Below, piece after piece: positions 1-64,000 of a DNA stretch of 64,000 nucleotides. The notes beneath the pieces are model-generated. The model saw only the letters and a list, made by a program, of their open reading frames with translations. It had not been told where the DNA came from and did no database searches. Made by a program: the position numbers and the translations under genes. Numbering within the stretch: position 1 is the stretch's first letter; every line of letters starts with the position of its first letter. Origin of the DNA: Octopus vulgaris (Eukaryota); assembly GCA_951406725.2 (NCBI GenBank), contig OX597815.1, positions 94,674,001 through 94,738,000 on the forward strand. Reading direction: 5' to 3'.

Positions 1-1451
1 ATGGATTGAGGTCAAATTTGGAGAGGTAATACGTTCCCTAATGATACATCGTATGTCACAGCGATGTCCTTACAAGGCCATCAAGACATTAAGTTCCTAT
101 GACATTGAACACATGGCAGACATACATTTATACAGACACATATGCACTCACATACTCGCATGTCATCTCTCACACGTACCAAATTCTATACACATATACG
201 AGACTTCATCTGTTTGCTTATATCAAAGGTTAACGGTTGTAATTGTATATGCTTTGGTCAGTTCGTAGACCAGCATAATAAGCTGAATGTCCGCCTATGT
301 GTGCTTCAGTTAAGGTATATATTTATCACTGTTGAACTATAAATCACTATGTTTATCGCCAATATCATATACGACTAATTGTCCAGGTAATTAACACATT
401 GTCTTTTAGTAAGTTTCCTAAACTCTGCGTGTGTTTGTGTTTGTGTATGTTCGTATGTGTGTGTCTACGTGTACGTGTGTGCGTGCGTTTGTCTGTTTAT
501 GAGATGTAGCGTTTCAGCAGATGCATGAGTGAATGGTATGAACACAGGTGAAATGTATGAATGTGTAGTTTGTGAATGTACAGATTGTGTTGTGGCCAGA
601 GGAAGAGGATGAATGCAATAAAATACTGTGTCTATATGGTGGTGTGCATTAAGTGTAGGTGTTTGTATATGTGTGGTATAATACGTACATACATACATGC
701 ATATATATATATGCATATATATATATATATATGTACGTGTGTGTGTGTATAGACCTTATATAATTAGGGTGTATATACCAGTATATATATTGTGAGCACA
801 TATTTGAAGCTATTAGTTATGATTATGTGCATGCGTAACGTAATAAAAACTATACACACACAGACACACAAACACACAGACACACACACACACATATAAC
901 ATAGTATGTGTGCGAGTGTATGTGTGTGTGTGTTGGTGTAAGCTGAGGTGGCGTATGAATCAATGTGTAATATATACATGTGGATGCCTAGTAGGTGTTC
1001 CATGATACAATCTGCTAACCTGCAGTCAGTTTCCCAGTGTGTCAGAGACAAAATAAATGGCATTCATGACAATAAATGCCATTTTTACTGTACAGGTGAA
1101 ATGGCTTCTGATTAGGAAAGAACGTTGGTTGAAGCTAAAGAAATAGTAGCGTTAAGTATGTAACAGCAGTGTTAGAAAATTCGAGAGCAGGGCAAAAACC
1201 CGATTTGGTGCAATTAGCGTAGAACAGCAGGGTCTGAAAGAGCCTGTCTAAAGAATGGGGCGGGACATTTATGGAATGGCTGGAGGCAGCAACTCTGAGG
1301 AAGGGAGGTTGAAAATCCGTTTAAAAGGCAAGGTGAAACATGAATAGGCAAAGCAAGCAGTTAACGGTGGGGCGCAACACTTTACGAAAGGGATTAGAGC
1401 AGAGTTACAGGCATGAAGGAAGATGCTATTGCCACACGCATCAACAAATTT

Positions 1452-1562
1452 CACTCACCTACTCACTCACCCACTCACTCACTCACTCACTCACTCACTC
1501 ACTCACTCACTCACTCACTCACTCACTCATTCACTCACTCACTCATTCACTCACTCACTCAC

Positions 1563-1598
<36 letters not shown>
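1452..1598. repeat. (ACTC)n followed by (CT)n microsatellite
   Basis: Direct tandem repeat; source of the 'THSL/SLSL' ORFs. Confidence 0.97.
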
Positions 1599-1602
<4 letters not shown>

Positions 1603-1699
1603 GCACACATAAAATTGTTTAGTAACTCTTTGATCTTCAGCAACAGGACTCATCTGCTAATCTTTCTTGAATGTAACTGAAGCTACCACAGAAGAATAG

Positions 1700-2003
1700 C
1701 GTTGTTATGAATTCGGCAAAATGCAACAAGCACTGCAACGCTTGCTGGCTGTGAAAATCTTCATCATGACAACGTCCGGTTATATTCCTCGCAAATGATA
1801 CTGCAGATATTGAGCCTACAGAAATGTATGTCCCTGAATTTAGTCATCAACCATTATTCCAATGGACTTACAATTTTCAAGTATCTGAGTAAATTTCTGT
1901 TAAGGAAGCTCTTCAACAAAAAAACGACTTGAAAGTTTAAAACGACTTCGAAGCATTCATTAATTCCAGGCCTTCAGAATTCCATTGTATGGGAATAATT
2001 TAA
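1700..2003 (+). mobile_element. Decayed mariner transposase C-terminal fragment
   Basis: Frameshifted translation LHHDNVRLYSSQ...FKYLSKFLLRKLFNK...NDFEAFINSRPSEFHCMGII matches the mariner (Hsmar/Mos-like) LHHDNARPH...F..L.NFL..K.F...F..S...EFY..GI tail. Confidence 0.6.
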
Positions 2004-2859
2004 TTCTAATTTTCACCATCCTTCTATATGCATACTCACACATGCATATATGTCACTCTCTCTCTCTTTCGCTCTACATATACACACACATACACACATT
2101 AAATTACACAGAATGTTTTTTTTTTAAATATCTTAGAATAATACAATGGTTGAAAGCCCCAAATTGGCAATTTTCCATAATTAAAACTATCTTTTCATTC
2201 CATCAAATTAATCGCAAAGTTCCTGCAAGAAGTTGTAATCCAGCTGTTCTTGTGATCTGGACAATGCAAAAATTAACTCCACTGAGAAAAAGTGCAGTTC
2301 ATTGGGATAAAGCAGAAATTAAAAAGATGAAACAAATACAAAACGAACAAGTCATTTCAGCACACAGTTCCTTTATATGTGACAAGTAGGAATGCGAAGT
2401 TTCAATTAGAACCACAATTATGGAAAGAGTTCACTCCGACTATGATTAAAATGATTTACTAACTACAAAATAAACAGAAAATTTTTTCATTATTGAAAGA
2501 AACTAGTGTTATGAATATGAAATGCTTGTGTTTAAACCTGAATTGACTAAGTAACTCGAATTTTAACAAAACTGAACAAATTTTGAAAAATCTGTAATTA
2601 TGCTTGGTTCCAGCTGTATAGTTCGAATGTATGTGTTAAATATAGCCAAAGACAGTGATAATGATATCAGAGAAATGGTAAAGTGCCAAATATGTGTAGC
2701 CCAATATTTGCTATATGTAAACTTACGTAAGACGGCTCACAGTCTTATATGCATATGTCGCCGTATATTTATTGAAAACATTCTTGTAAAGTTTATTTTT
2801 GTTTGTATATGTGTATTCATGTTGGTTGTTTGTGTATGTATTGGTTTAAAGCAACACCC

Positions 2860-2906
2860 ACATACATACATACATACATACATACATACATACATACATA
2901 CATACA

Positions 2907-2942
<36 letters not shown>

Positions 2943-3062
2943 TATATATACATATATACATATGTATAAATACATATATATATATACATATATACATATG
3001 TATATATACATATACATATATACATATATACATATATACACACACATATACATACATATATA
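2860..3062. repeat. (ATAC)n/(AT)n compound microsatellite
   Basis: Direct tandem repeat. Confidence 0.97.
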
Positions 3063-3064
3063 TT

Positions 3065-3155
3065 AGTGTATAATAGATGTTAATGTAGTTTACATGATGA
3101 AAAAACAACAGAATAGAATAAAAAAGTAGGAACAACTTATAAAAAATTCAATCAT

Positions 3156-3205
<50 letters not shown>

Positions 3206-3372
3206 GGTGTGTATGTGTGCATGCGTGTGTGTGTGAGAGAGAGAGTGTGTGTGTGTGTGTTTGTGTGTGTGTATACGTGTGTATGTGTGTGTTGGAATTT
3301 TTTATTTCTAGTTTTTTATTCTGTTCTGTTGTTAGAACACGATGTAAACTACATTAACATTTATAATACACT
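3065..3372. repeat. Long imperfect inverted repeat (arms about 3065-3150 and 3292-3372) around a (TA)n/(TG)n spacer; MITE/foldback-like
   Basis: Left arm AGTGTATAATAGATGTTAATGTAGTTTACATGATG...AACAACAGAATAGAATAAAAAAGTAG; reverse complement of the right arm AGTGTATTATAAATGTTAATGTAGTTTACATCGTG...AACAACAGAACAGAATAAAAAACTAG. Confidence 0.85.
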
Positions 3373-4278
3373 CGCAGCCGAAGTATAAATTATAACCTTA
3401 TGCATTTAATATGGTTTACTAAAGTATTTCCAGACTAGTTTATAATGATGCATCCATATAATATCTGGCGTGGGTCTATTATCAGTTCTTTACTGATGAG
3501 ATTCCTTTAGAAAAGCGCAGTCACATGTTCTAACATTACTAAGCCAGAAATATATACATGTACGATTAAACAGCAACTATTTCTAACTTGTTTAGAATAT
3601 TTGTTAATCCAAAGTTATATCTGATGAAATTAACACAAATTTGTATAGAATCCCAAAAGAGATCAATGTTGGGTAGAAATTAAGCGATAGTGATATTATA
3701 AAAGCACTGCTAGATTGAAAGCGCAGACTGAAAACTACAAGGCATGTTTAAGTAAATGTTTCCTCCTTTAGAAATTATTTCCCTCGAGGTATACTCGAAT
3801 TTGGTGAGTAAATAATAGAAATTGTTGATGTATTTGTAAGTTTTGTTATAAAAGCTAGAGGTTTATACAAACTGAAGTATAACATCGCATTATTCGATAC
3901 ACTTATCAACAGTAATACTGTTGATTTCTTTGAAAGATAGATATTGTCATGTTTATAGGATAGGGGATAATATTGTTGTAGGACATCTACACATTTCTCA
4001 AGGATTTCAGCAAAGTAGCTGAATTAAAATAATGCTTATTGCTGGGAATTGAAACCAATTTCCCTTTGGCTTAACATCTCCTTATGGTATTCTCAATTGA
4101 TTAGGTTTGTGAATACATCTCATTTTATTGTACTACTGCCGGCCTCCAGTTCCATTTGAGTTAATTGAACGAATTTAATGTTACCCATGGCTGGTTGGAA
4201 ACAATCCTAAATAGGCTAAGCAGTTGAGTGAATAGTTAGCTGACAAAGACATACAGATAAGTAAATGTCATTACTGTT

Positions 4279-4430
<152 letters not shown>

Positions 4431-6392
4431 AGTAATACGAAAATCCCAATACAAGAGCATAAAAACGTGCACCGGGAATGGGTGATAGATGTAATTTTAA
4501 TGGATCTTGCGTGGAGCAGTCCAGTAGTGATCATTTACATTTATTGTATTTTATGATTGTGAGGCTGCTCTGAAGTAACTCAAGCCAGATGTTGTGTTGA
4601 GCGCCAGTTTATCATAGACTGTTGTAATGATATCCTCTCTGCACTGCAAGATGTCAGTTCAAATTGCATTGAATGGTAATAGGATCACTGAATATTTATT
4701 CAATTTACCACGCATAAATGACAGTGATATCTGAAATATTCAATATGTCATTAGATAATTATATTATCTGGTCATACAAATATATTTTCTTTTTTTTTCT
4801 GATTCGGGCACGTCTAATAGACGTGGTTTCCTTTTTTTTTTTTTTTTACGAAACTGTCCTTCTTTGCAATTGTCTAATGTAAAATTCGGCAACAGGAGAA
4901 AGAAAAAAAAAGAAAAGGAAAACAAAGAAACATAACAAAACTAAACAGCAACAAAAGAATTCTTCTATGAAATATGATATTTTAGGCAGTGCAAATATTT
5001 TAATTCTATCCCACGTAAGAATTTAGGTTAAGGGTAGGACTAGATGTAGAGTTAGAGACATTTACACATAAATAACTTTTACTTTTATGCTGAGAAGTAG
5101 TTAATGTTAGAAAATGATGATGATAATCATGATGATGGGAATGTGGATTGGAGTGCTGATTATGATGATAGCGATAATATTCTTTGTATAGAAGCATGAG
5201 CACTGACCACTAAACTTAAACCATTTTCAAAAGCATCATTCTGATAAAAACCAACAGAACTTACTGTTTATTTAACTAGATTATACTGACAGTCATGACA
5301 CTTTACCAATTGTACAAATTGTATGTAATGTGGTTAGAAAGCTTTTAATTCTATTGGACTTCTACTTTTCGTAAACTTGCTATTACAATTCAGTTTCTTG
5401 TCAAGTGGAATTGTACTTCTCTTTAGATACCATTAATGTAATGCCGTTGGGCCACAGCATTTAAGAAACTACAGTTACACCAATATTTAAATGAATTACT
5501 ATTTGAGAAACCCATCTAATTAGTATTCAATTAGTGTCGCAACAAATTTACATTTCCCTGGTCTGGAATTATAAATCAAGATATCTTTTCTAATTGGCTG
5601 TCTTCCATCAATGTAAACAAGAACACGATTTCTGTCCATCAGCTTTGTTTATGAACAGGTTTCACGGAATGTCTGATCTTATATTTCTTCTAACTATCGA
5701 GGAGAGCCCTGACGCATCCGCTCGCTACACGAAAACACAAATTACTACTACAATTACATCCAGAAAATATTAGTTCTTTCACTCAACCCACACAAACATA
5801 CACACCCCCAAAAATACACCACACACAGAAACAGTTGTAGCATCAATCACTTCATGAGAGATAATCCGGTGTGAGGATACACATGCACATCACCATTAGA
5901 AAGTGTCTCCAAAATAGCAACTGTTATGCTCAAACTGATCTCAGTTTGATTCCACTCTGAACATTACAATCAAGATCTATAGGCATACAAGACAACGAAG
6001 AAATAGAAATAGTAACCGAAATTTCCTCCAGTCATAACTTGCACATTTTTTAGAAAGGATACATTGGATGATCTAATCCTTCGTACACTGTCTCTGCATA
6101 AAAGCAGAATTATAAGGGTAGGGTAAGTCTGCTGGATTATGGAAGATTTGAACTATTCAGCAATACGAACATCACCAGAAACATCATTCTTTGTAAAATA
6201 GATTGGACGGTAGAAAGGATATAACATACTACCGCACATTCCTCACAGTTTACTATCATCTGTAAAAATGTTCAAGCTCTCATCTAAGTGATGACCCACT
6301 AACAATTCGCGGGTTGCGCCAGGATATACAGCCGATTATTGTGTGCCATACAGTTACCAACACAAGAATAATAAATCGATATATGACAGAAA

Positions 6393-7254
<862 letters not shown>

Positions 7255-10200
7255 GTACACGCGTAATAAAGTCATATCCACTTAAGTTATGCTAGCAAGT
7301 ACTGGCTTAGTCGTTGCACACTCTCAACCGTTAACTACATTGCTTCGATGAACTGGTTAAGTATAACGTTTCCATATATATTATACGCAGTAGATACACC
7401 CCCACCACACACATAAACACACATAAAGACTCACACATATATATATGTATGCATATATATGTATATGTGTGTGTTTTGTGTGCGTATGTATGCGTGTACG
7501 TGTATATATGCATACCTGTTTTTCTGTCTATCTATCACTATATATATGCATATATAACTACATACATACACACATAAATACACACATATACACACACATA
7601 CACGCACACATATATATACAGATGTTCTATCTGAGATAAGAATCTTTAAGAATATTAAATGCACCAGGTAACATAAACTGATACAGGGACCAGTGCAAAA
7701 ATAATGTTTAAATATAGTATTAACACGAAGTGCAAGATTGCTGCAACATTGAAGCTTTTCCGAGGGCGTAATAATAGCAGAATCTTTGGGTTTTTTTTTA
7801 AATAAAAGTATACTTGTAGCATTTAGTTCTAGGCAAAGTAAGCGAATCATTATCGACAACTCAAACCTTTGAAGTTATTGCTGCAACTTCACTAAAGTTT
7901 AGTCACAGAAATCAATAACTTAACTAAAGAACAATACCAATCTATTCTTCCATTATAAATTTATATTACAGTATATATCAAAACTTAAAAGATTTCATTA
8001 ATTAGCGTCCAAGTCCTTCAAATACATCCTTGTGGTTTTGAATAAATACACAGGACTATGTCGTCTTCAATAAAACACACCAAAAAATATTCGGAATAAA
8101 AAAGAAAAAAAGAAAAACAAAACTGTTTCACGCATGGCTGTGTGCTTTACAGCTGCTCGATTAGCTGTGACAATGAACGATACGATTAGAACAAAATCAA
8201 CAATAGAACATGATTTTAAAATATGTTATAAATGTTAATCTTGATTGAATAGATATATTATCAGAGAAGTTGTATCTGAGATTACTGTGTTTTTATTTCA
8301 GGACTGGTGTATCTAAGGCTACATTAGTCTATATGGTCTCTCTGGTTTTGAGGAGGCAGAGTGCGTTTGAAGAGAGGTTTAGCTGTTACGTTTAGTAGAG
8401 TAACCGACCACGAGAGTCTCCACCGTTGGTTTTTAAAAAAGCCTGTATAAGCAGTAAGAATGTAGAATGAATTTCACAGTAACTTATGTATGTCAATTTA
8501 GTTGACGAAAGTATAAGTTCTCGTTATGTAAAAATTTCTTTCAGCTACTACACCTGACCTTTGGGTTTTATTAGATAAAGTTTCTCTGCTGTATGGATTC
8601 GAACCACGACTCTGGTTTAAGGAAAACCAATGAGTCGTGGTTTTTCCTGCCACGGGTTTCTTCATACAAATCATGGACGTTATCCTTCTTTCCTGACTAA
8701 CCCTTTTATATTAAGAACAAAGTGTATCCATATGTTGAAAAGAAATATTCTCCTCTTGGTTGCTACTGAGTCGCCCTTCGTCAACTTTGTTAGGCTTATG
8801 ACGAGTTCTAAATCTAAATATTGTAAACCAATATTTAGATATCATTATACGAAACTTATAAATTTAGCATTTAAATAATTATTACACGGACTGGAATATA
8901 TTTCTAGAGGTAGTGGAGTGTCAGATTAAGACAATATTTGTAATATTTAACCATGTCTTTATACTCACTTGTGATTTTTTATGCCGGCCAATTAGAGAAT
9001 TCAAATAGCAGTAATGTTCTGGTGTAGATTCAATCATCTGAATATGCATGAGATGGTGCTTATGTAACAAATCAATATTTGATATTATGAATTACTCTCA
9101 GGATGTTTAATCAATCAAAGTATTTAAATGTGATATGATACATGAAAGATTAACGAACTGGCATAACATGAATCAAAATAATAGGTATAATTTTCGTAAT
9201 AAACAAAAGAAAATTCATTTGTATTTTCAAACATCAGTTGAAGTTGATAATGCCCTTTGATTCATTTTACAGTTTTCTTCTGGCTTGACTCAACAAACAA
9301 CGATAACATTTAAATCATGCGTGGTAATCAGCCTAGACGTGTAGCGATTGATTTTCCTTTTGTTTGATATCATCTTAATACCAACAAGGTGTAAAGAAAT
9401 ATCGACAAAGTCAGTTAAGGAGATCTTAGTTTACTATGTTCCCAAATGCTTCAACTAGTCGGTTACAAATTAAGTACGTTTGTTGTAAAATTTTCTTTTT
9501 ATTTTAGCTGCTTAATACTGCAAAATTCTAAGATCGCATCCATCATTTTTGCTTAGTTTATCTGGGAGAGTTTTGACTTTCGGAATTCTTTTAAACATAT
9601 CAAGCGTGTATTATTCTTTTCAGATAGGCTAGTCAATACATTTCAAATTTTGGTATTTCAAAAGGTTGTTTCTGTTGAGTAATTCTGGTTTATGTCTGAG
9701 TTTATTGATGAGTTGCAAAGTTCTATTTCCATATTTTAATATTTAAGACGCATCAGAATTAGCTGAATGAAACGATTATGTTGCTGTGTTGTTGTTGATG
9801 TGGCTTTTGTCTAGTTTCAGATTAACCCAGTTCTATTAGAGCAGACATACTATAATCAAAGGCATTCACGCCACGATTATCTCGAATTTTTCATTTGGAA
9901 ATTTCTGATTTCCAGCAAACTTGTACAACTGCATTCATAAATAAGTGGCGGAACAACTTAAATTCATAGCATGGTTTTCAGTGAATTTCACAATGGATGT
10001 TACTTTGAGTAGTTGTCGACGATCCTTCATTAATATGGGATGAAAAGTTTCGTTTTATGTTTATCGGTAATGTTGGACACTCTCTCACATACCCATTAAA
10101 AATTTCAGACTATCGCAGAGGTTTAATAGAATTATCATTATTGTCATTAAAATATACTGCTGTTTTATCTTTATTATGCCTATGATTACCTTTGTTGATT

Positions 10201-11485
10201 TTTCCTGAGAGTATGCATCATCGATAATATTTTGAACCTGTGGGATGAATTGTGGTGTCTTTATAGTGTCCGACTATTTAGAATGCTTTTCATTCTCTTT
10301 GATGTAGTTGAAACATTCCCGCTAGAAGCTTCTAATACTACCTGAACTTTTCACACAGAAACATCTTGCAAGAGTTAAAAGTTGGCAATTTCTAAGCCGC
10401 TGGTCTCCGAACATATGAAAACAGTGAGTGCATGTCGTTTCATTTCTGGTGTTAACATTTCATCTGTCAGTGGAGATTTGTGAGAAATAGATAATTGGTT
10501 TCAAGAGCTTAATACACTAATGATTAAGCATTCTCAAATATCCCTTGAACTCTGTACATCAGTTGTATGCGTAAAGCAGATTTCATATTTGTTTGTACGA
10601 TTCATTCACTCGTCGGTCACAACAGCTACCTCGATTCTAACAACATGGGAAAGCCAAACTATGAATATAAAAGAAATGTTTAAAAATGGACAACGCTGTT
10701 TCCTCGCTGGATGTCTCTGTATTAGCAATCGGAATACAGCCAAAACTTGTTATCAATTTAAATGGTGATATACGCACTTACCATTGTATTTTGTTTGCTT
10801 AGTCCCCTGTCTCTTATCTACCTTATTCAAACTCTACTATGAATATTTAGCAGCCTGTAAACATTTGATACATACATACATACATACATACATACATACA
10901 TACATACATACATACATACGTGTGTGTGTGTTTGTCTGGAGTCGTAGATCTGGGATTGATGAACACTAAAAACAAAGTGAAAAGCAAGTATAGTCGTTAG
11001 GTTGACGATCAGGAAGGGAAATAAAGTTGTCTTTGATGTTTCATACTTAACTAAGAAAAAGAATGATATAGTAACAAGAAAAAAACATACAAGATACAAA
11101 AAAAAACATTACTGCATTACGATACATTAAGCTTCTTTGGAAAGACGGTACAAGTGGGAAAATAATGAGGTCACGCAACGTAACCGTAGGTCAAATGTTT
11201 AAGATTGTATATAGACACACGTGTGTAAGCGTGTTTATTGCGTGAATATGTATTCAATTTAAGCCTGTGTGTGTGTGCTTGTGTTTCTTTAAGATTTTGT
11301 GTTAATTTTAAATTATTCGTTGTATGTGTATATTTATGCGTAAGACACATGTACGACTATAAAGTTGCATGTATTGCGTTGTGTGTCTGTTGTGTGAATG
11401 TGTGTGTATAGTTGTAGTTTGTTTCCGTATGGTGTGTGTGTGTGTGTGTGTGTGTGATTGTGTAACTGCCAAGATAAGTGTGTGT

Positions 11486-11526
<41 letters not shown>

Positions 11527-11804
11527 AACGTTAGATTTGTTTTCATAAATGTCTTTACGTAGCTTTTTGCGAAGTATGTGTGTTTGTGTATGTACGTGTT
11601 TGCTATTTAAATCAACATACACTTGTAGGCAATAACGTTTCCAGGCAGCTACTCAGAGGAATTGAAGGGATGGTTTTCTTCTGCTGAGTACTGAAACATA
11701 TTGTATATCTTTTATCTTTCTGTGTATGAAGAGAACAAGATATATATTTCAAGTTCTACATTAAAAGGATAAAAAAAACTGTAGTCATACTGCAATGCTT
11801 CTGT

Positions 11805-11840
<36 letters not shown>

Positions 11841-12423
11841 TCTACATAATCTAGCATTTTGAGCATCCCCGGAATGATACCCTCCATTGGATCATTTTTG
11901 TTCTTATTTAAATCCAGATTAACTCTTGTTGAGTAGAGTGATTATCAAATATGTTTTAATGTTTGAGCAGCAAACGTCTAGTTCCTTATTTTTGTTTTAT
12001 ACAATACTATAGGATTGCATTAATTAATGAACTCTCCCAATGTTGAGAAGGAAGGATACAATCTAAGTATATTTTGTTATTATTTCTGTCACCTGTGAGG
12101 CTTCCTGGTTGGCTCGTTACAGTTGAGATATTACAGACTGTCCGAATTGTCCTTGTCACGTAATCAGTTACACTCCAGTGACACGTTATTCACTCTTGAT
12201 TTGGCTGAGTTACTCAGAATCTCCACGTCACTGCTCAGCATGCTAGAATTAGCACTTAAAACAATTCCTTCAAACGAACACTATCTTCTTAAAGATAGGA
12301 AGTACATATTGTTGATGTATAATTGAATGTATATTGGACCGAATGTTCAGATAGTTATTGTTAGAACACCTTTGATAATAGCATTGTTCTGCCATCTCTA
12401 ATAACAAACAATAATAATTGTTT

Positions 12424-12650
12424 ACTATAGGCACAAGGGGCGGAATTTTGTACCTCAACTGGTACTTAATAATGGTTTAAAATTTTGGCGCATAATTTCG
12501 AGATAGGCGCAAGTCAAGTACATCGATCCCTGTGCTCAACTAGTATTTATTTTATCGACTCATAAAAGATGAACGATAAAGTTGACTACGGCAGAATTTG
12601 AACTCAGAATGGAAAGATGGACGAAATGCTGTTAAGAATTTTACCCACCA
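12424..12650 (-). mobile_element. tRNA-derived SINE family A, diverged copy
   Basis: Reverse complement of the family core (ttctgagttcaaattc...gtcaactt...ttcatc...gtcgataaaataa) seen in better copies at 33764 and 47836. Confidence 0.8.
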
Positions 12651-13582
12651 GTTCGACTATCTGTAGTATATTGCAGGATATATTATTTCTTGTCCATTAA
12701 AAATTATGTATAATTTCTTACAAGAATAATTAAGGCGGTTGATAACTGTCATTTCCTACAGTGCATTTTATTCTCTGAATAATCGTTACATTTGGCTCGT
12801 TGCAGTTGGGTTGTCAGAGTCAATAGCGTCTGTCAAGTAATCGGTCCCACATCAATGATAATGGTTTTGTGTAACACGCTAGAACAAATTAACTGCAGTT
12901 TTGTTATCTTGAAGCAGTGGGATAACTGTCGCAAACAGAATTGTAATGTTTTAGTAAGGCAAGTAAGTCTGCGAGGCTATTGCTATGTATTATTGTTTTC
13001 AGTTGCGGGCAAAATGACTCGAAATACCCGGTGTTCAGAGACACAATAAACCCAATAATGTTGTTGTTTTAATGCAGATCTTCATACGAGGCAGGGAAAC
13101 CCAAGTTATTTTCATCGCTATTTGCATAATTTTAAATGTTATATCAAAATTGTGTTCTAAATGTCATTTTAAATTGTTATCTGAATCAATAACTTGCATG
13201 TTTTGTAGGAACAAAAACATTAGAAGAAATATTCTTTCGTTATGTATTTAAAAAAAAAATATTTCAAAAGAATCTGTTTAGGTTAATAACCCATGCTGAA
13301 ACGAAATTATCATCTGCATCATTTTTGGGGGCCTAATGGACATTCGCTATATTTTATCATTACTTCGACAAGGATTTTTTTCTTTCTTTCCTCTATTTTA
13401 AAATTTTCATGGAATAGTTGATATCTTCTAAATTTTTTCATCGAAAGGTTTTTTTTTTCACTCTGACACATTATTATATTTCCTGTGCTGTTGCTATCGA
13501 TTCGAAAGATTGTGTTAGCTGCTAAGTACTAAGAACTGGTATTTCTGCTTCTCTTATTTGTATTTTTTAAATTTATAGTATG

Positions 13583-13584
<2 letters not shown>

Positions 13585-13670
<86 letters not shown>

Positions 13671-13700
13671 CAAACGCACACACACACACACATATATATA
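13585..13700. repeat. (CA)n microsatellite
   Basis: Direct tandem repeat. Confidence 0.97.
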
Positions 13701-13899
13701 TAGAGAGAGATAGAGAAATATAGTGATGCAAGTAAAGGGTTATGGGCTTGATATATAAAATATACATGCATATATATACACATGTAAATACTTATAGGGA
13801 AATATTTATATATAAAGAGGAAGAACATTTATATTTATATATGTGTGTGTGTATGTGCGTATGTGTGTAGATACATGTATAGAGGTGCATATATATAAA

Positions 13900-13942
<43 letters not shown>

Positions 13943-15755
13943 GTATGCATGTATGTGTGTGTGTATATGTGCGTGTGTGTCTGTACACAAATAAATTTAC
14001 ATAGATCATAAAATACTGAGTACTAAAGAGAGAATGCATAGACTTCTAACTCGACAGTTATTTCTGGGAGCTCGGAATTATGTAATATTCTTAATATTGA
14101 TTATTTGCATTTGGAACGTGCAAAAAGTCATAGACATGCACCAGCAAATGGTCGCATATAGATATCACCATAAGACCAGCTTCCTTCATCAGAAGAAGGA
14201 GGCTTTTGCGAAGTCTTGCTCCGGTGTCTCTATATGTCTCTATATTTATACCAACTTTAAATTCAATTTTGTTCTACATGTGTGAAAAACTCAAGGTAAC
14301 AATAGATACTTGATTGAAATTAGAACTTTGGGTGAAATGATTGAATGCAGCCATAATAGATTCGCCCAGTTGACTGCTTTTTAATAAAGGAATCCTGTAA
14401 AACAATATAAAAATAGATTTAGTCTTAAGTTGGGAGAATATTTAAGGTAATGTGCGATGATAGTATATTCAATAATTTCGAAGTCAGCTCTATTACTCTT
14501 TATAACATTTCATAATTTGCAGAGTTTGATAATGCAAGTGTATGAAAGTTTCTGTGATTCACCACTAAATACAAATTGTCTTTACATATTTGTTCAATTA
14601 GAAGCGGAGTAATATAAAACATTCTGATGAACCGCAATGGCCCTCGTAATGAAATGTCGTATGTCTTAGTTATGCCTATTTCATTTCTTGTGTTGAAGTT
14701 GGTGATGTCAGTAACATAGCAATTGAGAAACTAATATTAATACTGTGGTGTATATTTTGAACCAACTCTTCATTGCTAAACAGTGCATTATCTACTGAAC
14801 GCATTGAAGTAAAGAAAGTTATCGTTAAAACTAAAATAATATGAGTTACAATTTTGCCATATGTAAATCTACATTGTAATTTAAAATATTATTTTCACAA
14901 AATCCTTTTCCTTACATTTGTTTTAATAGTTACATTTTTTTCAAAATTTCGTATAAATAAATGGTGGAAAAAAATCAAATTAAGCAGTTTTCTGAAATAA
15001 TATTTCACTCTAACTAACTTTAAACGTAAATTGTACAATACAGTTATTGTGAACTCGATTGAGAAATAATATTTAAAATTATCTATGAAGAAATCTAACA
15101 ATTGCTTTCATATTCATTTGTAAGGAATGGTTATTTCTTTTTCATACTGATTATTGTTTTTTGTTTGGATATTAACATCAATTCTTCTTTTCCTGAGAAT
15201 TCTAAAACAATTTTATCTTGCCATCACGTTTTCAGAGTCGCTATAATTTCCTCTTTGCATCGTTTAATCTTGCGAGGGCTGGAAATTTATAGCCGGTTTG
15301 TAAAAGATACTCATCATTTCCAGCAGACAAATTTTAAAATTATGTCTTTTTGCAATTTTTTTCTCTTTGTTTTGCAGGGATTTCATCATTCTATTTTTTT
15401 TCTTTTGTTTGAAAATGTCCTTATCGAGAGTTTTATTTGTAAGCAACAAATAATATCGTAGTGATGTTGCTTGGCATTTTATCATCTCAGTGTTTTCTCT
15501 CGCTTTCTCCTATTTCTAATTTCGTAGATTGTTCTTTTCAAAAGACACCATATTCTTGTATCATAAATACACGATATATCAAGGCGTGGATAATGTTTAT
15601 CTTGTAAAGACATCTTAATGCTTTACAGCGCTTTTAAGTACGGGTACATTATTTATTTAGGTATGTATGTTTCAAGCTACATACTTACATATTTACAAGT
15701 CTATTCAAAGTCACTCGCTATGTATACATAAGTATACTTAGGCCTGACAACTCAC

Positions 15756-15787
<32 letters not shown>

Positions 15788-15844
15788 GCAGACACACATA
15801 TTAGGTTTTATGTACATAGACGTTATTTAAATATGAGTGCACAT

Positions 15845-15951
<107 letters not shown>

Positions 15952-16960
15952 AAGAAAAATAAGTTGGCTAGCAGCGAGCTGTTTTGCCTCATACCGAAGG
16001 AATTAGAAATGGCAGTCAAAGACCGTTTTTTCCATTTCTATAAGTGGAGATTCCCAAAACGAAGGCCCTTGCGGCTCACATGTGGCAAATATACGAATTC
16101 AGTCACTTACCGTTAATAGCGAACACGGTGTTTCTGGATCACAAACATATAAAAAATAGGGGAGTTTGAATTCCTTCTTCAGCGCTATATTCGTTAGCTT
16201 TATCAAATGCCACCGCTTCAAAATACAACTATGAACTTTAATGTAAATCGCTGGTATATATGGGTTCTGAATAATCATGCCAAAACGATGCCTATAATTA
16301 CTGAGATTATAATGCTTGGATAATTATTATACATATTTAACTAAATTATCATAGGTTGGCAAAATATTTAGTTATAATGTCAGAAATAATATCAATAGAG
16401 TTAGAAAACTATGAGACAACTAAGTATACATAAAAATAGATAAGGAGAAAAAAGGATAGAGACACAAAAGAAGAGAAAGGAAAGGAACTCCGAAAATAGT
16501 GAAATATAAATCCTATGACCGGCAACGAGAAAATATTACAGAGAAAATATAAGAATATAAATAAAAATTCATTGGGCTATAACGGTTACAATACAATAAT
16601 AAAGAAATCGTATATTAATGAGTGAGTATTATGACTATATAAATATCATAATAAAGTAACTAAATGAAGAGAGTAAAGCGGGAACTTTCAAGAAGGGTAA
16701 GGGAATTCGCGTTTATGCGAAGGCTGAAGAAGGGAAGGATAAAAAAGTCACGGTCATATGAAAAAGAAATGACAAAACCGTATATATTGATAGCGCAAGG
16801 AAATCAGCGACTCGCTTTTTAAATATAGTTAATTGTAAATGATTCAAAAGTTTCGAGTTCTTTATCCGATAACGAAAAGAAAAAAAAAAGCAAACAAACA
16901 AATGCAGCATGGAAAGTGTTTATAAGCCATTTAAAAACAAACAAAAACCGTTAAATTTAA

Positions 16961-17011
16961 TTTGTCAAAATATTTTCGTCGCTTTCAGACCGCGACCTGT
17001 TCACTGACAAA
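16961..17011 (-). ncRNA. Putative minimal type-I hammerhead ribozyme (G3-C8 core variant, palindromic stem III)
   Basis: Minus strand reads UUUGUCA-GUGAACA-G-GUCGC-GGUCUGAAA-GCGAC-GAA-AAUAUU-U-UGACAAA: 7-bp stem I, CUGANGA-type box with C3G/G8C covariation, 5-bp stem II, GAAA box, 6-nt palindromic stem III and a UUU cleavage triplet. Confidence 0.7.
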
Positions 17012-17287
17012 ATTCCGTGCTGCATGTGAGAAAGTAACAGTTAGTTCATGATATATATATGTATGTACGTACGTACTTATGTATATATGTGAGTATTTAG
17101 GTATGTCAATGTGTAGACGTGTCTGTGTCTGTGTATATGTGTACGTTCATGTGGACGTATGTTTACGTACTGATATATGTGTCTGCTCAAGTTGCATATA
17201 AGACTGTTACACTCTCGAAGGTTGTTTGTGTGTGTGTATATATATACAAACACACACGCATATATACATACACACACACACACGCAC

Positions 17288-17336
<49 letters not shown>

Positions 17337-17632
17337 TGTTCCTCTCACCACCATCTAACGGTGAATGGATACAACCGCTTAGCTTCATACATGCAAATAT
17401 AAACCTACCTGTAAATACGTACAAGCACGCACAATCACATAAGCAAGTACACACACTCACATATATACATATAATCTTAAAGTATACACATATATACGCT
17501 TATCCATCTACACATATATATGTCACTAATTTCGCAGACAACGCTTAAAATTAAAAAAAATATTTATATTTTTTTTATTTTCATTAGAATTTGTTTTTTA
17601 TTATGCATATACATATACATATATATGTGCAT

Positions 17633-17665
<33 letters not shown>

Positions 17666-17908
17666 TATATATATATACATATCCACACATACTCATAAGT
17701 GCATGGATGTACACAGCCATACACACACTCACTCACACAACTGATACATACACACACACGCTAAAATACACATACATCTACATATACGTACATATATATT
17801 AATCTAAGTACACTCATGCGATTATATATAACTACATATATGTATTTCAGTATCATGCATCTCAACATGTATGTATGGATCTTTACATGTAAATCAGAGA
17901 AAGGGTGA

Positions 17909-19800
17909 TTATAGATGGGTAGTCCCGTGTGGAATCTGGGTGAAACTCCATTCGGATTTACGGTTGAGTGTGGGTTTATATTCCTGTATACAGACAGCTT
18001 CAGTGACTTGCGTTAGCAATGCATCAGTGTGATGTGTAGATAAGATGTCTAACTTAAGTCTCCCTAAGGAGCCATTATGGAAGTCTACAGCATGCTGATA
18101 GAACAATGGAGTTTGATTTTTTTCAACGTAGTTGTCCAAGTGTTCTTTGAACTTGTCATTGGTTCTCCTAGAAGTCTCACGAATATGACTCTGGGATAAT
18201 AGCGCAATTTCCTTCTTGGCACTTAATCTGGTATACAGTGTTTTTCTTTTTGCAGTTCGTATGTGGGTTTGTGGAACATACTACACAATTATTTTGACAC
18301 GTGATTCACTCACGTGTTTTACTTAATACAAATTTGATAGTCCTACCTGTCTTTTCTACAACTTATTTTTATTTCTTTTGTTGGTCTCTCTCTTTCTCCA
18401 ACCTATTTCAGAATTGTTGCGGTATAGTGGGTATATGCCGTTTTCGTCATCTCTTAGAATGCGTCCGAATCTTGCTTTTGCTCCTTTGTACACTCTGATT
18501 CTATCGCACTGTCTGTAACCGGAACGTTGCATTCGGAATATGTAGAGCTGGATGTGCTTGTTTGTGGATATGTTCCTCATTACTCTAAGTCTGCCACGAG
18601 TCACTACGAATTACGCGTGGATAAGCCATATATTTACAATAGTTTAAGTAGAGTAAACAGGGTTTAACAGTTCCATTAAACATAGTATTTTCTATCCATA
18701 GCTCAGATATGTCGTCAACATATCGAGTGTACATAGCTAAGTGGATGTTACGGGTCGCTAGGCACTACTTAAAATGTCTGTCTCACCATACCATGAAGAG
18801 GTTGGCAACATCACCGGCGATCCCTACACCAATAGCACCGCCTTTCATCTGTTTATATAGTTTATTATTAAACTTAAAAATATGGGTTTTAAGTGTAGTC
18901 CTAAGGCTGACACCGATAGCGTGTGCGACAGTAGTTTTGATGTCGTGTATTTCTGAAGGTGGGTGGTCTGGTTTTGTTCAGCCATGCCAGCGTTCTCTGT
19001 GGGTTTTTTTTTGTATGCTGAGATAATGCTAGATAATGCTACCTCGTTTGTTACGGGTGGGACAAGCATATACCAGGTTACCTCATGACAGCTATTCGTC
19101 GGCAGAAGTTAGGATCAGGAAGAGGCCTAGTTCATATACATCCACATTTTTAAATATCATATTACTCTCACAAATTAAGTCTATGCATTTTTCAATAGCA
19201 AAGTCTATACATCAATGGAAGGATATAGTGATACCACATCCATGCTACATACGATGTGGTCACTTAGGTCGCATGTATTGTTGCATTCCAAGATTCTGCT
19301 AAGGAGGTCTTCAGTACTATCACATACATCTGTATATAACTCTATTAAGGGTCGTAGGAATTGTGAGAGAAAATATGATATTTTGTGGTTGTTAGCATTG
19401 TTGGCACCACAAACGGGTCGGGTAGGTAACCCAACTACATGATCTGTGTAGCTTTTATGATCTTTTCGAAGGTCATATAGGAGTAGGATTTCATTGTTCG
19501 TAGTTGTGAAATTGTTTACTGTAGGTTTCTCAGACTGGAGAATGATACACCACATCCCCATGGGAGCATTAAGGACTTTTTTTCATTTTCAGTGTATTCG
19601 AGTGTAGTTGTTTCTATCAGGTCTCTGATGTGTAGTTTCAGGTTCGAAATAGGTTGTCAAAATAGTTTGATAGGTTTTCAACAGACAATTTCAGTCGGGA
19701 AGCATTCAATTTCTCTACCTTTGATACGATATTTTAAGACCTTTCTTAATTTTGGTGCCAAGATCATGGGTCTTATTTTTTGAAAAAATCAATTTACTAT
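17909..19800 (-). mobile_element. Decayed Penelope-like retroelement (RT plus C-terminal GIY-YIG endonuclease), Naiad-like
   Basis: Minus-strand motifs LYDLRKDHK..PTRPVCGA, SMDVVSLYPSID, KQMKGGAIGVGIAGDVANLFMVW*D, RYVDD (YVDD at 18711-18722), Cys linker CQNNCVVC..NC, then VYQIKC...YIRETSR and HAVDFH...EAVCIQEYKPTLNRKSEW. Multiple stops and frameshifts. Confidence 0.88.
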
Positions 19801-21787
19801 ATATTCATTGAGACACTATTATCTTAGCGAACTTTTATCTATTTCTTTTCACCCCTCTAATTTACATTCCTATCTCCATCCGCATATGTCTATATATCAT
19901 ACTGTTTTCTTATACATTCACTTTTGTATCCTCCCTTATATCGCGCCATAGTCAGAACATTTCTTTGCTAAATTTTAAATATGTGTTTAAGTCTTAGAGT
20001 TTCACCACTTATTAACTCTATCTGACTAAATATTCAAACACAATCCATTTCGGATTATATCTAAATCAGTCTTTCTTTCTCTAAGAGAGCTCTGAAGGGG
20101 TTTTGTTTATAATCATAGCGAATCGAGTACCGACAGGATGATCCCACACAAGTCTCTGGTGGGGAGTATGTATTAATGCAGAGGACATAATTAGGGAATT
20201 GAACAATTCTGATGTTTTATTTGTTACATAGATGCTTGGGACTGCCTGTATTCGCGTGTCTTTCAATATAATGTAAATTTTCTGATCAAATCTCCAGATC
20301 CCATCTCTTGGGAGTTTTTATTTATTATTCTCTTGTTCAGGCTGGTATCAACCATATCAAATATATCAATCTGAGGGGTCCTGTGAGTCATGGGTGTTAC
20401 AACTCCTTGCCAGTCTAATTTATGAAAAGAAACAATTTCTATGTTACAATATTATTATTGTGTTAGCAATAACTTTGCATTTAAATAATCAGTTAAACTT
20501 TTATGAGGAAAACGTGACCGACGTATTTAACGTACTAATTATACTGTTCTATATAATTATATTGAAAAACCTTAAGATGTTGACTAACTTAAATATCTTT
20601 ACAAATGTATATGACAAACATAAATACCTTCTCGCTTAATAAATATTTTCTATTTCTCCATATGAAGATGTAAGTTCCCTCTAAATTGCTGTTGATATTT
20701 TCAGAGCGGATTCATTGATTTTCAAAAAGTTTGCTTAATATAACATTCCTTAAATTTTTATAGACTCGGGTAATTATGATAAAAATACACTGTTTACTTA
20801 TATTTAATTATTGCAATGTTATTTCGACCGTTTGCATTTTGTAATTTATATTCTATTCATAGCTTCAATTTCTCGTCTTGGCTGTGTTGATACAATAATT
20901 GCAATAAAAAAAAGAAAATAAGTTTTCTTACATTATATTCTTTACTGTCTGAGAAGCAAAATACAATAAAAATATTGTGATTGTTTCTCGCTTGCTTTAC
21001 TGTTTACTGAAGAGAAAAAATAACGGTGATTTGAAAAAAAATGGTTATTTTGAGAAGAGTGATATCATTCTGCATATCATCAGCCTTTTAATTGTTTCGT
21101 TTCATGAAGTTAAAGAATCTATTGTGTCTTTTAGTGAATGGCAAATACATTAACGCGGAAAAAGATAAAGTGAACATCTTTTAACTTTTAAATATTTAAA
21201 AATTTTGTTTATTCCAAGAAAAAAGTCGCCATTTCATATACATTTACCTTCTCCATGTTTCTTCGCCTCGTTCGTTATTACAATGAAATACTTCTACAAT
21301 CTTTAAAGAGTCATGAAATAAAAAGAATGGATGACCACGGTTAGAAGACTTTTGATTATGGTCCTTCTTGACCAAGAATGACTTGGGGTTAAAAAAATAC
21401 GTATTATTTCATTGATTCTATGTCTAACTTCTTAAACATAGGTACCAGCTGCTATAATTAATCTGTTTGAACGGAGAACCAATAACAATATAAAAAATAT
21501 AATAAAGATCATAATGACTCTTCTCCCCAGAGACAACAAAATCATAAATTCCATTCATTCTTACTAAGTTATGGCGGTTTGTGTTGAATTACTTCATCGA
21601 TGTAACTACACCAGTGTTCATGGCGATTTCTACTTTTTCTGGTCATTTTCCCTTCTCCTTTCCGAAAAAGAGCTATGCTCAAAATGTCAAAACCTCTCAC
21701 TTTCCCTGAGTGTCAAACTAATACATTCTTTGTGCACGTCCTCTTGTCTGTTTTGTTCATTTTGTTATTCGTTTATTTGAACTGACT

Positions 21788-21788
21788 A

Positions 21789-21883
<95 letters not shown>

Positions 21884-21899
21884 ATATATATATATATAT
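21788..21899. repeat. (TATC)n plus (TA)n microsatellite
   Basis: Direct tandem repeat. Confidence 0.97.
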
Positions 21900-22475
21900 G
21901 CATTATATTATATAACAGAATGTGTGTGTGTTGGTGTGTTTGTGTGCGCGTGCATATGTTTCTTATAAATTCGAAAACTGAGTTGCCGATCTTGACGTAT
22001 AAGGTATCAAAAGATTCAGTAACTTTCGCCTACCAAATAAAGTATGTTTTTTGAACAATAACTACTTTTTACTATAAAAGTAATCTCAAAAACCATGTCG
22101 GGTCGCACAATTTGGAGGTCTTTAGCCAAAGGCTGCAATTCTGAATAATCTTAAAACACTTGGAGTTTTACCAGGGAATGAAAATTCGATGATATACCAT
22201 CAACTTTATTCCTATTATTTAGTAGATAATCTTTTAATGTGAAGTATGTTTGACTGTTTTGTTTAGCCAAGAGTTGTCTCTGATGTAGCAGGCCCGTCGC
22301 ATAGTTTTTACCCCGAAATACTGAACATCTGGTTCTTTCTTTGAATGAAAGCGTGTGTTTCAAGCGAGATTTGGCTGGTATTAGTAGAAGCTCAAGTTAT
22401 CACAGAGGCGCCACTGTATGTGAGTTTTGTTCTGGTGAAAAAGATACTTTTTCTCAGAATATTTTGCACAATTAA

Positions 22476-22630
22476 GGCAGCGAACTGGCAAAAACGTTAG
22501 CACGTCGGGCGAAATGCTCAGCGGTATTTCATTTGTCTTTAAGTTCTGATTTCAAATTCCGCCAGGTATTTGTTGTGTACTGGGGTCGATCTAATCGACT
22601 GGCCTCCTCCCTTAAAATTTCGGGCCTGGT
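22476..22630 (+). mobile_element. SINE family A, internally deleted copy
   Basis: Head ggcagcgaactggcaaaaacgttagcacgtcgggcgaaatgc, B-box-like ttcaaattcc, tail ctggggtcgatctaatcgact. Confidence 0.85.
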
Positions 22631-23088
22631 ATATAAATACATTCGGCAGATGGCGGGGAGGTCAGCCATAGAAACAAAGGAATCTTCGCACTCTTTTGGT
22701 CAGTAGAGGTCAAATGCGTTTACTTTTTGAATTTCTGAATTCAGTTGTGTTGTTGCAATAAAATGTGTGTTTACGTATTTGGGTAATACATTAAAGATTT
22801 TAAGTTTTCTTGAGATGTTCATTTGTCCATCCAGTTGGAGAATACATTAGGACTTTTGCAATGAAAAGGTTGTTTACATTTTCGAATACTCGGGGAGAGT
22901 CAAAAAGAAAAGAATACAAATTGTAGATAGTAAATTTTAAGATTTATTAAATATAGTCTTTTGTATGACCGCACAAAGAGAAATGGTAGTGCTCTTAGAA
23001 TAAAAAGGACGTTGATGTTTACATTTTCGAATACTCAGGGAGAGAGGAAAGGATAAATAGTCACACATTAGTTGTAGATATTAAGGTT

Positions 23089-23185
23089 TATCATCATCAT
23101 CATCGTCATCATCAAAGGATTGTCCTAGGGCCAACTCGAATTACATTGCGGGCCATTTTAATCACAGAAACGATTTTGAGGGCCG
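23089..23185 (-). mobile_element. Retroelement 3' end with (GAT)n tail, RTE-like
   Basis: Minus strand ends ...ggccctaggacaatcctttGATGATGACGATGATGATGAT; short-tandem-repeat tails are typical of RTE-clade LINEs. Confidence 0.45.
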
Positions 23186-23189
23186 CTTC

Positions 23190-25860
23190 TATACTTTACT
23201 GTTTTGTTACTGAGTATGATGTTTTCTTGTTTTCATGCTTTAAGACAAGATTTAACATCCAGTCATCAGAGTTTTTCAAGTAGGTGTCCAGGCCAGTTGT
23301 GGCAATCTTCATTGTTAAAAGTCTACGGCCACCCTCTTTTTTTGGTAGGTAAAGACGTTCTATATTTGCCTTAGAGTATTCTATGCATTGTCAACAACTT
23401 TCATATTTTTCTGCCAAGGTTACATATTTCAGTAATTGACTGGTTAATAATAGTGAAACTGTAAGTCACGACCCGTATAGCTAAAGTATTGATCGCTTCA
23501 ACCCTGTTTCTTGCATTCAGCTCTGTCTTGAGTATTGCGCTTACCCTGCTATAACATTCTTTTCCTTTCTTTTGCCTCTTCACTGAATGTTTTATTCTAT
23601 CACCTTGAAATACCCCCAGGTATTTGTAGTTCTCCGCTGGTTCTAACTCCCTTATGACATTCTGTTGGTCAAGATTAACGTTGGATATTTCTATCATTTT
23701 AACTCTGATGAAGGTAGCCTTTGCACATTTATCGAGGCTAAATTCCATCCCGATGTCATCACTGAACTGTTTAGCAATTGCTAGTAAGCTCGTAGGTGTT
23801 GGTCAGTATGGCAAAGAGCTTTAAATCATTCATGTAAAAGAGATGATTTATATTTTTATCAAAAATGTTATACCCATATTGTACTAGGCTAGACAAAAGA
23901 GCGGTGATAGAGAGTCACCCTGGAAAATACCACATGAAATTCTTATATCTCCGGCATTGAAAGGTTCATTGTCACTGTTCAAAGTGGGTGTGTTTCTCCC
24001 TGATCTCATACTTACAAACAAGAAGTTTCGCAGAGTAGGTGCTATTTTATATATTTCCAGACATTTCTCAATCCAGCTATGTGGTAGACTATCAAAAGCT
24101 TTTTTATAGTCTAACCAGGCTATTGAAAAGTTTTTGTGTTGTTTGTGACAACCTTCCAAGATCATCTTATTGATGAGTAGCTGCTCTTTACAACCACAGG
24201 ACCCACGATTACATCCTGTTTGCTTATTAGTGAAGATGCCACTTTCTATTGAAGAAGTATAGGTATATTCAATCAAGACAGATGTTAGTATTTTATACAT
24301 TGTTGTTAAGCAGGTAGTCAGTCTATAATTTTTCGGTTCATTTGTTTCTTCATTTTATGGAAGTAGGAATGTAACATAATTAACTAGCCAAGGGGGAATC
24401 GTACTAGCTTTTGAAAACCATTGTTGTAAAGTTTTGATAGCAGTTCATGACTCTCAGGGGAGGTATTCAATCAAAAGTTAAGAATTTTATCCTTTCCTAG
24501 AGACTTCCATTTGCTTGATTTCCTGAGAAAACCTCTACCTTGATACACTCCCATTTTTGCTGTTCCAAGAAGTCTAAGCCAGTAGATGCTCTATCAATCA
24601 AAGGGGCCCTTTTATTGCGCGTTTTCTCTTCTGACAAAATTTTATTCCAAAATTGTTGCACTTTTTTTTTCATGGGACAGACTTTACTGTAACTTGTATT
24701 TTACCTATCTTCCTATATTTTATTTTGTTTTATTTTTGAAAATATTGTCTTTGAAGAACATAACGCGCTTTTCAAACCGTGCTATGCAGGCAGCTTTAGC
24801 AGATAGTTTCTATGGTGGTATCGATGTCAAATATGGTTTTCATATTATACTTTTTCTTTAATTTTCCGATTTTGTTGATTTGATATTCTTGTCAAATTTA
24901 AAGTGTTTTTAAACATTCTATATCGGAGTTAAGTAACTGAATTTGGGGTTGAATACGTGCTTGCCAAGTAAGCTCTTTGTGGGAATGTTGTTGTTTTCTA
25001 ATCTTTTCACCACATATAATTTTTGAGATCTTTGCAGATGCATAGTACAAGCAATTGAGATCTGTACTATCAACATCATTAGCTGAAATTATATCCTTAA
25101 GTGCAAGGGAGATTTTAGCAATTACTTTCAGTTTTTTTTAGAGTTGGCAATATTTGGGAGAGTGTCACGTTCATTCATACTGTTTTTTTTAATTTTCAGC
25201 CATCATGGTTTAATTTTTTAGATCACCTAGTTCAGTTGGGTCAATTTCTGTGTGACTTTCTTCATCTGTTTGATTTTCATCTGCCTTGGTGTTTATGGCT
25301 CGTTCAGAGAGTATTTAACTTTGCTTATAAGTTACAGTGACTCTTTCTATCATTATTGTATTTTCATAAGAGCTGGGTTGGTTTGTAATTATTTCCTCAG
25401 TAATATCTTCTTTAGCTGCAACTTCTTTCCTTTTATCCCTTATTGATTGCTGAGTTTGGTCAATCTCTAATTCAGATAGTAATTTCTTTTTTGGCGTTGG
25501 TAAGTTTGTTACTATCTATGTAGGGTCTTACTTCAAGGTGCTTCTGTCTCCAACTTACATAGGGTGGTTCAGTATTAGATTTATTTGTGGAGAAATACAT
25601 GACATGATAGAAGGCCTTAAGAACTCATTTATTATCTCCTCTTGACCATTTTTCATTCTTTTTCTTTTGGTTATTTGATGAAGAGCATGGATGGCCATCT
25701 GTTGGAATATTCCGGTTGTGGAATACTTCCAGCTCCTGTGTTTCGAGAAGATTTGAACCAGTAACCGATTTGTCGTACTCAGTCTGGTCACTCAGTGGGG
25801 TGCATTGGGTGCATTTGATGACCCGGGTGACGGCCGATTCCGTGTGTATTTTGCTTTGAT
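23190..25860 (-). mobile_element. Old R4/Dong-clade non-LTR retrotransposon (N-terminal region plus RT), pseudogenised
   Basis: ORFs 23884-24300 (KQTGCNRGSCGCKEQLLINK, WLDYKKAFDS, GIFQGDSLSP) and 23401-23748 (FSLDKCAKATF, YKYLG, LNARNRVEAINTLA) are colinear with the 43237 ORF; frameshifted coding-like sequence continues to about 25.8 kb. Confidence 0.92.
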
Positions 25861-26597
25861 ATTATTGATGCATGATGAGCTTGGACGTTGACATTAGGGT
25901 ACGGATCTGTTGTTTAGCTTTAACTTTTTGAGACAACACCACCTCCGAGTTCTCTGAATGAAAACATTGCTCGTAACGGAGCTTCTCAAGGCTAGCAGAT
26001 CTGTATCCGTCTGTATTTTTTTCTTGAGAGACAGATTCATCTCCGAGCATACTTTCTTTGTGATGTTTTTAAACATATGAATCATTCACTCTGTCTTAGT
26101 TCGAAGAAAATTGTTTTGTTTTGTTTTGTTTCATTTGCGACACATGCTTTCATATGTGTGTATGTGTGTCCTGTAAATTTCACGTAGTTGTGTAAACATT
26201 GGGGTGTGTGGATAGTCTTATGGGTATTAAAATGTATATATGGTTGTATAGACATTTGAGTGTATGCATAATTAATCAATTTACCTACTTACTGTTTTGT
26301 TCCACTTATATTTTATAGTTTGTAAATTTTCTGATGTTGATTTCGCAAGTGCCTTTTGCACAAGTTTCACTGAGACGTCGCGCATGGGAGAAACTCTGCT
26401 TTGTATGGCATAAAATTTCGTTTTATGTAATTATTTTCGTTAAAAGACCGCTTTCTTCAAGTCTTCCACAGGTTCCTTTTTCCCATTTCACCGATATTAT
26501 TAGATTAGATTCGTTTTTGTATGGAGAGTCCGGTTTAGCACATCCATGTTGTTATTTAGTGTGGAGCAGAATCTGTTATTCAACGTGGAGTTGAATC

Positions 26598-26657
<60 letters not shown>

Positions 26658-26693
26658 TATTATTATTACTATTATTATTACTATTATTATTAC

Positions 26694-26753
<60 letters not shown>
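26598..26753. repeat. (TTA)n trinucleotide microsatellite, about 155 bp
   Basis: Direct tandem repeat; source of the poly-Leu ORF. Confidence 0.98.
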
Positions 26754-26755
<2 letters not shown>

Positions 26756-27459
26756 TTTCTTCTAAAAATTGAATATTGTTATAAAATATATACTGAAAGA
26801 TTACAAAATTACTATTGAGAAACTAAAAACAATAGCTACAAAAATATAAATACAGTCTTCAAGGAAACCCACGTATAAGATGCAAAATCCAAATTGACAA
26901 ACAAATAATGGGAGGTTGGAGTTAGAAAACTGAAAATAGAATAAAAGAAACAAGGCTACATAATATTATGCTAAGACTTTGGCAAACAAACAATCCTACA
27001 TGGCAACTATCTGACAAACCTCGATAATTTCGAACTGGATAAAGAAAATATTCTCTGCTGGCTGTGAAATTCAGGAAACACACCTGAGGTTAAGGTCTGT
27101 TGATAGTGCACGACTAATGGATTCCGCAAGAATCTACCATAATTCAGTAATACAAAACTGCAGAATAAGCGGATATTGTGAAGAACAGAGAAGATGGAAG
27201 TTTCGTGCACTGGAAACTATGCCATCGTTACGGATTATAATTATATGCGTGAAAATGCAAAGAGTCGGTAAAAATATATATTATAAAAATAGTTGTAGTA
27301 ATCTTATGAGATATGCTGACTCTCACAGATACAGATTAAAGTAAATCCATTATGTATTATGGTAAAATATCACCGAGGGTTGTAATATTTCCTAATCAAG
27401 GTATCGATTATTACAATCAACAATGAATTTTGAAATAGACACTATTTTTATATTTTATC

Positions 27460-27810
27460 GTTTACTTGTTTAAGTAATTAGACTGTAGCCATGCTGAGGC
27501 ACCGTTCTGAAAGGTTAGTTGAACAAATAGAGATAAGTACCTATTTTTTGTAACTCTGGCACTTATTCTAAGGACCTCTCTCGTCTAACCGCTACATCAC
27601 GGGGATGTAAACAAACCAACTCCGGTTGGTGAGCCATACGTACACACACATATATATGTGTACGTACAACAGGCTTCTTTCAGTTTCTGTCTATCAAATC
27701 CAATCACTAGGTTTTTGTTGGCCCGGGGTTATAGTAGAAGAGACTTGTCCAAAATGCTATGCTGTGGGACTGAACTCGAAACCACTTGCTTTAACTGCCA
27801 ACCACGCAAC
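27460..27810 (-). mobile_element. tRNA-derived SINE family B, diverged
   Basis: Contains gactgtagccatgctgaggcaccg ... gtgggactgaactcgaaacca, the reverse complement of the head and body at 53745-54095. Confidence 0.7.
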
Positions 27811-27934
27811 CATATTTACGCTATTAGACTTTAAGACAAACATTTCCATAATAATTGCTTTAGAATCATAGAGACACGTATATAATCAACTCTCTCTCTC
27901 TCACACATACATACATGTGCGCGCACAAACTCAT

Positions 27935-27970
27935 CACAGACACACAGACACACAGACACACAGACACACA

Positions 27971-28060
<90 letters not shown>
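27935..28060. repeat. (CA)n/(TA)n microsatellite
   Basis: Direct tandem repeat. Confidence 0.95.
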
Positions 28061-28574
28061 CAACACACAAAAACCAGCACTGCAAGACACTGTACACATT
28101 GTATAGAGTAAACTTAATATTATGCAAAAAACATAAAACACTACATATACACAAGTTACACAGAGCTTCAAACAGTGAAACAGCTGAGAGCATGTCACAA
28201 AATGAAGACAACAAAAATACATTTTAGTTGCCCTATATTCTCATGATATTAAAGAGGCGAAGTGCATCGAAAAACAAACCAAAAATAGTAGATGTACTAA
28301 CAAAACATAGTGGGAGATTCACATCAAGAAAGAGAGTGAAATTTATAACAATAAAGCCCATTAAGAAGTTAATGAATATCACCAATATTATAGAAGAAAA
28401 TGAGCACAAAAATTGCTCAAAATGGGGGATCAATCCCATAGTGTGATTCAGACCACACCACACACACACATCCGAAATTATACTAGCGAAAAGAAGAAAA
28501 TGTTTTCATGTTCTTCTTTCGTCTAGCCCTAACCCCCAGTCGATTTCGTCCCTGTCACTTCCTTTCCTAAATGA

Positions 28575-28830
28575 TAATAGATGGCAGCAGTTCTCTTCCT
28601 CTTTAGATTGTATTAAAGTTGAGGTTAACTTGTCTAAGATGAAAAGTTGTCTTCAAAATGTCAACACCCGTAAACCATAACAGTGTTTTAGTCATAGCCA
28701 ACAGACAGAAGAAAACCTTTCCAAAGTAGTTGGTGCACCGAACACTCCAAAATAGTCACCGAAACATCACCGACAAAATTTTGTTAGTTCCTACAGCCCG
28801 ATCATTTATGAAAAACTTTATCCTAATTTA
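28575..28830 (+). mobile_element. Possible Tc1/mariner remnant
   Basis: TAGATGGCAGCA subterminal motif and translation TEENLSKV..TPK*SPK resembling the Tc1/mariner second HTH region; heavily decayed. Confidence 0.3.
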
Positions 28831-29019
28831 TTCCTGAGACAGAAGTCTCACCAGTTTTATCCACATGAATGTTTGTCTGTCAAGCGAGAGAAAATGATTC
28901 CCTCATCGACTTGCTTTCCCTTTGTCGAATTGTAGTATTGTTATTGAATGGTAGGTAGTGTTCCCACTGAATGATTTCTAGTTTGTCAGATACTATGTTA
29001 GTGATTTCAGAAATAATCC

Positions 29020-29223
29020 TTTCTACTATGGGCGCAAGGCCTGAAATTTTGGGGAAGGTAGGGTAAGTCGATTACATCGATCACAATGCGAAACTGACGC
29101 CTATTTTATCGACTCCGAAAGGCAAAATCGACCTCGGTAAAATTTGAACACAGAACGTCAAGGCAGATCAAATGTCGCTAAGTATTTTAACCGGCGTACT
29201 AATGATTCTGCCAGCTCACCGCA
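29020..29223 (-). mobile_element. SINE family A
   Basis: Ends in ttctgccagctcaccgc (reverse complement of the head); core gtcgattacatcga, aaggcaaaatcgacctcgg. Confidence 0.85.
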
Positions 29224-29233
29224 TTAGTAATTT

Positions 29234-29326
<93 letters not shown>
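29234..29326. repeat. (CTA)n microsatellite
   Basis: Direct tandem repeat. Confidence 0.98.
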
Positions 29327-29329
<3 letters not shown>

Positions 29330-29513
29330 ATTAGTGCTGCTGGGCTTCCGGCAGTCCTCCTCACTAGGCAAACCTAGTGGAGGTGCCGGTCCAGTCGTCT
29401 ATGACCTGCACATGCAACAGGCCGTACTGGATTCCATATTACCAGTAGCACTCATAAAAGATCTCACAAGTGACCTGTCATTTATGTATATAAGTTTATT
29501 TCTAGTGATTTTC

Positions 29514-29584
29514 TATGTATGTATTGTATGTATTGTGTGTATGTATGTATGTATGTATGTATGTATGTATGTATGTATATATGT

Positions 29585-29668
<84 letters not shown>
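29514..29668. repeat. (TATG)n/(TA)n microsatellite
   Basis: Direct tandem repeat. Confidence 0.95.
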
Positions 29669-29759
29669 GGATAGATAGTTACTTTTACTTATCAGTAAAA
29701 GTAACTGTATGGGCCAGTACCATTAAAGTGATTATTAGGTTAATAATTTATTTCAACTC

Positions 29760-31120
29760 ATTTCCCCAGCTCTCTCTCCGGACTTGATTCTGGTGAAGCA
29801 ATGAGTTGCCCAAATCTGCCCTTATTAGCGTTTCTTGCCGTGGTGTGGGTCAATGCAGTATCTTAGAAACAATTGCTTAAATGCTCTCAGAATACACTAC
29901 CATCTACGCTTTCTAGATTTCTAAGATTTTTTTACGTGCTCTGGAAACTGAAGCTGCTAAGCTATTGAGTCCTTACACTAGGTGAAAAGCTTGGGATCTA
30001 TGCAGTGGTATAGCTTTCAATACTAAGGTTAAGTGCTAGACTCTCGAGCTCTATCAGTAGTTCGACGTTATGTGGCCACTGTATGTGGAAGCAGTATTCC
30101 AGTTGACTAAGATTCTTCTCCATAAAGTAATCATGATTACTTTTTTCCTTGTTCTGAATGATTTCAGAATCCAATCGGTCAGTCGCCTATCCATTGTTGC
30201 TATTTTAATAACTTACACCCGAAATGATATATCATTACTCATGTGGATTGCCGAATAATGTACCGATTGTGAGTCCTGTATATTCTGATGGGGATCTGTT
30301 TGTAGTTCGACAGCTGAGCACTCGAATTTTTTTTTAGCATTGAACTATATGTTATTTTCTTCATTAACTTGGTTACAGAAAGCCTTGAAATCTTTATTCT
30401 TCGTCTCACATGGACTCTCCTATTTCGAAGAATAATGTTTTGGTGTATATTGTCTCTTCTCACTGGGATGAATTTAATGTATATGTCTTGAATTATTAAT
30501 ATAAATTCTATGAATTTCACGTCATTGTTTTGCACAGAGAAACTACTGGACCAATTTTATGTTAGTATTTTTTTCTTAACCGATTTCTAATCAACCTCAT
30601 AGATGTTCAGGCTGGCTTGGGTTTAGATGCCTTCTGTGCGTACACGTCTTTATTTAGGTTTGGTTCATACATTGTTAGTTCAGTTATGCTGTGGTATGAG
30701 GGAATCGTAAGCGACATCTTCACGTTCTAGATAATTTGGAAGTTATTGGTGAAGCAGTGATCTAAAATGTTGTTCCTGGTTCGGAAGCGTATTATTTGTT
30801 GCTTGAACATCATTTAAGTGAGACCAATAGAGATTCTGTTTGACGCTGTTCTTTATATGAAATTTCCGAGATTATGTTACCTTCGAGCCAGTCAATCTGG
30901 GGAAGATGAAATCGCACAACATATGTACGTGACTGTGTTGACCGAGATTCGTTAGTACTTCTTTTATTGATAAGTCTTTCCTCAAATTTACCATCGTATT
31001 TTGAGGCTTCATATGAACGATACACTGAACGAGTTTCAATGTGACAACATGGATTGTTGTGTGACTTCTTCCCGGACGTACATAGAAACTCAACCGTGAT
31101 TTATTTTCTGTCGGCACGAA
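29760..31120 (-). mobile_element. Decayed, internally deleted CR1-clade LINE ORF2
   Basis: APE endonuclease motifs at about 30700-30930: CDF/LPQIDW...TRNNILDHCFTNN..NV...SYH (GDFN.P.IDW, PTR..NILDL.FTN, SDH). CR1-type C-terminus KNLRNL...RA..NSLLHQ at about 29780-29960. Confidence 0.62.
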
Positions 31121-32432
31121 ACAACAGACTTAGATATGTGTAACTGTGTTGATTTACATATGCAGAGAAATGCTTTCAGTAATTTAATACCCAAGAGAAA
31201 GAACACTCAGGTCTGAAATTTTGTCTGAATTGTCTAGCTACAACAGGCTTCTGATATACAATGAGAGAACTGGCATGTTGATTCGTTTGGCCGCAAAGGT
31301 GGTCATAGTGGGCCTATTAGTTGTGGTGGCCTAGTGTGTGGCTGTGCATAGCTTTAGCTCAATTTCGTTTGTAACTATATATATATATACACATCTGCAT
31401 GGATATATGTGTACATATATATATGTATGTATGTATACACACACACATACACACACACACACACACACACTGTATATATATATAGAGAGAGACACACATC
31501 TACATGTATATGTGTATATATATGTATGTATACACACGCACACACACACATACACACACATATACGTATAACATATACAGCTTTATATTCACACAGTTCA
31601 AAACACTTATATACATATGCATACATTCTACTATACACATAATATACTCATGATATTTTTCTCTTTCACACTCTGCTCTGTTCTTTTACATTTGTATATA
31701 ATCGTTATTCATTTATTTTTATTTTCTCCACATATTTCTATCGTATTTCTCCTTTTATATTTTCAATTTACTCTCTTCCATTTCCAGGCCTCTTTATACT
31801 TTCAGCTGTTGTTATTTATTTTCTTTTCGTTTACTTCTAAAGTACAATTACCATAGGAATGTAGTTTTGAAATTCTTGATTCCATCTCTGCTTTGCCCGA
31901 ATATTAATTGTATTGCTGAAGATTATCATTTTGGGAATATAAATGGCATTAATATACAGCAATCAATCTCAATGACTTTCCAATCTTATTTCATTTAATT
32001 TGATTTCTAACATTAGAGAGCACTTGCCACTCTAACTACGTGGTCGTGGTGTCGGCTTCAGAGAATTCTTGTCGAAATAATTGTAAGTGTAAACTGACGA
32101 TAGAATGGAAGATGAAGGAGAAAGATGGATGTAAGAAGGTGGCGAAGGATAACAAAAACAATCACAAGAACAAATATAACAAAACAACATGAAAATATCC
32201 ACACTGGAGCATCAACTCGATATATAAATATATAAGTATAAAAATAGATAAATGTATGCGTAGCATCAGAAGTTAACAGGAAAGAAAAAGAGAAAGACGA
32301 AGATAGAGCAATATAGAGAGGCAGAAAGCAAAAAATAGAGTGCTCGAGACATAATTCTAGAATTATACATCGCGAGAACTGAGATTTAGAGAGTGGAACG
32401 AAAATGAACGTGCATAATAGAGTGTGAGAGGT

Positions 32433-33130
<698 letters not shown>

Positions 33131-33763
33131 ATGAAAATACGTTTGTGAAAAAAAAAACCGGGAAGCAATGACGATAGAATGGATGGCGAAGGAGAAAATG
33201 AGAAAAAAAAACATAAAATAGAATGTAAAAATGAAAAAAAAGATGAATGTATTGAAATAGAATAATTTTTAGCTTTTAGTTTTTAGTTTTGCTGATTTTA
33301 TGTATATAGAATATAGTCAGCTAAGAATTATTGAGAAATTAATAATTGCTTCTCACCATTTATATTAAACTCTGTCAAATACTTTTTGGCACATTTTTCT
33401 ACATCAGTTTCCTAAAATGACTATACCATAATTATTTCTGAAGGAAGAACAATAAAAACAATAACCACAAAACTTACTTGAACATATAAAGAACTAATTT
33501 AGTCACACCGTCTAACAAAAATTTATATACATATATTTATTTTAAAAAATGTAAGTTGAGTGACATCATGTAAACCGGTGACGTGAAACGAGTTCGATTT
33601 ACGATTGCAAACACTTCACTTTGGAATATGTATTGAAAATTTTGTCAGTAACTCTATTTGATTCGTAATTATGTAGAATCTAGAGATTCTAACTTTTAAT
33701 GTCTCCTGTTTTGTGGAGAAATGTGCATCTCTTAATAGATAACACAATATATTTAGTCTAAAT

Positions 33764-33975
33764 GCGGCGAGCTGGCAGAAACGTTAGTGCGCCGGACGAA
33801 ATGCTTAGCGTTATTTCGCCTGTCTTTACCTTCTGAGTTCAAATTCCGCCGAGGTTTACTTTGCTTTTCATCCTTTCGGGGTCGATAAATGAACCAGTTG
33901 CATACTGAGGTCGATCTAATCGACTCGCCTCCTCCACCAAAATTTTCGGCCTTGTGCTTAGAGTAGAAAAGAATA
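33764..33975 (+). mobile_element. SINE family A, well-preserved copy
   Basis: gcggcgagctggcagaaacgttag (A-box region), gagttcaaattcc (B-box), central gcttttcatcctttcggggtcgataaat resembling the Meta/MESC SINE core, 3' ccttgtgc. Confidence 0.92.
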
Positions 33976-34869
33976 TATTCATTCATAAAACGATAAGGTA
34001 TACCTTCTAGGAAATTCAGTTGTCCTTGCATGTATAATAGAGTGGTTAAAGAGTTCGCTTTGTAATGAAATAGTTTTGCGTTACGCCCTCGGAGAGTCTG
34101 GCTTTAAACAACAGCATCAACGACAACCATCACCTTTACCAGGAAGCCATCATAGTCATGGCCGTTAAAAATGTCCTCATCTTCCTGTAATTTTGCTGAA
34201 TGCGCATGTGTTCTTAGAATGAATACAATACATTTGATATAACACAGACAAAGATAAGTGTAATATCTTAGTACTTGATAACAAGACCGATTTTACTCTC
34301 ACTATGGTTTAAATATTTAATCTTTATGGAAGGTTTAGCGAAGTTTCTTACAGTTTGTATATTTGGACGAATGCTTGCTCAGATCTTTAATCTATAGACT
34401 TGCTAACAGAGCTGAATATATTTATATTAGGCGTATTAATCTGTCAATACAATGCTAAGTTAAGGTGAATATATTTGATAATATGATGTACATTAAAAGT
34501 ACTGATTAAAGATAATTTGAATAATCACAGCAAATACACAAAACAAGTCTGGACATGCATTCATCTTCTTAGACCTCCTCACCACAGCTTGTATTCTACT
34601 GTACTTGCCGAATTTGTAGTGAGAGAATAACTAAGTATGTGATATACAATATTCTCGAAGAAGAAACTGCGAAAATCTAAATATTTTATTCTATTAAATA
34701 TGTAATATTATGTAATATTAACAAGAACTGCTGTGTTTTATGGAAATGGTGTATTTGAGGAATTTTTATGATGTATTGTCATTACCTGCCTGACAATAAT
34801 GAGTTCCACTATTGACACAAGGCATACGATTTGAAGGAAGGATACAGACAACATTATCGACTCATAATC

Positions 34870-35424
34870 CTTTCTGCTATAGACACAAGGCCTGAAATTT
34901 TGTCGGAGGGTAATAGTCAATTACATCTACTCCAGCGTTTCACTGGTAATTAATTTACCGACCCCGAAAGGATAAAAGGCAAAGCCGACCTCGGCGGAAT
35001 TTAAACTCAGTACATACAGGCAGACGAAATATCTATTTCTTTACTAACCACAAGCGATGACAAACAAAGACAGTCAAACGGATTACGTCGATTATATCGA
35101 CCCCAGTGCGTAACTGGTACTTATTTAATAGACCCCGAAAGGATGAAAGGCAATTTGAACTCAGAACGTATCGGCAGACGAAATACATATTTCTATTTCT
35201 TTAATACCCACAAGGGGCTAAACACAGAAGGGACAAACAAGGACAGACAAACGGATTAAGTCGATTTCATCGACCCCAGTGCGTAACTGGTGCTTAATTT
35301 ATCGACCCCGAAAGGATAAAAGGCAAAGTCGACCTCGACGAAATTTGAACTCAGGATGCAGTGGCGGACGAAATACCACAAAGCATTTCAACCGGCGTGC
35401 TAACGTTTCTGCCAGCTCGCCGCC
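34870..35424 (-). mobile_element. SINE family A multimer (three stacked core units)
   Basis: Repeated gaccccgaaaggat.aaaggcaa / aactcag / cagacgaaata units; head at 35400-35424. Confidence 0.88.
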
Positions 35425-36592
35425 GATTCATAATAATGACACTTTGCTTACACTTATTTTATCAAGTATAAAATACAAATTCAATCTTAATATTTTACTC
35501 AGACAACAATAGAATCTAAAACAATCCTCTGAAAATTTCTTTATGTTCATGATTTTCACCATTTTTGTTTTTACACTATCTCTATTATTCTGGTTGAGAG
35601 ATTTAATTTAAGCATTTCTGTCACTCTTTACTCTAAACAAAACTGTCCACCACAGGTTTTTCAGTTTACCTGTGAAACGTACATTTAACTGGTACCAGTC
35701 ATGTACTGGCGTCTATTTTGATTATATTTTAGGAAATTATTATCTCAAAGGGGTGAGTTTTCCGTGACTGTACTGAAGTACTATTGCATCGATATAAGAC
35801 GCCAACAGTAATGCAAGAAAAATTAATGAGTATGCACATTCTCAGAGCTGAGGGTTGGAGATCTCATTGATAAAGAAAAAAAGGAAGAGTAACCCTAGTT
35901 TTGGTCCCTTGACTATCTAGCGCGCAGATTCGTGTCCGTCGTGCTGGAAGATCACTGAAAGTAAGGTAACCCCTAGCTTTAGCTAAAGCATGCTTCCACA
36001 CTTGCATTGGAATTAAGCAGGTGATCTAGACTAGTCAGCTTCAAAATGTGTCCACACTAGGAGCCGGATATAAACCGAGTATGAACTCTCTCTATCAGTG
36101 AGAAACTGTAGAGAGGGTACGTCAGTTCTGATGGTAAATCGGGGTCGTAGGAAAAGTCGATGATGGGCGCTACCAATACATGCAAAGACGTCACGGTAAA
36201 TTTTATAGCTCAATCCAAGCGTACCGATGGGGCTTTTATCTATTAGATGATAGCTGAAGTATATTGTAGTTTAAAATATTTGAACTGTATTATGAAGATA
36301 GTGATTATCGATATCACTCAACGTTTATTAAATATCGATCTGTTGAACTAAAAAAATACTAAAAGAAAATCATATTTACTTAGTTCAGAAAATCGATCCC
36401 TTCACAATATAGTAGCACAAGATGCGAAGAATATGACACAATAAATTTATTGATTTCTAATATTAGCACCACTCCACAAATTTTGGGAGACGGCGTTCCT
36501 GATTAAATTCATCCCGTATTTGACTGGCAGTTTATGTTATCAGCCTTGAATGAAGGAAAAGTAATGTTAATATTTTCGCTTATCGTGCCAGA

Positions 36593-36660
36593 GGGTCTCC
36601 TAGCCTAATGGTTCAGAGTGCTCAGCCTTTATTTGGGAAGTTCATGGTTCGATTCTCTAG
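36593..36660 (+). other. tRNA-like Pol III head (pseudo-tRNA or SINE head)
   Basis: A-box TAGCCTAATGG and B-box GGTTCGATTC at tRNA spacing; no complete cloverleaf. Confidence 0.5.
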
Positions 36661-36667
36661 AGAAGCT

Positions 36668-37258
36668 GGCGGTGAGTTGGCAGAATCGTTAGCAGAATTT
36701 TCTAGGTTGATTAATGAGTACTAGTTTAGCACTGGGGTCGGTGTAATCGACTTATCCCCTCCTCCGAAATTTCTGGCCTTGTGCTAAAATTTGAAGCTAA
36801 TTTTTCACTTATTGCAAGGCACTGAGCTAGCAGAATCGTTGGTCGGGATAAACAGCAACATTTCGTCCGCTTTTACGTTCTTAGTTCAAATTCCAACGGA
36901 GTTGACTTTTTGATTTGCATCCTTTCGGGAGTCGATAAAATGAGTGCCAATTAAACACTGGGATCGATCGAATCTACCAAGCCTGCTCCCCCAAACCCGC
37001 TGGCTTTGTGCCAAAATTTGAAGCTAATACTTATATTTGTTTTAAGGCGGCGAGCTGGCAGAATTGTCAGCGCGTCAGACAAAATGCTTAACAGCATTTC
37101 GTCCATCTTTACGTTCTGAGTTCAAATTCCGGCGAGATCAACTTCCTCTTTTATCCTTTCGGAGTCGATAAAATAAGTACTAGTTGAACACTTGGTTGAT
37201 ATATTCGACTAAACCCGTCCCGGCAAAATCCTGGCCTGGCGCCGAAATTTGAAACCAA
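36668..37258 (+). mobile_element. Three head-to-tail SINE family A copies (about 36668-36800, 36818-37028, 37046-37258)
   Basis: Each starts ggc(g/a)..gag(c/t)t.gcagaat and ends (c)aaaatttgaa(gct/acc)aat. Confidence 0.88.
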
Positions 37259-38849
37259 TATATTTCCACTTATTGTGACAAGAACATGAGACATATTTCG
37301 GCATTTCCAGGCCTCCACAGCCAAATATATTCTTTACCGTTTATGACAAAATCTTTAAGAGTGAATTTCTTTGTAGATATACAAACTAATTTTCACGAGT
37401 GGGTGTACAATCCTCACTAGGATTTGAACTCAAACATTAAAGAACCCTAAATACAACTTGGCATTGTATTTCATATGTTAATGATTTTACTTATCCGCTG
37501 CTCTGTGATGCACTAATCATATTAGTTTTCTATTGAGGCATGCGTGTTTTGTATCACTGCAAATACAGCACATTTCTCTTTTGAGCACGATCAATTATTA
37601 CTGGTAAACTTTGCTTCAATTGAGCCCCACTTCCATATAAAATACATTATATGTTATGTAAAAGCTGTTAACGCTCCTTACTTTAGATTAATGTGACATA
37701 ACACTGTACAGCCGCTATATAAATATGTGCCAGTAAAAATGTTATAAAATTATCGTTAGGCAAATGGATGTTAGTGAAATTAATTCAATGTCTTTTATAA
37801 TAATGTCGATATATGTGTTAAAAGTGCAAATATTTATCTTTGATGTATGGAATTAACTTGGATGTAGATTGAAGAGAACAATGCAATGCAACTAAAAACA
37901 AGTTATCTTTCACTATAATTTTCTGTAAGCGTATAAAACAGCTGCTCATGAGAGCAGTTAGAATATCGGCATCAATATATGTAATATTTATAAAAATAAA
38001 AATACCCCCACAGTAAATGGGTTAATCTCACAAAAAATAATAAATTAATATTTAAACATGCAGTGAAGTGAAGCAGATGACAAAGATAAAATTGTCTTTA
38101 AAATATACACAGTGTATTATAAAATAATTAGAAGTAACGCATAAATTTCAGAGGGATATAAAATCATTTGCTACATATAATCACCGCCTTCTAGCAGTAG
38201 CTACAAATCTTGGTGTACACAGGCATTAATAAGTAAGGCGTATAGAGAGCTACTGTGATATATTGATCCTTTTTCCAATATATATGATTCTATCTGCAGA
38301 TAATAGACATTATTCTGTTTGTAGCTGGAACAAATTCTTAAGCGAAACTTTATGCTATGTCAGATCATTGAAGCACCAGTCTGAAAGAAGAAGAGACGGC
38401 GTAAAGCTTTTGATCATAGTTCTGCCGATCAGCTCTGACTTGGGATAAAAGAAGAAAACAGCAACAACAACGACGAGCCTTTTAAGTTTCTCAATCCACC
38501 AGAAAGAGCAGCCAAATCTCCATCAAAATCACACCCTATCATTTTCAATTGAGTGCCAAAACACAAGTCTGCGATACAGCATGTATGATCGCTCGATCTG
38601 TTTGACGCAAAACAACAAGAACCACACAGCTGATTCGTCTCTGCTGAAGACAAGCAGCTAAACGTTTTTGCTCCTCAATGCAAATGAATGTGTTCGATAC
38701 TCAACAAGCTCGCCATCCATCAGATTTAAAGTTGGCAACACGGACTCTTACGTGTTTCATGTGATAACGAAGTAAACCAAAAGTTGGTAGATTCGTTAAA
38801 CTTGGAACATGCTCTCGATTCTCCGAAGGATAGGAGAGTGAGAATTTCC

Positions 38850-39135
38850 TACCATTGTAGTAAGGAGTTTCGAAGCAGTTGTCCATAGTTATCGCCTTTC
38901 TCTCTGGTTTTCAAAGAGATATTCACATCAGCAGGACAGCTGACCTCTATGATGACACTTTTCCTTGTTTGTTCAAAACAACAATACTCGGCTTGTTATG
39001 CTTACTCTTAATAGATGGTTTCATGGAAAAGTTTCACCAGCATTCCTTGTGTTGATATTTGTGTACGTATTCAATAACAGGGATATTCTCTATATTTATC
39101 CCAGGACAGTCTTTTCTCTAGATGTTTTTGCGACA
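38850..39135 (-). mobile_element. R4/Dong restriction-like endonuclease fragment
   Basis: Translation KECW*NFSMKPSIKSKHNKPSIVVLNK..IIEVSCPADVNISLKTREKGDNYGQLLRN matches the HNKPD...E..CP.D.NI..K..EK...Y REL motif. Confidence 0.8.
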
Positions 39136-39691
39136 TGGTCATCAACGTACTTTCCCCGCACTGCGGGAAAGTACGTTGAATATACTATTGGGTAACTGTT
39201 CATCGCATATGTGATGTCATCCGCAGAAATATTTCATAATCTACATTTACGATTGCATCTTGGAACTCCAAAGGCTTTAGTGTATCTCTTGTTTATTAGG
39301 TATTTAATAGCAATCTCTTATTCGTGGATTGTAAATGCATACCTTCGCAGTGTGATGTAGCGATCAGAATTCCAAGAGAGGTTGTATGTATGTATAGTGG
39401 CATGTCGCCAAGTTGAGCTAACGTGAGAAATTTGTGTGTTTAAATATTGGAGCGTTAAGTGGGTCTTCGAGGAATCCTTGATCAAGGCACGTCATTCCAC
39501 TTTGCTTGAATATACTCGCCTGAAACGCGTACTAGCCGACGATCCCTGGTGCTTCCCTCACACCTTTCAATGATGTTCCGGTGAGATCGAATGAAAGGAG
39601 GTTCAAGAATGTATTTGCGTCTGTTAGCTGCAATATACGCATCTAAATCAATTAGAGTACAGAAATCGCGGCACAAGTTACCAGGGAGACC

Positions 39692-39942
<251 letters not shown>

Positions 39943-40026
39943 TTGTCTCTGTCTGTTTGTCCGTCCGTTTATCTATCTATCTGTCTGCCTGTCAGTCTGA
40001 GTAGGTGTTTTATGTATTTGTATATG

Positions 40027-40069
<43 letters not shown>

Positions 40070-40214
40070 TGTACATTTAAACATATAGGAGGTAGGTATC
40101 CGTCATAGGATTCCTTTCACGCTAGAAGGAACAGCTAAAGTTCAAACCACTATTAGGGATAAAAACTAGAAGGGAATGAAAAAAAAAGAACCTCACACAC
40201 ACACACACACACTC

Positions 40215-40246
<32 letters not shown>

Positions 40247-40279
40247 GTTTAAGAGAGTTCAATTATACAATCAGTGACA

Positions 40280-40400
40280 GAGAAAGAGAGAGGGGTGGGA
40301 GAGAGGGAGAGAGAGGGAGAGAGAGAGGAGTAAGAGATTGCAATACTATATTTAAAAGCAGATGCAGAGAGAAAGAAACATAGAGTTAGTGTATATGTGA

Positions 40401-40452
<52 letters not shown>
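40280..40452. repeat. GA-rich / (GA)n tracts
   Basis: Direct tandem repeat. Confidence 0.9.
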
Positions 40453-40456
<4 letters not shown>

Positions 40457-41052
40457 AAGAGGGAGAGATTAATTATAAAATGAGCATATTAAGGTCGGCG
40501 TCGACGGATTGTCGTCCAGTGTAATCGAATTACATTATCAAGAATGTTTGCAGCGTCATAAAAAAGTGACGCTTTAAAAGTTGTCTGCAATTTTAACGAC
40601 GAAAGAAATGTTTGAATCTGGAAAATGGGAGACATTCTGTGCAGCAATATTTATCTGTTAACCAAGTAGTACATTAGGCAGCATTGGAATAAAACATGAT
40701 GTAGATCATGTATCAAAAGATTTATGTGATTACTTGAAAGGCACATATATATTACATACAAACATGCATACACCCTCTCACTCACACACAAACATGTATA
40801 CACACTCTCACTCACACACAAACACACACATACATATGGGGAAAGTGAGAGGGAGAGAAAGAGAGAGAAAGAGAGAGAGAAAGAAAAAGAGATATCCAGT
40901 GAAAACTTATAGGTATGTTGTTGCTCTGCAACATGTTTTACGTAGGACAAAAGCTTTTTTTGGTATTGGCCAACTCGTCTCTCTTTTTTTTCCGTACCAT
41001 ATATCCAACATAGTTACATGTCATTTAAAAATTTCTCGAGTTTATAATTTAA

Positions 41053-41275
41053 CCCTTTAACATTCAAAGCGGCCATATCCGATTCAAATATTGTACCACC
41101 AGCTTTATGCTGAAACCAGCCAAGTCAATTCTCTCACATCTACTTAATAATGTTATTTCAAAAGTAAACAGCCGCATCATTGATAACCCGAAGCTATGAG
41201 AGAATGCCTGATTACTTCAAAGTAATGTGAATAAATAAGCATTAAATTTGAGTGAGTAATCTGAATGCTAAAGGA
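41053..41275. mobile_element. piggyBac-like MITE with TTAA target-site duplication
   Basis: TTAA|CCCTTTAACATTCA ... TGAATGCTAAAGGA|TTAA: 14-bp TIRs with 2 mismatches, TTAA on both sides, no ORF, 223 bp. Confidence 0.85.
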
Positions 41276-41504
41276 TTAAGTGAAATTTGATTTGACTGTT
41301 AGTTCTAGCAGAACAGGCGACCATAGTGTCACAATTTAAAGCTCATACTCTCAAAACAATTTTCCAGTTATTTGATGTTGTTAGATAATTCTTCAAAGTT
41401 CCCTCTTCATAATGTTGTGAGGTAGAGTTGGGTTAGATTAACACTAAAAGGAATCTCAAATTGATTACAAACTGTCATCAGAGACGTGCGATATTTTCTC
41501 ATAG

Positions 41505-41703
41505 GGCATGTGCGCGGGCGGTGGCTGGAGGTAGAAGCAGCCCAGCTGTTCTTCATAGTCTCCGTTCTTTCATACTGTTCAATAATAGTTGTCATTAATG
41601 CCACTCCGGTTCGGCTAACGCGTCTTGTACAAGAAAAGAACATGGAGATTCATCGGTGGGGTGGCTTGATTCTGAGTAAAAATGGCTTAACGCCTAACGC
41701 AAG
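41505..41703 (+). CDS. Probable host-gene exon near the N-terminus of a secreted or membrane protein (unidentified)
   Basis: Acceptor atattttctcatAG|, donor AAG|GTAAGT, higher GC than the flanks, only one frame open: HVRGRWLEVEAAQLFFIVSVLSYCSIIVVINATPVRLTRLVQEKNMEIHRWGGLILSKNGLTPNA with a signal-peptide-like hydrophobic run. Confidence 0.6.
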
Positions 41704-41823
41704 GTAAGTTGTTATTCTGATGTAGTGGACCTCTTGTACCTTCAATCCTACATATTCGAAGGCTCGAGGCGAAGAGGAGCACTACAAGAATCATATGTAC
41801 ATATATAGGAGTACTACAAGTAT

Positions 41824-41825
<2 letters not shown>

Positions 41826-41920
<95 letters not shown>
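41826..41920. repeat. (TA)n-(GA)n microsatellite
   Basis: Direct tandem repeat. Confidence 0.96.
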
Positions 41921-42719
41921 GAAAGAGAGAGAAAGGGAGAGGGAAAGGTAAAAAGTTAGAAAAACGCACCTAGACTGAAGACGTATATTTACACGGAGTA
42001 CAAAATACAGATTACAAAATAACGAAAAGAAAGAAAACAAAACAGAAGTATTATGTAAAGTATTATCTTGAAACCTGTTTCAAGAGACCCAAAACTTATG
42101 TAGAAATCACATTTATACGCCATATGCACGTCATGTCATTGGTGTATGTCCTGCGAGATACACACACACACACACACACACAGCACACACAAAATTGAAG
42201 CACTAATGTGCAACAAGCAACCATAACAGGCTGACCCAAATTGCATTTCAGCATCAGCTGAAGATGTGTTTGATGATTGTTTTAATATATTGCAGTTATT
42301 TATTATTGATTATAAACTATTAGATCAATGGTCATTAATTAACTGAAATTCCAACCATTTTTGTCCTGTTATTCTTTAACCTGTATGTTACTCTGTAGAC
42401 TACGTAAGTAACCTTTATACACATTGCTACTCCACTTGATAGCAGCATATTGCTGTAGGAGTCTAACGCTGCAAGTATTAATACACACACATACACAAAC
42501 TTATATACATTAGGGCCATATATACACACACACACATACATACATACATGCATACATACATACATACATATAAGTGCACATATAAATATTATTATAATAG
42601 TAGTGATAATAACAGCATTGCCAACAATGGTGATGTGATTGAATAACTCATATAATAATAGTAATAAAACAATAATGTTAATAATTATAGTAGTAAGAAA
42701 CACCAACATAATCTACAAC

Positions 42720-43193
42720 ACCGATGCATTACAAGGCAGTGGCTCTCATGACTTCTGATCATAACTGATTGGAAGTGTTATTATGTACATGGTTTTCCTT
42801 GATATAAAAGATGGGTTACAGCAAATATTCTGTTCGGTACCACAGATTTGTTCTCAGTTGCTTGACCTTAAACAGTTAAGCATGTCTTTATTGACTGATG
42901 ATATGTGTATCTCTTATCACGAACAGGACTAGTGGAGGAGCATCATAGCCATGGGGTGAGTGGACTTCTTTGAGCGGGATAGACTACTTGATGAGAAGAA
43001 AATTTCTAACTGGGCGCCACTTGCAAAGTCATGCGTCATTTATCTTGATATGAGATCAGAATGTCATGCATATATGATTGTGATGCATGTACCTGGCGTA
43101 CCCTTATCAGATTGGTAGTCATGACGGGTATATTGGCCTTCGTATATTTGTGCCATCTATGTCACTTTGATGGTACTCATTACTCTCTCGTTC

Positions 43194-43221
<28 letters not shown>
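42720..43221 (+). mobile_element. Non-coding retroelement 3' region ending in a (TAA)n tail, probably an RTE-type LINE 3'UTR
   Basis: Non-simple sequence ending ...ctctctcgttc(AAT)n; resembles a common octopus repeat (from memory). Confidence 0.55.
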
Positions 43222-43225
<4 letters not shown>

Positions 43226-43236
43226 CATATGCATTC

Positions 43237-44676
43237 ATGCAGAAGAACGATATTTTCCCCATTGAACAAAAAGGGTGCCGCCGAGGCTCTTACGGATGCA
43301 AAGATCAACTGCTAATTAATCGTATGATCCTTGAGAACTGTCACAACAAGCGCAGAAATCTCAGCTCCGCATGGATTGACTATAAAAAGGCCTTCGACAG
43401 TATACCGCATCCATGGATCTTGAGATCGCTGGACGTCTTCAAAATTTCCCCTGTGTTTTCAAACTTCCTGAAGCACAATATGTCGTTGTGGAATACGAAT
43501 CTCCAATTATACCACTCTAATGGAGTACTTGCCTCAGAAAATATAAACATCGACTGTGGAATTTTTCAAGGTGACTCACTTTCACCTTTAATATTCTGCA
43601 TAGCCCTAATACCCCTTACAAGTGAATTAAACAGAACAGGGTATGGGTATAAAATTGCCAATAAAAAAATAAGCCATCTATTTTATATGGATGACTTAAA
43701 ACTCTATAGTAAAGACAATAATGAACTTGAAGGCCTATTGCGCACTGTGAAAGCATTCAGCGATGACATCGGGATGGAGTTTGGACTTGAGAAGTGTGCC
43801 AAGGCCACTTTCCAGAAAGGGAAAGTGAAGACCACAAATTCAGTCGTGTTAGATGTTGACACAGTCATAAGAGAGCTTGAGCAAGAACAAACATACAAAT
43901 ATTTAGGGATAAATGAAGGCTCTGGTATTCAGCATGCAAGCATGAAAGAGAAGATCAGGAAGGAATGTTATAGGAGAGTTCGTGCAGTCCTGAAATCTGA
44001 ACTAAATGCACGTAACAAGGTGTTAGCTATAAATTCCTTAGCAGTTCCAGTTGTTACTTATAGCTACTATGTGCTGAACTGGAATATGAGTAAAGTAAAG
44101 AATATAGAGATGAAAATACGCAAGCTGCTGAGTTGTAATAGGATGCACCACCCAAAGGCAGACGTAGATCGCCTTTACCTTCCCAGAGCCCAAGGAGGTC
44201 GAGGCCTGATCCAGTTTGAACTAGCTTACAAAACAACCACAATTGGACTGGCCAAATATCTCGAAATAACGAATGACTGGATGCTAAAGCTCGTGGAAAA
44301 TCACGAGAGACGAAAGAAGCTTCATTCTATCAGAATGGAAAGCAAAAAATGTGCTATTGATCTCGTGCAGGATACCCAAACTGAACAACCCGAGGGAAGT
44401 ACAGCAACTATTGTTGCAAAGAAGGTAAAAATAATGGCAACGAAAAAAGCGCACGAGCAATTGGCTGATAGGTGGGAAGAGAAACCTCTGCACGGCAAAT
44501 ATGTGGCCCGCAGCAAACAAGCTGATGTGGACCACCTAATCTCTGGATGTAAAGTCTTAGCACCAGTGGAGTATAAATTAAGACATGACAGAGTTGGCCA
44601 ATATCTACACTGGCTAATAAGTCGGCATTACAATATCAAAACATTACAATATCAAAACTTCAGTTACAATATGTAA
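43237..44676 (+). pseudogene. Dong/R4 reverse transcriptase ORF (truncated; zinc knuckle deleted)
   Basis: EQKGCRRGSYGCKDQL, WIDYKKAFDS, GIFQGDSLSP, HLFYMDDLK, YKYLG, HPKADVDRLYLPR..GGRGL, RHD. Confidence 0.95.
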
Positions 44677-44692
44677 CTGAAGGAGAAAATGC

Positions 44693-45080
44693 TGTAACTG
44701 AAGGAGAAAATGTAACCATTCTGTGGGACTTTCCAGTACATACAGACCGAACCATCAAGGCCAATAAACCAGATATTGTTGTGAAAGACCAAAACAATAA
44801 AGTTTGCTTATTGATCGACATGAGCATCCCCTGTGATCATAATATCTCAGCGAAAGAGTTTGACAAGCTCAGAAAATATAAAGACCTACTCATTGAAATT
44901 GAGAAAATGTGGCATCTCAAGGCGGTTACAATACCAGTGATCGTAGGAGCACTAGGAATGATCAAGAAGGGAACCGAAAATTATATGAGAATGATCCCTG
45001 GCTTACCATCCCTGCAAGAAGTGCAAAAGATTGTCTTAACTGGTACATCACACGTATTGAGAAGAGCATTGTCGATGTGA
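44693..45080 (+). pseudogene. Dong/R4 restriction-like (PD-D/ExK) endonuclease domain
   Basis: ILWDFPVHTDRTIKANKPDIVVKD...LIDMSIPCDHNISAKEFDKLRKYKDL...IPVIVGALG...VQKIVLTGTSHVLRRAL. Confidence 0.93.
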
Positions 45081-45246
45081 GAACTGTTGCTGCTCATGTA
45101 TTTTAATTTAACTTAAAAAAAAAAAAATGAACGAACTATTGAGTTTGGTTTAATGGCCTACCAATGTATACTATGAGTTTCTTTGCCCTAGGAGTCGGGA
45201 AGACACTCGGCAAGAAATGGAAGCAAATTTGAAAGAAGAAAAAAAG

Positions 45247-45311
45247 TAATAACAATAATAATAATAATAATAATAATAATTATTATTATTATTATTATTA
45301 TAATTATAATG
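45247..45311. repeat. (TAA)n/(TTA)n microsatellite
   Basis: Direct tandem repeat that switches orientation midway. Confidence 0.95.
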
Positions 45312-45556
45312 ATAATAAGTGGCGACATGATAAGCTAGCGAAAATACTACATTGGAAACTGTGCGAAAAGGGGTTAGAGAGAGGCAGGACGCAGTATGAG
45401 CATAAACCGTAGAGTGGTGGAGTCGGAGACTAGCGAGATCCTCTAGGATTTTCACAATCCAAATCGATCAGGTGCTAGAGCTTACTAGACTGTACCTAGT
45501 GGTGGTCGACAAGATGCACCACATGTGTTATATATTTGATGTTGCGTGCCCCTATT
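45312..45556 (+). mobile_element. Second, older R4/Dong fragment (RHD to REL region)
   Basis: KWRHDKLAKILHWKLCEKG...YEHKP..VVESE..IL*DF.IQ.D....LVVVDKMHHMCYIFDVACP. Confidence 0.82.
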
Positions 45557-45855
45557 AGACAGTTGAAGGAACGGATAACATAGTACGGTAGGCTGCAGGC
45601 AGCAAGCCCGCTACGCAAGCGTGACTCCAGGTGTTGCAACAAAACCTGTGATTAAAAGAATTCATTATAATTATAATGCCCTGATGCAGTACCAGATAAT
45701 GCATAGAGCTGTGTCTCTTAAGAAAGTTGATTGTGGCACATATGTAACAATTTGAAGTGCTGAGGGTTATGGTGCGCTCATACTCAACATTAGTTCTCAT
45801 GCAAATCCTACAATTACAAGTGCTAATACTCAGAGAAGCTAGTATGTTGTTATAA

Positions 45856-46065
45856 GGCGGCGAGCTGGCAGAGACGTTACCACGCCAGGAAAAATGTTTA
45901 GCGGTATTTCTTATGACTTTACATTTTGAATTCAAATGGGCCCGAGGCGACTTTGCCTTTCATCTATTTGGGGTCGATAAAATAAGTACTAGTTAAACAC
46001 TGGGCTCAGTGTTATCAACTTATCCCCTCCCTTAAAGTGCTAGCTTGTGCCAAAATTTGAAGCTA
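45856..46065 (+). mobile_element. SINE family A
   Basis: ggcggcgagctggcagagacgtt head; gactttgcctttcatc...ggggtcgataaaataagtac core. Confidence 0.9.
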
Positions 46066-46589
46066 ATATGTTATGTGCTGAGTAAGCTTTATGGGGTGCT
46101 GGGATCTAAGAATGGTGGTGTAGCACGGCTAGAATATACACCCTATAATAATCGTTGTAGATTTCAATTTCTCGAGCGCAGGTTGGTGCATATTCAGAAT
46201 ATCTGCTCTGTCGGCCTTTCGACTAGATAAAATCTCGATGCTATTACTAATTTTAGTTAATTGGTATGAATCAGTATTTCGGCTGAGTAGTTTGTATCTA
46301 TTTGAGGTTGCAAATAATACATGCTAAGTTAAGAGTGGTAGAATACAAAACCTTAACCGTAATTTTCCTGAAAAGCCTAAGTTGGGTGGAAATATTTCTT
46401 GTGAATATTTTGAAACAAGTTTTAACGATAGGTTACGTCATCAAGCTACATGAAATTTTCCCTCACCTATTCCGTTTACTGTTAATTCGAATGTTATCTA
46501 CTGAGGAACTAGTTTATCCAGACGATCCAAGTTTGGTCGTGTGTTCAGGTTCTATATAGCAATGGTATAAATCTAGAAATAATAACACC

Positions 46590-46717
46590 ATACATACATG
46601 CATGCATGCATACATACACACATGCATGCATACATACACACATGCATGCATACATACATACATGCATGCATGCAATCATTCATACATACATACATACATA
46701 CATACATACATACATAC

Positions 46718-46748
<31 letters not shown>

Positions 46749-46760
46749 CATACATACATA
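46590..46760. repeat. (CATG/CATA)n microsatellite
   Basis: Direct tandem repeat. Confidence 0.95.
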
Positions 46761-47217
46761 CGTCTCTGCACAGTTCCCGAAGACCAAATTTCATTTGCAA
46801 ATCATTCGTGGACCGGAGGCTAGTAAAATTTGCCTCGGGGTGATTGCGTATCTGCTTGAATTTACATTTGTTTACAACATATTTGTAAACTAAATTGGTT
46901 TTGTTGCTTTGAGAGTTATTTTGTTTACGTCAGTATCTAGAATGTGTACTACGTTTATCATTATCAACAAGCTCACGTTTTATAAACATAGCAACTCTTT
47001 GTTTGCGTTTCTTGATTTCCCAATTGCATAGTTCATTTATTTCTTTCATATTGCCTAAACATTAACATATTAGTATTTTTTAATTTAAATATTCATATTT
47101 TATGAGCTTTTCCCCACTCCGGCATCTAAAAACATCATGTTTCCTGTCTTCTACTTTTATATTATACAATTTCATTTTTTGTTATGAGCCTTATTATCAA
47201 TTTTCTTAATATTTGCA

Positions 47218-47481
47218 ATACATACATACATACATACATACAAACATACATACATACATACATACATACATACGTACGTACATACAAACATACGTACATA
47301 CGTACGTACGTACATACATACATACATACATACATACATACATACATACATACATACATACATTCATACATACATAGATACATACAAACATACATACATA
47401 CATATATACAAACATACATACATACATACATACATACATACATACATACATACATACATACATACATACATACATACATAC
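47218..47481. repeat. (CATA)n microsatellite with CGTA/CAAA variants
   Basis: Direct tandem repeat. Confidence 0.96.
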
Positions 47482-47835
47482 ACTAACTAGTCGTCCAGTT
47501 AGAGTAGGAAATGTATTTTTTAATACATCTGGGTTGTGCCATCCAGGCAGCCTCCATTTATTTACAATCTATGTATATTTGAATTTAGATATGGAAGCTA
47601 ACAATTTATCGTTGACGATATATTTGCTCATGTGCTTAATTTAGCCTCGGGCTCAAAAGATTGGGTAGATCTATGAAATATATTCAAGCCATAACCAACC
47701 TGTCCTTCATTTTCAGGAATAGTATATCGAAGACTATATCATCCAATATGTCTACTGTCGTAAGATAATAGTGTCATTCATGATGCATGCAGCTGCTGTA
47801 TTTAGTAGTTTGTGTCGATGTGTATTATTTATAAA

Positions 47836-48064
47836 GGCAGCGAGCTGGCAGAAACGTTAGCACGCCGGGCGAAATGCGTAGCCGTATTTCGTCTGCCGTT
47901 ACATTCTGAGTTCAAATTCCACCGAGGTCGACTTTGCCTTTCATCCTTTCGGGGTCGATTAAATAAGTACCAGTTACGCACTGGGGGCGATATAATCGAT
48001 TTAATCCGTTTGTCTGTCCTTGTTTGTCTTCTCTGCATTTAGCCCCTTGTGGGTAGTAAAGAAA
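47836..48064 (+). mobile_element. SINE family A, near-consensus full-length copy
   Basis: ggcagcgagctggcagaaacgttagcacgccgggcgaaatgcg...gagttcaaattcc..gaggtcgactttgcctttcatcctttcggggtcgattaaataagtaccag...agccccttgtgggtagtaaagaaat. Confidence 0.93.
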
Positions 48065-48604
48065 TTAATAATTATTATATTATTTATTGTTGCTTATTCA
48101 TAGGACAATCTTGATCTAAGCATATGTTAAAATATATTACAGTTCTGGCAACTGCATCTGTTCTCTCGCTCAGTGTATTAAGCCCACATTAATCAATATA
48201 GTTCCATTTTTAAAGGGCTGTGTTTTGAGAAAGCGACAGATGAAGAGAAAGAGAGAGAGAGAGAAAGAGAAAAAGAGAGAGAGAGAAAGAAAGATAAATC
48301 TAACTGGTTGTTATATCTAGTGAGTTTAGGTATCATATAGAAGCAGTGTAGGTAAGGCATCTGTATCGAGTACTATATTGTAAATTGACTGTTGCGATCA
48401 TTCCATAGGTATAGTGAAAATACACGCACACAGACACATACATATGTATGCATATAGACACATATACATATAGATGAACGGATACATATATGTGTTTGTA
48501 TATGCTTGTGTGTACATATACATGTATATACATATATGTACATATATGTACATATTTATGCATATGTATATGTCTATTATATACATACATACATACATAC
48601 ATGC

Positions 48605-48671
<67 letters not shown>

Positions 48672-50646
48672 AGTGTGTGTATGTGTGTTTGTATACACGC
48701 ATAATTACATTTATAAAATGATTGTATGTAGTAGGTAAATGACAAGAGAAAATTATTAGTGATGATATGGCATATTATTTTGTCGTGACAACTTACAGTA
48801 GCATATATTTATAGTTACAAAATAAAACTTCTTTGAGTTGTTGTTGAACATAGATTTTTTTGCAGTTTTATTATTCGTTTTGTAGGCAGTTAAGCTCATC
48901 GTTCGTTGACTACTAGATGAACGGAAGGAAAAAGGGAAGATAAAAGCTAAATTGAAATGTAAATTGAACAACGTTCTGAACTGGGAGCGAAAAAGTTGAA
49001 GTGTATAGGTGGGTGAGAAGGAAACCAGAAGAAACATGGATATCAGCGGAAACTGAGGTGACGTTTACAGAATAGCAGGTGCCTATTCGAGAGTGGGTTG
49101 AAATAATCTGCAATGTCGCTCCTGTGTATAGTTTGCATCTAGGCTTCGTGGTTATCGGCATTGCGCGTATTGGCTTCCTGCGTATCGGTTTCCTGGTAGT
49201 GTTAACTGAACGTACGATTGCGTATACATGTGCAGGAAAAAAACGGTGTGGCTGCAAATTTTCATTAAAAAATCAGGCGAGAGAGTGCATTCTCAATCTA
49301 TGATATAATAGGAAAATTTCTGATAGCCCCTTGCATTCTGTAGTAAGTGCCTTAAAAGAAGTATAGGGGCCTAATTTATCTAGTGTTGCGGTCATGTGGA
49401 ACTGCTGTGGGCAAGCAGGAATGACAAAGTGTAAGATTCTTGCTGGTGTACTGAACCAGGTAAACCTTACATATACCTTGACAAAACTGGGGCCGTATAG
49501 AGAGGAAAGTGTGGGGTGCCTGGACATAATCCGAAAAGACATTTGACGTGCACTTAGAGGGAAGAGAAAGCAGAATATAGGCTCAGACATGGGAAACAAC
49601 TCAATGAAGTCACAAATATTAAGGCGCAGGTGTGTAGCTGCGTGTAGTGGTGCGTGCATATATATGTATGAACGTTGATTATTTTTCCTAGAAAGTAAAA
49701 CATAGAATAGTGCTGCAAAGATTAAATAACCTGCGAAAACTGCAAACATTTACGCGAAGACATGTTGCAAAAACCATGCAATGTGAACAGTTTATGATAC
49801 GTGTGAATGAGAGATAATCTATACAAAAGGCAAAAGAGAAAAGGACATCATAAAAATATGCATGAACGCGAATTACTCGTTTTCGCAGAATGAACACCGC
49901 ATTAAAGTTGAACTTAATTCTGCTGCGTGGTTACGAACGTGCTGTAATGTAAACAAATAAACTTTTTTAGGATAGAAATTATGATTAAGAAAACGAAATG
50001 AAAAGTAAGCAAAAGAAGGAAATAAGAAATGACAAACTTGAATACAGGGTGTGTTCATTGCTGGTAATCTGAAAGAAAAAAAAGTACATGCTAAGAAAAA
50101 TGCTTTTGAAATTCTATAAGAGTCTATAAGGGCAAAACTCCGTGTAGAGTTGTAGAAGAATACGGGGTGTGAATTTCAGGACGCGATATGAAGAGTGTGT
50201 GGCTGTCGAAAATGCTGTCGCTTTCGGGCTCCCACAGTTTGAGCGATGTAGTTCTGAGTGGAAAGTAGTTAGTTACCTGTATGTTCTTTGCTCTTTTGCT
50301 CTTTTACTTGTTTCAGTCATTTGACTGTGGCCATGCTGCACTGTATGTGCAGTTTCGATGCAATTCGCGTGATTGTAATACTCTGCAGCGATGCAATCTG
50401 GTCATAGTTGAATGGCCGAATCATTTAAAAAGAAAATAAATATCAGAAGTATCATTCGTTGTTACATAACATATTTCCTTATGATGATCAAAACAGATTT
50501 AACACATGCTTAACACATGCTGCTCATTAACCGGTAAATGTTACTAAGAGGATGATGAGTCAAAGAGGAATCTTGTACCTGCTGGGAATAGCAGTAAACC
50601 TCGCTCTCTATCAAGTTCAACAAACTGTTCTAAATAGACAGGATAA

Positions 50647-51718
50647 AAGGGTGTTCGGGCTAAACCTGACGATTTTTTGTATTCTTCAAGAACAACTAAT
50701 GAACAGAAAACAGACTTTGAGAGCATAGAGTTTAATAAAGTCGTAGTTGAGAGAACGTTAATTGACATGGAGGCCTGGAAGCCATCTTAATATTGCAAAG
50801 GAATTATCTGTATCATGATGATTCGTGCCGGGTATCAAATTGCCGATGCAGTGACTGCTGGTCAATGCTTTTTGAACACTGTAAAGGCTGTAAGGTGTGA
50901 CACAGACAACTGCAACGGAGACTATGAAACGTTGGCAAGCAGTGAGGAACACAACAGGAATTCTGACTGCATACACTCGCCGGAATTCATCACTACATCT
51001 TTGAGTAGGGTCAATTCAGACGGCTACGTCGAGTTACTGAAGACTATGGTCATCCCTTGGATGAAGAAGGTTGCTACTGAAAGGCCATATGTACAGCAGC
51101 AGGATGTGGCTCATTTCCATACCTCCGGAAAGAGATAGAAGTAGCTTTCGGAATATTTCTACAACCCACAGTCCTAATTTCTGGCCTCCTAAATTCCTCG
51201 ATTTTAATCCCATGGCAGAATCGTCAGTGCGCTGGACGAAATGCTTAGTTCAAATTGCGTTCTGAGTTCAAATTGCGCCGAGATCGCCTTCACCTTTAAT
51301 CCTTTCAGGGTCGATAAGTTAAGTACCAGTTGAGTACTGGGTTCGATATAATCGACTATTCCCCACCCCCAAATTTCAAGCCTTGTGCCTATAATAGAAA
51401 GCCTTGTGCATATAATACTATGTGTGTGTGGCACGATTAAGAACGATGCTACTCGCTCTGCCTGCAACACTAACTCGGAGCTGGTGGCCAAGATCAAGTT
51501 GGTGTTCGAAGATCTTCTCAGGGACAGAGTGAGGAACGCATGTGCCAGGTTCTGGAGCTGTTTTGAGGCTGTGATGGAATCAGAAGGTGGATACTTTAAG
51601 TAATCTATTATCCCCTAGCCATAGACTAGTTGATATTTTAAAATGACTTTTATATTTGTATGGGATGTTGTTTTCTTTTCCTCTTATGCAAACTGTCAAA
51701 TTTAGCCCGAACACCCTG
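50647..51718 (+). mobile_element. Tc1/mariner DNA transposon (maT/DD37D-like), internally deleted, interrupted by a SINE
   Basis: TIRs agggtgttcgggctaaacctgac and gtcaaatttagcccgaacaccctg|TA; transposase motifs VNSDGYVELLKTMVIPW, RPYVQQQD, FWPPKFLDFNP, ACARFWSCFEAVMESEGGYF. Confidence 0.88.
51213..51417 (+). mobile_element. SINE family A inserted in the Tc1/mariner transposase
   Basis: tggcagaatcgtcag head, gagttcaaatt, cctttcagggtcgataagttaagtaccag core, duplicated gccttgtgc.tataata tail. Confidence 0.87.
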
Positions 51719-52194
51719 TAATACATAACGATTTATACATATTTTTTTTACAAAAATATCAATTCTGGTTATTCTAAAAGAATGGTCTGCGGCAGAATTT
51801 GAACTAAGAACATAGGTAAATAAACTACATATAACCAGACACTGAGACTGGCATCAAAACATCACTTTTCCAACAAATAATTACCTGAAAAATGATCGGC
51901 AGATCTATTAGACACCGAATATAAAATTTTATTGTGTTCTTAAATAATTAGAATTCTGTGTATTTTGAGAACACTGTCTAGTGAAAATTGAAGAAAAATA
52001 ATGATACTCAGGTGAATTAATACAAAATTTTGTGAGACGCTTCCATTTCCTAATTATATTACCATTATTAGAGAAATAAATATTTTCAGCTGTTTTGCAA
52101 CAAGGTCAGACATTCTAGGTCATTAAAGAAGACAAATAGCAACAATGACGGTACAGACATCAATAGCGCTACTGTTGTTGTCACTAATGCCTCC

Positions 52195-52390
52195 CCACTA
52201 TCACCCCCATACAACAACCATCATCATCACCATTACCACCAGCACCACCACTAGCAGCACTACCACCAATACTACCACTACCAACATCACTACCATCATC
52301 GTCAGCATCATCGCCACCACCATCACTAATACCACCAGGAAGATTACCACCACCACCACCACCACCACCACCACCACCAACAACAACAAC
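52195..52390. repeat. Degenerate (CAC/CAT/CAA)n trinucleotide repeat
   Basis: Low-complexity tandem repeat. Confidence 0.9.
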
Positions 52391-53119
52391 AGAGATGTAG
52401 TTTTCTGTGGTCACTACAGTTGCCAGTCCTCTCTCAAATCACACTTTGCTGTTTTGTAAGAGTGTTACTTAGAATATTGTAGTTCTATGTAGTCCTAATG
52501 TAACTGGATCGCTACGGATGGCATGCCTTTGATCACAGGGCTGTTTCCTCATGGCTGATCTAGAGCTTAACAACAATAGCAATAACAAAAAACCCAAATG
52601 TCCGCTTGACCTGCAAAATAAGCAAGCTAATTCTCGTTAAATCACAGTATGCCATCTTAAAGGAGGAAAAGGCATTGAATAATGTAGTCCTATGTACAAT
52701 GAATAATATACACAATCACTAATAAAAAACTACATTGCTTAAAGCTGGAATGAATCTGCTCATATGGAAAGCTTGATCAGGGCTCCAAGGGGACAAGAAG
52801 AACAAGAACAATAACAAATATCTCAATGATCTGCCGGCAGGTATCGCAGAAGGAACAGTTTTCACTATAAAGTATTTCACTGGCAGATAGTCCACTTTAA
52901 TGACGTTGTTTTGTAGAACATCATATAAACCTGTTTCTACCTTTCCCCATAGATGGATTGAAAGGAATTTTGTAGATCACAATAGAAACCTATAGTAAAT
53001 AATCTAGCAGAGAATCCAAACTTCAGAGGGTAAATAATTTAAACATAATTTTATTCAACAAATTGCTCTTTCTCCTCGTAATATCGAGTAGCATCAACGC
53101 TTTAGCAATACCAAGAATA

Positions 53120-53475
53120 TATTCTTTTCCTTATTGCCCACAGAGGGCTAAACATAGAGGGGACAAACAAGGAAAGACAAAGGGATTAAGTCGATTACAT
53201 CGACACCAGTGCGAAACTGGTACTTATTTAATCGACCCCGAAAGTATGAAAGGCAAAGTATTCTTTTCTTTTCCAGTCACAAGGCCCGAAAATTTGGGAG
53301 GAGGGGGCCTAATCGATTAGATCGATCCAGTACGCAACTGGTACTTGATTTATCGACCCCGAAAGGATGAAAGGCAAAGACGATCTCGGCGGAATTTGAA
53401 CTCAGAACGTAAAGACAGACGAAACACAGCTAAGCATTTCGCCCGGCGTGCTAACGTTTCTGCCAGCTCGCCGCC
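53120..53475 (-). mobile_element. SINE family A dimer
   Basis: Two core units; head ttctgccagctcgccgcc at 53458-53475. Confidence 0.9.
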
Positions 53476-53614
53476 TTAATACCAAGAATGCATTATGGTT
53501 GGTACAGAAAACACTTTGCAGTTGTTTAGCTCTAAATCAGCCTTCATAGAGCAGACATGTTGATAGCATCGAGCATTGAACATTCCGCATTTTAGTATAT
53601 ATATTTATAACTGC

Positions 53615-53616
<2 letters not shown>

Positions 53617-53708
<92 letters not shown>

Positions 53709-53710
53709 CA

Positions 53711-53742
<32 letters not shown>
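53617..53742. repeat. (TA)n/(TACA)n microsatellite
   Basis: Direct tandem repeat. Confidence 0.96.
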
Positions 53743-53744
53743 CA

Positions 53745-54095
53745 CGCCAGCTGTGGCTGTGTGTAAGAAGCTTGCTTCTCAGCCACATGGTTACCGGTTC
53801 AATCCACTGCGTGGTACCTTGAGCAAGTGCCTCGGGCTAACCAAAATCTTGGTCGAAGAAAACCGAAAGAAACCCGTCGTATACACACACACATACACAC
53901 ACATGCACACGCACACACACACATGTATATATATGTATGTATATATATGAGTGGCTTTGTGCCTGTGTTTGTTTCCGCACCACCGCTTGACAACCGGTGT
54001 TGGTGTTTTTGCCTACCCGCAACTTAGCGACTACACTTCAAGGAAGTGCTGCAGCATGGCCGCAGTCATATGACTGAAACATGTAAAGGAATAAA
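53745..54095 (+). mobile_element. tRNA-derived SINE family B with internal (CA)/(TA) repeat
   Basis: gtggctgtgtgtaagaagcttgct (A-box region), ccggttcaatcc (B-box), caccttgagcaagtg-like motif, 3' gcagcatggccgcagtcatatgactgaaac. Confidence 0.8.
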
Positions 54096-55606
54096 AGAAT
54101 ATGTTGAGGCCACTGTATGTTTAGCACTGCATCATTCTGGCATCCTGCTTCAAATTAGCTCCAAAGACTACGCAGAGAGACTATTTTACTAAGATAATTA
54201 TTGAGTAGGCTACTAATTGTATTTAGATTTGATGTTTTGAACAATTTATTTTTCTCTTATTTTCTTACTTACTTTGTATTAACTTATCCCATCAATTAAG
54301 TCCAGTTTACGTGCGAATACACTCACACCACGTATGTTTACAATTAATTTCTTTAGTAAATTATTTTGCCAATTTGATGTTTTATAATGGAAGTAAAACA
54401 TATCAAGAAAAAGACGGTAGGATTGAATTTTCTTTGTCATATCTGAATGTTGTTTTACTATTCGACACCTTATATATCTTAATTGGCTAATCCGCTCTTC
54501 AAATAACAACAATAGCGACAACAAATGAAAAATTTCTTTCAGCAAGTTCAACTTACTTTTGTTTATAGATATCAATCTATGGTAATTACACACAATCAAG
54601 TGAATTTTCGTTTCTATAATCATTCTTTCCTCCGGGAATTACTGATAATCAAGCTAAAATTCTAATATATTTCTATCTGTAAATCTGTCTACGTCTGCAT
54701 GCATATACCCATGTAGCATAATGTATGTAGATGTGTATGTATGTATGTATGTATGTATGTATGTATGTATGTATGTATGTATGTATGTATGTATGTATGT
54801 ATGGATGGATGTATGTAATACTCACATACATACACACAAATGACTATCTTATCTGTGGTGTTTTTATTGATGATCTTGGATCCGTGCCAAACATATTTCC
54901 GACTTTTAGATAAGATATGCAAATATCCTATCGCAGAAGTACTTCATCCCACCCTTCCCAACAAAAATGAAAAAAAAAAATCCCTGCAGCAATAACAACT
55001 TACAAAAAGAAAACATATATGAGCAAATCAAATAATTCCTTTAGCGATCCTAACTCAATTCCATTAAAAAAAAAAACGGTTAGGAGCAATAAAACTTACT
55101 ATTTTTGTTTGTTTATCAGAAAATTGAAGGAAACGATTTTTATATCTCGTTTCTTCTCCACTTTTTTTTTAATAATAGCCAACAACTTTTATATAAATTG
55201 AATCGCTTTTTCTTTGTTGCTGTTAATTTTTCAGATATAGCTCTTCAGTTTTGATAACCTAGAAATTGCAAACCTTTATCATAAGTTACTTCCATCAAAT
55301 AATACGTTATTATATAGTAAAATATCCCGTTATCATACAAAGAAACAATGAAATGGTATTTTTAATTCATTTATTTTGTATCGTACTGATTTTTTTTTAT
55401 TAATGGCGTCATTGATTGTAGGTTTCCAACATGCCGCACACTGATTCTCTGGATTTACGTTGACCAAAGTTACAAAGGATTATCTGTGCAACAAATATTG
55501 AATACGACTTCGTTGGAAAGCAGCAATGTATGAGCTTTCTCGCCGCCGTTTGTTTCTGTCGCTGATATCCAACACCGAACAACACAACACAGAAACTCAC
55601 CCACGT

Positions 55607-55900
55607 CTATGTATGTATGCATGTATGTATGTATGTATGTATGTATGTATGTATGTATGTATGTATGTATGTATGTATGTATGTATGTATGTATGTATGT
55701 GTGTGTGTGTGTGTATGTATGTACGTACGTACGTACGTATGCATGTATGTATGTATGTATGTATGTATGTATGTATGTATGTACGTACTACGTACGTATG
55801 TATGTATGCATGTATGTACGTACGTATGTATGTATGTATGTATGTATGTATGTATGTATGTATGTATGTATGTATGTATGTATGTACGCATGTATGTATA
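55607..55900. repeat. (TATG)n compound microsatellite
   Basis: Direct tandem repeat. Confidence 0.96.
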
Positions 55901-56136
55901 TGGCGGGATAGGGATCTAGCGCAATTATCGCGCATTAAACTCCACTAATAAAGAAGTGGTTAAGCAGACACAATGATGGGATATAGCTACCTAAGCTGCT
56001 GCGCAATGGATTCGACCTGGAAAACATGAGGTTGTAATACCGATATTTAACTCTGCACAGTACCGTTTCAGTGAATTCTAGATATCTTGTTTGCAAGTTT
56101 ATTTACTGAGCAGTCATACAGACATGCATATAATTT

Positions 56137-56281
<145 letters not shown>

Positions 56282-56500
56282 AACCGTTCCATATCGATAT
56301 AAAAGGGAATGAAAAAAAGCAAATCCAACAACGTTAAGTTGCAACATCATTATATTCTTGCAATTACAATAGAATAGTATTAAACTCACTTCGCTAAGGA
56401 GACATTTTTACCTAAACAAACATTTACCAATCGCTATTTTGATCTACATCAATGGAGTTCGTTATGCCAAGATCGTGCAGCGAATTCTGACAAAAAAAAC

Positions 56501-56551
56501 GTAGTAGTAGTAGGAGTAGTAGTAGTAGTAGTAGTTATAATAATAATATTG

Positions 56552-56623
<72 letters not shown>
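56501..56623. repeat. (GTA)n-(TAA)n microsatellite
   Basis: Direct tandem repeat. Confidence 0.97.
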
Positions 56624-56625
<2 letters not shown>

Positions 56626-58655
56626 CGGAATTTTATTTGGTTGATTGAATCCTGAAGTATAAACGATTACAGTCAATGTGAAGCTTAGATGTGGTATGAA
56701 AGACGCAAACCTATTGATTTTTTTAAAAAGTTAAACGCCTTCTGATTAAATCCTATACAAATGAACGAACACTTACAACCAGTATCAAAAACAGATCTTT
56801 ATTTTCTGATATTAGATGCTAATTATTCAATTGTAAAGTATTCTACCGTGCTTCCTTCAAATATTTATGCGATTTCAAATCTTCAGCATATATAACACTT
56901 GCCTTCCAAAATACATATATATATATACATAACTACATTTATACACAAAATTACCGCGAGTTATAGCAGCGCATGTCAATAAGCATACGAATATATAAAT
57001 ATAAATTTTGTAAATTTATCTGCTGCAAGAAAATTAAAATCCTCACATATTCCACACAAAATTGCACGTACGTGACTATGAAAAGATATTTCAATTTTTT
57101 AGACCATATTTATTTCCTCTACAAGTGTTCATGAAGTTACAGAAAATGCCTGGAAACACTTTTTAGGAAGTTATCATTCTAAAGTTATCACGTGTGTTTG
57201 AAACTCTGTAACATTTTGAAGAAGAAATAAATTTGAAATGCATGTCACATTTGCATTTTAAAATTAATGTTTGAAGTTTCCACATGGGTGTGCAGATCTG
57301 AAAGCTGGTGCATTTAAAAGAACCATGTCCTACACATAACCTTGGGGTATTTGGTTTCACCTGAATTCAATCACACTGATGTTCATTTCGTTCATCGATG
57401 AAGTAATTACAAGTACAATCGTTTCGAAATGATCTACTGTTCAAATATTGAAGTTCTGTGCTTAAGTTGGAAATCAATATCCTTATTTCGAACGTCAAAA
57501 TAGAAACTGTTTGAATGAATAACTATTTATTAAAAATGTCTTAGGAAGAGGCTAGTACCCATATCATTGCATGTCCGGTCTCATTGATCTGATCGATGTG
57601 ATTGATGTTCAGTTTAAACATTTATAGAAAAGCATTGGCGCATAGCAGTTTTATATGTAGAAAAGGAATGAGAGCCCGTGGCGTCTTTGCCTTAAGTAAC
57701 ACCAATATAAACATGTGAAATGCGTTTTGAGCGAAAATCTAAACAAAGAATTTAATTTAATGCATCGGGTGATTGCTCTCTATTCAGCTGTGTTCATCTT
57801 TTGAAGTAAGCACACACACACACACACGCATACATACAAACTCATACATATGCATGCGTCCACATGCACGGATACGTGCAAATACAAACAAACACTCATA
57901 CACGAATATACACGCAAGCACACATAGATGCAGATCGGTCTACTTTTCTTTAAAGTACTCAATAATAAAACAGAGTATGTATATCTTATTAAAAGCTGAA
58001 TCTTCTTGAATTGTAACTGAATGTCGTTGCCGGTTATTGAAACGATTGAATTGGGAAACCAGCGTGCTAATCCATGCAGTACAATGTAACTAAACACATT
58101 GCGATATGATTAATCAGGAGACGTGAAAAACACTATTGGAAAACGCATCAAACATATGTCTAATACAGAAGACGTAATGTAGTCATCTATTTTATGTGAT
58201 CCTTTCCTATATAACGACAGCTTTTAATGACCATACAACTCTACTTGTTGGACTGAGTAATTTTCGTTGTAAATACAGAGGCCCAGTCATGAAAACAGAA
58301 AGAGGTTTTCCACAATGAATGTGTACACTATCTTAAAAAGGTATATTAAGTGTCTAACTAAAGATACTGATGATCTAAATAGGAGGATGAGATAGAATTT
58401 ATAACTTCTATAACGGGACTAAGGGAAAATAAGTTTGATTTCAGAATAAATGAAATCCACAGAAGATAGGACTTGGAACACATTGCAGTTGTATCCGACG
58501 TCTTGAATATGATGAAGATTAAAATTCAAAAAGAAATTACCAGCATATTACACAAATATTTAACATGCACGTCTATGATTATTGAAAAATGTATGTACGA
58601 AACTGATATCTGCATATATCGTAGATATCTTCCTAACAATATCCCCTACACCTAA

Positions 58656-58838
58656 GGTAGTGTGCTGGCTGAATCGTTAGCACACCAGGTAAAATGCTGA
58701 GGGTTATTTCATCCATCTTAACTTTCTGAGTTCAAATTCCACCCAGACTGACTTCACCTTTCGCACTTTTTCGGGGTCTATATAATAAAAACTGGTCGAG
58801 TACTGAGATCGATATTGGCTTCGAAATTTGAAGCCAAT
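58656..58838 (+). mobile_element. SINE family A, diverged
   Basis: ctggctgaatcgttagcac head, ttctgagttcaaattcc, cgaaatttgaagccaat tail. Confidence 0.8.
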
Positions 58839-59846
58839 ATCACCTATACCTAACACTTCATTTAGTAGCGAAGAAATAGCTCACAGCAAGCGGAGATGAA
58901 GATTTAGTATTATGTAAATAATATATTAGTTTTGAAGATCGCTTATATAATGTTTTGTCAACCACAAATCATGACTAATTAACATACCCATCCCAAAGTA
59001 ATATAACCAAGTGTAATAAATACATATTTAAAATGAAGAAAGACAATTTTTTCGTTGCAGATTAATAGTTTGTCAAAGATAATATTTTATAAATTTATGC
59101 AGTTGATATAATAGAGTTCTATCCATCTATAATTAAATTCTTTCTTGTATATCTTTAGAATTCTCTAGAGGTTTTATTCCAAATGGTAATTCGAATATTA
59201 ATATTATTACGCATCCAAGGAATTCTTTGCTATTTCGGATAATTCTATTTGGGTTAAACGTAATGGTCAAGAATCGTTTGATGTAGCCACATGGGATCGC
59301 GTAATGGGCTGAGATTTCTAAATTGATAGGATTATACATATTAGATTTACACAGGACGAGAGATTCCGCTCTGCAGAGTTACCTCTAAACCGAAACAACG
59401 GTCTAATCATTTAACGAAGGATGAATGAACGCACAATGGATGCGGTTTGGGAAAAATTCATCAACATATTAAAAGATTTTAGATCGAAGTAGATACAAAT
59501 CTTACTATAGTTAATTTCTTAGATATAATCTTAGATTTACGTCCTGGTGTACTCTGTCCTTATAGTAAATCTAACGAGAAATTGAAGTATATTAATATAA
59601 ATTCCAGTCATGCGTTAATACTACATAAAGGCCTAGATAAAAATAGTAATAGTGGGAAGTAAATGCATATCTGGCTTATCTTCTGACGAAGAATCCTTCA
59701 TATGTTCTTCCGAATATTACAATGACACACGAAGGTGCGGTAGCTTCAAAGAAGGAATACATTACATACAGTATAACTGTAATAACGAGGAAAGTAAAAA
59801 TATCCTTATACGAATATATACATAATTTCATGCATACATACATACA

Positions 59847-59877
<31 letters not shown>

Positions 59878-59879
<2 letters not shown>

Positions 59880-60480
59880 TTATGGGTACTTGGCACGTAA
59901 AACAGAAACCAGAGAAGCAACTGATCATGTCAAAAGTTTGGTATGGAGTACTGGCAAATTAATGGCATCCTACTTTGAAGGTTTCATCTATATAATCCAA
60001 GAACAAGAGATAATCACTAAGTTCCCACAGAATAAGAAGCAGAAAACTTTGACAGAAAACAAATATAGGTTGTGCAAGATCAAGACTGAAGACATCAACC
60101 TCATTATTGCCAACTTTGAGAGAATGTCTTCTAGATATTATTTTCCCGTGAGGCATGATACGATGGCAAGAACAGTCTGGAACAGGATAACAAAAAAGAA
60201 AATACCTACAAACGAAGTTGATTGATTGAGCAAATGAATATTGGTGGAACATACAAATTAAAACAGCCACCATGTTAAAACACAACTGGCCATATATCTT
60301 TGTGTGAAACTACAAATGAAAGATATGTTCTGTTGTGGAAACCAGCAGCCCTCTGGACACGAATGTGGTTAGAAAAATAAAAGAGAAAGAGAACATCTAT
60401 CAACCAATGATAAGGATTTTGTAAATCCAGTACCCAAGATACATTTCCAGGTTCATACCCGTTATTATTTGGAGTAACAG

Positions 60481-60482
<2 letters not shown>
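59878..60482 (+). mobile_element. R4/Dong fragment (zinc knuckle, RHD and REL)
   Basis: EGFIYIIQEQEI...KYRLCKIKTEDINLII...YFPVRHDTMAR; decayed REL motifs follow, ending in an IPVII/GVTG motif. Confidence 0.82.
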
Positions 60483-60535
<53 letters not shown>

Positions 60536-60554
60536 TTTATTCTTTCTTTCTTTT

Positions 60555-60660
60555 ATTTTTTCAGTCATTTGACTGCAGCCATGCAGTAGCACCGCCTTTA
60601 GTCGAGTAAATCGACCCCAGAGCTTATTCTTTGTAAGCCCAGTACTTATTCTATCGGTTT
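60555..60660 (-). mobile_element. SINE family B 3' fragment
   Basis: cagtcatttgactgcagccatgc..gcaccgcc, also present at 50313 and 27480. Confidence 0.7.
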
Positions 60661-60804
60661 CTATCTGTTCCTATTAGTAATTCCTCAGACCAAGAATTAA
60701 AATAATACAAACTTACGCTGGATTGAACAACAACATATGGTATTGAAGATTAATCAGGAGTCCTATAATTACAGAAGAATATAGAGAAGAAACGGAAATA
60801 ATAT

Positions 60805-61018
60805 TGGTTTCAAATTTTATGGTATAATGTTAGCAATTTTGGAGGAAGAGACAAGTTGATTACATCGACCCCAGTACTCAACTGGTACTTAATTTATCGA
60901 GACCAAAATGATGAAAGGCAAAGTCGACCGCGACGGAGTTTGAACTCAGAACGTAAAGACATAAAATATCGCTAACCATTTTGCCCAGCGTACTGACGAT
61001 TCTGCCAGCTCACTACCT
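60805..61018 (-). mobile_element. SINE family A
   Basis: gatgaaaggcaaagtcgac, tttgaactcagaac, ttctgccagctcac. Confidence 0.88.
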
Positions 61019-61249
61019 TCAAGCATGGTAAAACTTAATGGTATCGAAGCTTCAAGATTCGCTGAAATATTATCATGATCGGTTACAAGGGAAAGTTAAT
61101 TTCTGCTGATGAGGTCTGTATGCAGCTTTCCTAAATCAACGAAAAGAACATCCACCTGAAAAGAATGAAACGTATTCTTTGAATTGGGCAACCGTAATAC
61201 CGTTGCCTGAAATCTTTTTTGTTATGTAGTGGCCCGGTATTATACCTTA

Positions 61250-62070
61250 CAAGGAAGGGAAAATCATTTCAGTGAAGAAATCAGCCTGCATTAATTGCTG
61301 ATCACACTCGCATCAAATCCAGCAAAGTGCCAAGTTATGGCTCCAATGCACATCGTTGCATCTCTGAATGTTTTTATCTCAGACTGTTCCTGCACAATGT
61401 TCATACTTCAACCTCATTCTACGTTCTCAAAAGACCTGCTGAATGTGGCTGCATAAAATATTCTGTGATGCATGACTCTTGGCAAATTATGCACTTGAAC
61501 AGTATCTTTCAAGAGGCTGGAGACTGGCATTCTTCAAACAAATTGGAACGTCTACTTCGCTATCATTATCTGTGTGTGTTCAGTATCTAATTCTCAGCAT
61601 CTTTGTCATGATCACTTGACCAGAATGATAGAAGTCATACTGTATCAAGCACAATAAGCGTAAAAAGAAAATTCACATGGAGCTTACTTTTGTCATTATG
61701 AGCCAAACTTTAAAACATTAAAATTCCAAAATAGTCTGAGAATAGCAAGTTTTATGAACAGTGTGGACTGCCAACTCTAGTACGACTTTCTCCAGGCAAC
61801 AAGGTATGACATTCACGACCTGTAAAAGTATTCACGCCAATATGAGCCGCCTTTAGTTCTAAATAGTAAAAGAAAAGAATATTTTGCAAAAATCAAATAA
61901 TTGTTGATATCTGACTCAAGGGAAATATTTTTATTTGTGCTCCTTGATGGGAGCCAAACTTCGGTAAAAAAAAATTGGCCATACAAATATATCGATGTTG
62001 TGTCCACATTTGGAAGTACTGAAACTTCATTCACATGTAGTAGGATGTTTTACTCTACTCTCACTCAATC
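61250..62070 (-). mobile_element. Highly decayed RTE-clade LINE ORF C-terminus
   Basis: Fragments SLESDINN.L..A, LPRV.HRIFY, RLKYE..SL resemble RTE SLD.EI..RI.KA / RLPK.IFY / LRYKD.LK motifs. Confidence 0.5.
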
Positions 62071-62157
62071 TTGCATACAATGAAAATTTCGAATGCAATA
62101 TTGACATAGATTGTGGACAGCCTTAGGGTCAGAAGAAGCCCAAGCTACCGTCTGAGC

Positions 62158-63655
62158 TAGGGCTCGCAAAAAGCCGATAATTCCCAAAAACCGAGTTTAA
62201 GTATAAGTAATTATCAAAACCAGTTTTCGCGGATTTAGAGCGGTGTCCCTGTAACGAAGAACTTTGCTGTATATTTTAATTTGTTTATATACATACACAG
62301 ATAAATAGAGAAAGTAACATGTTGACTGATGTCTACAAATATGTTGATGGTGCCTGTATCTATATCTATGTACAAACAATAACAAAAAGTAATGGTAACT
62401 GAGAATCAATCAAGTTTCTTGACTTGCTTGATGATTCACTTTCCTTCGAAAATAATCTTTTAAAAAACACAATAGATTCAGTGTTTTACTTGGCAACCTT
62501 GTCCTAATTTTTGTGTTGAAAAGTCCAGTAATTGAAAAAGCTCTTTTCGACTGGACCCTAGATGCTGTAGTTGTGAGCAATGCCCTATAAAGTTTCTCGA
62601 GCGTTTCACTTCTGTTCGAAGTTGCTTCAAACATTTCGAATTACTTAGATATTTCAAATCCATCTGTTACTATCTTGAGCTCTTCATTCATTTCCTTCAT
62701 TGCGATTGTGTATTTATGTATGAGTTCATTAACTTCGTAAATAGATGGGACAAAAGTAACACTTGTTTTTAGGTTCCCTCCTATTTCATTTTCTTTGTAT
62801 AATTCTGTTGTGTTCTCAGCATCATGTTCAGGAAATAATCTTCTATATGTTTGTTCAGCATATTTCCTTAAATATTGTTTCGTTAAAAGAAAAGAAAAGG
62901 TCCTGAAATTGATTCACCTTTAAACTTTCTTGGGTTATGTAAATACTTCAAGATAGTCAAGGTTTCGACATTTCCCCTCTTATTATATCTATGCATAAGT
63001 CTTTCACGAAGATTTAGAGCCAAAGGATTGCCGACGATATTAAGTTTATTCAATAAAAATTCTACAGAATATTCCGCTTTCCGTAAATACCTTTCATCAG
63101 CGCAAATAGCCTTCAAAATAATTTCTACTGGGTGCAGAATTGCATATAGTATATCGAGAGATTTCCATTCTTCGTTAGCTACGGCATCTGTGGAAAGTAC
63201 TGCTCGTAGAGCATTTGAAATGCAGCTTTTCAATTTAAAAAATCTCTCAATCATATGGAATGGGTTATTCCACCTAGTTCTGTAATCCAGTATAAGTTTA
63301 TATTCTCTGTTATCAAAGTTCGCTCGTACAAAATCTTGCAAAATTTCATTTTTTGTAGGAGATTTACGGAAAAGTTTTGAAATTTTTCTTACCTTATTTA
63401 AAACTTTGTTACATTCAGGTTTTAGCTGGGGAAAACAAGCATTTCCGTGAGCCAAATCTGTTTGAAAAATTATGTCTTTTTGTCTTATGTCAGCTTCATC
63501 ACCACTATCGTCTGTTATAGCGATCTCTTCACTTCTTTTATCAGTCTCATCGGTTGAGGCAATATTTTCAATATTTGTTTGATAGAGAATGTCGATCACA
63601 GACAGATGTATGCAATGTGTGAGACATTGTTGGTGATCAGGTATTATTTCTTTTC
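62158..63655 (-). mobile_element. hAT DNA transposon, 3' half
   Basis: HQQCLTHCIHLSVIDILY (CxxH), LILDYRTRWN (D..TRW), dimerisation domain SRVQSKRAFSITG..TKIRTRL...LCFLK; candidate TIR TAGGGCTCGCAAAAAGCCG at 62158. Confidence 0.9.
62410..63650 (-). pseudogene. hAT transposase (catalytic and dimerisation domains), frameshifted
   Basis: ORFs 62883-63599 and 62410-62634. Confidence 0.88.
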
Positions 63656-64000
63656 ATAATTTCTACCGAGCATTCTATTCCAATCTTCTTCAGCCATTTG
63701 TCTATATCTTTATATACTGTTCCCAAATCACCAACTATTTTAGGAACGAGCGCAGCTTTATGTGCCTTGGGTATGTGCTGTAGTGCTTTTATTTTCACTG
63801 TATTGAAAGTTTTTTTTTGCGTAGGCAATGCCTATCGGCAACTTCCTTATCTTTCTGTCTAAGCTGTTTAGTTAGTCTACAGTCCATGCGATTACTCCTG
63901 CTCCATATCTAAGTGAAACCGCCCAGGTGTTGATGGCTTCAATCTTATTCCTCCGTTTAATATCGACTAAAGAATCAGTCTCAGTTTGCGCAAGTACTCC
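63656..64000 (-). mobile_element. R4/Dong fragment with an internal deletion, running off the window
   Basis: EYLRKLRLIL...RNKIEAINTWAVS.RYGAGVIAWT...LDRKIRKL joined to the REL end VPKIVGDLGTVYKDIDKWLKKIGIECSVE. Confidence 0.82.

Follow-up and report, generated by a model that had tools for sequence, protein, structure and literature searches.

A short minus-strand segment within a 64,000-nt stretch of the Octopus vulgaris genome (assembly GCA_951406725.2, contig OX597815.1, positions 94,674,001 to 94,738,000; the whole stretch is hereafter called the window) had been described from its letters as a minimal hammerhead ribozyme in which the two nucleotides of the tertiary pair 3:8 are exchanged, so that G3-C8 stands in the place of C3-G8. 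This locus raises the question of whether such a motif is a genuine hammerhead, to what kind of element it belongs, and whether RNA cutting by it plays any part in the spread of that element.

The hammerhead motif and its fold in the window

Every part of the minus-strand fold that had been described could be located by sequence, as listed below together with the upstream arm of the inverted repeat that surrounds it.

16961..17011, minus strand: minimal type I hammerhead motif, based on sequence, fold, coordinates and cross-family pair counts
17011-17005 and 16967-16961, minus strand: arms of stem I (7 bp)
17004-16998, minus strand: hammerhead core GUGAACA, with G3 at 17004 and C8 at 16999
16997, minus strand: bulged extra G after the core
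16996-16992 and 16982-16978, minus strand: arms of stem II (5 bp)
16977-16974, minus strand: GAAA
16974-16969, minus strand: palindrome AAUAUU, the 6-nt stem III region
16968, minus strand: U17, with predicted cleavage between 16968 and 16967
17013..17025, minus strand: upstream arm of an imperfect inverted repeat, whose predicted pairing partner is 16914-16902

The minimum-energy fold of the 132-nt RNA (-34.3 kcal/mol, z -3.07; none of 200 shuffles was equally stable) contained both hammerhead stems, with mean predicted pair probabilities of 0.86 for stem II and 0.6-0.85 for stem I, and the two inverted-repeat arms were predicted to form an outer stem enclosing the hammerhead and a start codon. 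A G3-U17 wobble, which does not belong to the active form, was also added by this fold. The stem III palindrome was a perfect one of six nucleotides, all A-U, with a computed energy of -0.2 kcal/mol as an isolated duplex. Both the fold and the covariation described below agreed with a minimal type I hammerhead, in which stems I and II surround the core and the motif is open at stem I. Across 46 distinct family copies, selected independently of the ribozyme sequence, the nucleotides U4, G5, A6, A9, G12, A13 and A14, the pair A15.1-U16.1 and H17 were each kept in 44-46. The canonical letters C3 and G8 were replaced by G3 and C8, and the 3:8 pair was a Watson-Crick G-C in 35/46 copies and G/G in 5/46.

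A hammerhead descriptor matched only once in the 64-kb window and not at all in 200 first-order Markov controls of the window. The Rfam hammerhead models, which had been suggested as a check, gave no match in a search of 12000-24000 with E up to 10, where weak microsatellite-driven matches alone were returned. With its core reading GUGAACA, the motif is missed by a CUGANGA search, as expected.

The host element and the ends of its copies

The preliminary description had placed the motif in a non-autonomous unit lying about 0.9 kb downstream of a Penelope-like element on the same strand. The neighbouring element proved to be real and to be the same element as the unit, which is its 3' pseudo-LTR and not a free-standing unit. 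The parts of this decayed element are as follows.

16896..17027, minus strand: 3' pseudo-LTR, running from the putative transcription start to the nearer of the two 3' end points of the family, as placed by copy-end mapping
16896..16930, minus strand: first ORF codons repeated in the pseudo-LTR, with the ATG at 16930, based on continuation into the ORF in tandem copies L104 and L109 and on the N-terminus match to a sister family
17027, minus strand: putative transcription start, the A of the family's AG, suggested by an extra G before this base in other copies; the window copy has a point change at 17026
17028..17908, minus strand: microsatellite-like 3' UTR of the element, which aligns with the same region of other copies
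17909..19783, minus strand: 5'-truncated broken ORF (reverse transcriptase, zinc-finger linker region, GIY-YIG endonuclease), recovered by tblastn with a 1,025-aa family member in six pieces of 61-74% identity spanning 19783-17936

The DNA joining the ORF to the unit was conserved among copies, the 3' UTR of the window being 69% identical to that of L033 over 855 columns, and it ended in a branch-point-like, pyrimidine-rich stretch (17046-17028, minus strand). Among 30 loci holding the endonuclease end of the ORF, the window included, 12 had the unit on the same strand at a distance of 0.4-1.3 kb downstream when flanks of 1.5 kb were considered. The other 18 comprised two with an inverted copy upstream only and 16 without the unit in the 1.5-kb flank, and longer flanks of these 18 revealed the unit in six more, giving 18/30 in total. 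A protein search further identified a young subfamily with open frames of up to 1,025 aa, and all nine of the young long-ORF loci fetched carried GUGAACA approximately 1.0-1.7 kb beyond the ORF. The repeat also preceded the ORF and ran into it in L104 and L109, and the repeat-ORF-repeat tandem of L104 placed two motifs 4.26 kb apart. The last 35-95 nt of the repeat encoded the protein N-terminus, 41% identical to that of the sister family (E 2e-23); pseudo-LTRs that include the first codons are likewise found in rotifer elements (PMC3846280). The linkage to the ORF, the conserved UTR and the continuation of the repeat into the ORF start thus identified the unit as the 3' pseudo-LTR of the adjacent element. 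The association of a G3-C8 hammerhead with Penelope-like elements was therefore borne out, and its assignment to a non-autonomous family was not, the unit being a pseudo-LTR whose family encodes a protein.

The 13-bp inverted repeat said to bound the unit was present, with 12/13 bases matching in the window copy and a 2x2 internal mismatch in most copies, but it was not terminal. On one side the element continues through the 3' UTR into the ORF, and long copies extend far past the upstream arm; on the other, 15 of 30 sampled copies run about 60 nt beyond the downstream arm (16914-16902), which corresponds to codons 6-10 of the element ORF. This organization differs from that of a non-autonomous inverted-repeat (MITE-like) element.

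The single ORF combines a reverse transcriptase with a C-terminal GIY-YIG domain, as in endonuclease-bearing Penelope-like elements, and the pseudo-LTRs holding the ORF start, the optional tail and the tandem and inverted arrangements are also those of Penelope. The GIY-YIG domain was detected in the 1,025-aa member with E 1.6e-5, above the cut-off. Reverse transcriptase motifs were seen in the family protein and its relatives carry PF00078; Pfam RVT_1 gave no match to the family protein itself, and a Pfam search with seven short broken fragments of the window's element returned nothing significant. By eye, the CX3CxxC linker was spaced as in the Nematis rows of the supplement of PMC8557442, and a CX2-5CxxC linker with a short spacer before the endonuclease fitted the Nematis type. 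The best named relative of the family protein was an Octopus vulgaris protein (57%). A piece of P0095, an annotated Octopus vulgaris 'dynein regulatory complex subunit 6-like' isoform, was 66% identical to the element protein and would represent either an exonised fragment or a gene-model error.

The family comprises thousands of copies: the DNA search gave 1,985 candidates for the unit, and an exact 23-nt core pattern and a 30-nt downstream pattern gave 3,099 and 3,679 matches, respectively, with none for the reversed controls. Most genomic copies were short solos. Copy ends were mapped for the first 30 copies that the ORF-start pattern recovered on one contig, none of which extended into the 3' UTR. 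Their 5' ends fell within -2..+6 of one AG (equivalent to 17027) in 16 and further downstream in 14, never upstream, and none lay within 2 nt of the predicted cut (+59). Their 3' ends were divided equally between +144..151 (15/30) and +202..207 (15/30), mostly leading into TA-rich sequence.

The C that precedes the AG in the element was absent from 176 matches, and in 72 of the first 100 of these the base before the AG was G, versus approximately 21% expected from the window composition (p 6e-28); this upstream C was present in 111 matches. At junctions without inversion, G preceded the AG in 12/14, and the bases before the extra G (-2 and -3) were not conserved. The extra G suggests that a capped transcript served as the template of the solo repeats, in line with LINE-1 insertions, in which an extra 5' G has been read as a mark of the cap (PMC11702581). 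A search of the literature on Penelope-like elements with an untemplated cap-derived base, judged by the listed records, found nothing on point. Copying of solos from the 5' end of a capped RNA would also account for the many solos that span one inverted-repeat arm to the other, the pattern noted at the outset. Another possible reading of the same 5' point is a 3' splice site, because the AG follows a branch-point-like, pyrimidine-rich stretch and the intron of the Drosophila virilis Penelope ends at its hammerhead (PMC4209133; PMC2377424).

Two other sources of the extra G were considered and rejected. Fold-back from the tail predicts further matching bases upstream, and the next base was G in only 1/27; a short spliced exon was dismissed on account of the non-conserved bases -2 and -3. 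Separately, six loci (L067, L069 and L087-L090) were found to hold one head-to-head inverted pair whose junction and flanks are common to all six, indicating that the inverted-pair structure itself had been duplicated.

Variation at positions 3, 8 and 17

As judged by comparison of copies and relatives, G3-C8 is the family state and the swap a real natural covariation. G3-C8 was kept in all nine young long-ORF copies, and a search of 8 of 24 assembled-contig runs showed the repeat under four organism codes, with no other letter at core position 3 or 8 among the matches listed and with no RNA end, splice joint or circle. A sister family, 52% identical in protein and with intact 1,312-codon frames, carries the motif at the same place before the ATG, with C3-G8, the same bulged G and one stem II pair changed on both sides. 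Its pattern, with C3 fixed and position 8 free, gave 4,320 matches, and G8 was found in all 30 loci fetched. Older relatives read CUGAAGA (516 matches), which differs from GUGAACA only at positions 3 and 8. Among nine loci of metagenome relatives, the motif lay behind the ORF in three and was missing, or the flank was lacking, in six; those at 45% and 29% identity showed C3-G8, and the one at 46% showed U3-A8.

When ten motifs were aligned, 88% of the cells paired and 8/12 pairs changed on both sides, which none of 500 shuffles reached, a count that is not a probability as the rows are related and hand-picked and one (L243) is misaligned. The 3:8 pair was C-G in five of these motifs, G-C in three, U-A in one and unpaired in one, the misaligned row. 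Compensatory changes at 3:8 and in the stems, for the latter of which the preliminary description had proposed a check among copies, were thus seen between families. C3-G8 was most likely the ancestral state, because it is found in near as well as distant relatives; in the family's own context it did not occur among the first 100 of 144 matches.

Some relatives deviated elsewhere in the core. In the pseudo-LTR of a distant relative (L242:2485-2545), the U3-A8 core occurs together with C9. The sister family (L112:7720-7782) is very young, with many near-identical copies and a long asparagine-rich insert within its 1,312-codon frame; the youngest form of its hammerhead has C9 in place of A9 together with U17, and its older members have A9 and C17.

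Position 17 was U in 45 of the 46 copies with G3. Among the 43 C3 relatives that could be parsed it was C in 31, namely 19/30 in one set and 12/13 in the other, the CUGAAGA relatives, of which 13 of 30 fetched loci fitted the pattern. A 3:17 pair that extends stem I was computed at -3.5 kcal/mol with G3-C17 and -1.3 kcal/mol with G3-U17, and a G3-C8 mutant has been stated to be more active when C17 is absent (data not shown in PMC3884650). U17 may hence be a permissive change that avoids the inactive G3-C17 Watson-Crick pair.

The core had been expected to be better conserved than its flanks among copies. Within the family this was not the case (0.963 for the core versus 0.960 for the 3' flank in the 46 copies), as expected for copies that decay after insertion. 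Between subfamilies the expectation held weakly: when majority letters were compared between the young subfamily (14 copies) and the old one (32 copies), 0/42 core and stem positions differed versus 9/72 others (p 0.013), and against the spacer alone (4/49) the p value was 0.08. In this comparison two one-base insertions fall at stem edges, and the old set was chosen on the leader and the 5' arm of stem I. Loop II was changed at 4/8 positions.

Exact copies with G3/G8, in which 3:8 is unpaired, numbered 144, equal to 4.6 per 100 of the G3-C8 count and about twelve-fold more than the reciprocal C3/C8 single mutants (11 of the first 100 of 110). They terminated ORF-bearing insertions in eight rows of the tree set, and two inverted pairs carried G8 in both arms, indicating that the broken pair was copied. 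As many as 45 of the first 100 G3/G8 copies lay on contig C16 at about 0.6-10.6 Mb, many of them ending long insertions with different flanks, and the same contig holds 14 of the 30 endonuclease loci. This clustering may reflect a burst confined to that region, or long copies may have persisted better there. In a midpoint-rooted tree of 44 ORF 3' ends (one locus dropped as too short, 19 rows less than half filled, bootstrap not settled), most G/G copies nested among G-C copies. AU tests on the 30 rows with known state, with groups named after a tree had been seen, rejected a single clade for the eight G/G rows (p 0.009) as well as for the 18 G-C rows (p 0.002). The broken pair is therefore probably derived, having arisen more than once or through recombination, yet it was still copied. 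The converse idea, that G3/G8 represents the ancestral intermediate of the swap, was rejected on the grounds of this nesting and of the AU result for the G-C rows.

Predicted role of the ribozyme and its known relatives

On this evidence, the pseudo-LTR carries a family hammerhead with G-C at 3:8 that would probably still cut RNA weakly, either as a dimer or with the element protein, and whose cutting is likely dispensable for copying. Minimal Penelope hammerheads have been reported to cut under these two conditions (PMC4209133, PMC11167929). For PAc, the Poseidon element of Anolis carolinensis, it has been described that cleavage needs protein, that the C3G/G8C double mutant partly restores cleavage, that catalytic mutants still insert, and that reverse transcription starts at two internal sites, along with a tail (PMC11167929).

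We infer the following course of events. A capped transcript would start approximately 23 nt upstream of the core, and the reverse transcriptase of the element would begin at either of two internal sites within the first ORF codons, on a TA-rich target. Copying from the 5' repeat would run to the cap and yield the many solo repeats of 145 or 205 nt, often with an inverted partner. Long copies like that of the window would arise when a tandem transcript made by read-through is copied from its 3' repeat. The swap would preserve the 3:8 pair, and U17 would avoid the inactive G3-C17 pair. The ribozyme may trim tandem transcripts or, because the predicted cut lies upstream of the start codon, limit translation, rather than make template ends; the absence of any copy beginning at the cut among the 30 and the insertion of 144 unpaired G3/G8 copies count against a needed activity. 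We also put forward, more tentatively, that the family is a natural lineage of active G3-C8 hammerheads made workable by U17 and missed by descriptors, that its thousands of copies, with a cap-derived G and two fixed priming points, record the copying of solos from the 5' end of RNA that was capped but not cut, and that its ribozyme acts as a brake on the element and not as a template maker.

The most serious alternative, which we nevertheless regard as unlikely, is that the motif is a catalytically dead relic, its swap fixed by drift and its stems kept as a protein-binding site or a start-codon structure. Such a relic would agree with the insertion of G3/G8 copies in numbers and their repeated origin (AU p 0.009 and p 0.002), with the absence of insertions starting at the cut site (0/30), with the A9C change in the youngest form of the sister family as a sign of a relaxed core, and with the dispensability of cleavage in vitro (PMC11167929). 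It would, however, have to account for two transversions that restored exactly a known tertiary pair, for three different Watson-Crick pairs at 3:8 in one group of relatives, and for 42 ribozyme positions that stayed unaltered between the young and old subfamilies while loop II changed at 4/8, all of which is hard to conceive without selection on the catalytic fold.

The opposite extreme, an efficient and essential ribozyme that cuts tandem transcripts into unit-length or circular RNA templates for insertion, follows a model proposed in PMC4209133 and would suit the long stems I and II and the tandem copies, which put two motifs on one RNA. It is nonetheless improbable, as the 5' ends of insertions gather at a point 59 nt upstream of the predicted cut, with an extra G, and never at the cut (0/30), and as G3/G8 copies were mobilised. 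Still less credible is a separate non-autonomous 125-bp unit with terminal inverted repeats that merely lies near a Penelope-like element. The prevalence of short solos (0/30 into the 3' UTR), many running arm to arm, gives that impression, but the solos are the element's own repeat, half of them extend 60 nt past the downstream arm, and this arm is ORF sequence; no solo subfamily with changes of its own was seen among the loci examined, and for the window copy, which is joined to the ORF by a conserved UTR, the idea is already contradicted. Chance resemblance to a hammerhead, to which the missing Rfam match might point, is the least plausible of all, given the 0/200 Markov controls and the positional homology with canonical motifs at the same place in sister families.

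The closest known systems are the hammerheads in pseudo-LTRs of metazoan Penelope elements (Cervera and de la Pena 2014, PMC4209133), with which the octopus family shares the location, the bulged base before stem II, G10.1-C11.1, the short palindromic stem III, the thousands of mostly solo copies and the common U17. The text of that report names only U3-A8 as covariation, whereas the octopus family has G3-C8; the rows examined in its Fig. S3 all begin with CUGA or UUGA, with no G3-C8, and 'Octopus' is absent from the part of its supplement searched. PAc (Frangieh et al. 2024, PMC11167929) likewise combines a hammerhead close to where the ORF begins with AT-rich targets and with a pair of internal 3' end points that give rise to the 'tail'. 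Its C3G/G8C double mutant has the core of the present family, the swap being engineered in PAc and natural here. The two further differ in that PAc is cut 26 nt inside the ORF, whereas the cut predicted for the window family precedes the ATG by about 37-55 nt, a distance that varies among copies, and in that the present element, unlike PAc, has a zinc-finger linker of the Nematis/Neptune type. A compensatory 3:8 change is also shared with the natural core variants of Perreault et al. (2011, PMC3088659), where it is U3-A8 and not G3-C8.

The Nematis clade (Craig et al. 2021, PMC8557442) shares the C-terminal GIY-YIG, the CX2-5CxxC linker, the short spacer from CxxC to the next cysteine, the (TA)n targets, the tail and the inverted repeats, the window element being assigned to it by motif comparison alone. 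Animal non-LTR retrozymes (bioRxiv 10.64898/2026.07.22.740005) resemble the family in that short non-coding copies akin to pseudo-LTRs carry a type I hammerhead; they form head-to-tail tandem arrays of hammerhead units, whereas neighbours here are inverted pairs or ORF-spaced repeats, and no head-to-tail array was found among 110 matches in 90 loci.

Hammerheads in pseudo-LTRs, natural U3-A8 pairs and G3-C8 as an engineered partial rescue are thus already known. No natural G3-C8 hammerhead was found in the literature searched, outside which lies a large 2017 survey that may contain such variants. That survey, by Lunse et al., reportedly covered about 150,000 Penelope-associated hammerheads. 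A search for hammerhead ribozymes together with octopus listed nothing on this element. G3-C8 would complete the natural series of 3:8 covariation (C-G, U-A, G-C) within one group of related elements, and would exemplify a class of motifs missed by CUGANGA descriptors and Rfam. The genome moreover offers a ready-made comparison between young long-ORF G3-C8 elements, the very young C3-G8 sister family with A9C and natural G3/G8 copies, which allows one to ask directly if Penelope hammerheads are active and if their cutting has any bearing on spread.

Several other repeats were observed in passing, although the search for repeats within the window was swamped by microsatellites. Three loci (L106, L116 and L120) contained a different dispersed repeat, whose minimal hammerhead is canonical (CUGACGA, with a stem II of 4 bp); by eye, window positions 21650-21700 (plus strand) may hold a decayed copy of this repeat, strict patterns giving no match there. 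A 501-codon frame at 43171-44676 (plus strand; Pfam RVT_1, E 6e-24) belongs to a different retroelement, and broken reverse-transcriptase-like frames occur at 23196-24700 (minus strand), with motifs that we take to be typical of RTE-type non-LTR reverse transcriptases. Finally, 35195-35424 and 47836-48065 form a 230-nt inverted pair, 87% complementary, which probably represents two copies of a SINE-like repeat.
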